From assembly GCF_006345805.1 (NCBI RefSeq), contig NC_043020.1, forward strand, positions 4,526,001 through 4,590,000: a stretch of 64,000 nt of DNA, read 5' to 3'. The stretch's first letter is position 1; the number at the start of each line of letters is the position of its first letter. The notes under the pieces are model-generated. The model did no database searches and was not told the origin of the DNA. It was given only the letters and a program-made list of their open reading frames with translations. This document shows, one piece after another, positions 1 through 64,000 of this stretch. This DNA comes from Octopus sinensis. Lineage: Eukaryota. The position numbers were made by a program, and so were the translations under genes.

Positions 1-161
1 TTAGTCAACCTAAGTGTATGGTAGAGAAGTAGAATCAAACCTGGAATTGTGGTTGCAAAGGGAGTTTCTCAACTGTGTTGTTATGCCTTTGTGACTGATA
101 CTATTGTTGCTTGCTTGCTGCTGCTGCTGCTACTACTACTACTACTCTTTTACTTGTTTAG

Positions 162-305
162 GATGTTTGGTATGGTAGTTGAACGTCTATATGTCATAGA
201 TCTTCAGAAAGTCTCTGGCAACATTGAAAGGAAGATCTGTGCTTTGGGTGTGACAAAACTTCTCACTGAAGCACCAGTATTTCTGACGACTTATGAATCA
301 CTTTG
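162..305 (+). CDS. CSE1L: Exportin-2 (CSE1L/CAS) internal coding exon (first in window; gene begins upstream)
   Basis: tttag| acceptor at 160-161, |gtaagt donor at 306. Translates MFGMVVERLYVIDLQKVSGNIERKICALGVTKLLTEAPVFLTTYESL(W), matching my recollection of human CSE1L MFGMVLEKIIIPEIQKVSGNVEKKICAVGITKLLTE. Confidence 0.95.
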
Positions 306-675
306 GTAAGTAACATTTACTCATGATGATGTTGATGTGAGGCAGGTTCTGAACCAAAATCTGTAATTTGCCCATGTTGACCATTGTTCTTTTGTTGTCA
401 TTGTCCTTCTCTTTGTCACCAAAAATGAGTTACGGTATTTCTACTAAGTCTCTTTGTCCTGAGGTTAACTTTACTATTAACTACTAGGAAGGTGGGGATC
501 AACAGTCAGATGTCTCACCTCAAAATTTGTGTAATGAATCATTATATAAGTACCAGTCATGTATTGGGCTGATGGTATCAACTAACCCCCTCCTCTCAAA
601 ATGACTAGCCTTCTGCCTAAACTCAAAACAATTATTACTGCTGTTGCTGCCGCCGCCGCCACCACCACTACTACT

Positions 676-885
676 AAGGCAGTAAGCCAGCAGAATTGTT
701 AGCATGCAGGGTAAAATGCTTAGCTGTATTTCATCTGTTTTCACATTCTGAGTTCAAATTCTGCCAAGATTGACTTTGCCTTTCACCCTTTTGGGGTTAA
801 TAGAGTGCCAGTTAAATACTGGGGTCGAAGTAATCAACTATCCCACTCTCCACAAATTTTAGGCCTTATGCCTTTAGTAGAAAGG
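676..885 (+). mobile_element. tRNA-derived SINE, family A (Meta/Sauria-like core), diverged copy
   Basis: ctgagttcaaattctgcc B-box, gactttgcctttcacccttttgggg core, ends tagtagaaagg+(att)n. Related copies near 445-620(-), 1226-1316, 3489-3685, 3715-3945, 13230-13420(-), 31640-31830(-), 41160-41370, 42400-42540(-), 51910-52105(-). Confidence 0.75.
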
Positions 886-1316
886 ATTATTTTTATTACT
901 GCTACTTTGACACACAGTGTAGATGCAAAATGCAATTTTTTCCTTTTAGGCTGTAACTATTTGAATGGGGAATTTGTTAACTTTGGCTTGTCTTAGATAA
1001 GGATAAACTATTTATTATTGTTACTAAATTTTCTACTGCGACCTTCACATTCCAAGACTACCATTAGGTACTGGACAAGAATTCAAGATTATTTTTACAT
1101 TTTTCTTTTACTTAATTTTTTAGGGCGGTCAGGCTCATTTTTAGTATTCTAGTTTGTGAGAGCAGTCGAGTTTATTTCAGATATTTTCATTTTTAAAATC
1201 ATCTTTGGCTAATCGTTGTGAGTACCAGTTGAGTGCTGGGATCAATATAATCGACTATCCCCCTCCCCCAAATTTCAGGTCTTGTGCCTATAGTAGAAAG
1301 GATTATTATTATTATT

Positions 1317-3451
1317 GCCTTTGCACAGCTTCTAATGCTGGAGATGTACTACGGTGTCAGCTCTTCACTTCACTACCAGTGAATTAAGGTAACACCTCTT
1401 ATTTTTCGAGCACCTTCCAGAGTATTCGAGTGGTTCCAAGCAGTGCTGTTTTCTGCAAGTGCTTCACCCTTATTGCAGCCCGTATTTGTTCCACATACTT
1501 CTTGAGATTTTTGGTCACTGTTCCCAGGTCTCTGACAATTATTGGTACCACTGCTACCTTTTTCATCGACCACAACTGCTTAACTTCCCAAGCTAACCTG
1601 TCATATCTCTTGACTTTTCTTTCTTCCTTATCGCACACCTTGTTGTCAGCTGGGCATGGTATATCTATGATCCAGCATAGTTTGCTTTCTTTATTAATTA
1701 AGACTACGTCTGGCTTCCTATTCTCTGTCTCATGGTCGCACTGAATCATAAAATCCCATAGGATCTTTGCATTTCCATTTTCGACGATGCCTTTAGGCTT
1801 GTGGTCATACCAATTTTTTGCTCTGTCAAGTCCATACTTGTAGCAAACTGTCCAATGGACAAGCCTGGCTATATTGTCATGGCATCTCTTATATTCCTTC
1901 AGGGTTAGTGGCATACATTGGCTGGTAATATGCCATACGGTTTCACTGTTTTGTCCACAGATTCTGCACTTATCACTTTCTGCTGTGTTGTCTATTCTGT
2001 ATTTTATGTAGTTTGTTCTTAGTGCTTGCTCTTGGGCAGCACTGATTAGAGCCTCCATTTCTGGTTTTAAATCACTTTTAGTCATCCACAGCCATCTTTT
2101 TTCTCTGTCTTTCTTATCTTCAACATCCCTATGAAATTGACCATGCATTCTTTTCTTTACCCACCTATTTTTAATTTCATTCGTTTTTAATTTCTTGTAT
2201 TGTACTTTGCAATCTTTCATCCTACCCAAGCCTGACCTTCCTACTTCTAATAATAGCGGTTCTGTGGCATTATTTACATACCATGCTATGTTGTTTTCTT
2301 CTGCTCTAATGCTGTGTTCACATCCAATAAATCCTCTTCCTCCTCTTTTTCTTGGTACTTACAGTCTGTCTGTGTCACTTTTTTGTGTAGAGTGACCCAT
2401 ATCTAGTTAGCAACTTCCTTGTCTTTTTGTCAAAGCTGTCTAGTTCGTCTACTGTCCATGCGATTACTCCTGCTCCATATCTAAGGAGTGAAACTGCCCA
2501 GGTGTTGATAGCTTCGATCTTATTCCGCCTGTTTAATTTCAACTTAAGGATCAGTCTCAGTCTGCGCAAGTACTCCACCTTAAATTTTTCTGTCATTTCT
2601 TTGTCCATCAATTTATCCATTTCCATAATCCCCAAGTACTTATAGCCTGTCTGCTTCATAACCTCCCCCAACGGTATCGCACTGATATCAGCACTGAAAG
2701 TAGACACTGTATCAACGAGGGAACTGACTTGGGCTTCATCTTTACCATAAAGTTTGAGGTCATCCATGAATAACAAATGGTTGACTTTTTGTTGGCGGCT
2801 TTTGAATACATACCCAACTTTTGCTTTCCTCAGAATCAGTGTTAGTGGTATCAAGCACAGTACAAAGATCAGTGGAGACAGGCAGTCCCCATGGAAGATA
2901 CCCCTCCTAATTTCTACTGTCCCTAAACTTCTTCCGTATGCTGTCAGGTCCGTCCTCCAATTCGCCATACTTTTTCCAAGTAATCACTCAACATTTGCTG
3001 CAATACCAAATAGATTCATACATTCCATTATCCAAGAGTGTGGGGGCATATCGTACACCTTAAGATAGTTAACCCATGACATGGCTAAGTTACTTTTCCT
3101 CCTTTTGCAGTCTCTTAAGTACAGTTTTGTCTACCAAGAGTTGATCCTTGGTACCTCTACACTTATGCTTGCAACCCTTCTGCTTGTGTGGCAGGACTCC
3201 ATTTTTCCCCAGATGTTCGTACATTGACTCTGCGAGTATTCCAGTCAATAACTTCCACATAAGTGGCAAACATGATATCAGCCTGTAATTGTCTACCGTA
3301 TTGTCTTTCTCGAGGTTTTTCAGGCACAGCCCTGTCCTACCCCATGTAAACCACTCCGGCTTTACTTGTTTGGCATTTAATAAGGTGTTGAGTTGCGCAG
3401 CTATTCGTGCATGACATTCATAAAATCTTTTGATCCTGTAGCTTTGAATGC

Positions 3452-3452
<1 letters not shown>
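1317..3452 (-). mobile_element. 5'-truncated R4/Dong-clade non-LTR retrotransposon (RT + CCHC + restriction-like endonuclease), frameshifted
   Basis: RT motifs NYRLISCLPLMWKLLT, GIFHGDCLSPLIF, HLLFMDDLKLY; CRICGQNSETVWHITSQC knuckle, RCHD, KILWDF..RKPDVV..IIDIPCP..K RLE motifs; (ATT)n on both sides. Confidence 0.92.
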
Positions 3453-3488
<36 letters not shown>

Positions 3489-3976
3489 GCAAATTGGCAG
3501 AATTATTGACACCTCAGGCAAAATGCTTAGAAGTATTTTGTCCATCTATATGTTCTGAGTTCAAATTCCGTTGATATTGCCCTTTCATCCCTTTTGGGTT
3601 TGATAAAATAAGTACCAGCAAAGTACTGGGGTAATCAACTATCCCCCTCCACCGAAATTGCTGCCTTGTGCCAAAATTTGAAACTATTACTACTACTATT
3701 GTTGTTGTTGTTAAGGGCAGTCAGTTGGAAGACTCATTAGAGTCTTGGTCAAAATGCCTTGTGTTTCTTCCTACTCTTTGTGTTTTGTCTTCAGATTCCA
3801 TGAGGTCAACGTTTCTCTTTTCCTTTCATCATTCTGCGCTATGTATAACAAAATACATTATCAGTCAAAAAACTGGGGTCAAATTTAATCAAATGCCCCC
3901 ACCCCCACTTGAAATTACTGACCTTGTATCTAGATTAGAAATTATTATTAATACTTCAATTATTGTTGTTATGTAG

Positions 3977-4074
3977 GGCCAGTCTACTTCAAGCACTGTT
4001 GAGTTTATTTGAATTGCCAGAAGATGAGTCCATTCCAGAAGATGAACATTTCATTGAAATTGATGATACACCTG
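3977..4074 (+). CDS. CSE1L: CSE1L coding exon
   Basis: atgtag| acceptor, |gtaact donor, phase-compatible with both neighbours. ASLLQALLSLFELPEDESIPEDEHFIEIDDTP(G) vs CSE1L PLLQSLIGLFELPEDDTIPDEEHFIDIEDTPG. Confidence 0.95.
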
Positions 4075-4818
4075 GTAACTTTTTTATTTTTTTTTATTTT
4101 ATCCATTGTTTCTAACCACGGACTGGATACTTCTTCCCTCTTCACCTTGTGCTGTCTGTCAAGTGGAATAAGTGCTTATGTGTTGGCAATAAAAGATCTC
4201 TCCCTGTATGCAAAACCGTATACTGAATGAAGAAGTGTGATCTTTCATGCACTGCAGTGAAACATAGTTGTTGTGTGTGGAGAACTTAGGGTAGCTTGAG
4301 GGATGCCTAAATGTTAGACATGTATGAAAGATGTAGCAGACAATTGAACTGCAAGAGAATGCATGATTGAGTATTAAAGGTATTGGCTGATGTTTGTAGA
4401 AGAGATGAGTGTGTTGGTGTGACCTGTTAGTAGAAATGTTAGCCTAACTGCAAAGTGAATGCAAATAAGGTAGATGAGTGATTAGATGATTTAAGTGAGT
4501 TTTACCATTGACCCCTTTTAATATGCTTATCCTTATGTGTATATATATTGTATATATAAAATTTTGAATTTAATTCATGGACCTTCAATACTACCTTTGG
4601 GAACCACTGGATTAGATGTTGTACGTACAACAGATGGTGTATGTACTGGAGAACTGTAATGATTAGTTGAATGTATAAATGTTAAGCTGAAAGACAGATT
4701 GGTCATGCAAGTGAATTGTGAGATCAGCTGAATATTAAAGACGTCCTCTGATATATTTTGTAGTGATGACTATGATGATATGGATATATGGTGTGAAGGA
4801 ATGAGTGCTGAGTATTAA

Positions 4819-6019
4819 CCCTTTTGTTACCAACTCACTGGTAGACCCCAAAAATGATTTTGCTTAATGTTACCAAACTACCCATAGCCACCCAAAATGA
4901 CCTATTCATATTTAAGTAAGAATTTCAGTGCAAATCTCATTTGTACATTTGTGAAAACATGTGGTTTTTACTATGTAAACAATTAAATTACAGATTTTTT
5001 TTCTTCCAAATTTTTTACATTTCAATTTTCTGAAATTTTTCATTATGGACAAAAATTGGATACCAGTTTTATGTTGTCTAGCAGTGAGTTTGAATTTGAA
5101 GGATTTTCAAAAGAAGACAGAAAAACCTAGCAAAGTATATGGCATACATAAAAATATGTATGATTATAAATTGAGTATTTCCGAAAGTGAAACAATTCTG
5201 ACAAAAGTTCCAGTGCCAAAAAAAAAATGTATTTCTGCCTGAATTTAGTAAGATTTAAAAAAATTTTCTCATAGTTATTTTTAGGAAGATATTAGATCTA
5301 GCCAATCTTTTCAAAGAAACAGAACTGTTGGATTGCTTTTTGTTAATTCTCCTTTGAAGTGATTGTTATGCAGAACATAAAAATAGTTTGAGGTTTCCTA
5401 TGTGCTTGGAAGAAATCCATGCATTTTTGGGAATATTGTGTGTATGTGTATATACATACATTTGTGTGTAGGTATTTAAAAAAAAAATTACCTAGTTCTT
5501 TTTTATTTATCTGTAAGATGTGTTACAAATTTTGATCAATTTGTATTGTGAATCATTATTATATTTGTTTCTATGTATTTATATATGCATGTGAGTTTAT
5601 TTTATTTACTTGATGGCATGAATTTCATTTCCAAGTTTTCTTCAAAAGATAAATTCTAGTATTGTGTTCTGTTTTACCTTTTTGTGTACCTGTCATAAGT
5701 GAATTTTGTTCAACTGATAGTTAGTCCAATAATTTGCACAATTTTCTTCTTTTATTAAAATTTTGTTGTATAACTTATTGAATATCAGCAAAAAATTCAT
5801 TTTCTATGCTAATATTTAAACAAAAGTTAATGATTTTATATTTTGTTGAATTTATCTGTAATTAAATTTGCTTTGAGACAAAAATAATGCAATAGACCTT
5901 TTGTTAAATTGTGCTCCAAAATTCACATTATTATGTTAATAAATGTAAAAGCGTTGTTTTATAATTGAAACTCATAGGGGAATGGGGTTATTTTGGTTAT
6001 AAATATAGTAAAAGAAGGG
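4819..6019. mobile_element. Non-autonomous piggyBac-like element
   Basis: TTAA at 4815-4818 and 6020-6023; imperfect TIRs CCCTTTTGTTACCA / TAGTAAAAGAAGGG; AT-rich non-coding interior. Confidence 0.6.
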
Positions 6020-6509
6020 TTAAAAACAACAATTGGTGTATGTAGATGTGACTGATGTTATGGTCATGTGATATGAATGGAAAGTGGACTGTTGAACGAG
6101 AAAGTGCTATGGTGAGAACCACTGAGAAAATTGTTGCATGGCACAAGAACATCAATTGAAGACATATGGAGGAGGTGTGATAAGTTGGGATCTCAGGATG
6201 TTCTGACCTCACTGTTGAGATGATGAAAATACAAGCAGTGATATGTGTAAGACATGCCAACATGGAGAAATGACTGTTAAAATAACCAAAAGGAGCGTGG
6301 AGATGTTAAATGAAATATTGAAAAATTATCTGAGGAAATCACTGGTACCAGTGATGCTCTGCATCAATGCCCGCATGACATCTAATGGTCAAATTGCCCA
6401 GTCTTTGTAGTTGTAAAGAAGCAACATAGGTTGGTGTAGTTCACAGATAGCTGTAGATTATAGGTGCAATTGCCTCCTGTTGTATTAGAAGATACAATTA
6501 GGCCTCATT

Positions 6510-6792
6510 AGAAGCAATGACCAAAACCTTCAGCATTATGTCGTGCTTGAGAAAACGCATCAAGCTGAACAAAATTGCAATCATGACAGATATCAGTGCC
6601 ATGCAAATGACACCTGTGCCGGTGGCATGCAAAAGCACCCATTACACTCTCGGAGTGGTTGGCATTAGGAAAGGTATGCAGCTGTAGAAAACCATGCCAC
6701 ATCAGACTAAAGTCTGGTGCAGCATGTCAGCTCAGTCAATCTTTCCAACCCATGCAATGCATGGACAACAGACATTAAGTGATGATGAGGAT
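6510..6792 (+). mobile_element. RTE-type 3' end/SINE tail fragment
   Basis: cacctgtgccggtggc..aaaagcacccattacactctcggagtggttggcattaggaagg..ccaacccatgc..gatgatgag, same as the RTE 3' UTR at 18410-18590. Confidence 0.7.
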
Positions 6793-8129
6793 GAATCTCA
6801 GAGCTGTTTGTATAATGCTAATATCTATAATCATTTCACTTGTTCATGTAAAGGAAAAAGAAATGGATCTCTGTCAGGTTCAACTCTTGGTTAGAGGAGA
6901 TAGGACAGCAACCACAACCCTTTTAAGGGCTCCTATAACTTGTGGGAGGAAGTCTTCTTCAAACTAGAGACATGGCCCAAAACTTGTAGTAGGCTGAACT
7001 CTGCTAAAGGCACCGAAGGACTAGATTGTTGGACTGCAGATTGTCTTGGAACAATCTCATTGAAAAAATCTACAATTATCATCTACCAATTTTCAACCCA
7101 ATGATGTAAAAGACACTTGTCCATGATGCTACGGCAGTTTTCGGTTTTATTCCACCTTAAGATTTCTCTTAGGTTATATTATTTTATTTGGCTTTTCTCT
7201 GAGTAAGGGAGAATATAATGATTCAACGTCACTTATACTAAAGTGTTATCATTATACCTAAAACCCTAACTACAGTTATAACGTCATAGAGATATATACG
7301 CATGAAATGCTATATTCATGACATGTATGTATAATATTTTCTTCGTGTCCTTTTAAACCACTATAAGAAACATAAATTAAAGATTACAGAAATGCATATT
7401 TATTTATGCTCAGTTGAAAAACAAACGTGAAGAGAAACATTTTCTTTTAATTAGTTTTTATTATATAAATATAACATTTTATATTATTTACAGTAGGAAA
7501 GAACTTTGTCGTGAAGAAGATCGACTATAAATTCATTAACTAATTTCTTCTTTTCTAACTAATAATTTAACCTACAAATCAAAATAGATTTGTGATTAAC
7601 TCTAGACATGGCATGAAAATTACCGATGTCTCAAAAGAGTGTGTCATGGAGTTAAGTGACATCCAAACAACACTAAAGTTTTTTCCCCAAATCCAGGGTT
7701 TTTATAACTGCTCAACTTGACTAAAAAGAATCGAAATTCAGGACAAATATTCTTTACGAAACTTTTAGAATCTTTATATGAGCAGTTATATTATTTAATG
7801 GGAAAAAACGAAAATGATAATTCTTCGGCAAAGACATGTCATATTGCGAATTCGCGCCACATTTCAAAATGGCTAAAATGGTTATTGCTACAATGCCATG
7901 GGATTGAAGCCAAGGCCAAGCAAAATGTGTAAAGCTGCTGTGTAAAAGAAAGAGTGTAACTGTTGAAGTTGCATGAATATGTTGGTAGTCCATCAGTGTC
8001 TGTGTTCTCACCAATGAGAGCACATGTGACTCTGCATTCTAGAGCTGGAAACACATGCGCACCGACAAGTGTCACAACAATAATCTGTTGTCTGGATTGA
8101 GCCAGATGCTGTCCTGTGATGTTTGTGTT

Positions 8130-9130
8130 TTGCAGCAGCAACATGGTGGTGGTGGTCCTCTTTGCAGACAGTTGCTGCTGCATCTGAGGTGAGAGATGTC
8201 TATGTTGATCTGTCTGTGGCTGAAGCTTCAAGTTCGTATGAACTAATGCTGCTCCATTTGCGGTTGCTTTCTAGGATGTCCTTGTACCTCAGTTTAAGCC
8301 ATCCCTGTTTGTGTGACCCCTGCTTGCCAATATAACAGCTGTCAGCCATTCTGATGATATGGCCAGTCCAGCATAGCTGAACCTTCAGCAGCATTGACCC
8401 AATGCTTTTTCAATCAGCTCTGTCAAGCACTTTTTGGTTTGTCACTCTGTTCTGCCAGTAAATGTCCATGATACTGTGCACTACCCTTGTATGAAACTGC
8501 TTGATGTGCAGGCAGTATAGGGTCTATGTTTCACACCCATAGAGTAGTGTAGAGATGACTACAGCCTTGTAGACTGAGCTTTGTTGTCAGTCTGATGTCT
8601 TTTTGCTGGAGGTCTTTCACTTTCAATCTTCCAAGTGATTGGCTGGCCCTGCAGATTCCATATGAGATTTCGCCGTCCAATGATCCATCAGCTAAGATTG
8701 TGCTGCCAAGGTACTTGAAGCTCTCCACACACTTAAGCAGAGCCCCACCAGTAGTGGTGTATGGCTGTAGGTGAATTGTATTTGAGGCTGCTTGAACTAA
8801 GACCTCCATTTTCTCAAGGCTAATAGTCAGTTCAAAGAGCCTTGAAGCTTGTACAAATGGTTGACAATGGTCTGCTGGTGATTTTCCTTGTGTACTATGA
8901 GGGCACTGTCATCTGCAAATAGGGCTTCAGTGATGAGCTTTCCCACCATCTTGGTTTGACCAGAGAGTTGGCAGAGGTCAAAAACAGAGCTATTTGAACA
9001 ATATTTGACGTATATGTCCAAATCTAGGTCTTCCACTATGTAAACCTACATAAAGAAAAAGTTGAATAAGATGGGGCAAGTACATAGCCCTTTTTCACGC
9101 CATTGGGAATGTTGAAGGAGTTCAACATTG
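8130..9130 (-). mobile_element. RTE/BovB-like LINE RT fragment, degraded
   Basis: ITEALFADDSAL, LKCVESFKYLGSTI..DGSLDGEI, QLCWTGHIIRMADS across broken ORFs. Confidence 0.85.
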
Positions 9131-9788
9131 CAGAGAATTTGACTGTTAAACATCTGTAAGAGTTTTAAGTAGAACTGCTAAAGCCAAACCCCATAGTTGT
9201 TCTGGTACATAATGCTTTGTTGAGTATCTGGGTAGAAGGGACATATATATATATCTATAATTAATTCCAAAGCAATGCTAGGTTTTAAATATATATTTTG
9301 AAAGACCCACATTTTTTATTTTTATTTATTTTTTTTTTATTAGTAGAGTTAGGCAAACTCATGTGGTTAAGGAATTCACTTTGTAATCATATGGTCTTGG
9401 GTTCACTTCCACTGTGCAGAACCTTGAGCAAAACATCTACTGTAGCTTCTAATTGAACAATATCTTTGTAGTATCTCTGTGTTTCTCACTGATAGTGGGG
9501 CTATGAGAATTGAAGGAGGAGATGTAAGCTGCCATATCGAATAAAATTGGTTTTTAATTTTGTAGTAAAGAAAAAAGTTTATGGATTCAGAGTATATTTT
9601 GTCTTTTCATTTATACAGGGTAGTGTGAGAGCCAAATGTTTTTGTTTTTGTGAAAATGGGTTAATGACATAATAAACATTGCTTGAGAAAAGCCCTCCAA
9701 CCTAAATCAGTATGGAAAAGTGAGTGTAAGACAATGATCTCAAGTCTGTTGATTGTTTCAAAACATAATTTCTCTATTTGCATTGCAG

Positions 9789-9922
9789 GTTACCAAATTG
9801 CCTATTCACAGTTGGCTTTTGCTGGTAGAAAGGAACATGACCCTATTGGGAACTTAGTTCCAGACTTAAAGATTAACTTAGCCAAATGTCTTGGAAAGTT
9901 GTCTGAACAGAACCCTGGGAGA
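9789..9922 (+). CDS. CSE1L: CSE1L coding exon
   Basis: ttgcag| acceptor, |gtaagt donor. (G)YQIAYSQLAFAGRKEHDPIGNLVPDLKINLAKCLGKLSEQNPGR vs CSE1L GYQTAFSQLAFAGKKEHDPVG...ACPGR. Confidence 0.95.
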
Positions 9923-10139
9923 GTAAGTATGACACATTGTTCAATTGATTTACTTTTCTAAATATTTCAGCCTACAGCACTACTGTAGGCTTTAGTGATA
10001 TTGCTACTTGTTTGAACAGGTTTTACCTGGCCTGAGTTAGCTGTTACACTCTCTAGCTGTAAAAATGCATCCAAATCACATAAACCCTTGTTAAAGAGTT
10101 AAAACTTAGATAAGATTCTCGACTCCGCTAGATCTGTTT

Positions 10140-10850
10140 ACATTCAACATCATTTGTATTATAAATGGTGAAGCTTAGACACAAATGACACTTGCTTTGC
10201 AAGTCATACACCATCCATTTCTGACCTGATTGATATCACATGCCAAACCAAAACTGATAAAATCCATGGTCACTGACCTTAAAAGTATCTTCGAATTTGC
10301 CAATTTTGTTTCTTTCGACCACAAGAAAACATAATCACACTATACCTTCCTTTAATCATGAGCAGCACTGAGCTGGAATCCTCAAAATCAGTCCAGTTGT
10401 TGGGTTTCATCATCACTGAAGATTTCTCCTGGAGAAGCACATCTTTAACATAGCTGGAGTCATGTTCCAATTTCTGCCACATGTCTTTAGGGCTAGAAAA
10501 TATGTCAGTTCCCCTCCACTCACAACAGTTATCAACACTGTACAAAACTCAAGTGAGTATAGCTCCCACATCTGTGATGCTGTTGGTGTTGATGCACACT
10601 TTGACAGCCTAGACAACATTTTCAATTTCCAGCCCTCATTGTTTTGTTTTTCTTTTCCTAAAGTTTTAATCGGATGGCTTGGCATATGTGAAGCAGTTTT
10701 GCAATTTTAGCATGTATTCAAGATATTTCGTGGGATTTAGTGTGCGTGACATCCTATTAAAATGTGCACCTTTTGTTTTAGAAAGTACTTCTTACACAAT
10801 ATTTGGTATGTAGGAGTTGTGGATAGTCTTTTCAGTGTATCTGGTGGTGT
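10140..10850 (+). mobile_element. CR1/L2-group LINE 3' RT fragment, degraded
   Basis: LESSKSVQLLGFIITEDFSW..HI..FRARKY..LYKTQV..EYSSHI motifs on +. Confidence 0.65.
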
Positions 10851-11762
10851 TGGTCAACTCCTGACCATCACCAGCAAATGTTACTTTCAGGTTCAAAATG
10901 TTCATGCAGGCCACATTTTTTTTTTTTTTCAATTTAAATTTTTTTTTTATAGGGAAATATTGGTCACATAAAAGCCAGGGATGTGAAGTTATTTTTTTAG
11001 AGTTGGTAAAAATGTACTAATTCTGACTAAAAGTAAATTGTAATATAATTGATTAAAATTACTAATTTTACAAATCTCTAATTGATTATTTTCTGTGCTG
11101 AAAATAACCAAATTAAATCTAAGGTCTTCAATGGAGAGAGATTTGGCAGAAGTAATTCGGTTTCTAAAAACAAAATATCTTTAGATTCAACCTTGTTCTA
11201 CTTCATTCATTTTAGTTTTATATTCAAACAATGTTTTAACCTCAAATTTGAAGCATTATTTAATTGAGAGTTTATTTTGTTTTGAATGATTTAACTTGTG
11301 CAAGTTTTAACTTTGATAATTTTTTCCAACTTGTAAACAATGGTGTTTTGGAGTTTCTTTTTTAGTATTTTTTTTACTTAAACCCTTTTATTTTTTTCTT
11401 TTGATAAGAACAGCCCCTCCCCTCCCTTTTTAAAAAATGTTTTGTAAGTTTTGTCTTCTGCTTAACTGTTTGTAACTTCTTTAATAAATAATATTAACCC
11501 TTAAATTCCTGTAGTGTTTATCATCATCACCATCAATTAATGTCTATTTTCCATGCTGGCTGGATCCAGATAAACGACAGGGCTGCATTGTGCTCCAGTT
11601 ACTGGATACCCTTCCTAATGCCAACCACTTTACATTGCTCTCTCTCTCTCTTTCTCATTGTAAATCTTCCAATCCTTTTAGAAACTAGAGATACTAGCTT
11701 TTGGCTAGTATAAAAATTTATAAAAATGTGATTATTACATGAATTTGGAAGAAATTTGTTAA

Positions 11763-12776
11763 TCATACTATAATGGTTATTATGTCCGTCCGTCTGTCTG
11801 TCTGAACCTTCTTCACGGTGAAACGGCTGGACCAATGGTTACAATGTTTTTTGAAATTACCAAGAAGGTAATTAGGTAGATTTTTAACGAAAATAATTTG
11901 AAAAAGTATGATTATTTTGTATCTATTGAGGGTAATTGTTCAGTTTACGGCGTACAAAAAGTAAATCAGAATTACAGGCATAAAAAAAATAAATAAAAAT
12001 TGAAGGGAGATAACTTCTAATAAAAGAAGCAAAGGAATGTAAATGAACTTACTTTTCCACTGAATTACACAATATAAGAAAGTTTTAGTTTAGGATAGCT
12101 TTATCAATGAATGATTGTGATGGCTTTGGCTCAACCACGCTATTATGACCTGGAAACGGAAATCAGGAATTGGTAGGGCTAACAGGAAAGCAGCTGCTAT
12201 AAAACAAGAGGGAATCTAACATTGAATACAGACAAGCCCAACAGAATAAGGATACAGGAACTCATAGAATTCACTGTGATACAGAAGTCAGAGTGTCGGA
12301 ACAGAACAGGGATATGATGCTAGCTTGCCAAATAACACAGAGAAATCCTCAAGTGAGAGCTTCAGAACAAAGCTGGGACACTTTAGCTCACCAAGTAACA
12401 CGCAAAAATGCTGAAGCGAGTGCTTCAGAACAGATAATAAACATTCTAGCTCACTGAAAATCAAGACAATTGCAGTTTTCTATAAAACTGGTATTCTCAT
12501 TCAAAGTAAACAAGGCACAGGTCCAGCTTTAGATTGCATAAGTGTATTTCTACCCACTCTGATATTTACACACGGCCAGTTACACGTCGCTATGAGTAGA
12601 GCAATGAACTCAAGTAATTTGAAAATTAGTGTCGACCATACACAAAATATTGTCTACAAAGAAGTTTTGTAACCATATTGATATTAAAATTCATTTACAC
12701 ATTTTTCAATACATACTGCTGTTATGACTTCCCTCCCTCAATTTCTGCTTCCATCATAGATGGGTAGATTTGCTAG
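11763..12776 (+). mobile_element. Internally deleted Helitron retaining both termini and the PIF1-helicase C-terminus
   Basis: A|TC 5' end with gtcc/gtct repeats; 12470-12672 encodes (frameshifted) QFSIKLVFSF..NKAQG..IFTHGQLHVAMSR..TQNIVYKEVL*; 3' hairpin ccatc-ata-gatgg then CTAG|T. Confidence 0.88.
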
Positions 12777-14102
12777 TAAGATGTAATGATTCTTGGTGTA
12801 CATTGTGCATGTGGTTTTTACTTGTTATCATGTCACTGTCAGCTAATCATGTAGGTTTAATACAGTTGATGAGATGTAGGTGCTTTCACATTTACATCAA
12901 TTCCTGGCCATTCATTTGCTGTCTACGAGCTGAATTTCTGTTTCAGTGGTCACTAGTTTGCAAGCTGCCAACTATCATCAGAAAAAGGTATTCTGCTCTA
13001 ATCAAAATGATTTGCCCTGTTTTCTTCAGAAAAAGTTTTGGCTTAGCTCAAAGTTTTGTGGGATCCCTCATTACAAATGAAAAGCATTGCTATAATGATG
13101 AGCTACATGATGACTCCACTCCAGTCCAGATCACTGGTGTCTACAGATGATTCTGAAATATTATATGGATTATTTTCTTCAAGTTGAAGTTCTCTTTAAT
13201 TAAGATATAAGTAAATAAATCTTTATAAATAATGGTTTCAAATTTTGGTATAAGGCTAGCAATTTTAGGGGAGGTGTTAAGTTGATTACATCAAACCCAG
13301 TGCTCAACTGTACTTATTTCATCAAGCCAAAAGGATGAAAGGCAAAGTCAACCCTGGTGGAATTTGATCTCAGAATGTGCAGACAAACAAAATGTTGCTA
13401 AGCGTTTTGCTCTGCTTGCCACTTTTCATTGTGAATAACATCACTGAATTCTAACTCACTGCTTCAGGTATTACCTGCCATGATGCTTGTAAATTGAAAG
13501 AAAGAAAAACGATTTCACTTAATCGCAAAAAATACATTGTAAAGAGGCTAAACTTTGTTTATGCAGAGTGCATAGTTCCTGTGTATTGGGCTCCAAACAA
13601 CACGTTTTGAACTGCATTTACATACAGTTCATGACTAATCAATAATTGCAGTTATTTTCATTACTTTCATCATCATCATTTAGTGTCTGTTGTCCATGCT
13701 GGCATGGGTTGGACATGTTAAAACCCCAACAATAATTCAACTGTAGCCATTCAACTCAAATTTGTTACTGAAAAGTAGCCTGATGGTTCATATTAGCTGT
13801 GTATGTTATTTATTGTCAGTCATACTAACTTGAAAGTTCTGTTAAAAACCTGACTAATGGTTGTTCACTAGAATTACTCTATGTACCATAGTCATACAGT
13901 TTTTAGTAATGCTTTTCATTTAGACTTTAATTGTTTGAAGCCTAAACCAATACTTTTTGAAAATATTTACTGCCGTGGACATAATCAATTAGCTACTTTT
14001 TTACCTTTTCTGATTACAGTCAACTAATTATACTTGATTATCATATTAAATTTTTTTTTTAACATGATATTTATACTTTAATTTTTTAATTTTTTTCTGC
14101 AG

Positions 14103-14192
14103 TTGACTCCACTAATCAAATCTGGTTTACAGCCTGAAGCCACACAATATCTCCAGATGTACCTGCAATCTGCTGGCGTTAATCTTATGTAA
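14103..14192 (+). CDS. CSE1L: CSE1L terminal coding exon
   Basis: Polypyrimidine tract plus ctgcag| acceptor, phase 0. LTPLIKSGLQPEATQYLQMYLQSAGVNLM* vs CSE1L C-terminus ...EALQYLQGYLQAASVTLL*. Confidence 0.93.
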   Translation: MTPLIKSGLQPEATQYLQMYLQSAGVNLM

Positions 14193-14585
14193 TATGTGTG
14201 TCTGCCTGTGCACATGTATGTATGCCCTGTGTGTAATGTTATATTAAGACATTCTATCTCTTTTTCAGTACATACACTAACATACATACATTCACTCACA
14301 CTATTCACCAACGTCTGACTTTCATGCTGATATCTTAAGGCTATTACTGCAGCATGAAAAACCACAGCTTGATGGCCCAATGGTCACATCATGATCACAC
14401 TGCTCACATTGTGATTACATGTTGACTATACAGTTATATTGTGGCCACGCTGTAACATGGCGACCACACACAGTGACATTGTGTTCATTGTGTGGCCATC
14501 TAATGGTCTTACTGTGATTAACTGCATAGTGACCAAGCAGTAAAGTCTATTATTTATGTTGCTTGTTACATAAATTGTCCGAAAT

Positions 14586-14611
14586 AATAAAATTCAATAA
14601 AGAATAATAAA
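14586..14611 (+). terminator. Cluster of three AATAAA polyadenylation signals for CSE1L
   Basis: aataaa at 14586, 14596 and 14606, about 400 nt after the stop, followed by a T/GT-rich stretch. Confidence 0.7.
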
Positions 14612-15404
14612 TTTGATATTTTAAACAGTTAAGCTTTTTGTTGATTTTTATTATTTTTTCCTTAGCTCTGTCTCTATTTCTTATTTCTACTATTTTGCTG
14701 ATTGAACAGGTTTTGGGTATTTTTGGTGTTTAGTCCCAGGTTAACCATGGTTCAGTAGACCTATTACATTAAAAATATTCCATCTGTGATCATTCTCATA
14801 ATTTTTTTTGTTTCTATTTTTAAAATTTTATATGCATATTGTCTTTAGGACAATATATGAGCCATGGTATGTCTAGGACTACATTAACCAATGTGTCAGT
14901 CATAGCATATCAAGGATTACATTATCAAGATTATCAGAGTTGTCCTGAAAGTAATGCAAATGCGGAAGTGATTTTCATTTTTGTCTCCTTCAACTCAGGT
15001 GTCAGCTGCTGAGGTACTTCTTTTACACAGGTTTTCTAATAACTTAAGTTTTCTAAGATCTTCAGTAATGCATTGCAACTACAGTCTGATCATGCAGCAA
15101 CTCACCAATTGTGACACATTTGTCTGCAGAAATCCTTTTGTCTACTCATGATTCATGTCAGTGGTCAAAGCTGATGATCACTCACAGCAATGAAGAGGAA
15201 GAATTAATCTACCAAAGTATGCAATCTAAGACTGTATTATCTAATGTGTCCTGCTGTTGTAATTCAGGTCTAGATTACAGTGTGTCAGTCACAGTATCTC
15301 TCACATTATTTTATCCAATGTATCAGCCATAATATATCTAGGATTGCACTTTCCTACCATTTTTTTCTTCAGATGATAGAGTACAATTTGGTGGGAATAT
15401 ATAG

Positions 15405-18400
15405 AGGTTGTCAGGGTGTGTGATAGGGTACTTAAGCTCTGGCTAGTCCTACAGAACAGCACAGCTACAATTATCTCTGCCTACACCCCACATGCGGGGC
15501 TACCAAATGGTCAGAAGGACCACTTTTATGATACCCTTCTGCAGGCTACCTCAAAGATGAGTGGAAATGACTTCGCCTTTGTGGCTGGAAACTTTAATGG
15601 GCATGTTGGGCGGGAATCTGGTATCTTCACTGGGCTACACGATGGCCATGGTATTGGCACCTGAAACGATGAGGGGACTAGGCTACTGGAAATCTGTGAT
15701 GCATGTAACCTTTTAATCTGCAACACTAACTTCAGGAAGCCAAACAGCCATCTGATAACCTGTCAGTCAGGGGACTCTGCTAGCCAGATTGATTTCATCC
15801 TCACCAGACAGCTGGACGCAGGGTTGCTCTTAAATACAAAGACCCTCCCAGGTGAAGAATGTACCCCCCAGCATAGGTTAGTCATTAGTGACTTTAGGCT
15901 CGAGGCCAGAAGGATACCTAGAAGCAGACCAATCCAGAAAAGAAGGATTTGGAAGCTAAAGAACTCTTCACACGGTCAGAGATTTAGGACTACAGACGTC
16001 GGACATAGAAGGTAGTTGGAAATTCCTACGGGACAGCTTGCTGAATGCCACAGACCAAGTCTGTGGATGGGGTAAAGTCCCTTCCAGACCCAGAGTTACA
16101 TGGTGGTGGAATAGAACAGTAGACAAAGCCGTTAGGGCAAAGAAACAGGCCTGGAAAGCCTTGAAGGATGGTGGTAGCAGGGAACGGTACCAGGTAGCCA
16201 GAAGGGAGGCTGGGTGGCAGGTATACATAACCAAGAGTGAAGCAGAAAAGAAGAGGTTTGCCAATGTCCAGAGACGTGAGGACCAAAGAACTGAGGTATT
16301 TCGGATTGCAAGACAGTTTGTGAGAGAAAATTGTGATGTCACAGGAGAGAAATGGATGATGGTGCACTTGCTTTTAGTGATTCTGAAAAGAAAGAGTCTT
16401 GGAGACGCCATTATGAAAGACTGCTGAATGTGAGGAGAGCCTTCCAAATGTTGACCCAGTAGAGGGACCAGCTATCCAAATAGACAGCTCCCTAGTAGTT
16501 AAAGCAATTAAGGATATGAAGCCAGGAAAAGCCCGTGACCCATCAGGAATCACTGCTGAGATGCTTAAAGCATCTGGTGGTGTGAGCTATGGCTTCGTCA
16601 CCTGCATTGTAAACCAGGTAGTACATACTGAATGACTGGTGTAGCAGCACCATAGTTAACTGCTACAAGGGTAAAGGTGATGCTCTAGATAGGAATAACG
16701 ACAGGAGTATTAAACTGCTGGATCAGGTGATGAAGGTCACAGAGAGGGTCATAGTCCATCTCATTAGGGAGAGAGTCTGCTTAGATGAGATGCAGCTTGG
16801 TTTTGTTCTGGGTAGAAGCACCACTGATGCCATATTCCTTGTTCGACAACTGCAGGAGAAATACCTAGCTAAAGATAAACCCCTCTACTTAGCTTTTGTG
16901 GACTTGGAGAAAGCCTTTGACAGGGTCCCCGATCCCTTATCTGGTGGGCAGTGTGGAAACTGGAGATTGACGAATGGTTGATAAGGGCTGTACAGGCCCT
17001 ATACAGAGATGCCGTTAGTTGGCAACGAATATAGTGAAGAATTCCTGGTAGAAGTAGGGGTCCACCAAGGTTCAGCCCTTAGTCCCCTTCTATTCATCAT
17101 AGTCCTCTAGGCAATAACAGAGGAATTCAAGACGGGTTGCCCCTGGAAGCTCCTCTATGCTGATGACCTGGCCCTCATAGCAGAATCACTACCGGAACTA
17201 GAAAAGAAATTTCAGGTGTGGAAGCTAGGTTTAGAATCAAAGGGCCTTAGAGTAAATGTAGCAATGACCAAAGTTATAGTCAGCAGAAAGGCGAACTCAT
17301 CACACACCCCGTCGGGCAGGTGGCCCTGCTCGATCTGTAGAAAAGGTGTAGGTAGAAACTCCATAAGATGTACCCAGTGTAAGCTATGGACGCATAAGAG
17401 GTGCAGCAACATCAAAGGAAAATTAACTGATAAGATAGCTTTCATGTGCGGCAGATGCACGGGCAATAGACACCACAGATACTCAGAAAACATTCCATCA
17501 CACTCCAGGGAGAGAAACTAGAATTAGTTGATAGTTTCCGCTACCTAGGAGACCAAGTTAGTAGTGGAGGTGGATGCTCAGAGAGTGTCACCACTAGAAT
17601 ACGAATAGCCTGGGCAAAGTTTAGAAAGCTCCTACCCCTACTGGCGACAAAGGGCCTCTCGCTCAGAGTGAAAGGTAGATTGTACGATGCATGTGTGCGA
17701 ACTGCCATGCTTCACGGCAGTGAAACATGGACTGTGACTGCAGAAGACATGCGTAGACTTGAAAGAAATTAAACTAGCATGATCCACTGGATGTGTAATA
17801 TCAGTATGCACACACAACAGAGTGTAAGCGCCCTGAGAGAAATGCTGGACATAAGAAGCATCAGATATGGCGTGCAAGAGAGACGTTTGCGCTGGTATGG
17901 TCATGTACTGCGGATGGATGAGGAGAGATGTGTGAAGAAGTGCCACTCCCAAACAGTTGAAGGTATCAGGGGAAGAGGTAGACCCAGGAAGACATGGGAT
18001 GAGGTGGTCAAGCATGACCGAACGTTGGGCCTCACAGAGGCAATGACGAAAGACCGATATCTCTGGAGATATGCTGTGACTGCAAAGACCCGTCTGCTTC
18101 CGTTACCAGTTTCGCATAGCCCCAACCCATCAAAAGTACCTTGGATTGCAGAACGACCTGCTGTGCTTACCTTGGATCGTAGGGTGACCTGCTGTGCTTG
18201 AGGAGACCTATTGAGTCAAGTACATCAATATCAAAATAAATATTAAATGGAAATTGTAGTTACGATACCTGTGCCGGCAGCGCGTAAAAAGCACCATCCG
18301 AACGTGGCCGATGCCAGCGCCGCGTTGACTGGCTTCTGTACCAGTTAGGGTTAGGGTTAGGCACGTAAAAAGCACCAACCGATCGTGGCCTCTGCCAGCC

Positions 18401-18590
18401 GCCCCTGGCACCTGTGCCGGTGGCACATAAAAAGCACCCACTACACTCACGGAGTGGTTGGCGTTAGGAAGGGCAGCTAGCTGTAGAAACACTGCCAGAT
18501 CAGACTGGAGCCTGGTGCAGCCTCCTGGCTTCCCAGACCCCGGTCGAACCATCCAACCCGTGCTAGCACGGAAAACGGTGATGATGACTG
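15405..18590 (+). mobile_element. Near-full-length RTE-clade LINE (APE endonuclease + RT + PHD insert), inactivated by stops/frameshifts
   Basis: IISAYTPHAG, VAGNFNGHVG, QIDFIL, QHRLV (EN); FVDLEKAFDRVP, GVHQGSALSP, LLYADDL, FRYLGD, RLRWYGHVLRM, GRGRPRKTW; 3' UTR with tandem gcacgtaaaaagcacc units and a gatgatga tail. Confidence 0.95.
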
Positions 18591-19295
18591 TCAGGGGAGA
18601 AGGTGGTGCCCTTGACACTTAACAGGGAATCTAGCGAGAGAGAGAGAAGGAAGAAGAGTGTTTAGTAACCAGGTCTGAGTAATTGTAACAGGGTGGTCTT
18701 TTCTGGTAAAAGGAGTAAGTGTACAACTAGACTATTGACAGGGTGTGAACCTAGATTACAAATCCTGCAAGGTAGATCCTCCAATTACTGGAAGATGAGA
18801 CGAAGTTGACCATGACAGAATCTGAAATGTCTGTGTGAAGTCCATTGCTTGACCTGCAACCCTGGTCACTAGTTGTGTTCTGTCTATGTGTTTTACACGC
18901 ACACACATTTCTTTATTGCCCAAAAGGATTAAGTTGATTACATCGACGCCAGTGCGAAACTGGTACTTATTTCATCGACCCCGAAAGGATGAAAGGCAAA
19001 GTCGACCTCGGCGGAATTGGAACTGAGAACTTAGCGGTAGACGAAGTACCGCTAAGCATTTTGCCCGGCATGCTAACGCTTCTGCCAGCACCATCATCAT
19101 TCAACATCCGTTTTCCATGCTGGCATAGGTTGGACGGTTTGACCTGAACTGGTGAGAGTAGTGCCACACCAGGTTCCATTGTCTCTTCTGGTATGGTTTC
19201 TACAGCTGGATGCCCTTTGTGACATCAACCACTCCACAGAGTTTACTGGTTGCTGTTTATGTGGCACTAGCGCTGGTGTTTGTTTTGCAGGGGTG

Positions 19296-19339
<44 letters not shown>

Positions 19340-19340
<1 letters not shown>

Positions 19341-19563
19341 CTTTTACTACCCACAAGGGGCTAAACACAGACGGGACAAATAAGGACAGACAAACGGATT
19401 AAGTCGATTACATCGACCCCAGTGAACTGGTACTTAATTTATCGACCCCGAAAGGATGAAAGGCAAAGTCGACCTCGGCGGAATTTGAACTCAGAACGTA
19501 GCGGCAGACAAAATACCGCTAAGCATTTCGCCCGGCATGCTAACGTTTCTGCCAGCTCGCCGC
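19340..19563 (-). mobile_element. tRNA-derived SINE family A, well-preserved copy (second copy 18910-19090)
   Basis: Reverse complement of the 32798-33027 copy with few differences. Confidence 0.85.
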
Positions 19564-19744
19564 TGCATTGTGTGATTAAAATTTGCATGATTTATGACCA
19601 ATATTTAGAATTCCATGTGTATCAAAAGAGGAAACTCTGAAAAGAACTCATGTATGATAGTTCAAGTTTCCTTTCGCTTGTCTCCATAGACAGAAACACA
19701 AAAGAACGCATATAACAAAATCGAAACTGGAGAGTTGGTCTATC

Positions 19745-20460
19745 GTGGTCTTCCAGGCAATAACAGAAGAATTCGAGACAGGATGCCCCTAGTAGCTCCT
19801 TTATGCTGATGACCTTGCTCTAATAAGCAAGAGATAAAGTTTCATGTGTTGAAGCAAGGTCTAGAATCGAAGGGCCTTAGAGTCAGTCTAACAAAAACCA
19901 AACTCCTAGTAAGTAGGAAGGAAGACAAATCACAAAGCCCTTCAGGTAGATGGCCCTGCTCGATCTGTAGAAAAGGCGTAGATAGAAGCTCCATAAAATG
20001 TACCCAGTGTAAACTATAGACATAGGAGGTGCAGCAATATCAAAGGAAGGTTAACTGGGAAGATAGTTCTTGTGTGTGGCAGATGCACAAGGGTAATAAA
20101 CATTGAAGATGTACAGAAAACAGATTCCATCACATGTCAGGGGGAGAAGCTAGAAGTAGTTGATAGCTTCCGCTACCTAGTTGAATAAGTCTGTAGTGGG
20201 GGTAGATGCTCTGAGAGCGTAGCCGCTAGAATAAAAATAGCCTGGGTAAAGTTCAGGAAGCTCCAACTTCTGCTGGTAACAAAGGGCCTCCCGCTCAGAG
20301 TGAAAGGTAGACTGTATGATGCATGTGTGTGAACAGCCATGCTACACGGCAGTGAGAGAAACGAAGCTAGTATGATCCGCTGGATGTGTAATGTCAGTGT
20401 GCATAACCGATAGAAGTGTAAACGCCCTAAGAGAAAAGTTGGACATAAGGAGCATCCGGA
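19745..20460 (+). mobile_element. RTE LINE internal fragment (same family as 15405-18590)
   Basis: ctcctttatgctgatgacc (LLYADD), WPCSICRKGV PHD and FRYL segments collinear with 17100-17870. Confidence 0.9.
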
Positions 20461-20789
20461 GCACAAGCAAATAAAGCATTTACAAAAGTTGACCAGTGTT
20501 CATTTTAGAAGCCTAACATTAACCATCATAAGTATGGTATCGTAATCAGACAAAAAGCTAACAGCTTTGTTAGTGTATGGACATAACCAAACTTGTGATA
20601 AAAAAAAAAAGAAAAAGAACCGAAAGACTATACATTTCATGGCATTATCTTTATTGAAAAAACTTAATTAAGGTACTAAGGTCCATTTCAGTTTTGAGAC
20701 ATCTACTTCCGAGTTACTCTAAGCAAAAGTTTTCTTGGAGGCCCTGTATATTTGCTTGTGTTTGAACTCACGCGAATATATATATATAT

Positions 20790-21462
20790 TGATACGAGGT
20801 CAGTCGGAGAAAAAGTGCTGTGACCCAGTTTCGTGGTTTGGTGCCGGACAGACGGGGGAAACAAGTTATTTGGCTTTTGTCCTGTCATTTGTAGGGAAAA
20901 TTAATGAGTTAGGAAGTGACATTTTGGCCCCTACGGTCAGGGTAAGTTTAAGGAAAAAATAAAAATGCTACCCTTTATAAATGCGGCGAGCTGGGGTTTG
21001 TTGGTCAGTTTTGCCTGAGACAGTCAGTTGGCAACAGGTCAGTTTGGCGTGAGAGTTGGCCTGAGACAGTTCAGTTGGCTAGAGGTGCAGTCGGGAGAGG
21101 CAACGACAAGGATGACAAGCGTGGCGAGAAGGACAGACACAGAGGATTGAGGACTTGTCAATAGAGAGGAAGTGAGGGAGATTACGGCGAGAAGGCATGG
21201 CTATTTGTAGTGGGAGTTTTTGTGATGATTCAGGGAGTGTTGCAGACGAGAAAACGTACGGTAATGTTTTGTTTATGTTTTCGTTGTTGAATTTTGGATG
21301 GTGATGTTTTTAAAAGAAAAGTGTTTCTACAGCGGTCGCAAATGAACTAATACTTGTAAATGGTTTTTGTTAGAGGAAGTCATGTGTGTGTGCTTGCCAG
21401 AGTGAGGATGTTTATTGAGTTGTGTTTATTTCTGAAAACTTAGTCCTTCTGTATTATATACA
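20790..21462 (+). mobile_element. Possible solo LTR
   Basis: TG...CA ends, TATAAATG near 20976, internal short repeats (cagttggc/gcctgagacagt), GC-richer than flanks; no clean TSD. Confidence 0.35.
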
Positions 21463-21630
21463 TATGGCTCAAGGGCCGAGAGTTTCGAAACTCTCGGCCC
21501 TTGAGTCACGCTGTTGCTTCTGCTAAATATAATTAAAAATTATATACTTATGTTTTGAGTTCTAGTTTTCCTGCAAAGCTATAAGTTTGTATATACACGT
21601 GTGTGTGTGTGTGTGTGTGCGCATGCATGT

Positions 21631-21737
<107 letters not shown>

Positions 21738-21749
21738 CGTGTGTATATA

Positions 21750-21833
21750 AGTGAAGAACGAATATATTGTGCGTGTGTTTATTTGGCAAGAAAATATGAC
21801 CGTCCCAAAATATAAAATATATGTATATATAAT

Positions 21834-21871
<38 letters not shown>

Positions 21872-22180
21872 TTTATATTTTGGGACGGTCATTTTTTCTT
21901 GCAAAATAAACACAACCACAATATATTCGTTCTTCACTCATTCATTATTGTTCTTATTTTATCTTTATGGCTATTGTCTGAAAATCTTTCGTCGCACATC
22001 TGTGACCTCTTCAGCGACTGTTCCATTCATCATAGAAAGGCATAATGGACTAAACATAACAGGAGCATGCACGTAGATTGACGAGTCGCTGAGGAGGTTA
22101 CAGATGTGTGACGAAAGATTTCCAGACATGGATATAAGATAAGATAGGAACAATAATAAACGAGTGAAGAACGACTATAG
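21750..22180. repeat. Nested inverted repeats, probable Penelope-derived non-autonomous termini
   Basis: 21752-21822 inverted at 21870-21940; 21930-22020 inverted at 22083-22175; degenerate hammerhead-like ctgagga..gaaa motif. Confidence 0.6.
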
Positions 22181-22270
22181 AGTGCGAATTTGAAAAAGAA
22201 ATTCATAAACCTATGTGCGTGTATGTATATAATGTATATGTCTGTTATATATATATATGTATATGTGTGT

Positions 22271-22356
<86 letters not shown>

Positions 22357-22615
22357 TGTTGGGCCGTTAGCTCCTAAACGCATTTTTTTCTCTCCTTGTT
22401 TCTTTTCTGTGTATCTTTCTGTCGAAGAGCGTAGGCTCGAAACGTAAAAGACTTGTTTTATTTCTATTCCTGAGCGCCATACTAATACAATTGTTTGTTT
22501 GTACTCCACCTGCCTTCATCTTTTGTTTATTTTCGTAAACCTGCCTTCGTCTTTTTTTTTTTTTCGTAAACCTTCCCGTTATATATATATATATATGTAT
22601 ATATATATGTATATG

Positions 22616-22716
<101 letters not shown>

Positions 22717-22792
22717 GAGTGTATTTTACCTTGTTAACAATTAACACGGAAAATAAATAGATAAATAAACCTGCGTTAACTCCATTTTTTAT

Positions 22793-23468
<676 letters not shown>

Positions 23469-23564
23469 CAGAAAATGGAGAACAACAATTGACTTACATC
23501 AATTATTATTTATAAATTCAATATAAACAGAGTGCATCCCGTATATGATGGAAGTCAATTGTTG

Positions 23565-23768
23565 TTCATCAACACAGCTCCCATGACTTTCGGAAACATT
23601 TTTTCACGCTCAGAGTTGCTGAAGCATGGAATAAACTGCCTGCGTCAGTTGTTGACTGCCATGACACTGCATCCTTTAAGGCCCTCATGCTTTCCGAAAT
23701 CCGCCGAAATTACACCTGATTATATATACACTTTAGATGAGTTGTAGTGCACCTGAGCACTGTACACA

Positions 23769-23858
<90 letters not shown>
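23565..23858 (+). mobile_element. CR1/L2-group LINE 3' end with long (ATT)n tail
   Basis: QHSSHDFRKHFFTLRVAEAWNKLPASVVDCHDTASFKALM*-like terminal motif, short 3' UTR, (att)n 23770-23858. Confidence 0.8.
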
Positions 23859-24200
23859 TAATATTTCTCCAGCTTTTATTTAAATTTTGATTCTTGATAA
23901 ACTCATATTTATCTTTGTCTTTACCTATAATTTATGAGTATAATATGCTTGCATATATATACCCATGGTTGAGCATAGGTAATATACAGGTAGTATAATG
24001 GAAACTTCTATCATTTGGACGGTTATTTTAACCTCTAACTCAGCTAACCTTATATATGTACATACATACATACATACATACATACATACATACATACATA
24101 CATACATACATGCATGCATGCATGCATACATACATACATATATATTCATAAAAGAAAATAAGGATAAAAATCACGTTAATAATATGTGTGCCCTAGGTCC

Positions 24201-24235
<35 letters not shown>

Positions 24236-24409
24236 GTATATGTGTGTGTATATGTATATAAGTATGTCTATATATATATATATATACATACATAATATAT
24301 ATATTATGTATATGTGTGTGTATATGTATATAAGTATATATATATAGACATACTTATATACATACACGCATACACATATATAAACATATATACATATAAT
24401 TATAAAATT

Positions 24410-24540
24410 CTTTGGTCTCTACTAGCAAACGCCCTCCCCTATAATGCTATAAGTAATAAATGTAGTTTCTGTATCAGATAATCATACATTATTCTTCAAT
24501 CCTACAATTCGGGTACATTAAATAAATTCTCTGATGCTCA
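24410..24540 (+). mobile_element. Penelope-like (Naiad-type) GIY-YIG C-terminal remnant
   Basis: WSLLANALPYNAISNKCSFCIR*SYIILQSYNSGTLNKFS matches the W.IL..A..Y....C.LC..EK..I....LN motif also seen at 37579-37938. Confidence 0.6.
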
Positions 24541-25801
24541 TAAATTCCACTCATCTTTAATGAAACTCTATATATCGAGATATAAGGAATGAAGTATTTG
24601 GCAGTCCTGCTTTTTCCTCCATTAGTAATTAATTTTTCCCGGAATTTATTGGAAAATCGACTTTGTTTAAAATTCTCCCATCATTCTTCACTAGAAATTT
24701 CTTTTCGTATATAAGTGTGAATTATCGTAAAAGTGATCACTATCTGATAGAGTAGCTGACGACTAGCGTGATGTAACCTAAAATTTCCGTTTCTCTTCTC
24801 TTATATGTCTTCAAACTTAATTAATTATCTATTTACTTATTCCTGAAAAGGGGGATATTGTCAGTGTGAAAATATAGGATTCATACCTGTTGACTAATGG
24901 ACTCCAGAAACGGCCGTCGAATTGCTTCATATTGACGTTAACACACTCTATGAACATTTCTTTAGAACTCCTCTAAACTTTTAAATCCATAATTAGGATT
25001 TCTTACTACTGCCGATGTATTTTACAACTTTTAATCTTTAATTCAACGTTTCTTAACCTTAAATTCAATGCGATTTGTATATTTTAATATCTAGATTTTT
25101 GCACAGTTACCTTTACATATAATTCACAAAAATGAAAAAATTTCAATTAGAAAATTATTTTAGACGTATTCATAACATAATAACAGATTCCTTTCCGTAC
25201 ATTTTATTTTTATTATCCTCCTTAGCATTTAAGGCCCCTTAGAAATCTTTTCTTAAAATTCCTTGAATTTTTCTTAAAATTTGTTTTGTATCTTATTGAT
25301 TAGAACCAATTGAACGGTATTGCTTTTAAATATTAGCTGACCATTTGCGTTGTAGGATGGACATTGGTCTTACCCCACTTTTGATAGGGGTATTATGGTG
25401 ACAGTCTTTTGTTAGTAAATAATAACATCACACTTAATTTATACCTAAATTATTTCTTTATTGATATAATTACGTAATGATTCCCCAACTCTGTTTACCT
25501 TAACTAAATTATATTTCTATACTATTACGTAGTTTTTAGTTTTTAACACATGATCCCTGTTATAAGGATTATCTCATTTACCCCACCTTTTGTCTTTATT
25601 ATATCCTCCATCAAATTGTAATAAGATGTGATTTCACCTTTTAAGTTTTTACATTTTATCCTTACCATCTCACGAAGCTTTGCAGTTCAATATAACTTTA
25701 GCATACAGCTGTAAGAGTGGAGTTTTGTTTATTTATTACTACGATTATAATAAATAAATAAAAATATATATATATATATAGATATATATGTATATAAATA
25801 C

Positions 25802-25851
<50 letters not shown>

Positions 25852-25949
25852 TTAGAGACAAACCCACTATTTTGCAAATCAAACAAGGAAAGACTTAATC
25901 AATACATAAAAAAATTTTAATATAATATTAATATAAAGTAAATAAATCG

Positions 25950-25993
25950 CCACTACAATTGTTTCATGTCTTCAAATGACATTCATCAGGTGG
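25950..25993 (-). ncRNA. Mirror copy of the hammerhead ribozyme
   Basis: Exact reverse complement of 26046-26089. Confidence 0.85.
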
Positions 25994-26045
25994 ATTCATA
26001 TCTTCTATTCAATTTTAAGTTAAAATTTAATAGAAGATATGAAAT

Positions 26046-26089
26046 CCACCTGATGAATGTCATTTGAAGACATGAAACAATTGTAGTGG
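26046..26089 (+). ncRNA. Minimal type I hammerhead ribozyme (Penelope type)
   Basis: Stem I ccac/gtgg, core CTGATGA (26050-56), stem II atgtc-atttgaa-gacat, GAAA, palindromic stem III caattg, GUA cleavage triplet ending at 26085. Confidence 0.85.
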
Positions 26090-26273
26090 CGATTTATTTA
26101 CTTTATATTAATATTATATTAAAATTTTTTTATGTATTGATTAAGTCTTTCCTTGTTTGATTTGCAAAATAGTGGTTTTGTCTCTAATTAATATTATATA
26201 ATATTTTACTATAAAATTGGATTCATTCCTAAATCTGATTTTTCCCTGTAAATTTGGATTTATTCCCTAATAT

Positions 26274-26343
<70 letters not shown>

Positions 26344-26579
26344 TATAATGGAATAATTACTATGAATATATTGTATAAAGGATCATGGGTAAGGCCAAAA
26401 CAATGCGAAGTAAATGCAAGGTAAATCGCAAGAAAACAAATATATGAATTAATATAGACTTACCTTGTATTCAATATTTCGGGGTTGTGACCTTATTTTC
26501 AAGAAGTTGACAAATGTTGCTGATGTGCGTGTGTGTGAAAATGCATTTACTTTCGCATTATTTTGGCCCTACCCACGAT

Positions 26580-26614
<35 letters not shown>

Positions 26615-26619
<5 letters not shown>

Positions 26620-26667
26620 TACTTGGAGAAGAGAAATGAAACGAAACGACGCGAGGGCGCTCAGATA

Positions 26668-26726
<59 letters not shown>

Positions 26727-26774
26727 TATAATATAATATAATATAATATAATATAATATACATCTATATATCTG

Positions 26775-26816
<42 letters not shown>

Positions 26817-26923
26817 ATATAATATAATATAATATAATATACATCTATATATCTGTATATTATATATATATATATAAACTTACTTGGAGAAGAGAAAAGA
26901 AACGAAACGACGCGTGGGCGCTC

Positions 26924-26930
<7 letters not shown>
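26615..26930 (+). repeat. Duplicated 55-bp segment within (TA)n/(ATATA)n arrays
   Basis: aaacttacttggagaagagaaa..cgaaacgacgcg.gggcgctcag at 26615 and 26876. Confidence 0.8.
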
Positions 26931-26985
<55 letters not shown>

Positions 26986-27005
26986 GTATAATATACATCT
27001 ATATA

Positions 27006-27078
<73 letters not shown>

Positions 27079-27293
27079 GATATATATATTTTATACAATA
27101 TATAATGCACACACACACACACACACGTACATAACTTAAAGGTAATGGATAAACCGTTTCATCACGAAATAGAATTGAAATATGAAAAATCAAACACCGT
27201 TGCTGTTTTAAATAATACGTTACAGAATATATATATATCATTATTAATCATAGTGTTGTTGAGCTTACGGTGTTATTTACAGGTTAAATAGCT

Positions 27294-29972
27294 TTACTGA
27301 TAGGTTCGGAAAGGTAGAAAAGTATTCGGTGCGGTCTGGTAGTGGGGGTCATACTCATAATAAACTTTGTGGCTGTCGATGTTCGGTTTGTAATCAGTAT
27401 ACCCCGGGTAGATACCGAACCTGTACCGATATCTTGCTGTGTACGATATCTGGTTAGGATTTGCTCTAGGGATTGTTACCACCGGAATGGAGTACTTTGA
27501 TGCCCAATGCTTTCGAGGATGGTTCCTAAAGCCGCCAATGTTCCAGTTGTTGTTCGTTGATCTAGGAATCTCGTCCAGAAGTCCGTCCCCAACTGATTTT
27601 CTCCAATCTGGATAAGAGAAAGATTCGAACCAATGTCTTTGATTTTCAACTTCTGCTATGTCTTTCCGCAGTTGTTGCTTCATTTTGCCTTCGTGGAAAC
27701 TGAAAGTTTTCCCGAAGTGGTCAAGATTGAAACCTTCGTGTCTGGCTAAGAAATTATTGGAATGGAATGCCATTTGATGAGAAACAGCATCTACAGTATT
27801 AGCGGCAATATCAGCTGTATTAAAGGGCTGAACGTGGTGGTTAGGCAACGTGAAATCGAATTCAGATAGATCACGTTTCTTTCTGGTCGATCGAAGTTTC
27901 TTACGATTTTGTAAAATATCCGATGAAGAAGCTGGGAGAACATCTTTGGTCCGCAATTTAGGTTTTTCTGTTCGGTTACTTTTGTCTTCGCGAGTGATAT
28001 CCTTCTGAGAGTGTTCAGTCTTTGAATTTGCTGCTGAAGAGCAGTTGGAGAGGCATGTCTTCACGTCACCGCCCTTGGGTCCGATATTTTGGCTATCTGT
28101 TCCTTTTTCCGAAGCTGCAGAAGCCACTTTCTTTTCAGAAAACTTCTTCAGTAACCAATTTGGAAATAGTGGCAAGAGAGATTGGAATCGTCTGTCACCA
28201 TTTTTAGATGCCGTAGGAAAACCATTTCCAGTTTCAACTGAGTCCTTTAAGTTTCCATTGAATTTAGAATATATCGATGTTACCGCTAATATTTTCCCAC
28301 TCCGATCACTAGGTGCTATATTAGGGGAGAAATCCATGTGTGAAAAGTTATCATTCTTCAAATTTTGAGATGAAAAATTATTATTTCCATTATTTAGGTG
28401 GCTTCTATGCAAATGATCGCTTTTAGCATTGTTGACTATTTCGTGGCGATTTAGTTGTTTCGGAGAATTTCCTATAATGTCTTTATTATTTCTACTTCGA
28501 GAGTAAGGAAATCTTTCGAAGAAAATATTTCCGTGAAATCTTCGTGAATAGTCGACGGCGGGCGTATTCTGTGATTGTTCGTCAGCCGTTAACCATTGAC
28601 CCGGCATCCAAGGTCCACCGCCAACAAACAAGAAATTCGATTCATTTGGATATTGTCTTCTCGTCATTTCAGCCCCATCTCTTTGGTTATTTCCTGACGC
28701 TTCTGCTCCTTCTTTGTGCTCATCGTTTCCATTATTATTAAACTGGAATGCGTTTTTGTCCATTTTTACCACCACAATAGGAATTTTTTGACGTTCAACA
28801 AAATTTGTGGGCGAGAAAAATGGAGACCATCGATTCTCAAGTTGGAAATCATTAAATCTGAAAGAGTTTTCTTTCCCCGGCCATTTGCGTTTTGGCACAA
28901 AGTTTTTTGGTTTATCATCATCAAATTCTTGAAGACGTGGTGGTTTTCTATAAATACCTCTTGTTTGACGTTTCGTTCGCCGCAGTGGCGAAACAAGATC
29001 TCTTTTCAACACAGGTTCTACTGAAAAGATAACTAATTTATTTCTAAAATTTGGATTTGGATTCAGCTGAAGATTGCCACTTTTTGCCAGAATGATTGGT
29101 ATATTTCTCTGATAAGCATGAAAATTACGATCCACACTGTTTTCGAATACTGCTTGTTGCAGACTTTCAAAACCATTGTTTTCTATACCAGGATAATATT
29201 GTTTCGCTCGAAGTTCTCTGTTAAAATTTAAGCGATCAAAAACTTTGTGATATCTTTGTCTTTCGGTATTTTCTACCCTCTCAGCTGTTGGACGCCACAA
29301 TAAATCCCGATTTCGAACAACAGCGGAATTGAGTGGGAAAATCTCCACGGGATGAACAAACTTTGTTTGAATACTTTGTACGGGATATAGAAATATTGGT
29401 TGTTCATTACTAGTGTCATCCTGACTTAACCATTGTCTTCTTGCATGAAACTCTCGTGCAGGTAGATGCATAAATCGACCGTTTTCAGTGGGATGATTGA
29501 AGCTTTGTTGGTGTTGATCAGCATCGATAAATCGATCATTTTGAAGAAATGATGGCGACTGATCTTGACTGTGTGCTCTGCTGGTGGGCTTTAATGATTT
29601 ATCTTGAGACATCAGCTTAATCAACCACGTGGGATAATTTGTCGAATTGGCTGGCAAATCAGGAACCCCTTTGAATTCTGGATGGTCGTTCCAAAACTGT
29701 TGCGAATCTTCCTTTCTCGGAAATAGTGGAAAGTCTGGCGTTGTGTTTGTCTGAAACTCATCCTGCTGCTTCTCGTGATAGCTCTGAGCAGAAGAGTACT
29801 GTCTTTCAGTTGTGGTTTGCAGTATAGGTTCCACTGTTGCACTAACTGCGGTAGCTTGCTCGGTATTTTCGGGAATATCTGGAACTGAGGCGTTCAAATT
29901 TTCGCCAAATATACTTGATACAATGACGAACAGAAAGAGGATCGCAAATGACAATGTCTTCTGACCACACAT
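27294..29972 (-). CDS. Uncharacterised 892-aa secreted protein, precursor-like, single coding exon
   Basis: 2.68-kb uninterrupted ORF in TE-degraded surroundings; strong acceptor ttattttctttccag| 13 nt upstream of the ATG at 29972; signal peptide MCGQKTLSFAILFLFVIVSSIFG; RRTKR and RSTRKKR sites; no recognisable TE or enzyme motif. Confidence 0.85.
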   Translation of the reverse strand: MCGQKTLSFAILFLFVIVSSIFGENLNASVPDIPENTEQATAVSATVEPILQTTTERQYSSAQSYHEKQQDEFQTNTTPDFPLFPRKEDSQQFWNDHPEFKGVPDLPANSTNYPTWLIKLMSQDKSLKPTSRAHSQDQSPSFLQNDRFIDADQHQQSFNHPTENGRFMHLPAREFHARRQWLSQDDTSNEQPIFLYPVQSIQTKFVHPVEIFPLNSAVVRNRDLLWRPTAERVENTERQRYHKVFDRLNFNRELRAKQYYPGIENNGFESLQQAVFENSVDRNFHAYQRNIPIILAKSGNLQLNPNPNFRNKLVIFSVEPVLKRDLVSPLRRTKRQTRGIYRKPPRLQEFDDDKPKNFVPKRKWPGKENSFRFNDFQLENRWSPFFSPTNFVERQKIPIVVVKMDKNAFQFNNNGNDEHKEGAEASGNNQRDGAEMTRRQYPNESNFLFVGGGPWMPGQWLTADEQSQNTPAVDYSRRFHGNIFFERFPYSRSRNNKDIIGNSPKQLNRHEIVNNAKSDHLHRSHLNNGNNNFSSQNLKNDNFSHMDFSPNIAPSDRSGKILAVTSIYSKFNGNLKDSVETGNGFPTASKNGDRRFQSLLPLFPNWLLKKFSEKKVASAASEKGTDSQNIGPKGGDVKTCLSNCSSAANSKTEHSQKDITREDKSNRTEKPKLRTKDVLPASSSDILQNRKKLRSTRKKRDLSEFDFTLPNHHVQPFNTADIAANTVDAVSHQMAFHSNNFLARHEGFNLDHFGKTFSFHEGKMKQQLRKDIAEVENQRHWFESFSYPDWRKSVGDGLLDEIPRSTNNNWNIGGFRNHPRKHWASKYSIPVVTIPRANPNQISYTARYRYRFGIYPGYTDYKPNIDSHKVYYEYDPHYQTAPNTFLPFRTYQ

Positions 29973-30109
29973 CGGGAATATTTGCCTGGAAAGAAAATAA
30001 TTAATATTTAAATTCGTAATACAGTGGATAGAAATGGTTTGTTGATAGAATGAGTGAGTGAGAGAGGGGGCAGGGAGAGACAAACCGACAGAACGACAGA
30101 CAGACAGAC

Positions 30110-30110
<1 letters not shown>

Positions 30111-30170
<60 letters not shown>

Positions 30171-30177
30171 CAGATAG

Positions 30178-30228
<51 letters not shown>
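30111..30228. repeat. (GATA)n/(GACA)n microsatellite in the intron
   Basis: Direct reading; it produces the spurious SIYL N-terminal extension of the 979-aa ORF. Confidence 0.95.
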
Positions 30229-30230
<2 letters not shown>

Positions 30231-32523
30231 CAACTAAACATTTATGCATTTTATGAATCCGCTTAGGCATTACGATACTTACAACCAGTTGTTAGACCCC
30301 AGTATGCTTTAGATTAAAGCGTTAGAAGTGTATAGAGCAGTAATATCAATTAATAAATGGCAAAAGAACAGGAGCTAAATAATCACCTTTATTAACTTAC
30401 AGCTGTTTCTGCTATTAAAAAGCATTGCACTCGGAGCTGGTTTGCTTTAAATACTTTAAATGCTTAAATATGTAACATGTCGCTATATCGAATCGAGCCT
30501 GATTTTTTTTTCTGTATTCAGTTAGAATTTCTTGAATATTACCCATGCGATAAAAAAAAAATCTAACCAATCACTATTTCTCCTAAAACTGGCTCCAGAA
30601 AAATTCCATCTTTTTGCGCCTTTCTCATTGAGCCTATACAGCACTATAAATTCAGCACACCTTGTCTACTTGATAGAGTGTATCGACAGACACCAATAGG
30701 AGAAGCCCAACAGCAGCAGCGATAACTTTTTGACTGCTACAATTAACACCAAGTACAAAAACATTCAAACTATGTTTTGTCGTTCGTAGGACTTGACAGT
30801 ATTTACTTTTTATTTACGGGAGGAATAAAAACTTTGTTTATCATAATTATCACAGATATCTGTTCTTCCTAGTATAAACCAATCAACAACTAAATGCCCT
30901 ATCCTTTGACAGCAAAAATTCCACAACATAAAGAAGAGAAACAGACGATCAGAAAGGGAGAATAGAGTCAGATGGCCACAGTCACATAGTGCTGGACAAA
31001 CGGACAGAAGAGGGACAGTTGCATATCCTTCCTAATGCCAATCATTGAACTGGGTGCACCTAGTGAGGTCACCAAGTAGCTCACAGGGTAAGAGCCTTCA
31101 GCTGAGAGGGGGTTGTAGCACTGAGGGAGATGGCTTTAAGCCAGGTGAGGAGAGGTGAATGTATGATAGAGGATAGAAACAGGTGTATTGTAGCAAAAGA
31201 GATACATGGCTACCCTAGTTAGAAAAGGAGAGAAGATGATAAAGAAGTGTCAAGATATACTCTCAAGTTATAGAAAGGGGAACATAAGTGGTCCAGAGGA
31301 TTGGACAAAATGAAGTTGGGAAGCATGTAAAAGGCAGGTGGTAAATGAATAAAGATGGGGATAAGGCGAATGCAGTGAATGATGAAAATGAGATGTGGTC
31401 CTTTGTGAACATCAGGTGGAAAGGAGGAATTAATAGGCACCCAAGCATTTGAACCTGGTATTCAACCTAAGAATAATTCCTTCCATCACTCCAACCAACC
31501 TCCAAACCCCTAAGCCACTAAGAAAAAAAAAGAAAGATAAAATGTCTAATTGCTGTTGAGGGAAGAGTCAAGCCCTAGTAATCTATATTGTAAACTAGCC
31601 TTGGCACATAAACTTGCGCAGGCATATCAATCATTTCTACCATAGGAACAAGGCCTCAAATTTTGGAGGATGTTCATTACATCGATCCTAATGCTTGGTA
31701 CTTATTTCCTCGATCCCAAAAAGATGAAAGGCTAAGTCGACCTCAACGGAATTTTAACTATAAATGTAAAGATAGACGAAATACCACTAAGCATTTTGTC
31801 CAACAAGCAAACAGTTCTGCCAACTTGCACATGAATTTATTGCAGTTTGGGAAAAACTATTTTAAAATGATGTTGACAATATTCAGTTGGTGTAGGGAAT
31901 ATTGATTTACTTAGAACTGTTGCATTCAAATTGTCTTCATAAAAATGTGTCAAAGTAATAATAAAATATAAACAAATACAGAAACTTATAATATAATTTT
32001 ACTCTTACATTTTTCTTTAAGAACCTTTTCACCTGTGAATAAACTATTTTCAGTAACTTTGTTTTCATTGCCTGTTACTAGATAGCCATCTGGTATTGTG
32101 GTAGATATGTTACTGGCATGTATGCAATGATAAAGTGGTTATGTTCACAACTGAGTAAATGATTGCCGTATGTACAATACATACATGCACACACACACAA
32201 ACACACACTCACACACACACACACACACACACAGACGCGCGCGCACACATACACACACACGCACACACACACACAAACTGAACAAGAGATGAGTGCATCG
32301 CATTAACACAAAAGCACGACAGCGTGGATGCATTAGAAACCCTCAACATTTCCAAATAGGCTGGAATTTTTCAAACTTATCTCAAAAGTTTGAGACATGT
32401 CGACCGTAAATGTGAGTCACAGTGGTTCAAGACGTTTTGTTTAAAGTGACATTTCATATTGTTGAAAGTTTTCGCAATTTATTAAATTTTTATAATTTCT
32501 CATTATTTTTATTATTACATTGT

Positions 32524-32749
32524 CGAGCTGGCAGAACAGTTAGCGCACTGGATGAAAATGCTGAGCGGTATTTCGCCCGTCGCAACGTTCAAATTTCAAA
32601 TCCCTTCGAGGTCGACTTTGCCTTTCATCTCTTCGGGATCGATAAATTAAGTACCAGTAAAACACTAGGGTTGATATAATCGACTCATCTCCACCTCCCC
32701 CAAACTGCCCTTGTGGCAAAAATTCTTCTTCTTCTTCTTCTTCTTCTTC

Positions 32750-32796
<47 letters not shown>

Positions 32797-33195
32797 AGGC
32801 GGTGAGCTGGCAGAATCGGTAGCACGCCAAGCGAAATGCTTAATGGTATTTCGTCTGCCGCTACGTTCTGAGTTCAAATTCCGCCGAGGTAAACTTTGCC
32901 TTTCATCCTTTCGGGGTCGATTAAATAAATACCAGTTACGCACTGGGTCAATATAATCGACTTAATCCGTTTGTCTGTCCTTGTTTGTCCTCTCTGTGTT
33001 TAGCCCCTTGTGGGTAGTAAAGAAATAGGTATTTCGTCTGCCGCAACATTCTGAGTTCAAATTCCGCCGATGTCAACTTTGCTTTCATCCCTTAGGGGTC
33101 GATAAATTAAGTACCAGTCAAATGCTGAGGTCGATGCGATCGAGTGTACCTCCCCCCACAAATTCAGGCCTTTTGCCTATAGTAGAAAGGATTAC

Positions 33196-33240
<45 letters not shown>
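32524..33240 (+). mobile_element. Head-to-tail cluster of three family-A SINE copies with (TTC)n/(TTA)n tracts
   Basis: Copies at ~32524-32720, 32798-33027 (ggcggtgagctggcagaatcggttagc A box; gagttcaaattcc B box) and 33028-33190. Confidence 0.85.
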
Positions 33241-33243
<3 letters not shown>

Positions 33244-33279
33244 AAATTTCTAAAGTAAGAAAGTGATGTTAAGACTTAC

Positions 33280-33330
33280 GTGCTGTTCCGATGTGAAAGA
33301 TTCAATGTTGATAGTTGAAAAGTATTGTTG
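33280..33330 (-). other. Candidate non-coding first exon of the 892-aa gene
   Basis: Minus-strand CAC|GTAAGT donor at 33279, in apparently unique sequence with a TATA-like cttataca near 33350; the 5' boundary is a guess. Confidence 0.3.
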
Positions 33331-33894
33331 GTTTTGTAAGTGCGTGTGTATAAGAATTTTGTGGGCATGCAGGTTTGTGTGGGTGTGTAAGATTAGGTTG
33401 GGTTGGAGGGGTAAAGGAGAGAAAGTCACAACAATTACTTGACGGATAAGTAGGTGTAGGTAGATTTCAGGTGAGAGTTTGCTTTAATTGTTCCTTCGTT
33501 ATTTTGTTCTATCTTGATTATTTGGAGGGTAGAAGGTAGGGGGCACATCATAAAGAAGTGGTTCTCATGACAGTGAAGAAAAAGAAGTAGAAGACAAATA
33601 TTAAATTCGACCGATCATACACACACATGTATGTAATAGACATATGTCCAATATCATGTGTGTCCAATATGTTTTGAGTTCAGTTAAACATGGGGCATAC
33701 ACACATACATCACATACATGTGTGTATGTGCATATATGTATAAGTATATGCATGTATATGTATAAATTATACGAATGAATCTATCTGTTTATCTACCTGT
33801 CCGTCTGCCTGTCTGTCTGTTTGTCTTTGTCTCTGTCTCTCTCTCTATATATTGATGTATGTATGTATGTATGTATGTATGTATGTATGTATGC

Positions 33895-33927
<33 letters not shown>

Positions 33928-34130
33928 TGCATGTATGTATGTATGTATGTATGTATGTATGTATGTGTGTATGTATGTGTGTATGTATGTAGGTATGTAT
34001 GTATATGTATTATATAGATATATATATATATATATCTATATATATATATATATATATATATGAGAAACATAAAATAAAGGTTACGCAAGAGTAAAAAGAT
34101 ATATATATATTTAACTTCACTCTCTCTCTC

Positions 34131-34165
<35 letters not shown>

Positions 34166-34204
34166 TATATATATATATGTAGAGAGTGATATATATATAT
34201 ATAT

Positions 34205-34570
34205 GGAGGTGCAATGGCCCAGTGGTTAGGGCAACGGGCACTTGGTCGTAGGATCGCGGTTTCGATTCCCAGACCAGGTGTTGTGACTGTTTATTGATCG
34301 AAAACACCTAAAGCTCCACGAAGCTCCGCCAGGAGTTGGTGGCGAACCCTACTGTACTCTTTCACCACAACTTTCTCTCACTTTTTTCTTCTTGTTTCTC
34401 TTGTACCTGTATTTCAAAGGGCCAGCCATGTCACACTGAATCTCCCCCGAGAACTACGTTAAGGGTACATGTGTCTGAGGAGTGCTCAGTCACTTGCACG
34501 TTAATTTCACGAGCAGGCTGTTCCGTTAATCGGATCAACTGGAAACCTCGTCGTCGTAACCGACGGCAAG
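34205..34570 (+). mobile_element. tRNA-derived SINE, family B
   Basis: ggaggtgcaatggcccagtggttagggc (A box) ..ggtttcgattcccagacc (B box), then a tRNA-unrelated body; follows (TA)n. Confidence 0.75.
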
Positions 34571-34609
34571 CATTCAAAACTTCTTCATCATGGACGGCAA
34601 CACATTGAC

Positions 34610-34928
34610 GATTTAAAAGGCTGGCGCAAATTTTTTAGCTTGATGTAACAGAGAATTCCTAAACACCCGCTCCTGTAAATTTTAATCCCCTTCAGCCCCA
34701 TTTAGACCTCTTTCACACTTGGTTAATACCCGATTTCATCGGGTCTAATCGGGCCACATTTTATACGATGAGGAATTTGTCCTAGATGTCACCCGCCTTT
34801 CATTTGAGGAAAAAAATAGTTGCCATGCAAACTCGCCAACACTTTTAACATAGGTGTACATATTTTCAGCTCAACCGACCACATAATGCACACATTATAT
34901 ATATATAAGTACATATATTCACATTATT

Positions 34929-35006
<78 letters not shown>

Positions 35007-36032
35007 TGTGTGTGTTTGTGTGTGTGCGTGTGTGTACGCATTATATATATAAATGTATACAAATTGTTTATATATATATTTATATAAATACAGATATATA
35101 CACTTTGTATATATACATTATATATACATATTTATATATAGAACACACACACAGACATATATAAATTAACCCAATAAATATCTGATTCATAATATATATT
35201 TGTTCTCATGATTGTGTTGTGGTGGTGGCGATGATAATCCTCTCTATGAATGCAGACAGACATAGAGAGAGTGGTGACAGCGCTGTCGAAGGCGACGGAA
35301 GAAGATAGTAGACTTTCCCTCGCTTCTCTTACTCTCTACAATAAATATCTGATTCATAATATATATTTGTTCTCATGATTGTGTTTGGTGGTGGCGATGA
35401 TAATCCTCTCTATGAATGCAGACAGACATAGAGAGAGTGTGACAGCGCTGTCGAAGGCGACGGAAGAAGATAGTAGACTTTCCCTCGCTTTCTCTTACTC
35501 TCTATCTTTCTCTATCTATCTCTCTCCCATTATAAACAACAAAAGATCTTGAGTAAGTTGAGAAAGAAAATATTTTTACGCTTTTTAAACCCTTCGTCGT
35601 TATTCTCATTCACTCTATATTACTTTCTCCCTTCCTTTCACTTTCTCTCTATAACGTTATAGAGAGAAAGTGAAAGGAAGGGAGGTAGACGCTGTGAAAC
35701 GACGTTATAGAGAGAAAGTGAAGGTAAGGGAGGTAGACGCTGTGAAACGACGTTATAGATAGAAAGTGAAAGGAAGGGAGGAAAGAGAGTGAGTGATGGA
35801 GGAAGACAGATACATAAAAGAATGAGAGTAGACTTGTCAAAGTGTGTTTTTGGCCCTAGCAACGACACCTTTTAAGATGGGGATTTCTAACCTAGCCCAC
35901 TGGCATCGTCACCTCATTTTACATGTCCCTGTAAATTTTGGAGTCAATCCGACGGGATCTATTGGCCTTTAAACCCGTTCTCAATGCCAAAACCAGACAA
36001 CAAACAAACAAACAAACTTTTCGCATTTCAGA

Positions 36033-36040
<8 letters not shown>
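34610..36040 (-). mobile_element. Non-autonomous Helitron-like element (5' end near 36040) carrying internal tandem repeats
   Basis: Minus strand ataattctgaaatgcgaaaagtttgtttgtttg..cccgtcggattgactccaaaattt is shared with 60783-60880(+); ~167-bp tandem dimer 35172-35503; 48-bp minisatellite 35653-35780; far boundary uncertain. Confidence 0.55.
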
Positions 36041-36069
<29 letters not shown>

Positions 36070-36091
36070 ATATAATATATATGTATATATA

Positions 36092-36160
<69 letters not shown>

Positions 36161-36194
36161 TATATATACTATATATGATATAAATATATATATG

Positions 36195-36279
<85 letters not shown>

Positions 36280-37578
36280 TATGTGTGGTGTAAATAATTT
36301 ACTGCTCTAACTTTAGAGTGTGCTTCTTTTTTGGGTATATGATCTACTGATGATCTACATATATACATGATGGCTGCAGACTCGTGTTCGAATATTGCTA
36401 ACGCCTTATCGAAAGTCCCACTCATGCGACGACTACGACCAGCCATGTTTGTGATAGGTCTTACTTTTTTTTCAAACGATGCCTGTGCATGATGATTTTT
36501 TTTATAGGGGGGAAATGCACATTTCCCTGAACCTAACATTTTTGCAACCCCCTCATTTTAACATGTAATAGCCCAACTCCCGTAGTCGGTTCATTATCGA
36601 TTTTTATTGAAATCCAATTAACCTATAATTGAACTGGATGTTAGTTCAACATGTATACAAAGTTTGGCGAAGATTGGTTCCTTGGTTTGGGCAGCAAGAT
36701 GGTAACAGACAGAGGACAGACAGAAAGGGTAAAAATTGCCATTTATGTGTGTGTGTGTGTGTGTGTGCAAGTGTATATACATGTGTGTTTGTAAACAATT
36801 GTGTACAGTAAAGCTAATCGTTTAAAGTGGATGGAACACTTGGAAGGGGGAGACCCAGGAAGACATGGAACGAAAACTGAGGCTTATGAAGGAGATGATA
36901 GGAGGGGCGTTAGGAAGGGTATCCAGCCCTATAATCTTGAAGAACAGACAATGGAGCCTGGTGCGGCTCCTGTTAAATTGTCCAACCCATGCCAACGTGA
37001 AATATGGTTGCTTAATGGTGACGATGATAATGATGATCAATGAATGCCAGTTATAGAATGAAATATGGTGACTGCTCTCTATTACTGGAGGTGAACATCC
37101 GGTTTGTGATAGCAATGAAAAAGACGATGAAATGAACTAAGCAAGGGTTAAGTTAAGTGTTATGTCACTTGGTACGAAAAACACCATCTCTGAGGGTTAG
37201 GGTCAGCAAGAATTTTCTGGAAAAGAGTTTATAGGAACTGTGAGAATCTTTACGGGATGTACTCTTGTAGAAATAAAATGTGTGTAGTGGTACTACATGT
37301 ATAGCGTTTGCGTGAGGAGGAGCTCCCAAAAGCATCTGGGTTCGTTAGTATTTTCTTTCATGTTTTGGTTAAATTCATGGGGCGTTTATGTATGGAAGCG
37401 GTGTGTGTAGGGGTACAATATATATGGGGACTTATTTGTGGGTGACGGAAAATGGTTTATTGGGTGAATGCTCGTTGTGTTAGGGCGTGTGCGTTTGTGT
37501 ATGTTCTGGTCAAACACTTTGCTAGATTCCCAGGTATTGGTGGTATGAAGGCCGAAACTGGGGGACTGGTAATTATAG

Positions 37579-38990
37579 TCACGATAGGATACACAAGTAT
37601 GATATGATGTGCTTCCTTTCTTGTGGGCAAAGATAAAAAATTTCACGTCTGCTGTTCAGATAGATGCCTTGGTGACGAGGGATCTTTAATATCGCTCTTT
37701 TCGCGGCCAAGTATAATCTACATTTCCTGCTACTATTGAAGTATGCTTTACGTTTCTCTAGAATCCTCCACTTTATGTTGTACTTGGTTGCGCTTTCTTT
37801 CAACGACCATACGTGCTTGGTCATGGTTGTGGCGTTACGTCTCTCAGGGATGCTGCAGGAAGACCAGTAGTTGTCATAGCAGTATCTAAAGTAGCCTTCA
37901 GTTCCTCCTATGTACATTCGCATCATTTGGTTACCCATTTGGTCCTATTGCTGTTACCTCTGCTTTGTATACGACGATTCCCGTATTACACTGGCTGTTC
38001 AGTGGACATGTGTTACCATTACATGAGCATTCTACCTGTCTCGGGTGTGGGCCTACCTACTAAAATCTTTTTTATATTGGGTGCACAGCTAAAGGAAACT
38101 TTCAAAGTGTATCTATTAAATATTTTACTGAACCTATTTGTACGAGAGAAGTGTTTGTCTAAGGAAAATCTTACCTACCCGGGTAGGTGTTGTGAACCAC
38201 AACACTTTCTGGTGGCAATTTATTTTGGTGGGTGGGGTAGGATCTGTCGTATAACTAATTCTTTCCTTGAAACCGCTGGCGGGCAGAACCTCATTATAGT
38301 ACAGGGTAGCAACATCAAAAAGTCTTTTACTGGGAGATAGGTTGGAGACACTTCTGTTAACGCCCTTTACCAGATTCTTGATAACTATGGCTAGATGACA
38401 GGAACATGTATTAATATATGATAGCTTCTCATTTGGCTTTTTAATTGGTCTATAGACACCAGACTCCAAGTCCAGGTCACACCAAGGAAATCCACCGTTT
38501 TCCGATTGGTTTCTATCGTGATTTTCAATCCAAGGAAATTCATAGTGCTGGTGAGATCCTTTCTAAGCTTATCTAGTGTGTGGCCATTTTCCCCTGTTGA
38601 TATTGCCAGTGTGCCATCCCTGTAGAGGCCGAAGCTAGCAGAAGGGAAATTCTTTTTGAGTAAATCTAGGACGAAGAAACCAACGAGGTCACACATGCCA
38701 GCACTGTCAAAAGCGCCTATTGCTATGTCGAAGGAGCCTTCTGGGTCAGTTCGTTTGACCCAGGCTGACTCCTTATTGAAGAGTAGGGTTCTTCTGGTAT
38801 GCATGATAATTCGTATGTACTCATCACTAACTTCAGTGTAGGACCTAGCGAAATCCAGTACCTTGAAAAGAAATTCGCTCAGTGTAGATGGGTAAAAGTC
38901 CACAATATTGAATTGGATAAAACTAGCTTTACCCTACTTTCCTCTATTGGTTTTAAACTCAACCAGCCTTCTCACTGGTCAAAAGGGATA
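37579..38990 (-). mobile_element. Penelope-like element, Naiad-type (RT + Cys linker + C-terminal GIY-YIG), 5'-truncated and frameshifted
   Basis: DFYPS, TLLFN...WVKR, FDIAIGAFDSAGMCDLVG, GLYRDG, VDFLGVT; linker CSCNGNTCPLNSQC..VVYKAEV; YIGGTE..KHVWSLK..IKWRIL..KCRL..LNSRREI..C. Confidence 0.9.
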
Positions 38991-39177
38991 AATATCCCCC
39001 GAGAAAATATCCATTAATATTATATCACCTGAAGAAATGAATTCATGAAGATAATCAACTCGATGTCCATGAATACTACAGACTACACTACAATCATCCC
39101 ACGAATACAGACTGTGATTTTAAGAGATGTGATTATATATATATGTATATTTTTTATTTAAAAAATTTTTTTTTATC

Positions 39178-39368
39178 TAGTTTCAGCTCACGAGTTGTGG
39201 CCATGCTGGGGCACCGCCATTTGATGTTGCTACATGATTTTACTTCACGAATGCTTTTTAGCAACTGCCATTTGGTGCATGAGAGAGTTCGATGAAGCTG
39301 CCCTCATCTGCACCTCCTGCCGTGAAGTTGGTTCATCCAGGACACCCGACAGGAAGAGATCCAGTCCT

Positions 39369-39375
<7 letters not shown>
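39178..39375 (-). mobile_element. 3' end of a LINE (CR1/Jockey-group-like) whose tail matches SINE family D
   Basis: [32 protein letters not shown]; 3' UTR ggcggtgccccagcatggccacaac..gctgaaacta. Confidence 0.65.
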
Positions 39376-39409
<34 letters not shown>

Positions 39410-39599
39410 CATGTGTGTGTGTATGTGTCTTTGTATGTATGTATTTATGTATGTATTTATGTATGCACGTATATATATATATGTGTCCATATATATGCAT
39501 GTGTGTATATATATATATATATATATCCATGTGTATATTCATGTGTGTGTGTGTGTATGTGTGTGTGTATGCATACACATACACATACTTTATTACTTT

Positions 39600-40255
39600 G
39601 TCCCATGCATTCCTAAGTCTCCCTCATTCACAAGTTCCAACCACTTTAAGTGGTCAGCACTTCTTTATGCATCTGTCCTCATGCATACGCATCACATGAT
39701 CAAGCCAGTGCAGTCTCCTCTTTACATCTAATTCCTCTTTAGCATAATTTTTTCTCTCAGTAGCCTAGTGCTCTGTTGTGTATGTACATTGACATTGCAC
39801 ATTCAGCTGTACATGTTTGTGCCATTTACCTGAAGTGGGTAGGGTCCTGTCTACTTACTTGGTTACGAAAATCTTATTTTTTGCTAAGTTAACCTTAAGG
39901 CCCTTCAATTCCAGGTTGTGCTTCCACACCTGGAAGTTTTGCTATGAGAACATGATCATCAGCATATAGCAGTTCCCCGGAGCAGCCAGTCTTGAATTCC
40001 TCTGTTTTAGCCTGGAGGACAATGATAAAAAAGGAGGGCACTGGGAACTGAGACCTGATGAATGCCTACCTGTGCACCAAATTCATCACTACTTTTGGTT
40101 AACTCTCACCTTTCTGACAGAGTCTCTGTACATGGCCTGTACAGCTTTCACAAGCCACTTGTCTACCCTTAACTTCCCCAGAACCCACCATATCACGTAG
40201 TGGGGTATTCTATCACGTAGTGGGGTACTCTATCTGGGTACTCCAGATCAACAAT
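39600..40255 (-). mobile_element. RTE LINE fragment, degraded
   Basis: Reverse complement of LLYADD at ~39955-39972, QVGIHQVSV and LHWLDHVMRM segments. Confidence 0.8.
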
Positions 40256-43200
40256 TTCCAGGTAAGTCCTGTGAAGATGGACTGAACATAACAGAAGGAG
40301 ACACTTGGAATGGAGAGTTGGTAAAGAAGCCACAAGATGTGTGATGAAAGGTTTCAGACAAAGGACACTAAAATAAAAATAATAATAAAGGTGAAGGGAA
40401 GAACAAGCATATAGTGCATGTAGTTATTTGGCAAAATAAAGAAAAAGAAACAATAACCATCCTGAAATATAGGATTATCTGTTTCAACACATGATTTCAC
40501 ATCAGGAATCTTGCAAAAAAAAAAAAATCTTGAAAAAAAAAAATACATAAACATAAAACTTTTTTAATAATTTGTATATATATATATTTAATACACAACT
40601 CAGTGAGAATCAGAAGTACTGAGAGAGAATAGTAACTATAACAGCTATTTAGAGCATTTAGAAACTGACATTCTGAATGATTGGAACTTCCTTTGCTGCA
40701 GAGGTTGAATAATAGAGGAACATGTCCTATTCTTTCACCTTTTAGCTTAGAAGATAAGGTCCATTCAAATCTGCATTATCTATACTGTCCATGGTAGTAG
40801 TAGCATTGGTGATGGTAGCAGCAATGGTAATGTGAGTGGTGGTTATGGTTGTAGTGATAGCAAAAGTTGTGCTTAAGGAGATGGCTGTGATCGTGGTGCT
40901 GGTTTTAATGGTGGTAAGGGCTGTGTTGAAGGAGATGGTGGTGGTGGTGGTGGTGGTGGTGGTATAGATGGTGATTTTAGTCCTGTAGTCATCATGTTCT
41001 TGTCCACTTCAGCATTAAACTCTACAACACCTGTATTCTTTATTTCCCTCCCTCTACCATACCCACCCTCTGTCCACATCCTTGTACATTGTCGATCCTA
41101 TATTTACACCATGTCTTGACTCACTAATAACATTGTCTATCTGTCAATATCTCAAGAGGACAGTTGATTGGCAGAATTATCAGACACAATGCTTTCTAGT
41201 ATTTTTTTCTTGCTCTTTATGAAGTAAATTCAAATATTGCCAAGTTCAATTTTGCCTTTTGTCTTTTCAGGATCAATAAGATAAAGTACCAGTCAAGTAC
41301 TATGATTGATGTAATCAAATAATCCAGTTCTCTCAATATTGATGGATTTATATCAGAAACCAAATTAGAAATCAAAACACTGGTGGGTCAGCATTGTCAA
41401 TGCAAAGAGCCAGAACAAATACTAGTATTTGTTTTGACTTTTTATATTCTGAGTTTGTGGCATAGTGGGTCATGTACCAAAGATGTCAGGCAAGTGAAGG
41501 GTTCAACCAAAAAGCCTGCCCAGAGGTGGAAGGAGAAGTGACATCAGGTAAGGAACAAGGAGATTTGAGAGATCTCTTTTGAACTGAGGATTTGGTTAGG
41601 ATGAGCACGTGGTTGGAGTCTCTGCATACTCTAGCTTCTTTCTTGTAGTTGTGGTAGTGAAGTTTTCTGAGTTGCATAGTAAAATCAAGTTCCTTTTGAA
41701 ATTGTCCCCAGAGGTTAAGGTCAGAGGGTTTTTGTCTTTTATACTACGGGGTTCTTTCAAGATTGATAAAACAAAGTACCATTCAAGTATTGGTTAATTT
41801 AATCTACTATTTCCTGTCACTCTTCTAATTTTCTGAACTTGAGTCCATGTTTGGATGAACATGGTCTGAATGAACTGGCTTACTGTAAACATGCCCTTTT
41901 TGGGTACAGTGCATAAGAGGGGGGATGTAAAGATGCCACAAATATCTGCTCAGATGGAAACATTTGTTTGGCAAAGGATAAAATCAGTTCAGATATGTTA
42001 GTGGGATTACAGCTCAGCACCTGGAGAGATAAGTCCATGCAAACAGACAGAATTATGGCATGCTGGACAAATGGATCAGTTAGACTGACCTCTGGCAGAT
42101 GTGGGATGAGGTTGTATGCTAGTCAAGGCTCAAAGTTTGAGGACAGATACCAGCTTGGTTGGACTCCAGTTGATTCTTTTACAAGCTCCTCTTGAAAAGG
42201 AAGGTCAGTATAGGAAGTGAGATGCTGTCCTCAAGTGACCGCTAACACCATCAGCATCACCATTACTCTGCAATCACTTCTGCTGTCATGTTTATTTTAA
42301 ATTTCCTTTCATAGTCTTGCTGAGGGTTGTCCCACAGAAAATGTCTAACCACTAATTGTCTTGTTTTCTCAATTCTTACACTTTCTAATAATAATAATAA
42401 TTTCTGATCCAAGTGCAAAGCCAGCAATTTTGAGAGGAAATGGGTTAGTTGATACCATCGTCTTTAGTACTTCATTGGTACTATATTTTATAGACCCAGA
42501 GAAGATGAAAGAGAAAGTTGACTTCAGTTGGATCTGAACACATTAAAATGAAGTACTAATCGTATACTGATGTGAGTTGAAGTATTTGTCTAACCTTTTC
42601 TCTTCAAAATTGCTGGCCTTGTTCCATCTATCCATCCACCTCTACCCCACCCTCTAACATAATGAACCAATGATGGGGCCTTTCAGCTTGCATAAAATAG
42701 TATCCAAATCACCCTATAATTATATACACAACCCCTGTTTTAGAAAGGACACATTAGATAATGTGGTCCCAGGTTCTTGCTACATTGCAAGCAACTTAAC
42801 AGTTACAGAGAAAATACCTTTGATCTTCGGTGTACTGAGTCAAAGTTGACCAGGGGTTAAACAACATTGACAAGAGACTCTCCAGATGTGCTAGAAATAG
42901 CAGCGATACCGTGTTCAAATTACATCATCTTAAGAAATAAAGAAACAAATTACACTACAAACTCATAAATAAATGGGATTGCCATGACGACAATACAGGC
43001 TACATAACCACCATAACCACAAGCACATTATATCCACATTTTATCCAATGAAATGCCAAGCTCAAACAGCAAATGTGTATGTATGTGACTCTCCAACACC
43101 TGCACGTATGTTTCATTATTCTCCCATTACCTCTTCTGTTCTTCCCATTCACCTCTCACAAACGCCTTCTACATCTTTCTGATAATAAAATCAACTTTTG

Positions 43201-43270
43201 AAACTTAAGTAAACACTTCATTCGCTTACTAGCAAACTACTTCAACATGACAATCTGCTGAACTACATAT

Positions 43271-43336
<66 letters not shown>

Positions 43337-43434
43337 GTTAATCCAAACAAGAAAACACAGAAAAAAAAACACAGCAACACGAGGACGTGGAACAATTAAA
43401 GTATTATTTGATGCTCAGGAAAGCAGGGAATATT

Positions 43435-43470
<36 letters not shown>

Positions 43471-43480
43471 TATGTATGCG

Positions 43481-43518
<38 letters not shown>

Positions 43519-43530
43519 CATACATATCTA

Positions 43531-43650
<120 letters not shown>

Positions 43651-43689
43651 ATGTATGTGTGTGTATATATATATGTGTGTGTATATGTA

Positions 43690-44178
43690 TCTTTATATAT
43701 ATAAAACTGAGAATGTGTGTCTGTCTGTGTATTTCCCTAAAACTTGAGAACTACACAACCAATTTCATTCAAATTTTACACATGCCTTACTTAGGGTCCG
43801 GGGAGTGTCATCGGCAAAAAAATGTTCAACTTCTTGCCTAGAGCGAGCCCATAGCAATATCATATCTTCTCCACTATTTCAGTATTACGTGTTAAAAGTG
43901 AAACAAAAACGTTTCTCTATTTTATGTCAGATACTTTCACTTTAACAATAAAAATAATAATAACAATTGAATTATATGTTGTAATTAATAATTAAAATCA
44001 AACTAAAGTATAATATTATCGTTACATAACAAAAGTAAAAATATAGCAATTGGTATAAAATTGCATCAATGACTTGAACTTGAATCAGTGGTTTCACATG
44101 AATGGGAATAAATAAAAAATAAAATTTAAGTGCAGAAATGGAATAGTCCAGATGGAGGTGTGCACGGCTTTTAGCTAG
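43690..44178 (+). mobile_element. Non-autonomous Helitron
   Basis: A|TCtttatatatataaaactgagaatgtgtgtctgtctg 5' end, caaccaatttcattcaaattttacac motif, 3' gtgcacggcttttagCTAG. Confidence 0.6.
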
Positions 44179-44532
44179 CATTAAGCATTCTACTGAGTAC
44201 CGCTGTTAATTTATTTCTGATCCATAAAGGCCTATAGCTTCAACAGAGTACTGCTTTTTGGTTTACCGTAAGATTTGTTGTTATTATTATTTCTGTTTAA
44301 CTATTGTTATCACGTTTGTTGGTTATTCGTAACGGAAGCGTTGTTGTGTTGCATTTGTTAAATAATTGTAAACCATAACCCTCCCCCTTTGGGAGAAGGA
44401 GCTTTGGTTATTGTTTAAAAATTGAATTGTGTCCCTTTTTTCGCGCCTGTTGATCGACGTGGTTTCGTCGACCGAGAATTCTTGGATTCGGTTTCGAATC
44501 TAGGCTTAGAGAAGGAAGTTCTAATTCTTACA

Positions 44533-45449
44533 TTACCAACACGTGTCATGTGAGTTGCGGGTCGCACTGGGGCTTCGGTACCGTCTGCCATCTCGTCGCG
44601 ATCGGCTGGTGCTTCGGCGCTGGGAACTAAGCGATAGGGCCTGTATTTGGTTGGTGAGGGTCTGAATTTGAGCAGCTTGCTGCATCATTAATGCACGCAA
44701 GTCCGAAATCTCGGAAGAACTGGTTTGTGCACGGAAGGGATTGGTACTGGGAGTGACTGGCGTCACCGTCGATACCGTTGGATATTTGTGCGGTACTTCG
44801 GCTATTTTGTCAGCTAGTTCCGCCAGTTCTTCAATGGATGTATTTTCTCTAGTAGAAGCGAGAACAACCTGGGTATTGGAGGGCAGACGCTGGAGAAAAA
44901 GCTGCTTGAAAATTTTTTCCGGGAGGCTCTCATCTCCGAGAAGCTGCTTCCTTCTACAAAGAAGCTGGGACGGCGTTTTGTCACCCAATTCTTCCGATAT
45001 CAGAAGCTGGTGAAGTCGTTTCTGTTGCGATTCGGAGGTTCTGTTTATCAGCGTGGTTTTAAAGGTGTCGCACGACACAGAACCGGGTGGTGCCATGATA
45101 AGATCACGGACAATGTGTGTGATTTCTGGTGACAGAGAACCGATAAGATGCGAAAGTCGAGACGCATCGCTCAGTATTCGGTGAGAAGAATACTGTACCT
45201 CTATATGGTGAAACTATAATGCAGGGTCGTGGGTCCAGAATGGTGGAATTTTCAAAGAAATCGCCGCTTGGAATGCCATGTCGATCGGAGGTATGATGTT
45301 GGCCGCTGGATTCTGTTCCGGCAGGGCCTTTGTGTTCGTTGGAATTCTCATGTGTTTCGTTGCCGGGTGATGTGCAAGCTGTAATTCTTCGACGCGGTTG
45401 ATGAAGCTGGTTCCGGGGAAGGCGCTATTCGTTTGACAGGGTCACCAAA
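44533..45449 (-). mobile_element. Gypsy LTR retrotransposon gag (truncated) with PBS
   Basis: LKIPPFWTHDPAL..IEVQY..VRDLIMAPP..LHQLLISEELGDKTPSQLL..LFLQRLP..LAELADKI..CW; tggtgaccc PBS just after the LTR end. Confidence 0.9.
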
Positions 45450-45594
45450 TGTAGTGGATGTGTGTGTATGTAAATAAATGCATAAACTGTTTCATGATTA
45501 AAAAGGGATTTATTTACAGGGTTATCAGTACACTACATACAAATGTAAGCAAATGCTATGAATTGCTTGTATAGAACACATATTAAAGATGAAT

Positions 45595-45626
<32 letters not shown>

Positions 45627-45888
45627 GCGTGTGTCATTCGAAACAGTAGTCGATAGATACTGTGAGCATTGTCGTCTGCTAAAACGCTGGGCGAGATTGT
45701 GTTAGCTTTCTCTGTTTTTCCCTTGTATTTATAATATTTGAGACAGCTAGAAAAACAGACATAACGCAATAGAGACAGTGCTTTATTTAGGTGAGCACTT
45801 GTCCATTTGAACTTAGCCTGACATGGCTTAGGTCGCAGGTCAAAGGGAGATGATCAATCACTTTTTGACAACAAAGAGATTCTTACAT
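45450..45888 (-). mobile_element. 5' LTR of the Gypsy element
   Basis: Minus strand TGTAAG...CTACA, TATAAATA near 45730, AATAAA near 45512, abuts the PBS. Confidence 0.7.
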
Positions 45889-45991
45889 TTCGCGCCTCTA
45901 AATGCATTGGTTTGGACGAACGATGAGTCTTGGATTCGATTTCGAATCTAGGCTTAGAGAAGGAAGTGCTAATTCTTACATATGCACAAAC

Positions 45992-46062
<71 letters not shown>

Positions 46063-46065
<3 letters not shown>

Positions 46066-47808
46066 TCATCATCATCATCATTATCGTTTAACGTCTGTTT
46101 TCCATGCTGGCATGGGTTGGATGGTTTGACTGGGGTCTGGTTAGCCAGGAGGCTGCACCAGGCTCCAGTCTGATCTGGCACTATTTCTACACCTGGATGA
46201 CCTTCCTAACGCCAATCCCTCCAAGTGTGTAGTGGGTGCTTTTTACGGGCCACCAGTGCAGGGAGCAGAGGGGCTGGTATCGACCATGATCGGATGGTGA
46301 TTTTTACAATTACTATTTCCATTTGATTGTGATTTGATTTGATTTGATGCACTTAACTCAATAGGTCTTCTCAAGCATGGCATGTCACCTTACGATCCAA
46401 GGTACTTGTAGTGAGTGTGCGATTTGAATATAGAGGCACCTACCTTCTCTTCGTGGCGACGGAGATCCTCCAGAGATGACTGGTCCTTCCTCACCCTACC
46501 CGAACACTAACGATAGCAGCTGCTAGCCCCAAACCCTTAGCGTCGTCCACGCACGTCTTGTCGCCAGCACGACCCACGTTGGAAAGGTCAATTTTCGCCC
46601 CCTGCGCACGCTTGACAGCTGACCCCTTCTGCTTGCCCCAGCTTCCGGTCAACGCACCCTGCTGCTGACGTCCGGCTGCTGACGTCATCCCACAGTACTT
46701 TTGAGTGGGCTGGTTATGTAACACTGGTGTAGGTTACAGCTGTGAACTCACTTTATTTTCAGGGTCTTCGCAGTCACAGCATATCTCTAGAGGTCTTGGT
46801 CTTTTGTCATTGCTTCAGTAAGACCAAACATTCGAAGGTCATGCTTCACCACCTCATCCCATGTCTTCCTGGGTCTACCTCTACCCTGGATTCCTGCCAC
46901 TGTTTGGGAGTGGCACTTCTTCACACAGCTTTCCTCATCCATCTGTTGTACATGACAACACCAACGCAAACGTCTCTCTTGCACGCCACATCTGATGCTT
47001 CTTATATCCAATATTTCTCTCAGGGCGCTTACACTCTGTTGTGTGTGCATACTGATATTACACATCCAGCAGATCATGCTAGCTTAATTTCTTTCAAGTC
47101 TACGCATGTCTTCAGCAATTGCGGCTCATGTTTCACAACTGTGAAGCATGGCAGTTCGCACACATGCATCATACAATCTACCTTTCACTCTGAGCAAGAG
47201 GCTCTTTGTCACTGGTAGGGGTAGTAGCTTACTGAACTTTACCCAGGCTATTCTTATTCTAGTGGTTACACTCTCTGAGCATCCACCCCCACCCCCACTA
47301 CAGAATTGGTCACCTAGGTAGCAGAAGCTATAAACTACTTTTAGTTTCTCCCTCTGGCATGTGATGGAATCTGTTTTCTGAGCATCTGTGGTGTTTATTG
47401 CCCCTGTGCATCTGCTGCACATGAAAGCTTTCTTCCTGGTTAATCTTATGCATCCATAGCTTACACTGGGCACATCTTATGGAATTTCTACCTACACCTT
47501 TTCTACAGAATGAGCAGTGTCACCTACCTGAAGGGGTGTGTGATGTGTTCACTTTCCTACTTACAAGAACTTTGGTTTTTGCGACATTAACTCTAAGGCC
47601 CTTTGATTCTAAACCTTGCTTCCACACCTGAAATTTCTTCTCCAGTTCTGGTAGTGATTCTGTTATGAGGGCCAGGTCATCAGCATAGAGGAGCTCCTAG
47701 GGCAGCCTGTCTTCATTTCTTCTGTTATTGCCTGGAGGACTATGATGAATAAAAGGGGGCTGAGGGCTGATCCTTGGTAGACCTCTACTTCTACCTGAAA
47801 TTCTTCAG
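46063..47808 (-). mobile_element. 5'-truncated RTE LINE with (GAT)n tail, interrupted by a solo LTR
   Basis: VYQGSALSPLLF, YADD, RLRWC.HV, GRGRPRKTWDEVV; 3' UTR matches 18400-18590. Confidence 0.92.
46407..46694. mobile_element. 288-bp solo LTR with 5-bp TSD
   Basis: TGT...ACA termini; GTACT duplicated at 46402-46406 and 46695-46699; the RTE copy at 18130-18145 is uninterrupted at this site. Confidence 0.88.
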
Positions 47809-48259
47809 GTATTTTCGCACCCGACTTCCCAAAATGTGTCTGAATAAACATTGCCGGACAGTAAATAGAGACTCGGACATTGCTTAGAAAATAATTTTCA
47901 TTTTTAACCTCGTATATAGTATGCACTAGGGAATTTGACCTTTAAATTTTGGGGGGGAAATGCGGATTATACTCGTGGATTTACGGTAGTTGTTTTAATT
48001 TACTTCAGTACCTGATTAGTACTTTTCTTTTTACATTGGAAGACTGAAAATGTTTTAAAATCAACCTCAAATTTGTTCACTACAGACTGGTGTTTCTCTA
48101 CCATTTTTTTTGCCTACCCTTTGATTTCTATTTTACTCAGAAGGACCCTCATAGCGATTTGATATTTAAGAAAACTCCTATTGTATTTTTATAATTAAAT
48201 ATTATTAGGATTTTTATTTTTAAAAATTGTTAAAACATCAAGTGTTTTGAAGAAGTACG

Positions 48260-48574
48260 TACCTTATATAATCGACTATAAAACACCTTTGCCTATAAGA
48301 CGCACTCTAGATTTACAAGGTTAGGGAAAAAAGTCAAAATTGAAGAATTTGGGGAGGAAAAAGTGGGGGTGGCATTTAACACTACCGATCTTTGGCAATT
48401 TTCCTGAATCTCCGTATCCGAAAACAGCAAATTTGGGAGAAAATGGCGGGAGGGGAAGGACGGAAGTCTTTCCGAAAAAATCTTAGGATTTTTTATAGGA
48501 TGCGCTTATAAGTCGCACTCCCAACTTTAGGTGAAAATTTAAGGGGGAAAAAAAGTAATTGAGTATATACGGTA
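48260..48574. mobile_element. Tc2/pogo-like MITE (related pieces 47810-47988, 50272-50370)
   Basis: tacc.tatata..gactataa..tataagacgcac / gcgcttataagtcgcac..gagtatatacggta termini. Confidence 0.6.
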
Positions 48575-48779
48575 TAACTTATTGCATATGTATTTTAACA
48601 ACAAAATCTTAACTGGAACCTTAACAAGTCATAATGAAGAGAACTAATAAATCCCAGAAAGATCTCTCATATATGCTGAAATTATTCTTTACTTTAAGAA
48701 AGAATAATTCTTATAAACATTATTTGTCATTTGTCAAAATAAACTGTAAATGTATATATATAATCTGCTTTACAATGGG

Positions 48780-48863
48780 ATTAATTTATCACTGAGCAAA
48801 TACGGAACTAAAGCGGTTGAAAATTAGTCTCTGACTTTTCGCAAAGCATTGTGGGATTGTCGT
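48780..48863 (+). promoter_or_regulatory. Promoter-like block with ZNF143/Staf-type motif, copy 1
   Basis: gcattgtgggattgtcgt (48846-63; rc ACGACAATCCCACAATGC) resembles the ACTACAATTCCCA.AATGC consensus; donor aa|gtaaga at 49192. Confidence 0.55.
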
Positions 48864-49739
48864 TTCAATTTTAACAGCGGCAAGTTTGTAAAAAATATGT
48901 GAATTCAACTTATGGACTTTAATTTCTCTTCAACTTGGAAATATTTGTCTTGTTTTTTCACTGAAAATTGTTTATAAGTTAGTGCTTTTATGAATACATA
49001 TTACTTAAAATGGATTTCGATGAATAACATTTGAGAGAAATGAATATCGACTGCCGTCAAAAATATCCCAAAGTTAGTTTTTGTTTTTATTGATAACACA
49101 CAGAAAAAGATTTGTCCTGCATCTAAAGAAGTCAACAGAAGAATTTCCAGTCATAAATTCTCGAAGTTGCTGTTTGTCCTCCACCGAAAAAGTAAGAATT
49201 TATTAATATTATTGTCAAACCATTTATCTTCTTAAGTTTTGTGTCAATTATGATGTATAGGGATAAATATATTGATTCTTAAACAAGAGACTTCTTTCTA
49301 CCACCTACCTTCACACGCACACACACACACTCACACAACTTTAAAAATAAGTCTATTACTTCAAATGTTAATGGTTTCTGTTAAGGCTCAGCAATTTTTA
49401 AACGAGTTCTTGACTAGAATTTGGTTTGTCAACTCTTAAAATAACTTTCAGTTCTTTAGACATTCACATGATTAACAAGGCTAACGTGGGGTGGCTAGAA
49501 ATAGCAGTCAAATTACTCTCAGATCCGTACAAGATCATGCAATTGTTCAGTCTAGGAGCCTAATAACAAATCAACTTAGTTGTTTATGAAAGAAATCGAT
49601 ATTTAGAGAGTGAAAACGTGTTTTTCTCTCTTTTTTTGCTGGGGCACCGACTTTGGTCGAGCAAATCGACCCCAGGACTTATTCTTTGTAAGCCTAGTAC
49701 TTATTCTATCGGTCTCTATTGCCGTAAACACAACGCGCA

Positions 49740-49814
<75 letters not shown>

Positions 49815-49816
<2 letters not shown>

Positions 49817-49952
49817 GACGGGCTTCTTCCGTTTCCGTCTACCAAATCCACTCACAAGACTATAGTAGAAGATACTTGCCCAAGGTACCATGCAGTGGGA
49901 TAGAACCCGGAACCATGTGGTTCGTAAGCAAGCTACTTACCACACAGCCACT
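49815..49952 (-). mobile_element. tRNA-derived SINE family C ((TA)n-associated)
   Basis: gtggctgtgtggtaagtagcttgcttac..ggttccgggttc..ccttgggcaagt..gacggaaac..gcccgtcg+(TA)n. Other copies 60570-60730(-), 61290-61430, 61460-61615, 63060-63360(-), 63770-64000. Confidence 0.8.
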
Positions 49953-50089
49953 CATATATATACACATATACACGACTGGTTTTATTAATTTTCCAGGAGG
50001 GTGGACTGCTAAAAAATGCAGTGAAATCTGGATATGCTAGAAACAGCAGTCAAATCTCTTATATGGAAATCTTCATGTGTGAGTGTGTG

Positions 50090-50262
50090 CTAGTCACCCA
50101 CCCCCACATTCGCTTGACAACCGATGTCGGTGTGTTTATGTCGACGAAGCTGAGCGCCTTGGCAAAAAGTGACCGATGGAATAAGTACTAGGCTTACAAG
50201 GAATAAGTCCTGGGATCGATTTGTTTCGACTAAAGGCGGTGCTCCAGCATAGCCGCAGTCAA
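50090..50262 (+). mobile_element. SINE family D 3' part
   Basis: gcttgacaaccgatg..gaataagtactaggcttacaaggaataagtcctggg..ggcggtgctccagcat. Opposite-strand copies 49637-49730, 60318-60460, 62158-62295. Confidence 0.75.
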
Positions 50263-50388
50263 CATGTGGGAAAAAAGTCAAAACTGAAGAAGTTGGGTGG
50301 GGAAAGGCGGGGACAAAGTTTCACAATGGCGATTTTTGGCAATTTTCCGAAAACGGGGATTTTTGGCAGACAAAAAAGGAATTACAAA

Positions 50389-50471
50389 TTAATTTATCAC
50401 CAAGGAAATACGGAACTATGGCGGCTGAAAATTGGTGTCTGACTTTTCGCAAAGCATTGTGGGATTGTCGT
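50389..50471 (+). promoter_or_regulatory. Promoter-like block with ZNF143/Staf-type motif, copy 2
   Basis: Diverged duplicate of 48780-48863 with the motif-containing 3' ~33 nt identical; aatggcg just downstream; donor gaa|gtaagt at 50537. Confidence 0.55.
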
Positions 50472-50554
50472 CGGTATGATTTCAATGGCGCGAGATTCAG
50501 TTTTTTATTGAATATTGGTCCTGCAGAGTGAAAGAAGTAAGTAAGAAATTATTA

Positions 50555-51040
50555 TTAGACTGGAGAATGATACTCCACATCCCCATTAAGGACTTTTTCG
50601 TTTTCAATGTACTCGAGTGTTGTTGTTTCTGTTATTGTTGTGATGTGTGGTTGCATGTTCGAAATGTAATTAGATAAGTTGTCAACAGACATTCTAACTG
50701 ATTTGTCAGTCGAGAAGCATACAATCTCTCTATTTTTTAATTTGTTATGGCCTTTCTTAATTTTGGTGTCAAGATCACGGGTCTTATTTTTTGTTCGTTT
50801 TTGTTTATGCCTTTGGGTGTAATTAGAGAAAGCTGACAGGAGTTTGGATTTAGTAAGGGTAAACTTTGCTGTACTGGAACGAAAACAATTGCAGCATGGA
50901 AGGTGTTTATAAGCCATTTAAGAAACACACAAAAACCGTTAGATTCACTTTAATATTAAAATTTAATTTGTCAAAATATTTTCGTTGTTTTGAGACTGCG
51001 ACTTCACTGACAAAATTCCGTGCTGCATCTGAGAAAGTAA
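50555..51040 (-). mobile_element. Probable Penelope-like RT N-terminal fragment
   Basis: LKNREIVCFSTDKSVRMSVD..Y..M.PHI resembles the I....TDKSG...V....Y pre-RT motif of PLEs. Confidence 0.5.
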
Positions 51041-51261
51041 CAGTTAGTTCATGATATATATGTACGTACGTATGTATGTATGTATTTATGTATGTATATG
51101 TGTGCATGTATGTATGTACTTATATACTTACGTATGTGAGTATTTAGGAGAAATAGACGTGTCTGTGTATGTACTTGCGAACGTATGTTTATGTAATATG
51201 TGTCAGTTCAATTTGTATACTTGATTGTTACCTTGCCACTCGCTATGCAAGTACATCACTT

Positions 51262-51343
<82 letters not shown>

Positions 51344-53189
51344 AGCAGATTGTAACATAGATAAATATATAGACAGAAATAGATAGTCAGAAGAAGAATA
51401 GACATACCAACTACCAAACACCAAGAAAGATAGACTGTTTGATAGCTCGATAGATATATAGATAAATAGATAGATGCTTATGTTTTTTTATTGCTACGCA
51501 TCACTCATTTTGTCCATTTTATGTTTCTCACCTGTACTGCCCTTTGTAAAGAATTAGCAAACTGAGCTGTTTTGCAATAAAGGCTTGAATGGATTGAGAG
51601 CCATATGATAAACTGGTGAAGGAAGCATGGATTTAAACTCTGCCTTATTAATTGCTTATTGGTGAAATAGCATAAAAAATATTGTTTATGGTTAAGATTT
51701 CTTAATTAATATCAGTTTCTATATTAGTGTATGCATCTTTAGTGAAATGATGATGAACTCTCTTACAATATGACTATGTGAATTGCTGAAATTATGGTAT
51801 ATTGTAAATTTCACGAATATTTGAATGACAGGAAAGCTATCCTGTTTCCTAACATGCAGATTTATTTTTCCCAAGTCATTTGATTAATTGGTCATGTTTG
51901 TAAAACAGGGGAATGCCTCAAATTTTAGAGGAAGTGGTTAATTGATTAAATTGATCTTATTACTTGACTTGCACTTTTTTTATCAACCATGAAAGGAAGA
52001 GAAACAAAGTTAGCCTCAACAGGATTTGAAACTAGAATATAAAGAGCTGGTAGAAATATTGGAAGGTATTTTGCCAACACTCTAACAATTGTGCCTCTCC
52101 ACCATCTTAAGTTTAATAGAATAAAATCTGTGAATGAATTTTGATGAATTTCTTGTGTAGTTTTAATGAAAGTTGGTCTCACATTGCTTGCATTTATATC
52201 TTTCCTGAGACATGTAAAAGTTTTCATTTGTATAATACTTGGCTGCTTGTCACTTCAAATAAAGAGTAGTGAACTGATATTAAAGCCAAAATTTTCCTTT
52301 CGCTACTATTAGGATGTTTTTCATTTTTACTTTCAGGGTTAAAAAATGAATGATTACACTTATTGGTTTACATGCAAACTTTTGTTTATTTTATATCCTT
52401 CTATATGTTGGATATGCAAATTTCACAAAGCGGGGATAGACACAACTGTCTTCACACAACCTACTTCAGATTACTCCACTAAACACAATACTCTAATAAA
52501 TAGAAACTCTGAACAATGTCAACAACTTCCATGAACTCCCAATGACTCTCTTTGTCTCAACCAATATGCTAATTTTTTTATAAGAGTTTTGCTAGTCCAT
52601 TCTTCCAATCCCATAGGGGTGCCAATGACTCTCACCACAACAGTTTATACATGTATATTTTACCAAAACAAGTATCCCCATGCGAAGCTTCACCTGTATG
52701 TAAGTACATAACTTTTTTGTTAATTTAAGTTTTCTGTTAGTTAACCATAGCTGTTTGTAAATTGAACACCTGTTTCTCTGTGTATATTGAACAATTTCCA
52801 TAAGATATATATGTTTGTTTCCCAATGCCATGGTTTAGGGTCTAGTTCTACTGTGTGGCATTTTGGGCAAGAGTCTTCGACTATAGGTAGAGATCAACAA
52901 ATGCATTTTTAGTGAAAGTGGTTGATGGGAACTCTATGAAGCTTATTGCATGTGTGTGTATACACCATATCAATTATGTGATGCATGTTATAGGTAACTG
53001 TTGACAAAAAGTGCAAAATACTCATTGAAAAATCAAAATAATTTAGAGTAATGTCAAGAAGGGATGTAGAATGGATAGTGGAAGGTGTCCCACAGTATTG
53101 CAGCCTAGGCCTATGTGTCATCTTGCTACTGCAAGAGAGTACAGACCATTGAATGTTTGTGAAATATTGGCAGCTAAGATTATGAACTC

Positions 53190-53500
53190 TTTGGATTTAC
53201 TGATTACCTTGATGTCAGTGAGATTGCCATTGTCAAACAAGAGATTTGTTACCTTAGTAAGTGTCTACCCTCCAACCATGTGTTCCTCTGAAGAGAAAAA
53301 AAGACTAATATTTTATCTTTCATGAAAAAAGCTTCTACGCAGTGTTCTTTCTGCTTATAAAATCTTCATACTTGGTGATTTGAATGAAAGCATTTGCAGA
53401 GATAAAAAAATTTGGGATATAATTGGGAAACATGAAGCCAGAAAATGCAATAGTAATGGCTTGTTTAGTACTGCAAGTGTGTTCGATTTTTGCATATACT
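53190..53500 (+). mobile_element. RTE LINE APE endonuclease fragment
   Basis: LMSVRLPLSNKRFVTLVSVYPPTM, IFILGDLN, IIGKHE..CNSNGL. Confidence 0.75.
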
Positions 53501-53870
53501 GGGTGACTGTCAATCTCCTAGTGTGGAGCATGCTGTATTTGAGCACCAAATATGTGGGAGTATTTATGTGATCAAGATGAAAGGCAATTAGGTCTCTCAT
53601 TAATTTCTGTTTGGTGAGTTGGCCCTGAGGAAAAATCTAGGCAACAAATTGAAATTAAGGCATGAATGCATTAGAGACACTTAGAGGATCTAGATCAAAT
53701 TAGAGAAAGTGAAAACATCACTAAGTTTTTGATGGAAAAAATTGTTTCATGTTGGAATGAGTGAATTTGAATGAATCTCAATAAAATCTTAGTGTGCATG
53801 AAAAGCTTGAGAGAGATTTTTGAAAAGGTCTTAATGTTAATGTTTCCATTGTGTTTTGCTTCAAAAACTA

Positions 53871-55071
53871 TGTAGACATGACAGAATTAAATAGACATCC
53901 TTATAATTGTTAAAATTTATTTAAATTATTTATTAATTATTATAATGTGAATATCTAATATTTAGTAGACAGGCTCCTTGCATTTTTGAATGCAAGGACC
54001 CTAGCAGGCATGCTACTGATCTGATGAATATTCTCTTCATGATTTTCTTGCCAAGTTTCTTGCAGTAATATCAAAAGATCTGGCTTTAAGGATGCTTTCT
54101 TTTTCTTTTTAGGAAGTATCCCATCCATCATGCCTCAGAGGTGTTCAGTAGGGTTCATATCTGGTGATTGGCTTAGCTATGGAAGCTTTTTAATGCCATT
54201 CTCTTCCAACCAATCCTGGGTCTTTTAGTTGTGCAAGAAAGCCCTATCTTCCATAAATAGTGTTATTTAATCATTTTACCCCTGGAGGTTATAGGAAGAA
54301 GATTTTTCTATAATATGGACACATTTATCTGAGTTTATGTATCCCTCACATTCCACCATTTCTGATTGACTATTGCTCCAAACTGCTCTCCAGACCATCA
54401 CATGTTTCATTGTTGGCTGCAATATATTCACGTGAAAATATTGGTGACTGATTCTCCAGACCCACATTCGACCAGTGTCAGAAAATACAGCAAATCTGGA
54501 TTCATCAGAGAATTTGACAGTGTCCCAAAGTGCTAGTGACCTCTCTACCATTTCACTTGTCCAATCTTTTCTCCATTTGATATTGGCTGGTCGAAGCAGT
54601 GTCTTCTTTCTTGCTGCTCTGCCATAATAGCCAATTTTGCAGAGATAACTGACAGCTATTCTGGGACTGACATCAACTTATTCTGCTATATTGGAGGCCT
54701 TGCAATGAGGATTATCTTACACACTTCTCTTAAGAAAGCAAAGTGTTCTGTCAGAGGGCCTTAGTCTACCTGGGTAAGGTGATATGGACTACTTTCCCGT
54801 TTAGTGAATTGAAAAATTACTCTATTTACTGTAGAAAGTGGAATCACAATGTTTTCTGTGGTTTTAGGCTAAGTCAGCCTTGAAATAGGCGCAGCATATG
54901 GCCTCTTTGTAAATTGGACATTTTTAAGGCTTCTTTTGTACATGGCATGATTAAACAGTTACATATAGAACCTGAAACATATAAATGTCAATTAATAAAA
55001 AAAATATAAACCTCTTCAAGTTATAATAACAATGTGTTAATGGGTATCTATTTACTTTTGTCATGTTTGTG
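53871..55071 (-). mobile_element. Tc1-family DNA transposon, degraded, with TIRs
   Basis: WDTVKFSDESRF, VMVW, FMED, SPDMNPTEHL motifs; TIR cores catgacagaattaaatagacatcc / gggtatctatttacttttgtcatg; TA at 53869-70 and 55072-73. Confidence 0.88.
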
Positions 55072-55807
55072 TACAAATGTATCATTTGTTACAACTGCAC
55101 TTTGAAAGAAAAAGAAAACCTTTAGTAGAAAATTAGCATTAGCTACGACAACGTTACCCAACTATTAAATCTTATATTTTTCAAACTCATGCTAGGATGG
55201 AAAAATGAACGTAGGTATGAGACTTATTTTTACACATGTATTGATGCATATAAAACATGAAATTATGTTGTCTACATACTTAAATACTTGCAATTAATTC
55301 ATTGTAAGAACATAGAATTTTGACAGGTTTTCTTGAGTTGTTGCTCATCTACAATAATCTGATAAATTTGAGGTTATTGTTGGTTGCATAAGATTGTCAT
55401 TGAATTTTCTCTCGACAGAAATATCTAATCATTTTATCCATACTAGCATGGGTTGTGTGTGTCATGTTGATATCTGTTTCAGTTTAATTCCCTCTGCAAT
55501 AGTTTCTTTTTTTTGTGTTTATGCAATATGGTACTTTCATAAAATACAGTTGTCTCTTGCCTTACACAGTATTCTGTTTCTTAGTTCACTTTTGCACAAT
55601 TTTGCTCATTTTCCTCTATTTGTTTCTTTTTGTTTTTACAAATATAGAAGTAGTACTTGCTTCAGTTTCTCATTATATTTTGTTAAATATTTTTGAATTT
55701 GAAATATTAAAATTGATTTCACTGGAAATGAAAATTCAATGTATAAAATTAACTTTAAACTAGATGTTCAGCATCAAATGCAAAAGTTTTACAAAAAGAA
55801 TTGTCCT

Positions 55808-58800
55808 CATCATCATCATCATCATTTAATGTCCATTTTCTATGCTGGCTTGGGTTGGACAGTTTCATCAGGGCTGTAAGCTGAGGGTCTGCAGCAGACT
55901 CCAGTCTTGATTTGTCATTGTTTCTATGGCTGGATGCCCTTCTTAACATCAAGCACTCCATGAGTGTTGTGGGCAGGGGTTGTGAAAAAATTAATTGATG
56001 GGAAATTAATTACAATATATTGTCTTCTAAGGCACGGCATGTCATGAAAGGTGTCAGTCATTAGTCATTGCCTTTATAAGTTCCAACAGTCAAAGATCAT
56101 GCATTACCACCTTGTCCAATGCCTTCTTATGTCTACTTCTTCTGCCATGTAGCATAGTTGTCTGCACAGGTATAATAAATCTGGCTTTCACTCTGAAGGA
56201 GAGACCCTTAGTTACTAAACAGAGGAAGGAGCTCTCTGAATTTGCTCAGCCTATTTTTATTCTTGCAGCCTCACTCTTGGTTCATCCACCTCTGCTACTG
56301 ACTTTGTTGCTCAACAATCTTTATCGTACTCCTCTGGTATTTGATGAAGCCCATTTTCTGTACACTTTTAGTGTTTACTGTACATGTGCACCTTCCACAT
56401 GCAAAAATATTTTCCCAGTTTACCTTCCTCTGATATTGCTACACCTATTATGTGTTATACAGAGTACATCTACCTACCTGTTTCCTTCATATTGAGGATG
56501 GCCATGTACCTGAAGGGCTTTACGATTTATCTGTTTTCCTACTTACTAAGACTTTGTGTTAGGGTTGGGTAGGTTAATTCTGTGACCTTTCAATTCTAGA
56601 CCTTGCTTCCGTACGCACAATTTGTTCTCTAGTTCTGGTAGTGATTTAGCTATAAGAAGAAGCTCATTAGTAAATAAGTGTGAAAACTCTTTGCTTTCAC
56701 AAACACTTTATGTACACTGATTGAAGCAATGAAAAAGAAGGTCCTCGGTATACATGAAACGTGAAGGAAAATATTTGGATAATGAAACTAATAATGTATG
56801 GCTAATTGAATGTAATGTAATAAATGATAATATATGAGTGTTCAGTTGTCATCCTCTATGCCCTCCCCAATTCCTTTGAGAGAAGCAAAGAAGACTAATA
56901 ATATGTATTAAATGATTAACGAAAATAATAATTAGTGCAAGAGACCCTTAATCAATATTGACGGTGTGACGATCAAGGAGCAACGTGTCAGTTGTGCATC
57001 AGGCTTTTGTGTCAGTCTTTGCGAGTCTGGCAGAGCGACAAACAGGACAATTGCTGGATGGAGGATAAACTGCATCAGGCAAGGGTCACTTTTGGAAAGC
57101 AGGGGTTTCAAGGGGTGTTGGGGTATGACCACTTGTGGTAAAGGTGGGGTAAGTTGGCGTGGCTCTGTGGGTAGGCGGTGAGATGCTTTTCTGGTCATGG
57201 TAATTTTGGAATCGGGAAGTGGGCATTGGTGTTGCAGCTGCATGAGGTGCTGTTAAAGTCGGTTGAGAAGGTAGTCTCATCACTGGTGTTGGCGTAGGGA
57301 ACGCATGTGGTCCAGACACCATGAGCAGTGGGCCATGGGGAAGAAGCAGTAGATACTTCCAGAGGAATTTTGTTGCACAGTGTGACTTGGCCTGATCCAT
57401 CCACTCTCAACATGTACAGATCGAAATGACGTACATCTAAATGGCACCAGTTTTCCCCCCATTTGTAGGATTGGGTCAAACTTGGCTCTGGATTAGGACA
57501 TAGTTCGAAAGAAGTGAGCATGTGTGTTTTGACAACCGTTCAGTAGCACTCATGTTGTGTTTACGCAGGTCTTCTTTTCAATAAGTCATAGTTTCATGCC
57601 ATGTGGAATGTAGCTTGTACTTGCCGGGATGGATGGGAATAAAGTATTGTATAGGGCTGCCAAAGATGCACATGGCTGGGGACAAGTGTGTGTCCCAGTC
57701 AGGTGTATTTCTTTATTGTAGCATTGTGCACTGGAAACTGTCAGTGTTAAGGAAGCCATTGGTGTCAGTGTTGTCTGTAACGAGGCCCTTTATTGTCTCA
57801 ATACCGACTTTGGCGCGGCAGTTGTCATGGGGAAATGCAATGGCGGTGATTCTCCCCAATTGTGGAAGAAGGTACAATGTCAGCTCATAGCTGATAGGGC
57901 AGTGTTAAGTGCCTGTGCGCCATTCGATGCTCCTTTAAGATGGTTTTCCAGACCTGTTAGGACATACCACCATTGTCTGTCACCAATTGACAGATGTACC
58001 AATGGGAATAGGCTTGATAACTCCAAGTGGAACATTCCGGTCGAGACCTGCTTTTACTTCCTCTTGCCAATGAACCAGGACTGGTATGGGCGTATGGTGG
58101 GCGACTGGTTTAGCATTAAGCGGATCGGTTGGTCAGACATCTTGGAGAATTGCCGATGGTTGCAGACGTTGAATGTGCTGGAGCTGTAGTATTGTAGCAG
58201 CTACTTCCTCAGGCGACAACGTTTTTCCTCAGTGGCTGGGAATGGTAGTGTAGTTGGAGGAGGGGGTTGTATTTGTTGTAGGTGGCAGGTGCATACATTC
58301 TGTGTCATTGTTGCAGATGATCGATGAGGCTTGTCAGTACTCTCTCCCATGGATTGTTTACAGGCCAACTCATGGCACAATCAGGTGCAGGACAGGGTAC
58401 GTTGGTCATACTGACTCGCTTTTTGTCATAAATAAGTCTGACAACTGTTTGCTTTCACCAATATTTTATGCAGTCTGAAGCAATGAGTAAAGGGTCTTCA
58501 GTATACCTGAAATGTGAAGGGAAAGATGATGGATAATAAAATGAATAATATATGGCGAATTGAATGTAATGTAATAAATTGTAATATATGTGTGTTTAGT
58601 TGTAATCCTGTAATCAGCATAGAGGAGTTGCTAGGGTCTGCCTGTTTTATATTTATCTGTTATTACCTGAATGATTATGATACCAACAAAAGTCAAGTAC
58701 ATAGGTTTATACTTGGTTAGGTACTTCTGGGGTTTCTTACCAGAAATATATCATGACTGGTGTTTCTTCCTGATACAAAACCAAATTGCATCTCATCTAG

Positions 58801-58900
58801 ATTAAGTCTTTTCCTAATAAGTTGGGCTATGATCCTCTCCGTGATTTTCATCATCTGAAGAAATTAGTGCCAGTGCAAGCACTTTATTTTTAAAGCACAC
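55808..58900 (-). mobile_element. Old RTE LINE 3' portion, split by a Gypsy insertion
   Basis: (cat)n tail and 3' UTR at 55808-55970; RT segments 56050-56670 resume at 58613 (atcagcatagaggag = rc of LLYAD). Confidence 0.8.
56671..58612 (-). mobile_element. Internally deleted Gypsy (Mag-like) LTR element with two ~185-bp LTRs
   Basis: Direct repeats 56671-56858 and 58429-58612; PPT aggaattggggaggg; gag start MTNVPCPAPDC, RT N-terminus PIPVLVHWQEEVKAGLDRNV.LGVIKP, integrase [21 protein letters not shown] and VDGSGQVTL; TSD attag/atcag. Confidence 0.85.
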
Positions 58901-59500
58901 ATCAGGCATATGTTAACATATTAGCAATGAGAAAGCGCTCTAATCGATGTCTACCTATATACATACATATATGCAGGGTAGCCATGTACTTTCTCTACAG
59001 CGACACACCTCTGCCTGTCTCTCTATCATACTACAGGTTAGGATGAAGCCACCTCTCTCACTACTAGCAGTCCACTCATCCTTGAAATTTACTTTTTAAT
59101 TTTACTAGTGTCAGTGTTACCAAAACTTTTCTCAGACATAGAAACCATGTGAAAACAGACATTAGATGTACGTGTAGTAATTCATCTCAGATAGTGTGAA
59201 ATAGTCCAACCCATGACAACATGAAAAACGAATGTTAAATGATGATGACACACATACACGTTAATTGTATTTCTTATATTAATTTCAATAATTAATTTGT
59301 TTCTATTTATAAATAAAAACAATTGATTTCGCATCAGAATGATTAGTTTGATGACTTGTGGAAGCAATGTACTGTGTAAATGTAAGGACAACTGTATTTA
59401 TTAAACAAGTGTATATCATGATTCGACACAGATAAAACTTGACTTTCAAATGTTGGTTGATATTTTGCTTGTTGTTTGCATATCATGCCTTGTATTATAG

Positions 59501-59517
59501 ATCCCAAATGGCCAAAG
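59501..59517 (+). other. Candidate 17-nt micro-exon containing ATG (MAK...)
   Basis: Pyrimidine-rich tract plus tatag| acceptor; aag|gtaagt consensus donor at 59518. Confidence 0.35.
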
Positions 59518-59829
59518 GTAAGTGGTCTTTCTTATTTTGGTGTGGGTTTACTGTTAGGATTGGTTTTCAGAGTTTAGTCTATATTAGGGTCAGCTTGAGG
59601 ATTTGTGAAGGGTTTTTAGAGAGAATAGTCAAGTAAGAGATCAAAGTTTGAACTAGAGGTTGGGATTTGGGGTGATGAGGAGAGTAGAGATTGAACAGGT
59701 TTATTTATAGTGTTGATGACTGTTTTATATCGGGTTTAGCATTGAAAAGCAGGGATGGGGGCTGGGTGCTTGGATAAGATGCGGATGTCAGGTTGATCCA
59801 AGTTATCTCCATGGTGGTCTTTGGCATGT

Positions 59830-60200
59830 TGGTAGAGTATAGAAGACTGTTTTCTGTCGTCAAGTTGTCTTAAATGTTCATTTATCCGTTCCGCAATGCT
59901 CTTAGACGTCTCTTCTATGTCATGTTCATGTCATGTTCATGTCCTTACAAGCACCTTCTATGCATCTTATATTGTAAACTACATTTCGAGTTCTACAGTT
60001 AATACCAGGGCTAATTCTACATGCCATGCAGTTATCAATTGTGCATATGGTATTCTTAAACGGGCATGTCCTTCATAATTGTGACCTGACGGAGTTCCTT
60101 GGCTTTTCAACAATTTTAATGTTGAGTTTGGTCTCTTTCAGAGCTTTTCTAAATCTACGGGCTAGTTCTCCATGGGCTCTGGCCTCTACTAATATCACTC
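59830..60200 (-). mobile_element. Penelope-like (Neptune-type) Cys-linker + GIY-YIG fragment
   Basis: CTIDNCMACRISPGINCRTRNVVYNIRC..C.. then IEETSKSIAERINEHLRQL (degenerate YIGETSRS..ER..EH). Confidence 0.75.
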
Positions 60201-60486
60201 CTTGAATTTTTACTGGTGAGTGTGTATTTAATAATAAGGCACTAAAAGAGAAAGACTATCCCCAGACACAACAGAATATACACTGTTTTCGCTAATTACT
60301 CTTTCACTCACTTTTGCTACTTTCAGTTATTTGACTGCGGCCATGTTGGAGCACCGCCTTCAGTCAAAGAAATAGAGCCCAGGACCTATTCTCTTTTGCC
60401 GAACCGTTCAGTTACGGGTGCGTGAAAACAGCAGCATCGTTTGTCAAGCACTGTTCGATGGATAAAGAGGCATACAAACGTATATG

Positions 60487-60517
<31 letters not shown>

Positions 60518-60736
60518 ATATATATATATGTATGTATGTATATATATATATATATATGTATACACACACGATGGGCTTCATTTAGTTTCCGTCTACGAAA
60601 TCTATTCACAAGGCTTTGGTCACCCCGAGGCTATAGTTGAAGACACTTGTCCAAGGTTCCACGCAGTGGGACTGAACCCAGAACACAGTGGTTCGTAAGC
60701 AAGCTACTTATCACAAAGCCGCTCCTACGCCTAGCA

Positions 60737-60784
<48 letters not shown>

Positions 60785-60904
60785 CTATTTATAAAACTGA
60801 AATGCGAAAAGTTTGTTTGTTTGTTTGTCTGGAACGGTTTAAAGACCACTACATCCCGTCGGATTGACTCCAAAATTTACCGTTCGTGATCAATCATTCT
60901 CACA

Positions 60905-61623
60905 GAAATGCGTGCACAAACAGACACAGAATGTCATGGTTTAAAGGTCAACATGTTTAAAACATAAATAGCTACGAGTTTGTGTATATGCATGTATCTA
61001 TGTGCATGAGTGCGGACGTGTTTTCAGAATGTCTCAGTTTTAAAGTCAACATATTTAAAACATAAATAGGTACGAGATTGCGTCTTTGCATGTATCTATA
61101 TTCGTGGGTGTGGACGTGTGAGTGTTTGTGCGTGTGTGAGCACAGTCCACCTATACCCAAGCTGGTTGCATCGTCTCATAAGAAACAGCCGTGAAAGTTC
61201 CGGACCACATTAATGAACGCATTTGCATACAAACAATTAGGGTTCGACTTGAACTTGTCCGGTTAACAAACAGTAGTGTCTGAATGGGAATTAGCTTGCT
61301 TACCTAACAAATGTTTCCGAGTTCAGTCCCACTGGGTGGCATGTTGGGCAAATGTCTTCTACTATAGTCTCGGGACGACCAAAGCCTTGTGAGTGGATTT
61401 GGGAGACGGAAACTAAAAAAAGACTGTCGTATGTATATGTATATATATATATATATGTAGCAGTAAGAGTGGCTATGTAGCTTGCTTTCCAAACACGGTG
61501 TTTCTGGTTCAGTCCAACTGCGTGGCCCCATGGGCAAGTGTCTTCCAATATAGCCTCAGACAGACCAACGTTTCTGAGTAGATTTTGTACACCGAAACAG
61601 AAAGTAGCCCGTGGTATATAGAT

Positions 61624-61676
<53 letters not shown>

Positions 61677-61745
61677 GGAGTAAACACATAAATGTGAAAC
61701 AAGGTGGAAAAAAGAGTACTGAATTTTCTGCTGCTTAAAATAAAG

Positions 61746-61839
<94 letters not shown>

Positions 61840-62754
61840 CATAGGTATATATTGATAGATATATGTATATACATATAGATATTTAAACATATATGGGATG
61901 GCCATAATGGGACATCCGACTCACTAGAGAGAGCAGTTATCTTGCTCATTATAATTTATTAAAAGTAATATAATTATATGTAAGGAAAGTAACTCTGGAA
62001 GATGTTATCTAGTTATCTCCCTTCCAAGAGTTAATTTCCCTTCATATTTTTTTATTGTTAAATTATAATATTCAAGAGAAGTAACTGTAGAAGATACTTT
62101 GTAGTTATCTCCCTTAAGTATGTAGTTATCGTAATATACACTTTGTCGCTCTTAGACTATTTCAGTTATTTCACTGTGACCATGGTGGAGCACCGCCTTT
62201 AGTGAAGCAAATCAACCCCAGGAATTATTCTTTGTATGCCTATTACTTAATGCATAGGTCTCTTTTGCAGAACCGAAAAGTTACGGGGACGTAATGTTCG
62301 ATATACTGATTTAGTAGGTATTTATTTATTGTAAGAACTTCAATTATCATAAATTATGGGCTAGGAAAAATACTAGAAACTTTTTTGATATACCTATTGG
62401 GGCTCCTTGTGTGTGTGGGACTGTTTTTATTTATGTGAGTGTGGGTATTTTAATTTCAGTGTTTGTGTGTGAGAGTGTTTTTATTTCTGCATGCGCGAGT
62501 GTGTGAGCGACTGAGTGTTTCTATTTGTTTGTGTGTGTGCGACACTTACAACTACAACAAACACTTTGACCATTTGTAAGATACCCACATTTGAGATCAC
62601 TAAATACTAAATCAAAATAAGTTTAATTTATTGCACATTTATATATATACACGCACACACACACACACATGTATGTGTTTGTGTATTTATATGTCGTATA
62701 TTGCGTCGTATATATATATATATGTATATATATATATTTATATATATTTATATA

Positions 62755-62840
<86 letters not shown>

Positions 62841-63004
62841 CAGATATACGTGAATATACCAACACGCGTATATGTAGTATCTAAAACAAAAAAGAAACTG
62901 TAAGGGATGGAATGGGAGTTCTTTCCGTTTTATTAAGAAAACTTGCATCTGTATGTGTGATAGTACGTGCGTGCGTGCATTCTCGTGTGCCCTTCGAGTG
63001 CAAA

Positions 63005-63045
<41 letters not shown>

Positions 63046-64000
63046 TTAAATATATGTACGACGAGATTCTGTCAGTTTTGTTCCACTAAATCCCATCACA
63101 AGGATTAGCTAGGCCCTGGGCTACAATAGTAGACAATTGCAGAAGATGACAGGCAGTCGGAATGAACCCGAAACCATGTGGTTCGTAAGCAAACTACTTA
63201 CAACATAGCCATTCATACGTCGATATTCATGTATACGACGGCTATTTCAGTTTCCCTCTACAAACTCCACTCAGAAACATTGGTCGGCCCTAGGCTATAG
63301 TCGAATACACTTGCCAAAGGTGCAACGCTGTTGGTTTGAACTCAGCACATTGCGGTTCGTGAGCAATCATTCTCGCTGAAATGCGAGCACAAACAGACAC
63401 AGAATGTCACGGTTTAAAGGTCAACATGTTTAAAACATAAATAGCTACGAGTTTGCGTATATGGATGTATCTTTGTGCCTGGGTGCGGACGTGTGTTTCC
63501 AGAATGTCTCAGTTTTAAGGTCAACATATTTAAAACATAAATAGGTACGAGATTGCGTCTTTGCATGTATCTATATTCGTGGGTGTGGACGTGTGAGAGT
63601 TTGTGCGTGTGTGAGCACAGTCCACCTATACCCAAGCTGGTTGCATTGTCTCATAAGAACCAGCCATGAAAGTTCCGGACCACATTAATGAACTCATTTG
63701 CATACAAACAATTAATTCTCGCCTTGAACTTGTCCGGTTACCAAACAGTAGTGTCTGAATGGGAATTAGCTTGCTTACCTAACAAATGTTTCCGTGTTCA
63801 GTCCCACTGGGTGGCATGTTGGGCAAATGTCTTCTACTATAGTCTCGGGACGATCAAAGCCTTGTGAGTGGATTTGGGAGACGGAAACTAAAAGAAGACT
63901 GTCGTATGTATATATATATATATATATATGAAGCAGTAAGAGTGGCTATGTAGCTTGCTTTCCAAACACGGTGTTTCTGGTTCTGTCCAACTATGTGGTC
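60905..64000 (+). repeat. Local duplication: 60905-61525 repeated at 63378-64000 (offset ~2475)
   Basis: Near-identical ORFs MGIGGLCSHTHK.. at 61160 and 63635; both copies contain the internal aaggtcaacat..aaaacataaatag dimer and two family-C SINEs. Confidence 0.9.

Follow-up and report, generated by a model that had tools for sequence, protein, structure and literature searches.

The locus considered here raises the question of what is encoded by the one long uninterrupted frame in a 64-kb window of Octopus sinensis DNA (the window being the whole 64,000-nt stretch analysed), and whether its product can be assigned to a known family or function. The frame at 27294–29972 (minus strand) is translated into 892 aa followed by a stop codon. 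It is, as a preliminary description of this DNA claimed, the only long intact ORF in the window, where 32 ORFs reach 120 aa or more and this one lies in the sole stop-to-stop frame of more than 319 aa. A chance ORF was rejected; when the same 3.3 kb were shuffled 500 times, no open frame exceeded 185 aa. A transposon ORF was likewise rejected as the identity of the frame. A spot check of the transposable element pieces in the window showed RT, PHD, DUF7041 and Tc1 fragments. Of nine long ORFs tested within 200 kb on either side, six are RT or PIF1 transposon pieces, and the other three have no family. No paralogue was found among the long ORFs of this interval, or genome-wide in a search part of which used a stricter first look. 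The gene has the following parts:

27294..29972, minus strand: coding sequence of the 892-aa precursor, single exon (exon start 29985), corresponding to aa 35–926 of LOC118767721
29986..33279, minus strand: intron of 3294 nt, GT-AG (GTAAGT...TTTCCAG), from the X2 contig and its genome match
33280..33368, minus strand: upstream exon (3' part); 33280–33304 is matched by the X2 contig's loose end, and spliced translation from 33368 gives RefSeq P0002 exactly
27130..27293, minus strand: start portion of the 3' UTR; the spliced X2 contig extends to 27130 and past it

The acceptor noted in the preliminary description (..TTTTCTTTCCAG followed by G), 13 nt upstream of the ATG, is used in a spliced contig. 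A contig of public run X2 departs from the window sequence at exactly 29985, and its 25 loose letters have a single match in the window (33280–33304), and a single one in the genome, adjoined by a GTAAGT donor. This bears out splicing between 29985 and an upstream exon whose end is at 33280. Run X18 (1503 million letters, of unrecorded kind) crosses the acceptor unspliced, to 30088. None of the public runs matching the gene is on record as RNA, and contig depth is unfit for ranking expression. The analysis leaves aside four runs that share almost no words with the gene, and the small-share runs X13, X15 and X20. LOC118767721 is a real, spliced, single-copy gene. Its product in O. sinensis, XP_036368640.1, is predicted and uncharacterised, and is 100% identical to the frame over 892 aa. 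The RefSeq model takes as its start an in-frame ATG of the upstream exon (33368) and has 926 aa, adding a 34-aa hydrophilic extension. Octopus vulgaris CAI9740451.1, a prediction without a name, is the same gene, with five differences in 892 aa. It carries a fused 187 aa from a retrotransposon gag-like ORF (44533–45213 of the window), in what looks like a gene-prediction artefact; this 1083-aa model was rejected, because the X2 contig joins 33280 and not 44.5 kb.

The precursor has a predicted signal peptide and two furin-type sites, and the C-terminal piece is aromatic:

29904..29972, minus strand: predicted signal peptide, aa 1–23, likely cut IFG↓ENL (hydropathy, −3,−1 rule; the distant relative described below likewise opens with a hydrophobic signal)
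28968..28979, minus strand: furin-type site 1, RTKR↓Q, aa 332–335 (RTKR↓Q or RNKR↓Q in the relative, at 0.40 of its length versus 0.38)
27873..27884, minus strand: furin-type site 2, RKKR↓D, aa 697–700 (RQKR↓D in the relative, at 0.83 versus 0.78)
27297..27872, minus strand: predicted C-terminal product, aa 701–892, 22.7 kDa, 16.7% aromatic, 6.2% His (relative: 183 aa, 21.6 kDa, 19.1% aromatic, 9.3% His)
27480..29102, minus strand: span of three I-P-[IV] motifs (aa 291, 397 and 829), from motif count versus expectation

The N-terminus is the most hydrophobic 15-mer of the precursor (KD 2.7; the next best elsewhere is 1.2). The signal peptide call, which agrees with the preliminary description, rests, for both orthologues, on hydropathy and the −3,−1 rule rather than on SignalP. 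Two R-x-K/R-R sites would be expected 0.59 times by chance in this composition (p=0.12), so the count alone is not beyond chance, and the significance of the sites derives from their conservation. The precursor contains 11.0% D+E and 13.6% K+R, with a mature pI of 9.5. FoldIndex-type disorder is 80% and 83% in the comparison with the relative. AlphaFold gave a pLDDT of 33.5 for the C-terminal product and of 46.7 for its conserved end block (seven near-redundant rows), and both models are unusable. No tandem repeats were found in the precursor, in which 4-mers recur at most twice. The recurring IP-hydrophobic motifs described earlier exist in the octopus protein, with three IP[IV][IV] against 0.02 expected for a pattern picked post hoc. 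The strict motif does not occur in the relative, and enrichment in both is limited to the looser [IV]P[IV] (3 vs 0.44 expected in the precursor, 5 vs 1.2 in relatives; again post hoc, one of six patterns tried). The protein is Cys-poor, as claimed, with one CLSNC pair (C640, C644), but it has three Cys in all, including C2, and the pair is absent from the relative. Similarly, the Tyr-rich tail is genuine over the last 60 aa (18% Tyr), whereas Tyr accounts for 2.9% overall.

Searches of Pfam with the whole precursor (P0001), the conserved blocks and the relative P0005 returned nothing above cut-off. PDB sequence matches to Abraxas 2 (E 0.016) and a spike protein (E 0.37) were weak and were rejected as chance. 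ESM Atlas gave three eukaryote clusters at 0.81–0.83, which are leads only, and no match to the tail. A metagenome scan confirmed none of 545 pattern matches. The homologue search for shorter relatives scored none of three candidates although P0004 exists, and it therefore misses relatives. The literature searched by accession, motif and topic contained no paper naming the gene, which larger marker tables may name. Searches of the supplements of PMC9712504, PMC11202624 and PMC12607849 did not turn up the gene, an uninformative result, as control terms revealed no tables of LOC identifiers in the first two and the third amounts to 393 characters. Judged by its sequence, the precursor belongs to no known family and is clade-restricted, in line with the preliminary description. 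The stricter label of 'orphan' does not hold, given the O. vulgaris orthologue and a Logan cluster of relatives (P0005–P0019, 1043–1047 aa, 25 members), which we infer to come from another cephalopod.

Precursor and relative have in common the signal, an N-block, R-x-K-R↓Q, R-x-K-R↓D, a last product of about 22 kDa that is rich in aromatic residues and His, and a C-block. The two short conserved end blocks, which are absent from the preliminary description, are the main feature of the protein:

29607..29738, minus strand: conserved N-block, aa ~79–122, 44 aa, rich in Pro and aromatic residues, no family; 47% identical to P0005 across 53 aa
27300..27476, minus strand: conserved C-block, aa 833–891, Tyr/Phe/Arg-rich with a near-invariant core; 34 of 60 residues identical to P0005 (57%), E 1e-19

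The N-block stands out from 200 shuffles at z=24, with only one of its 44 columns varying among three cluster subgroups, and the C-block, the core of which alternates Arg with aromatic residues, stands out from shuffles at z=28. Over the roughly 85% of the chain lying between them, alignment is no better than that of shuffles (z −0.8 to 0.6, six tests). The mid-protein similarities FxGN.F.E and SLLP.FP were rejected, because shuffles score as well. In the octopus genome, the relative matches only the N-block and C-block of the LOC118767721 locus. Both R-x-K/R-R positions were matched in 360 of 100,000 shuffles of the relative, and in 3 of 100,000 the residue following each site agreed as well, by criteria chosen once the data were known. 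In one subgroup just the x of site 1 changes (RTKR to RNKR). The furin-type sites described earlier are thus present and conserved, their cleavage being predicted. After each cut, only the first residue (Q, D) is conserved. The relative differs in its unalignable and more Pro-rich body, a third R-x-K-R site, its lack of mature Cys and an acidic last product (pI 5.8–6.2). Twelve Tyr lie in the last 66 aa of the octopus protein: seven are kept in the relative, three are replaced by Phe and two by other residues at poorly aligned places.

The frame also remained intact when checked against relatives. All six indels separating the gene from that of a further, related organism (organism C) are in frame (3, 12, 3, 15, 3 and 39 nt; chance about 0.0014), as is the single indel in X18. 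The two differ by 7.4% in the 5' contig, and this divergence drops to 4.1% in the 3' contig. For the C-terminal product, pN/pS was 0.35–0.44 (9 synonymous and 11 non-synonymous changes; p 0.02–0.06) among the 37 listed differences of run X14 out of 126 in total. The pattern is one of purifying selection, at a level that is borderline after allowing for transition bias. Among the same 37 differences, the C-block has three synonymous changes to one non-synonymous change, and the R700 codon of site 2 shows a synonymous change only.

The architecture is familiar. Like furin-type proproteins, the precursor has an N-terminal signal (by hydropathy) and both its R-x-K/R-R sites are matched in the relative, with cleavage predicted. 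Squid beak His-rich proteins (DgHBPs) and suckerins resemble it in being secreted, cephalopod-restricted and disordered, with a C-terminal part that contains His and aromatic residues. The beak proteins are described in PMC9999432 as having 20–35% Gly, 16–19% Ala and 10–16% His, with GHGXY/GAGFA repeats, and the suckerins as alternating Ala/Thr/His and Gly/Tyr/Leu modules. The precursor has 4.3% Gly, 4.9% Ala and 3.4% His, no GHGXY/GAGFA motif and no GGY/GGL. It shows no chitin-binding Pfam match and lacks the Rebers–Riddiford core pattern, features looked for as signs of a beak CBP or cuticle protein. Reflectins are intracellular and Met-rich, with an MD(x)5MD repeat; the precursor has none of these motifs and 1.0% Met. 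Granins and VGF also combine a signal, a disordered body, conserved ends and convertase sites. Granins are acidic overall, whereas the precursor is basic, with few dibasic sites and no Pfam match. Sea-urchin bindin is cut by furin and has a conserved core of ~55 aa. PMC8403831 describes its pro-protein region, mature form and short proposed fusion site. The likeness lies in a pro-protein from which a smaller C-terminal piece matures, carrying a short functional core; the precursor differs in having no sequence link and a second conserved block within the pro-region. The SP pheromone precursors of Sepia officinalis, of ~250 aa, yield Cys-bearing, partly amidated peptides of 1–8 kDa (PMC3484142, in part), and the SepECP egg-case proteins have three Cys-rich domains (PMC4500399, in part). 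Both are cephalopod secreted precursors, and SPs are cut at basic sites, but the octopus precursor has only two mature Cys, which are not conserved, and the relative has none. The precursor is a member of a new clade-restricted family with a familiar architecture, and present evidence reveals no new mechanism.

The materials and signals of cephalopods usually derive from secreted proteins restricted to a clade, most of which remain bare annotations. We tentatively favour, at a little short of an even chance, a furin-processed secreted precursor with a conserved tail that binds or assembles extracellular matrix. Furin has an established specificity for R-x-K/R-R. From this specificity and the sequence, the protein is predicted to enter the secretory pathway and to be cut into pieces of about 36, 42 and 22 kDa. 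The ~22-kDa aromatic piece, once freed, would bind or help to assemble extracellular material of the cuticle, beak or coat type. The basic, polar, mostly disordered body of ~700 aa, for which length and composition may suffice, could serve as a soluble carrier or spacer keeping the aromatic/His-rich tail unaggregated until it is cut. Least certain is the suggestion that the 60-aa C-block docks, through aromatic and cation–pi contacts, on a fixed partner, be it a further copy of itself, a polysaccharide or a different matrix protein, and that the N-block has a separate fixed partner of its own. The size and aromatic/His bias of the last product are maintained in the relative, which supports this matrix reading. 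Squid beak protein assembly is driven by His/Tyr pi-stacking according to part of PMC9999432, a comparison that serves here as an analogy only; the Tyr/Phe interchange in the tail would fit stacking rather than catechol chemistry. Against the matrix reading, the precursor has neither the tandem repeats nor the Gly/Ala/His modules of known cephalopod structural proteins, and no Pfam domain, chitin-binding or otherwise. A short non-repetitive block, 57% conserved where the rest has been erased, would be just as usual in a ligand recognised by a receptor. It is possible, if rather doubtful, that the C-block and N-block define an undescribed cephalopod-wide secreted family. Its furin-gated, non-repetitive aromatic module, as a new matrix-assembly domain or a new hormone-like ligand served by a dedicated receptor, would then have persisted from an early split onwards, through a complete turnover of the remaining 85% of the chain. 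The comparison narrows an unassigned protein of 900 aa down to a pair of short conserved blocks and a pair of conserved cut sites, so that its function would be testable with a 60-aa synthetic peptide, one antibody or one in-situ probe.

The main rival to the matrix reading, itself unlikely, takes the protein for a signalling proprotein of VGF/granin-like or growth-factor-like layout, from which a convertase would free the C-terminal product, the 60-aa block being a receptor ligand. The layout recalls granins and VGF, and the gene is single-copy and non-repetitive, with conserved ends, a free middle and conserved processing sites. However, the octopus precursor has no G-K/R-K/R amidation signal, its 892 aa include only four KR pairs, short repeated peptides are lacking, the predicted products are of 22–42 kDa with no disulfide frame, the mature pI of 9.5 contrasts with acidic granins, and no conserved dibasic site flanks the C-block itself. 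Of the prohormone-like precursor in the preliminary description, the classical form is not supported: amidation signals and peptide repeats are missing and no peptide is conserved at the cuts, the proposed QTRGIY and DLSEFDF peptides being conserved in their first residue only. In the relatives, G-K/R-K/R differs between subgroups. An adhesive role in gametes or spermatophores, in which a pro-region is removed and a Cys-free piece of ~22 kDa with a small conserved core adheres, would reproduce the overall layout of bindin, but is improbable: there is no sequence or Pfam link, the mature piece is under purifying rather than positive selection (37 listed differences of 126), and the relative's cluster members occur on many contigs (63 for one allele), which would exceed the expectation for testis-only expression.

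The DOPA glue proposed earlier, with tail Tyr hydroxylated and cross-linked, draws on the 11 Tyr in the last 52 aa, on the seven of 12 retained in the relative and on the His close by, squid beak having His–catechol cross-links (PMC9999432, in part). It is weakened by the three aligned Tyr that are Phe in the relative, the overall Tyr contents are just 2.9% and 1.6%, Tyr-Lys repeats are absent, and we consider it quite improbable. An antimicrobial peptide released into mucus or the egg coat is the least probable of these readings. Strong sequence conservation is unusual in antimicrobial peptides, whereas that of the C-block is high, and the last product of the relative is acidic; in its favour stand the Arg/aromatic alternation of the core and the pI of 9.3 of the last 60 aa. 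Bacteriostatic activity is known for the egg-case proteins of cuttlefish (PMC4500399, in part). The start codon of the precursor is not settled, because the RefSeq model begins at the upstream in-frame ATG. If 33368 were the true start, the hydrophobic stretch would be a type II signal-anchor and furin would shed an ectodomain at the cell surface. Cytosolic tails are often rich in K/R and devoid of D/E, and the extension has four K/R and no D/E. This too is very improbable, given that all 15 listed relatives (one C-terminally truncated) are called from an ATG opening the signal directly; the X2 contig stops at 33304, short of the upstream ATG, although contigs cannot show starts, and a TATA-like TTATAC at 33353 lies downstream of that ATG, a weak indication. 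Both public gene models probably have a wrong N-terminus, one of them through transposon fusion, and the signal peptide would consequently be hidden from secretome screens.

Translation of the minus strand at window 27294-29972 gives an intact ORF of 892 aa plus a stop codon, and this ORF and its listed motifs are confirmed as the preliminary description had them. The next-longest stop-to-stop frame in the window (among 32 frames of at least 120 aa) is 319 aa long, and open frames reached 185 aa at most in 500 shuffles of the ORF region. The gene is real, annotated and unstudied, and defines a small clade-restricted family. A word-based protein search retained one protein from 5241 candidates, the uncharacterised 926-aa product of Octopus sinensis LOC118767721, which agrees with the window ORF at all 892 aa. 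Its cluster has two members, the second being O. vulgaris CAI9740451.1, which differs from the window protein at 5 of 892 residues; the first 187 aa of this entry correspond, in 186 of 187 residues, to a DUF7041 ORF of the window, a join that is most likely an artefact of gene prediction. A genome-wide search of O. sinensis found a single copy of the gene, and no paralogue was found in the 464 kb around it. Pfam, PDB and the Atlas offered no usable match for the protein, a literature search found no paper naming the accessions or motifs of the gene, and the supplements searched were uninformative. Transposon pieces and a repeat array, in the window and in stretches (L025 to L037) from a search of 200 kb on either side, are:

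Window 1399-2983, minus strand: RT and zf-RVT in two adjacent ORFs, transposon fragments
Window 17111-17521, plus strand: PHD-finger ORF, transposon fragment
Window 44533-45213, minus strand: DUF7041 gag-like retrotransposon ORF, fused as first exon in CAI9740451.1
Window 54276-54677, minus strand: Tc1-type transposase piece
L025:606-1340, plus strand: PIF1-helicase ORF piece, probably Helitron-derived
L028:5215-7135, plus strand: tandem-repeat array with several frames open for 170-550 codons, probably a minisatellite
L033:6587-7804, minus strand: PIF1-helicase ORF piece, probably Helitron-derived
L034:2051-5221, minus strand: open non-LTR reverse-transcriptase frame, 1057 aa
L037:5686-8817, plus strand: open non-LTR reverse-transcriptase frame, 1044 aa

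The last two lie about 95-135 kb from the gene, and long intact transposon ORFs are thus present nearby, outside the window.

Part of the gene stretch is present in 20 of 24 listed public sequencing runs (8 studies, none on record as RNA), and at least half of it in 15. Four runs (X1, X2, X14 and X18) were aligned to window 27130-30105. A 2899-nt contig of X2 follows the window sequence between 27130 and 29985, departs from it precisely there and continues into 25 loose letters, whose one match in the window, and in the genome, is 33280-33304; the adjoining GTAAGT defines a GT-AG intron of 3294 nt. The splice is visible in one of the four runs because X18 continues through the acceptor to 30088, and the X1 and X14 contigs end short of it, at 29964 and 29870. 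Translation from the ATG at 33368 across the same junction reproduces the RefSeq 926-aa protein exactly. Given this agreement with the X2 splice, a spliced transcript exists; 33368 or a downstream ATG could be the start. At window 28475 and 28477 (aa 499-500), the reference differs from all four runs and from the O. vulgaris protein, so that the assembly has either a private allele or an error in the consensus there.

An exhaustive HMMER search of 1.84 billion sequences gave two matches: one is the gene, the other a fragment of 66 aa that shares 58% identity with aa 833-891. A profile built from both found P0005, a 1047-aa protein from a Logan cluster (2 matches among 48 candidates). The cluster has 25 members, 15 of them listed, in three subgroups 91-94% identical. 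In the O. sinensis genome, P0005 matches two stretches of this locus only, and is therefore a likely orthologue, presumably from another cephalopod. The two proteins share a predicted N-terminal signal, an N-block (aa ~79-122) and a C-block (34 of 60 identities), with alignment scores of z=24 and z=28 against 200 shuffles; three stretches between the blocks gave z -0.8 to 0.6 in six such tests. Within the cluster, the N-block has 1 variable column out of 44 and the C-block 3 out of 60, versus 10-20% elsewhere in the mature chain. The two R-x-K/R-R sites are not beyond chance by themselves (expected 0.59, p=0.12). Both are matched by position and next residue in the relative: RTKR|Q at relative position 0.38 versus RTKR|Q or RNKR|Q at 0.40, and RKKR|D at 0.78 versus RQKR|D at 0.83. 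Both positions recurred in 360 of 100,000 shuffles, and in 3 of 100,000 with the same next residues, a post hoc criterion. The last product measures 192 aa versus 183 aa, with 16.7% versus 19.1% aromatic residues and 6.2% versus 9.3% His.

The earlier interpretation is partly supported: the case for the furin sites is strengthened, that for the finer motifs is not. The proposed peptides QTRGIY and DLSEFDF keep their first residue alone, the CLSNC pair is missing from P0005, and IP[IV][IV] occurs three times in the window protein and not in the relative. The looser [IV]P[IV], one of the six patterns examined, exceeds expectation in both proteins (3 versus 0.44; 5 versus 1.2).

Organism C, the source of X14, differs from the window gene by 4-7% of nucleotides, and all six of its indels (3, 12, 3, 15, 3 and 39 nt) keep the frame (chance about 0.0014), as does the single 6-nt insertion of X18. 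Divergence falls from 7.4% in the 5' contig to 4.1% in the 3' contig. The substitution test used the 37 differences displayed out of 126 counted, a set near-complete for the 3' contig only (25 of 29). Over aa 701-892, 9 synonymous and 11 non-synonymous changes give a pN/pS of 0.35 (p=0.02), or 0.44 (p=0.06) with transition bias; the counts are 3 and 1 in aa 833-892, and 6 and 10 (not significant) in aa 701-832. The gradient and these counts indicate constraint that is modest in the body and strongest at the tail.

The gene, then, is spliced and its frame is under constraint; the signal, the cut sites and the blocks at both ends are conserved. Secretion followed by furin-type cutting would yield pieces of about 36, 42 and 22 kDa. 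About 80% of the protein is predicted to be disordered, both AlphaFold models are of low confidence, and the chain has three Cys, eight N-glycosylation sequons and, in a motif scan, no amidation signal. It lacks the defining features of classical neuropeptide precursors, granins, beak HBPs and CBPs, suckerins and reflectins, and those of Sepia SP pheromones (PMC3484142) and SepECPs (PMC4500399) as set out in the available parts of these papers; its predicted layout resembles a known kind, the furin-gated proprotein with a disposable pro-region. Neither block matches any described family.

Our tentative preference is for a body acting as carrier or spacer, perhaps selected on length and composition, and a released aromatic/His-rich tail whose conserved block would dock with a partner in the matrix. 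The known cephalopod structural proteins described in PMC9999432 have repeats and a high Gly content; the window protein has neither, which counts against a matrix role. A short, non-repetitive conserved block would fit a receptor ligand equally well, a reading we consider possible and distinctly less probable. Bindin-like adhesion, as treated in the accessible part of PMC8403831, is unlikely, and DOPA cement slightly more so: Tyr makes up 18% of the last 60 aa versus 2.9% overall, and the last 66 aa hold 12 Tyr, of which seven are kept in the relative, two are other residues and three are Phe, sites where aromatic stacking is therefore favoured over DOPA. A membrane-anchored form started at the upstream ATG is a shade more doubtful again, and an antimicrobial tail is the least probable.

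Just past the stop, about 650 nt of TA-rich DNA (window ~26581-27229) is missing in an organism C contig, where 27230 joins 26580. Its ends are not GT-AG, which suggests an insertion into the 3' region or an expansion there. Two inverted repeats lie in the window at:

Window 25839-26200: MITE-like inverted repeat, 158-nt arms, 99% complementary, 46 nt apart
Window about 26380-26580: shorter imperfect inverted repeat

The MITE-like repeat sits about 1.1 kb beyond the gene's stop codon.
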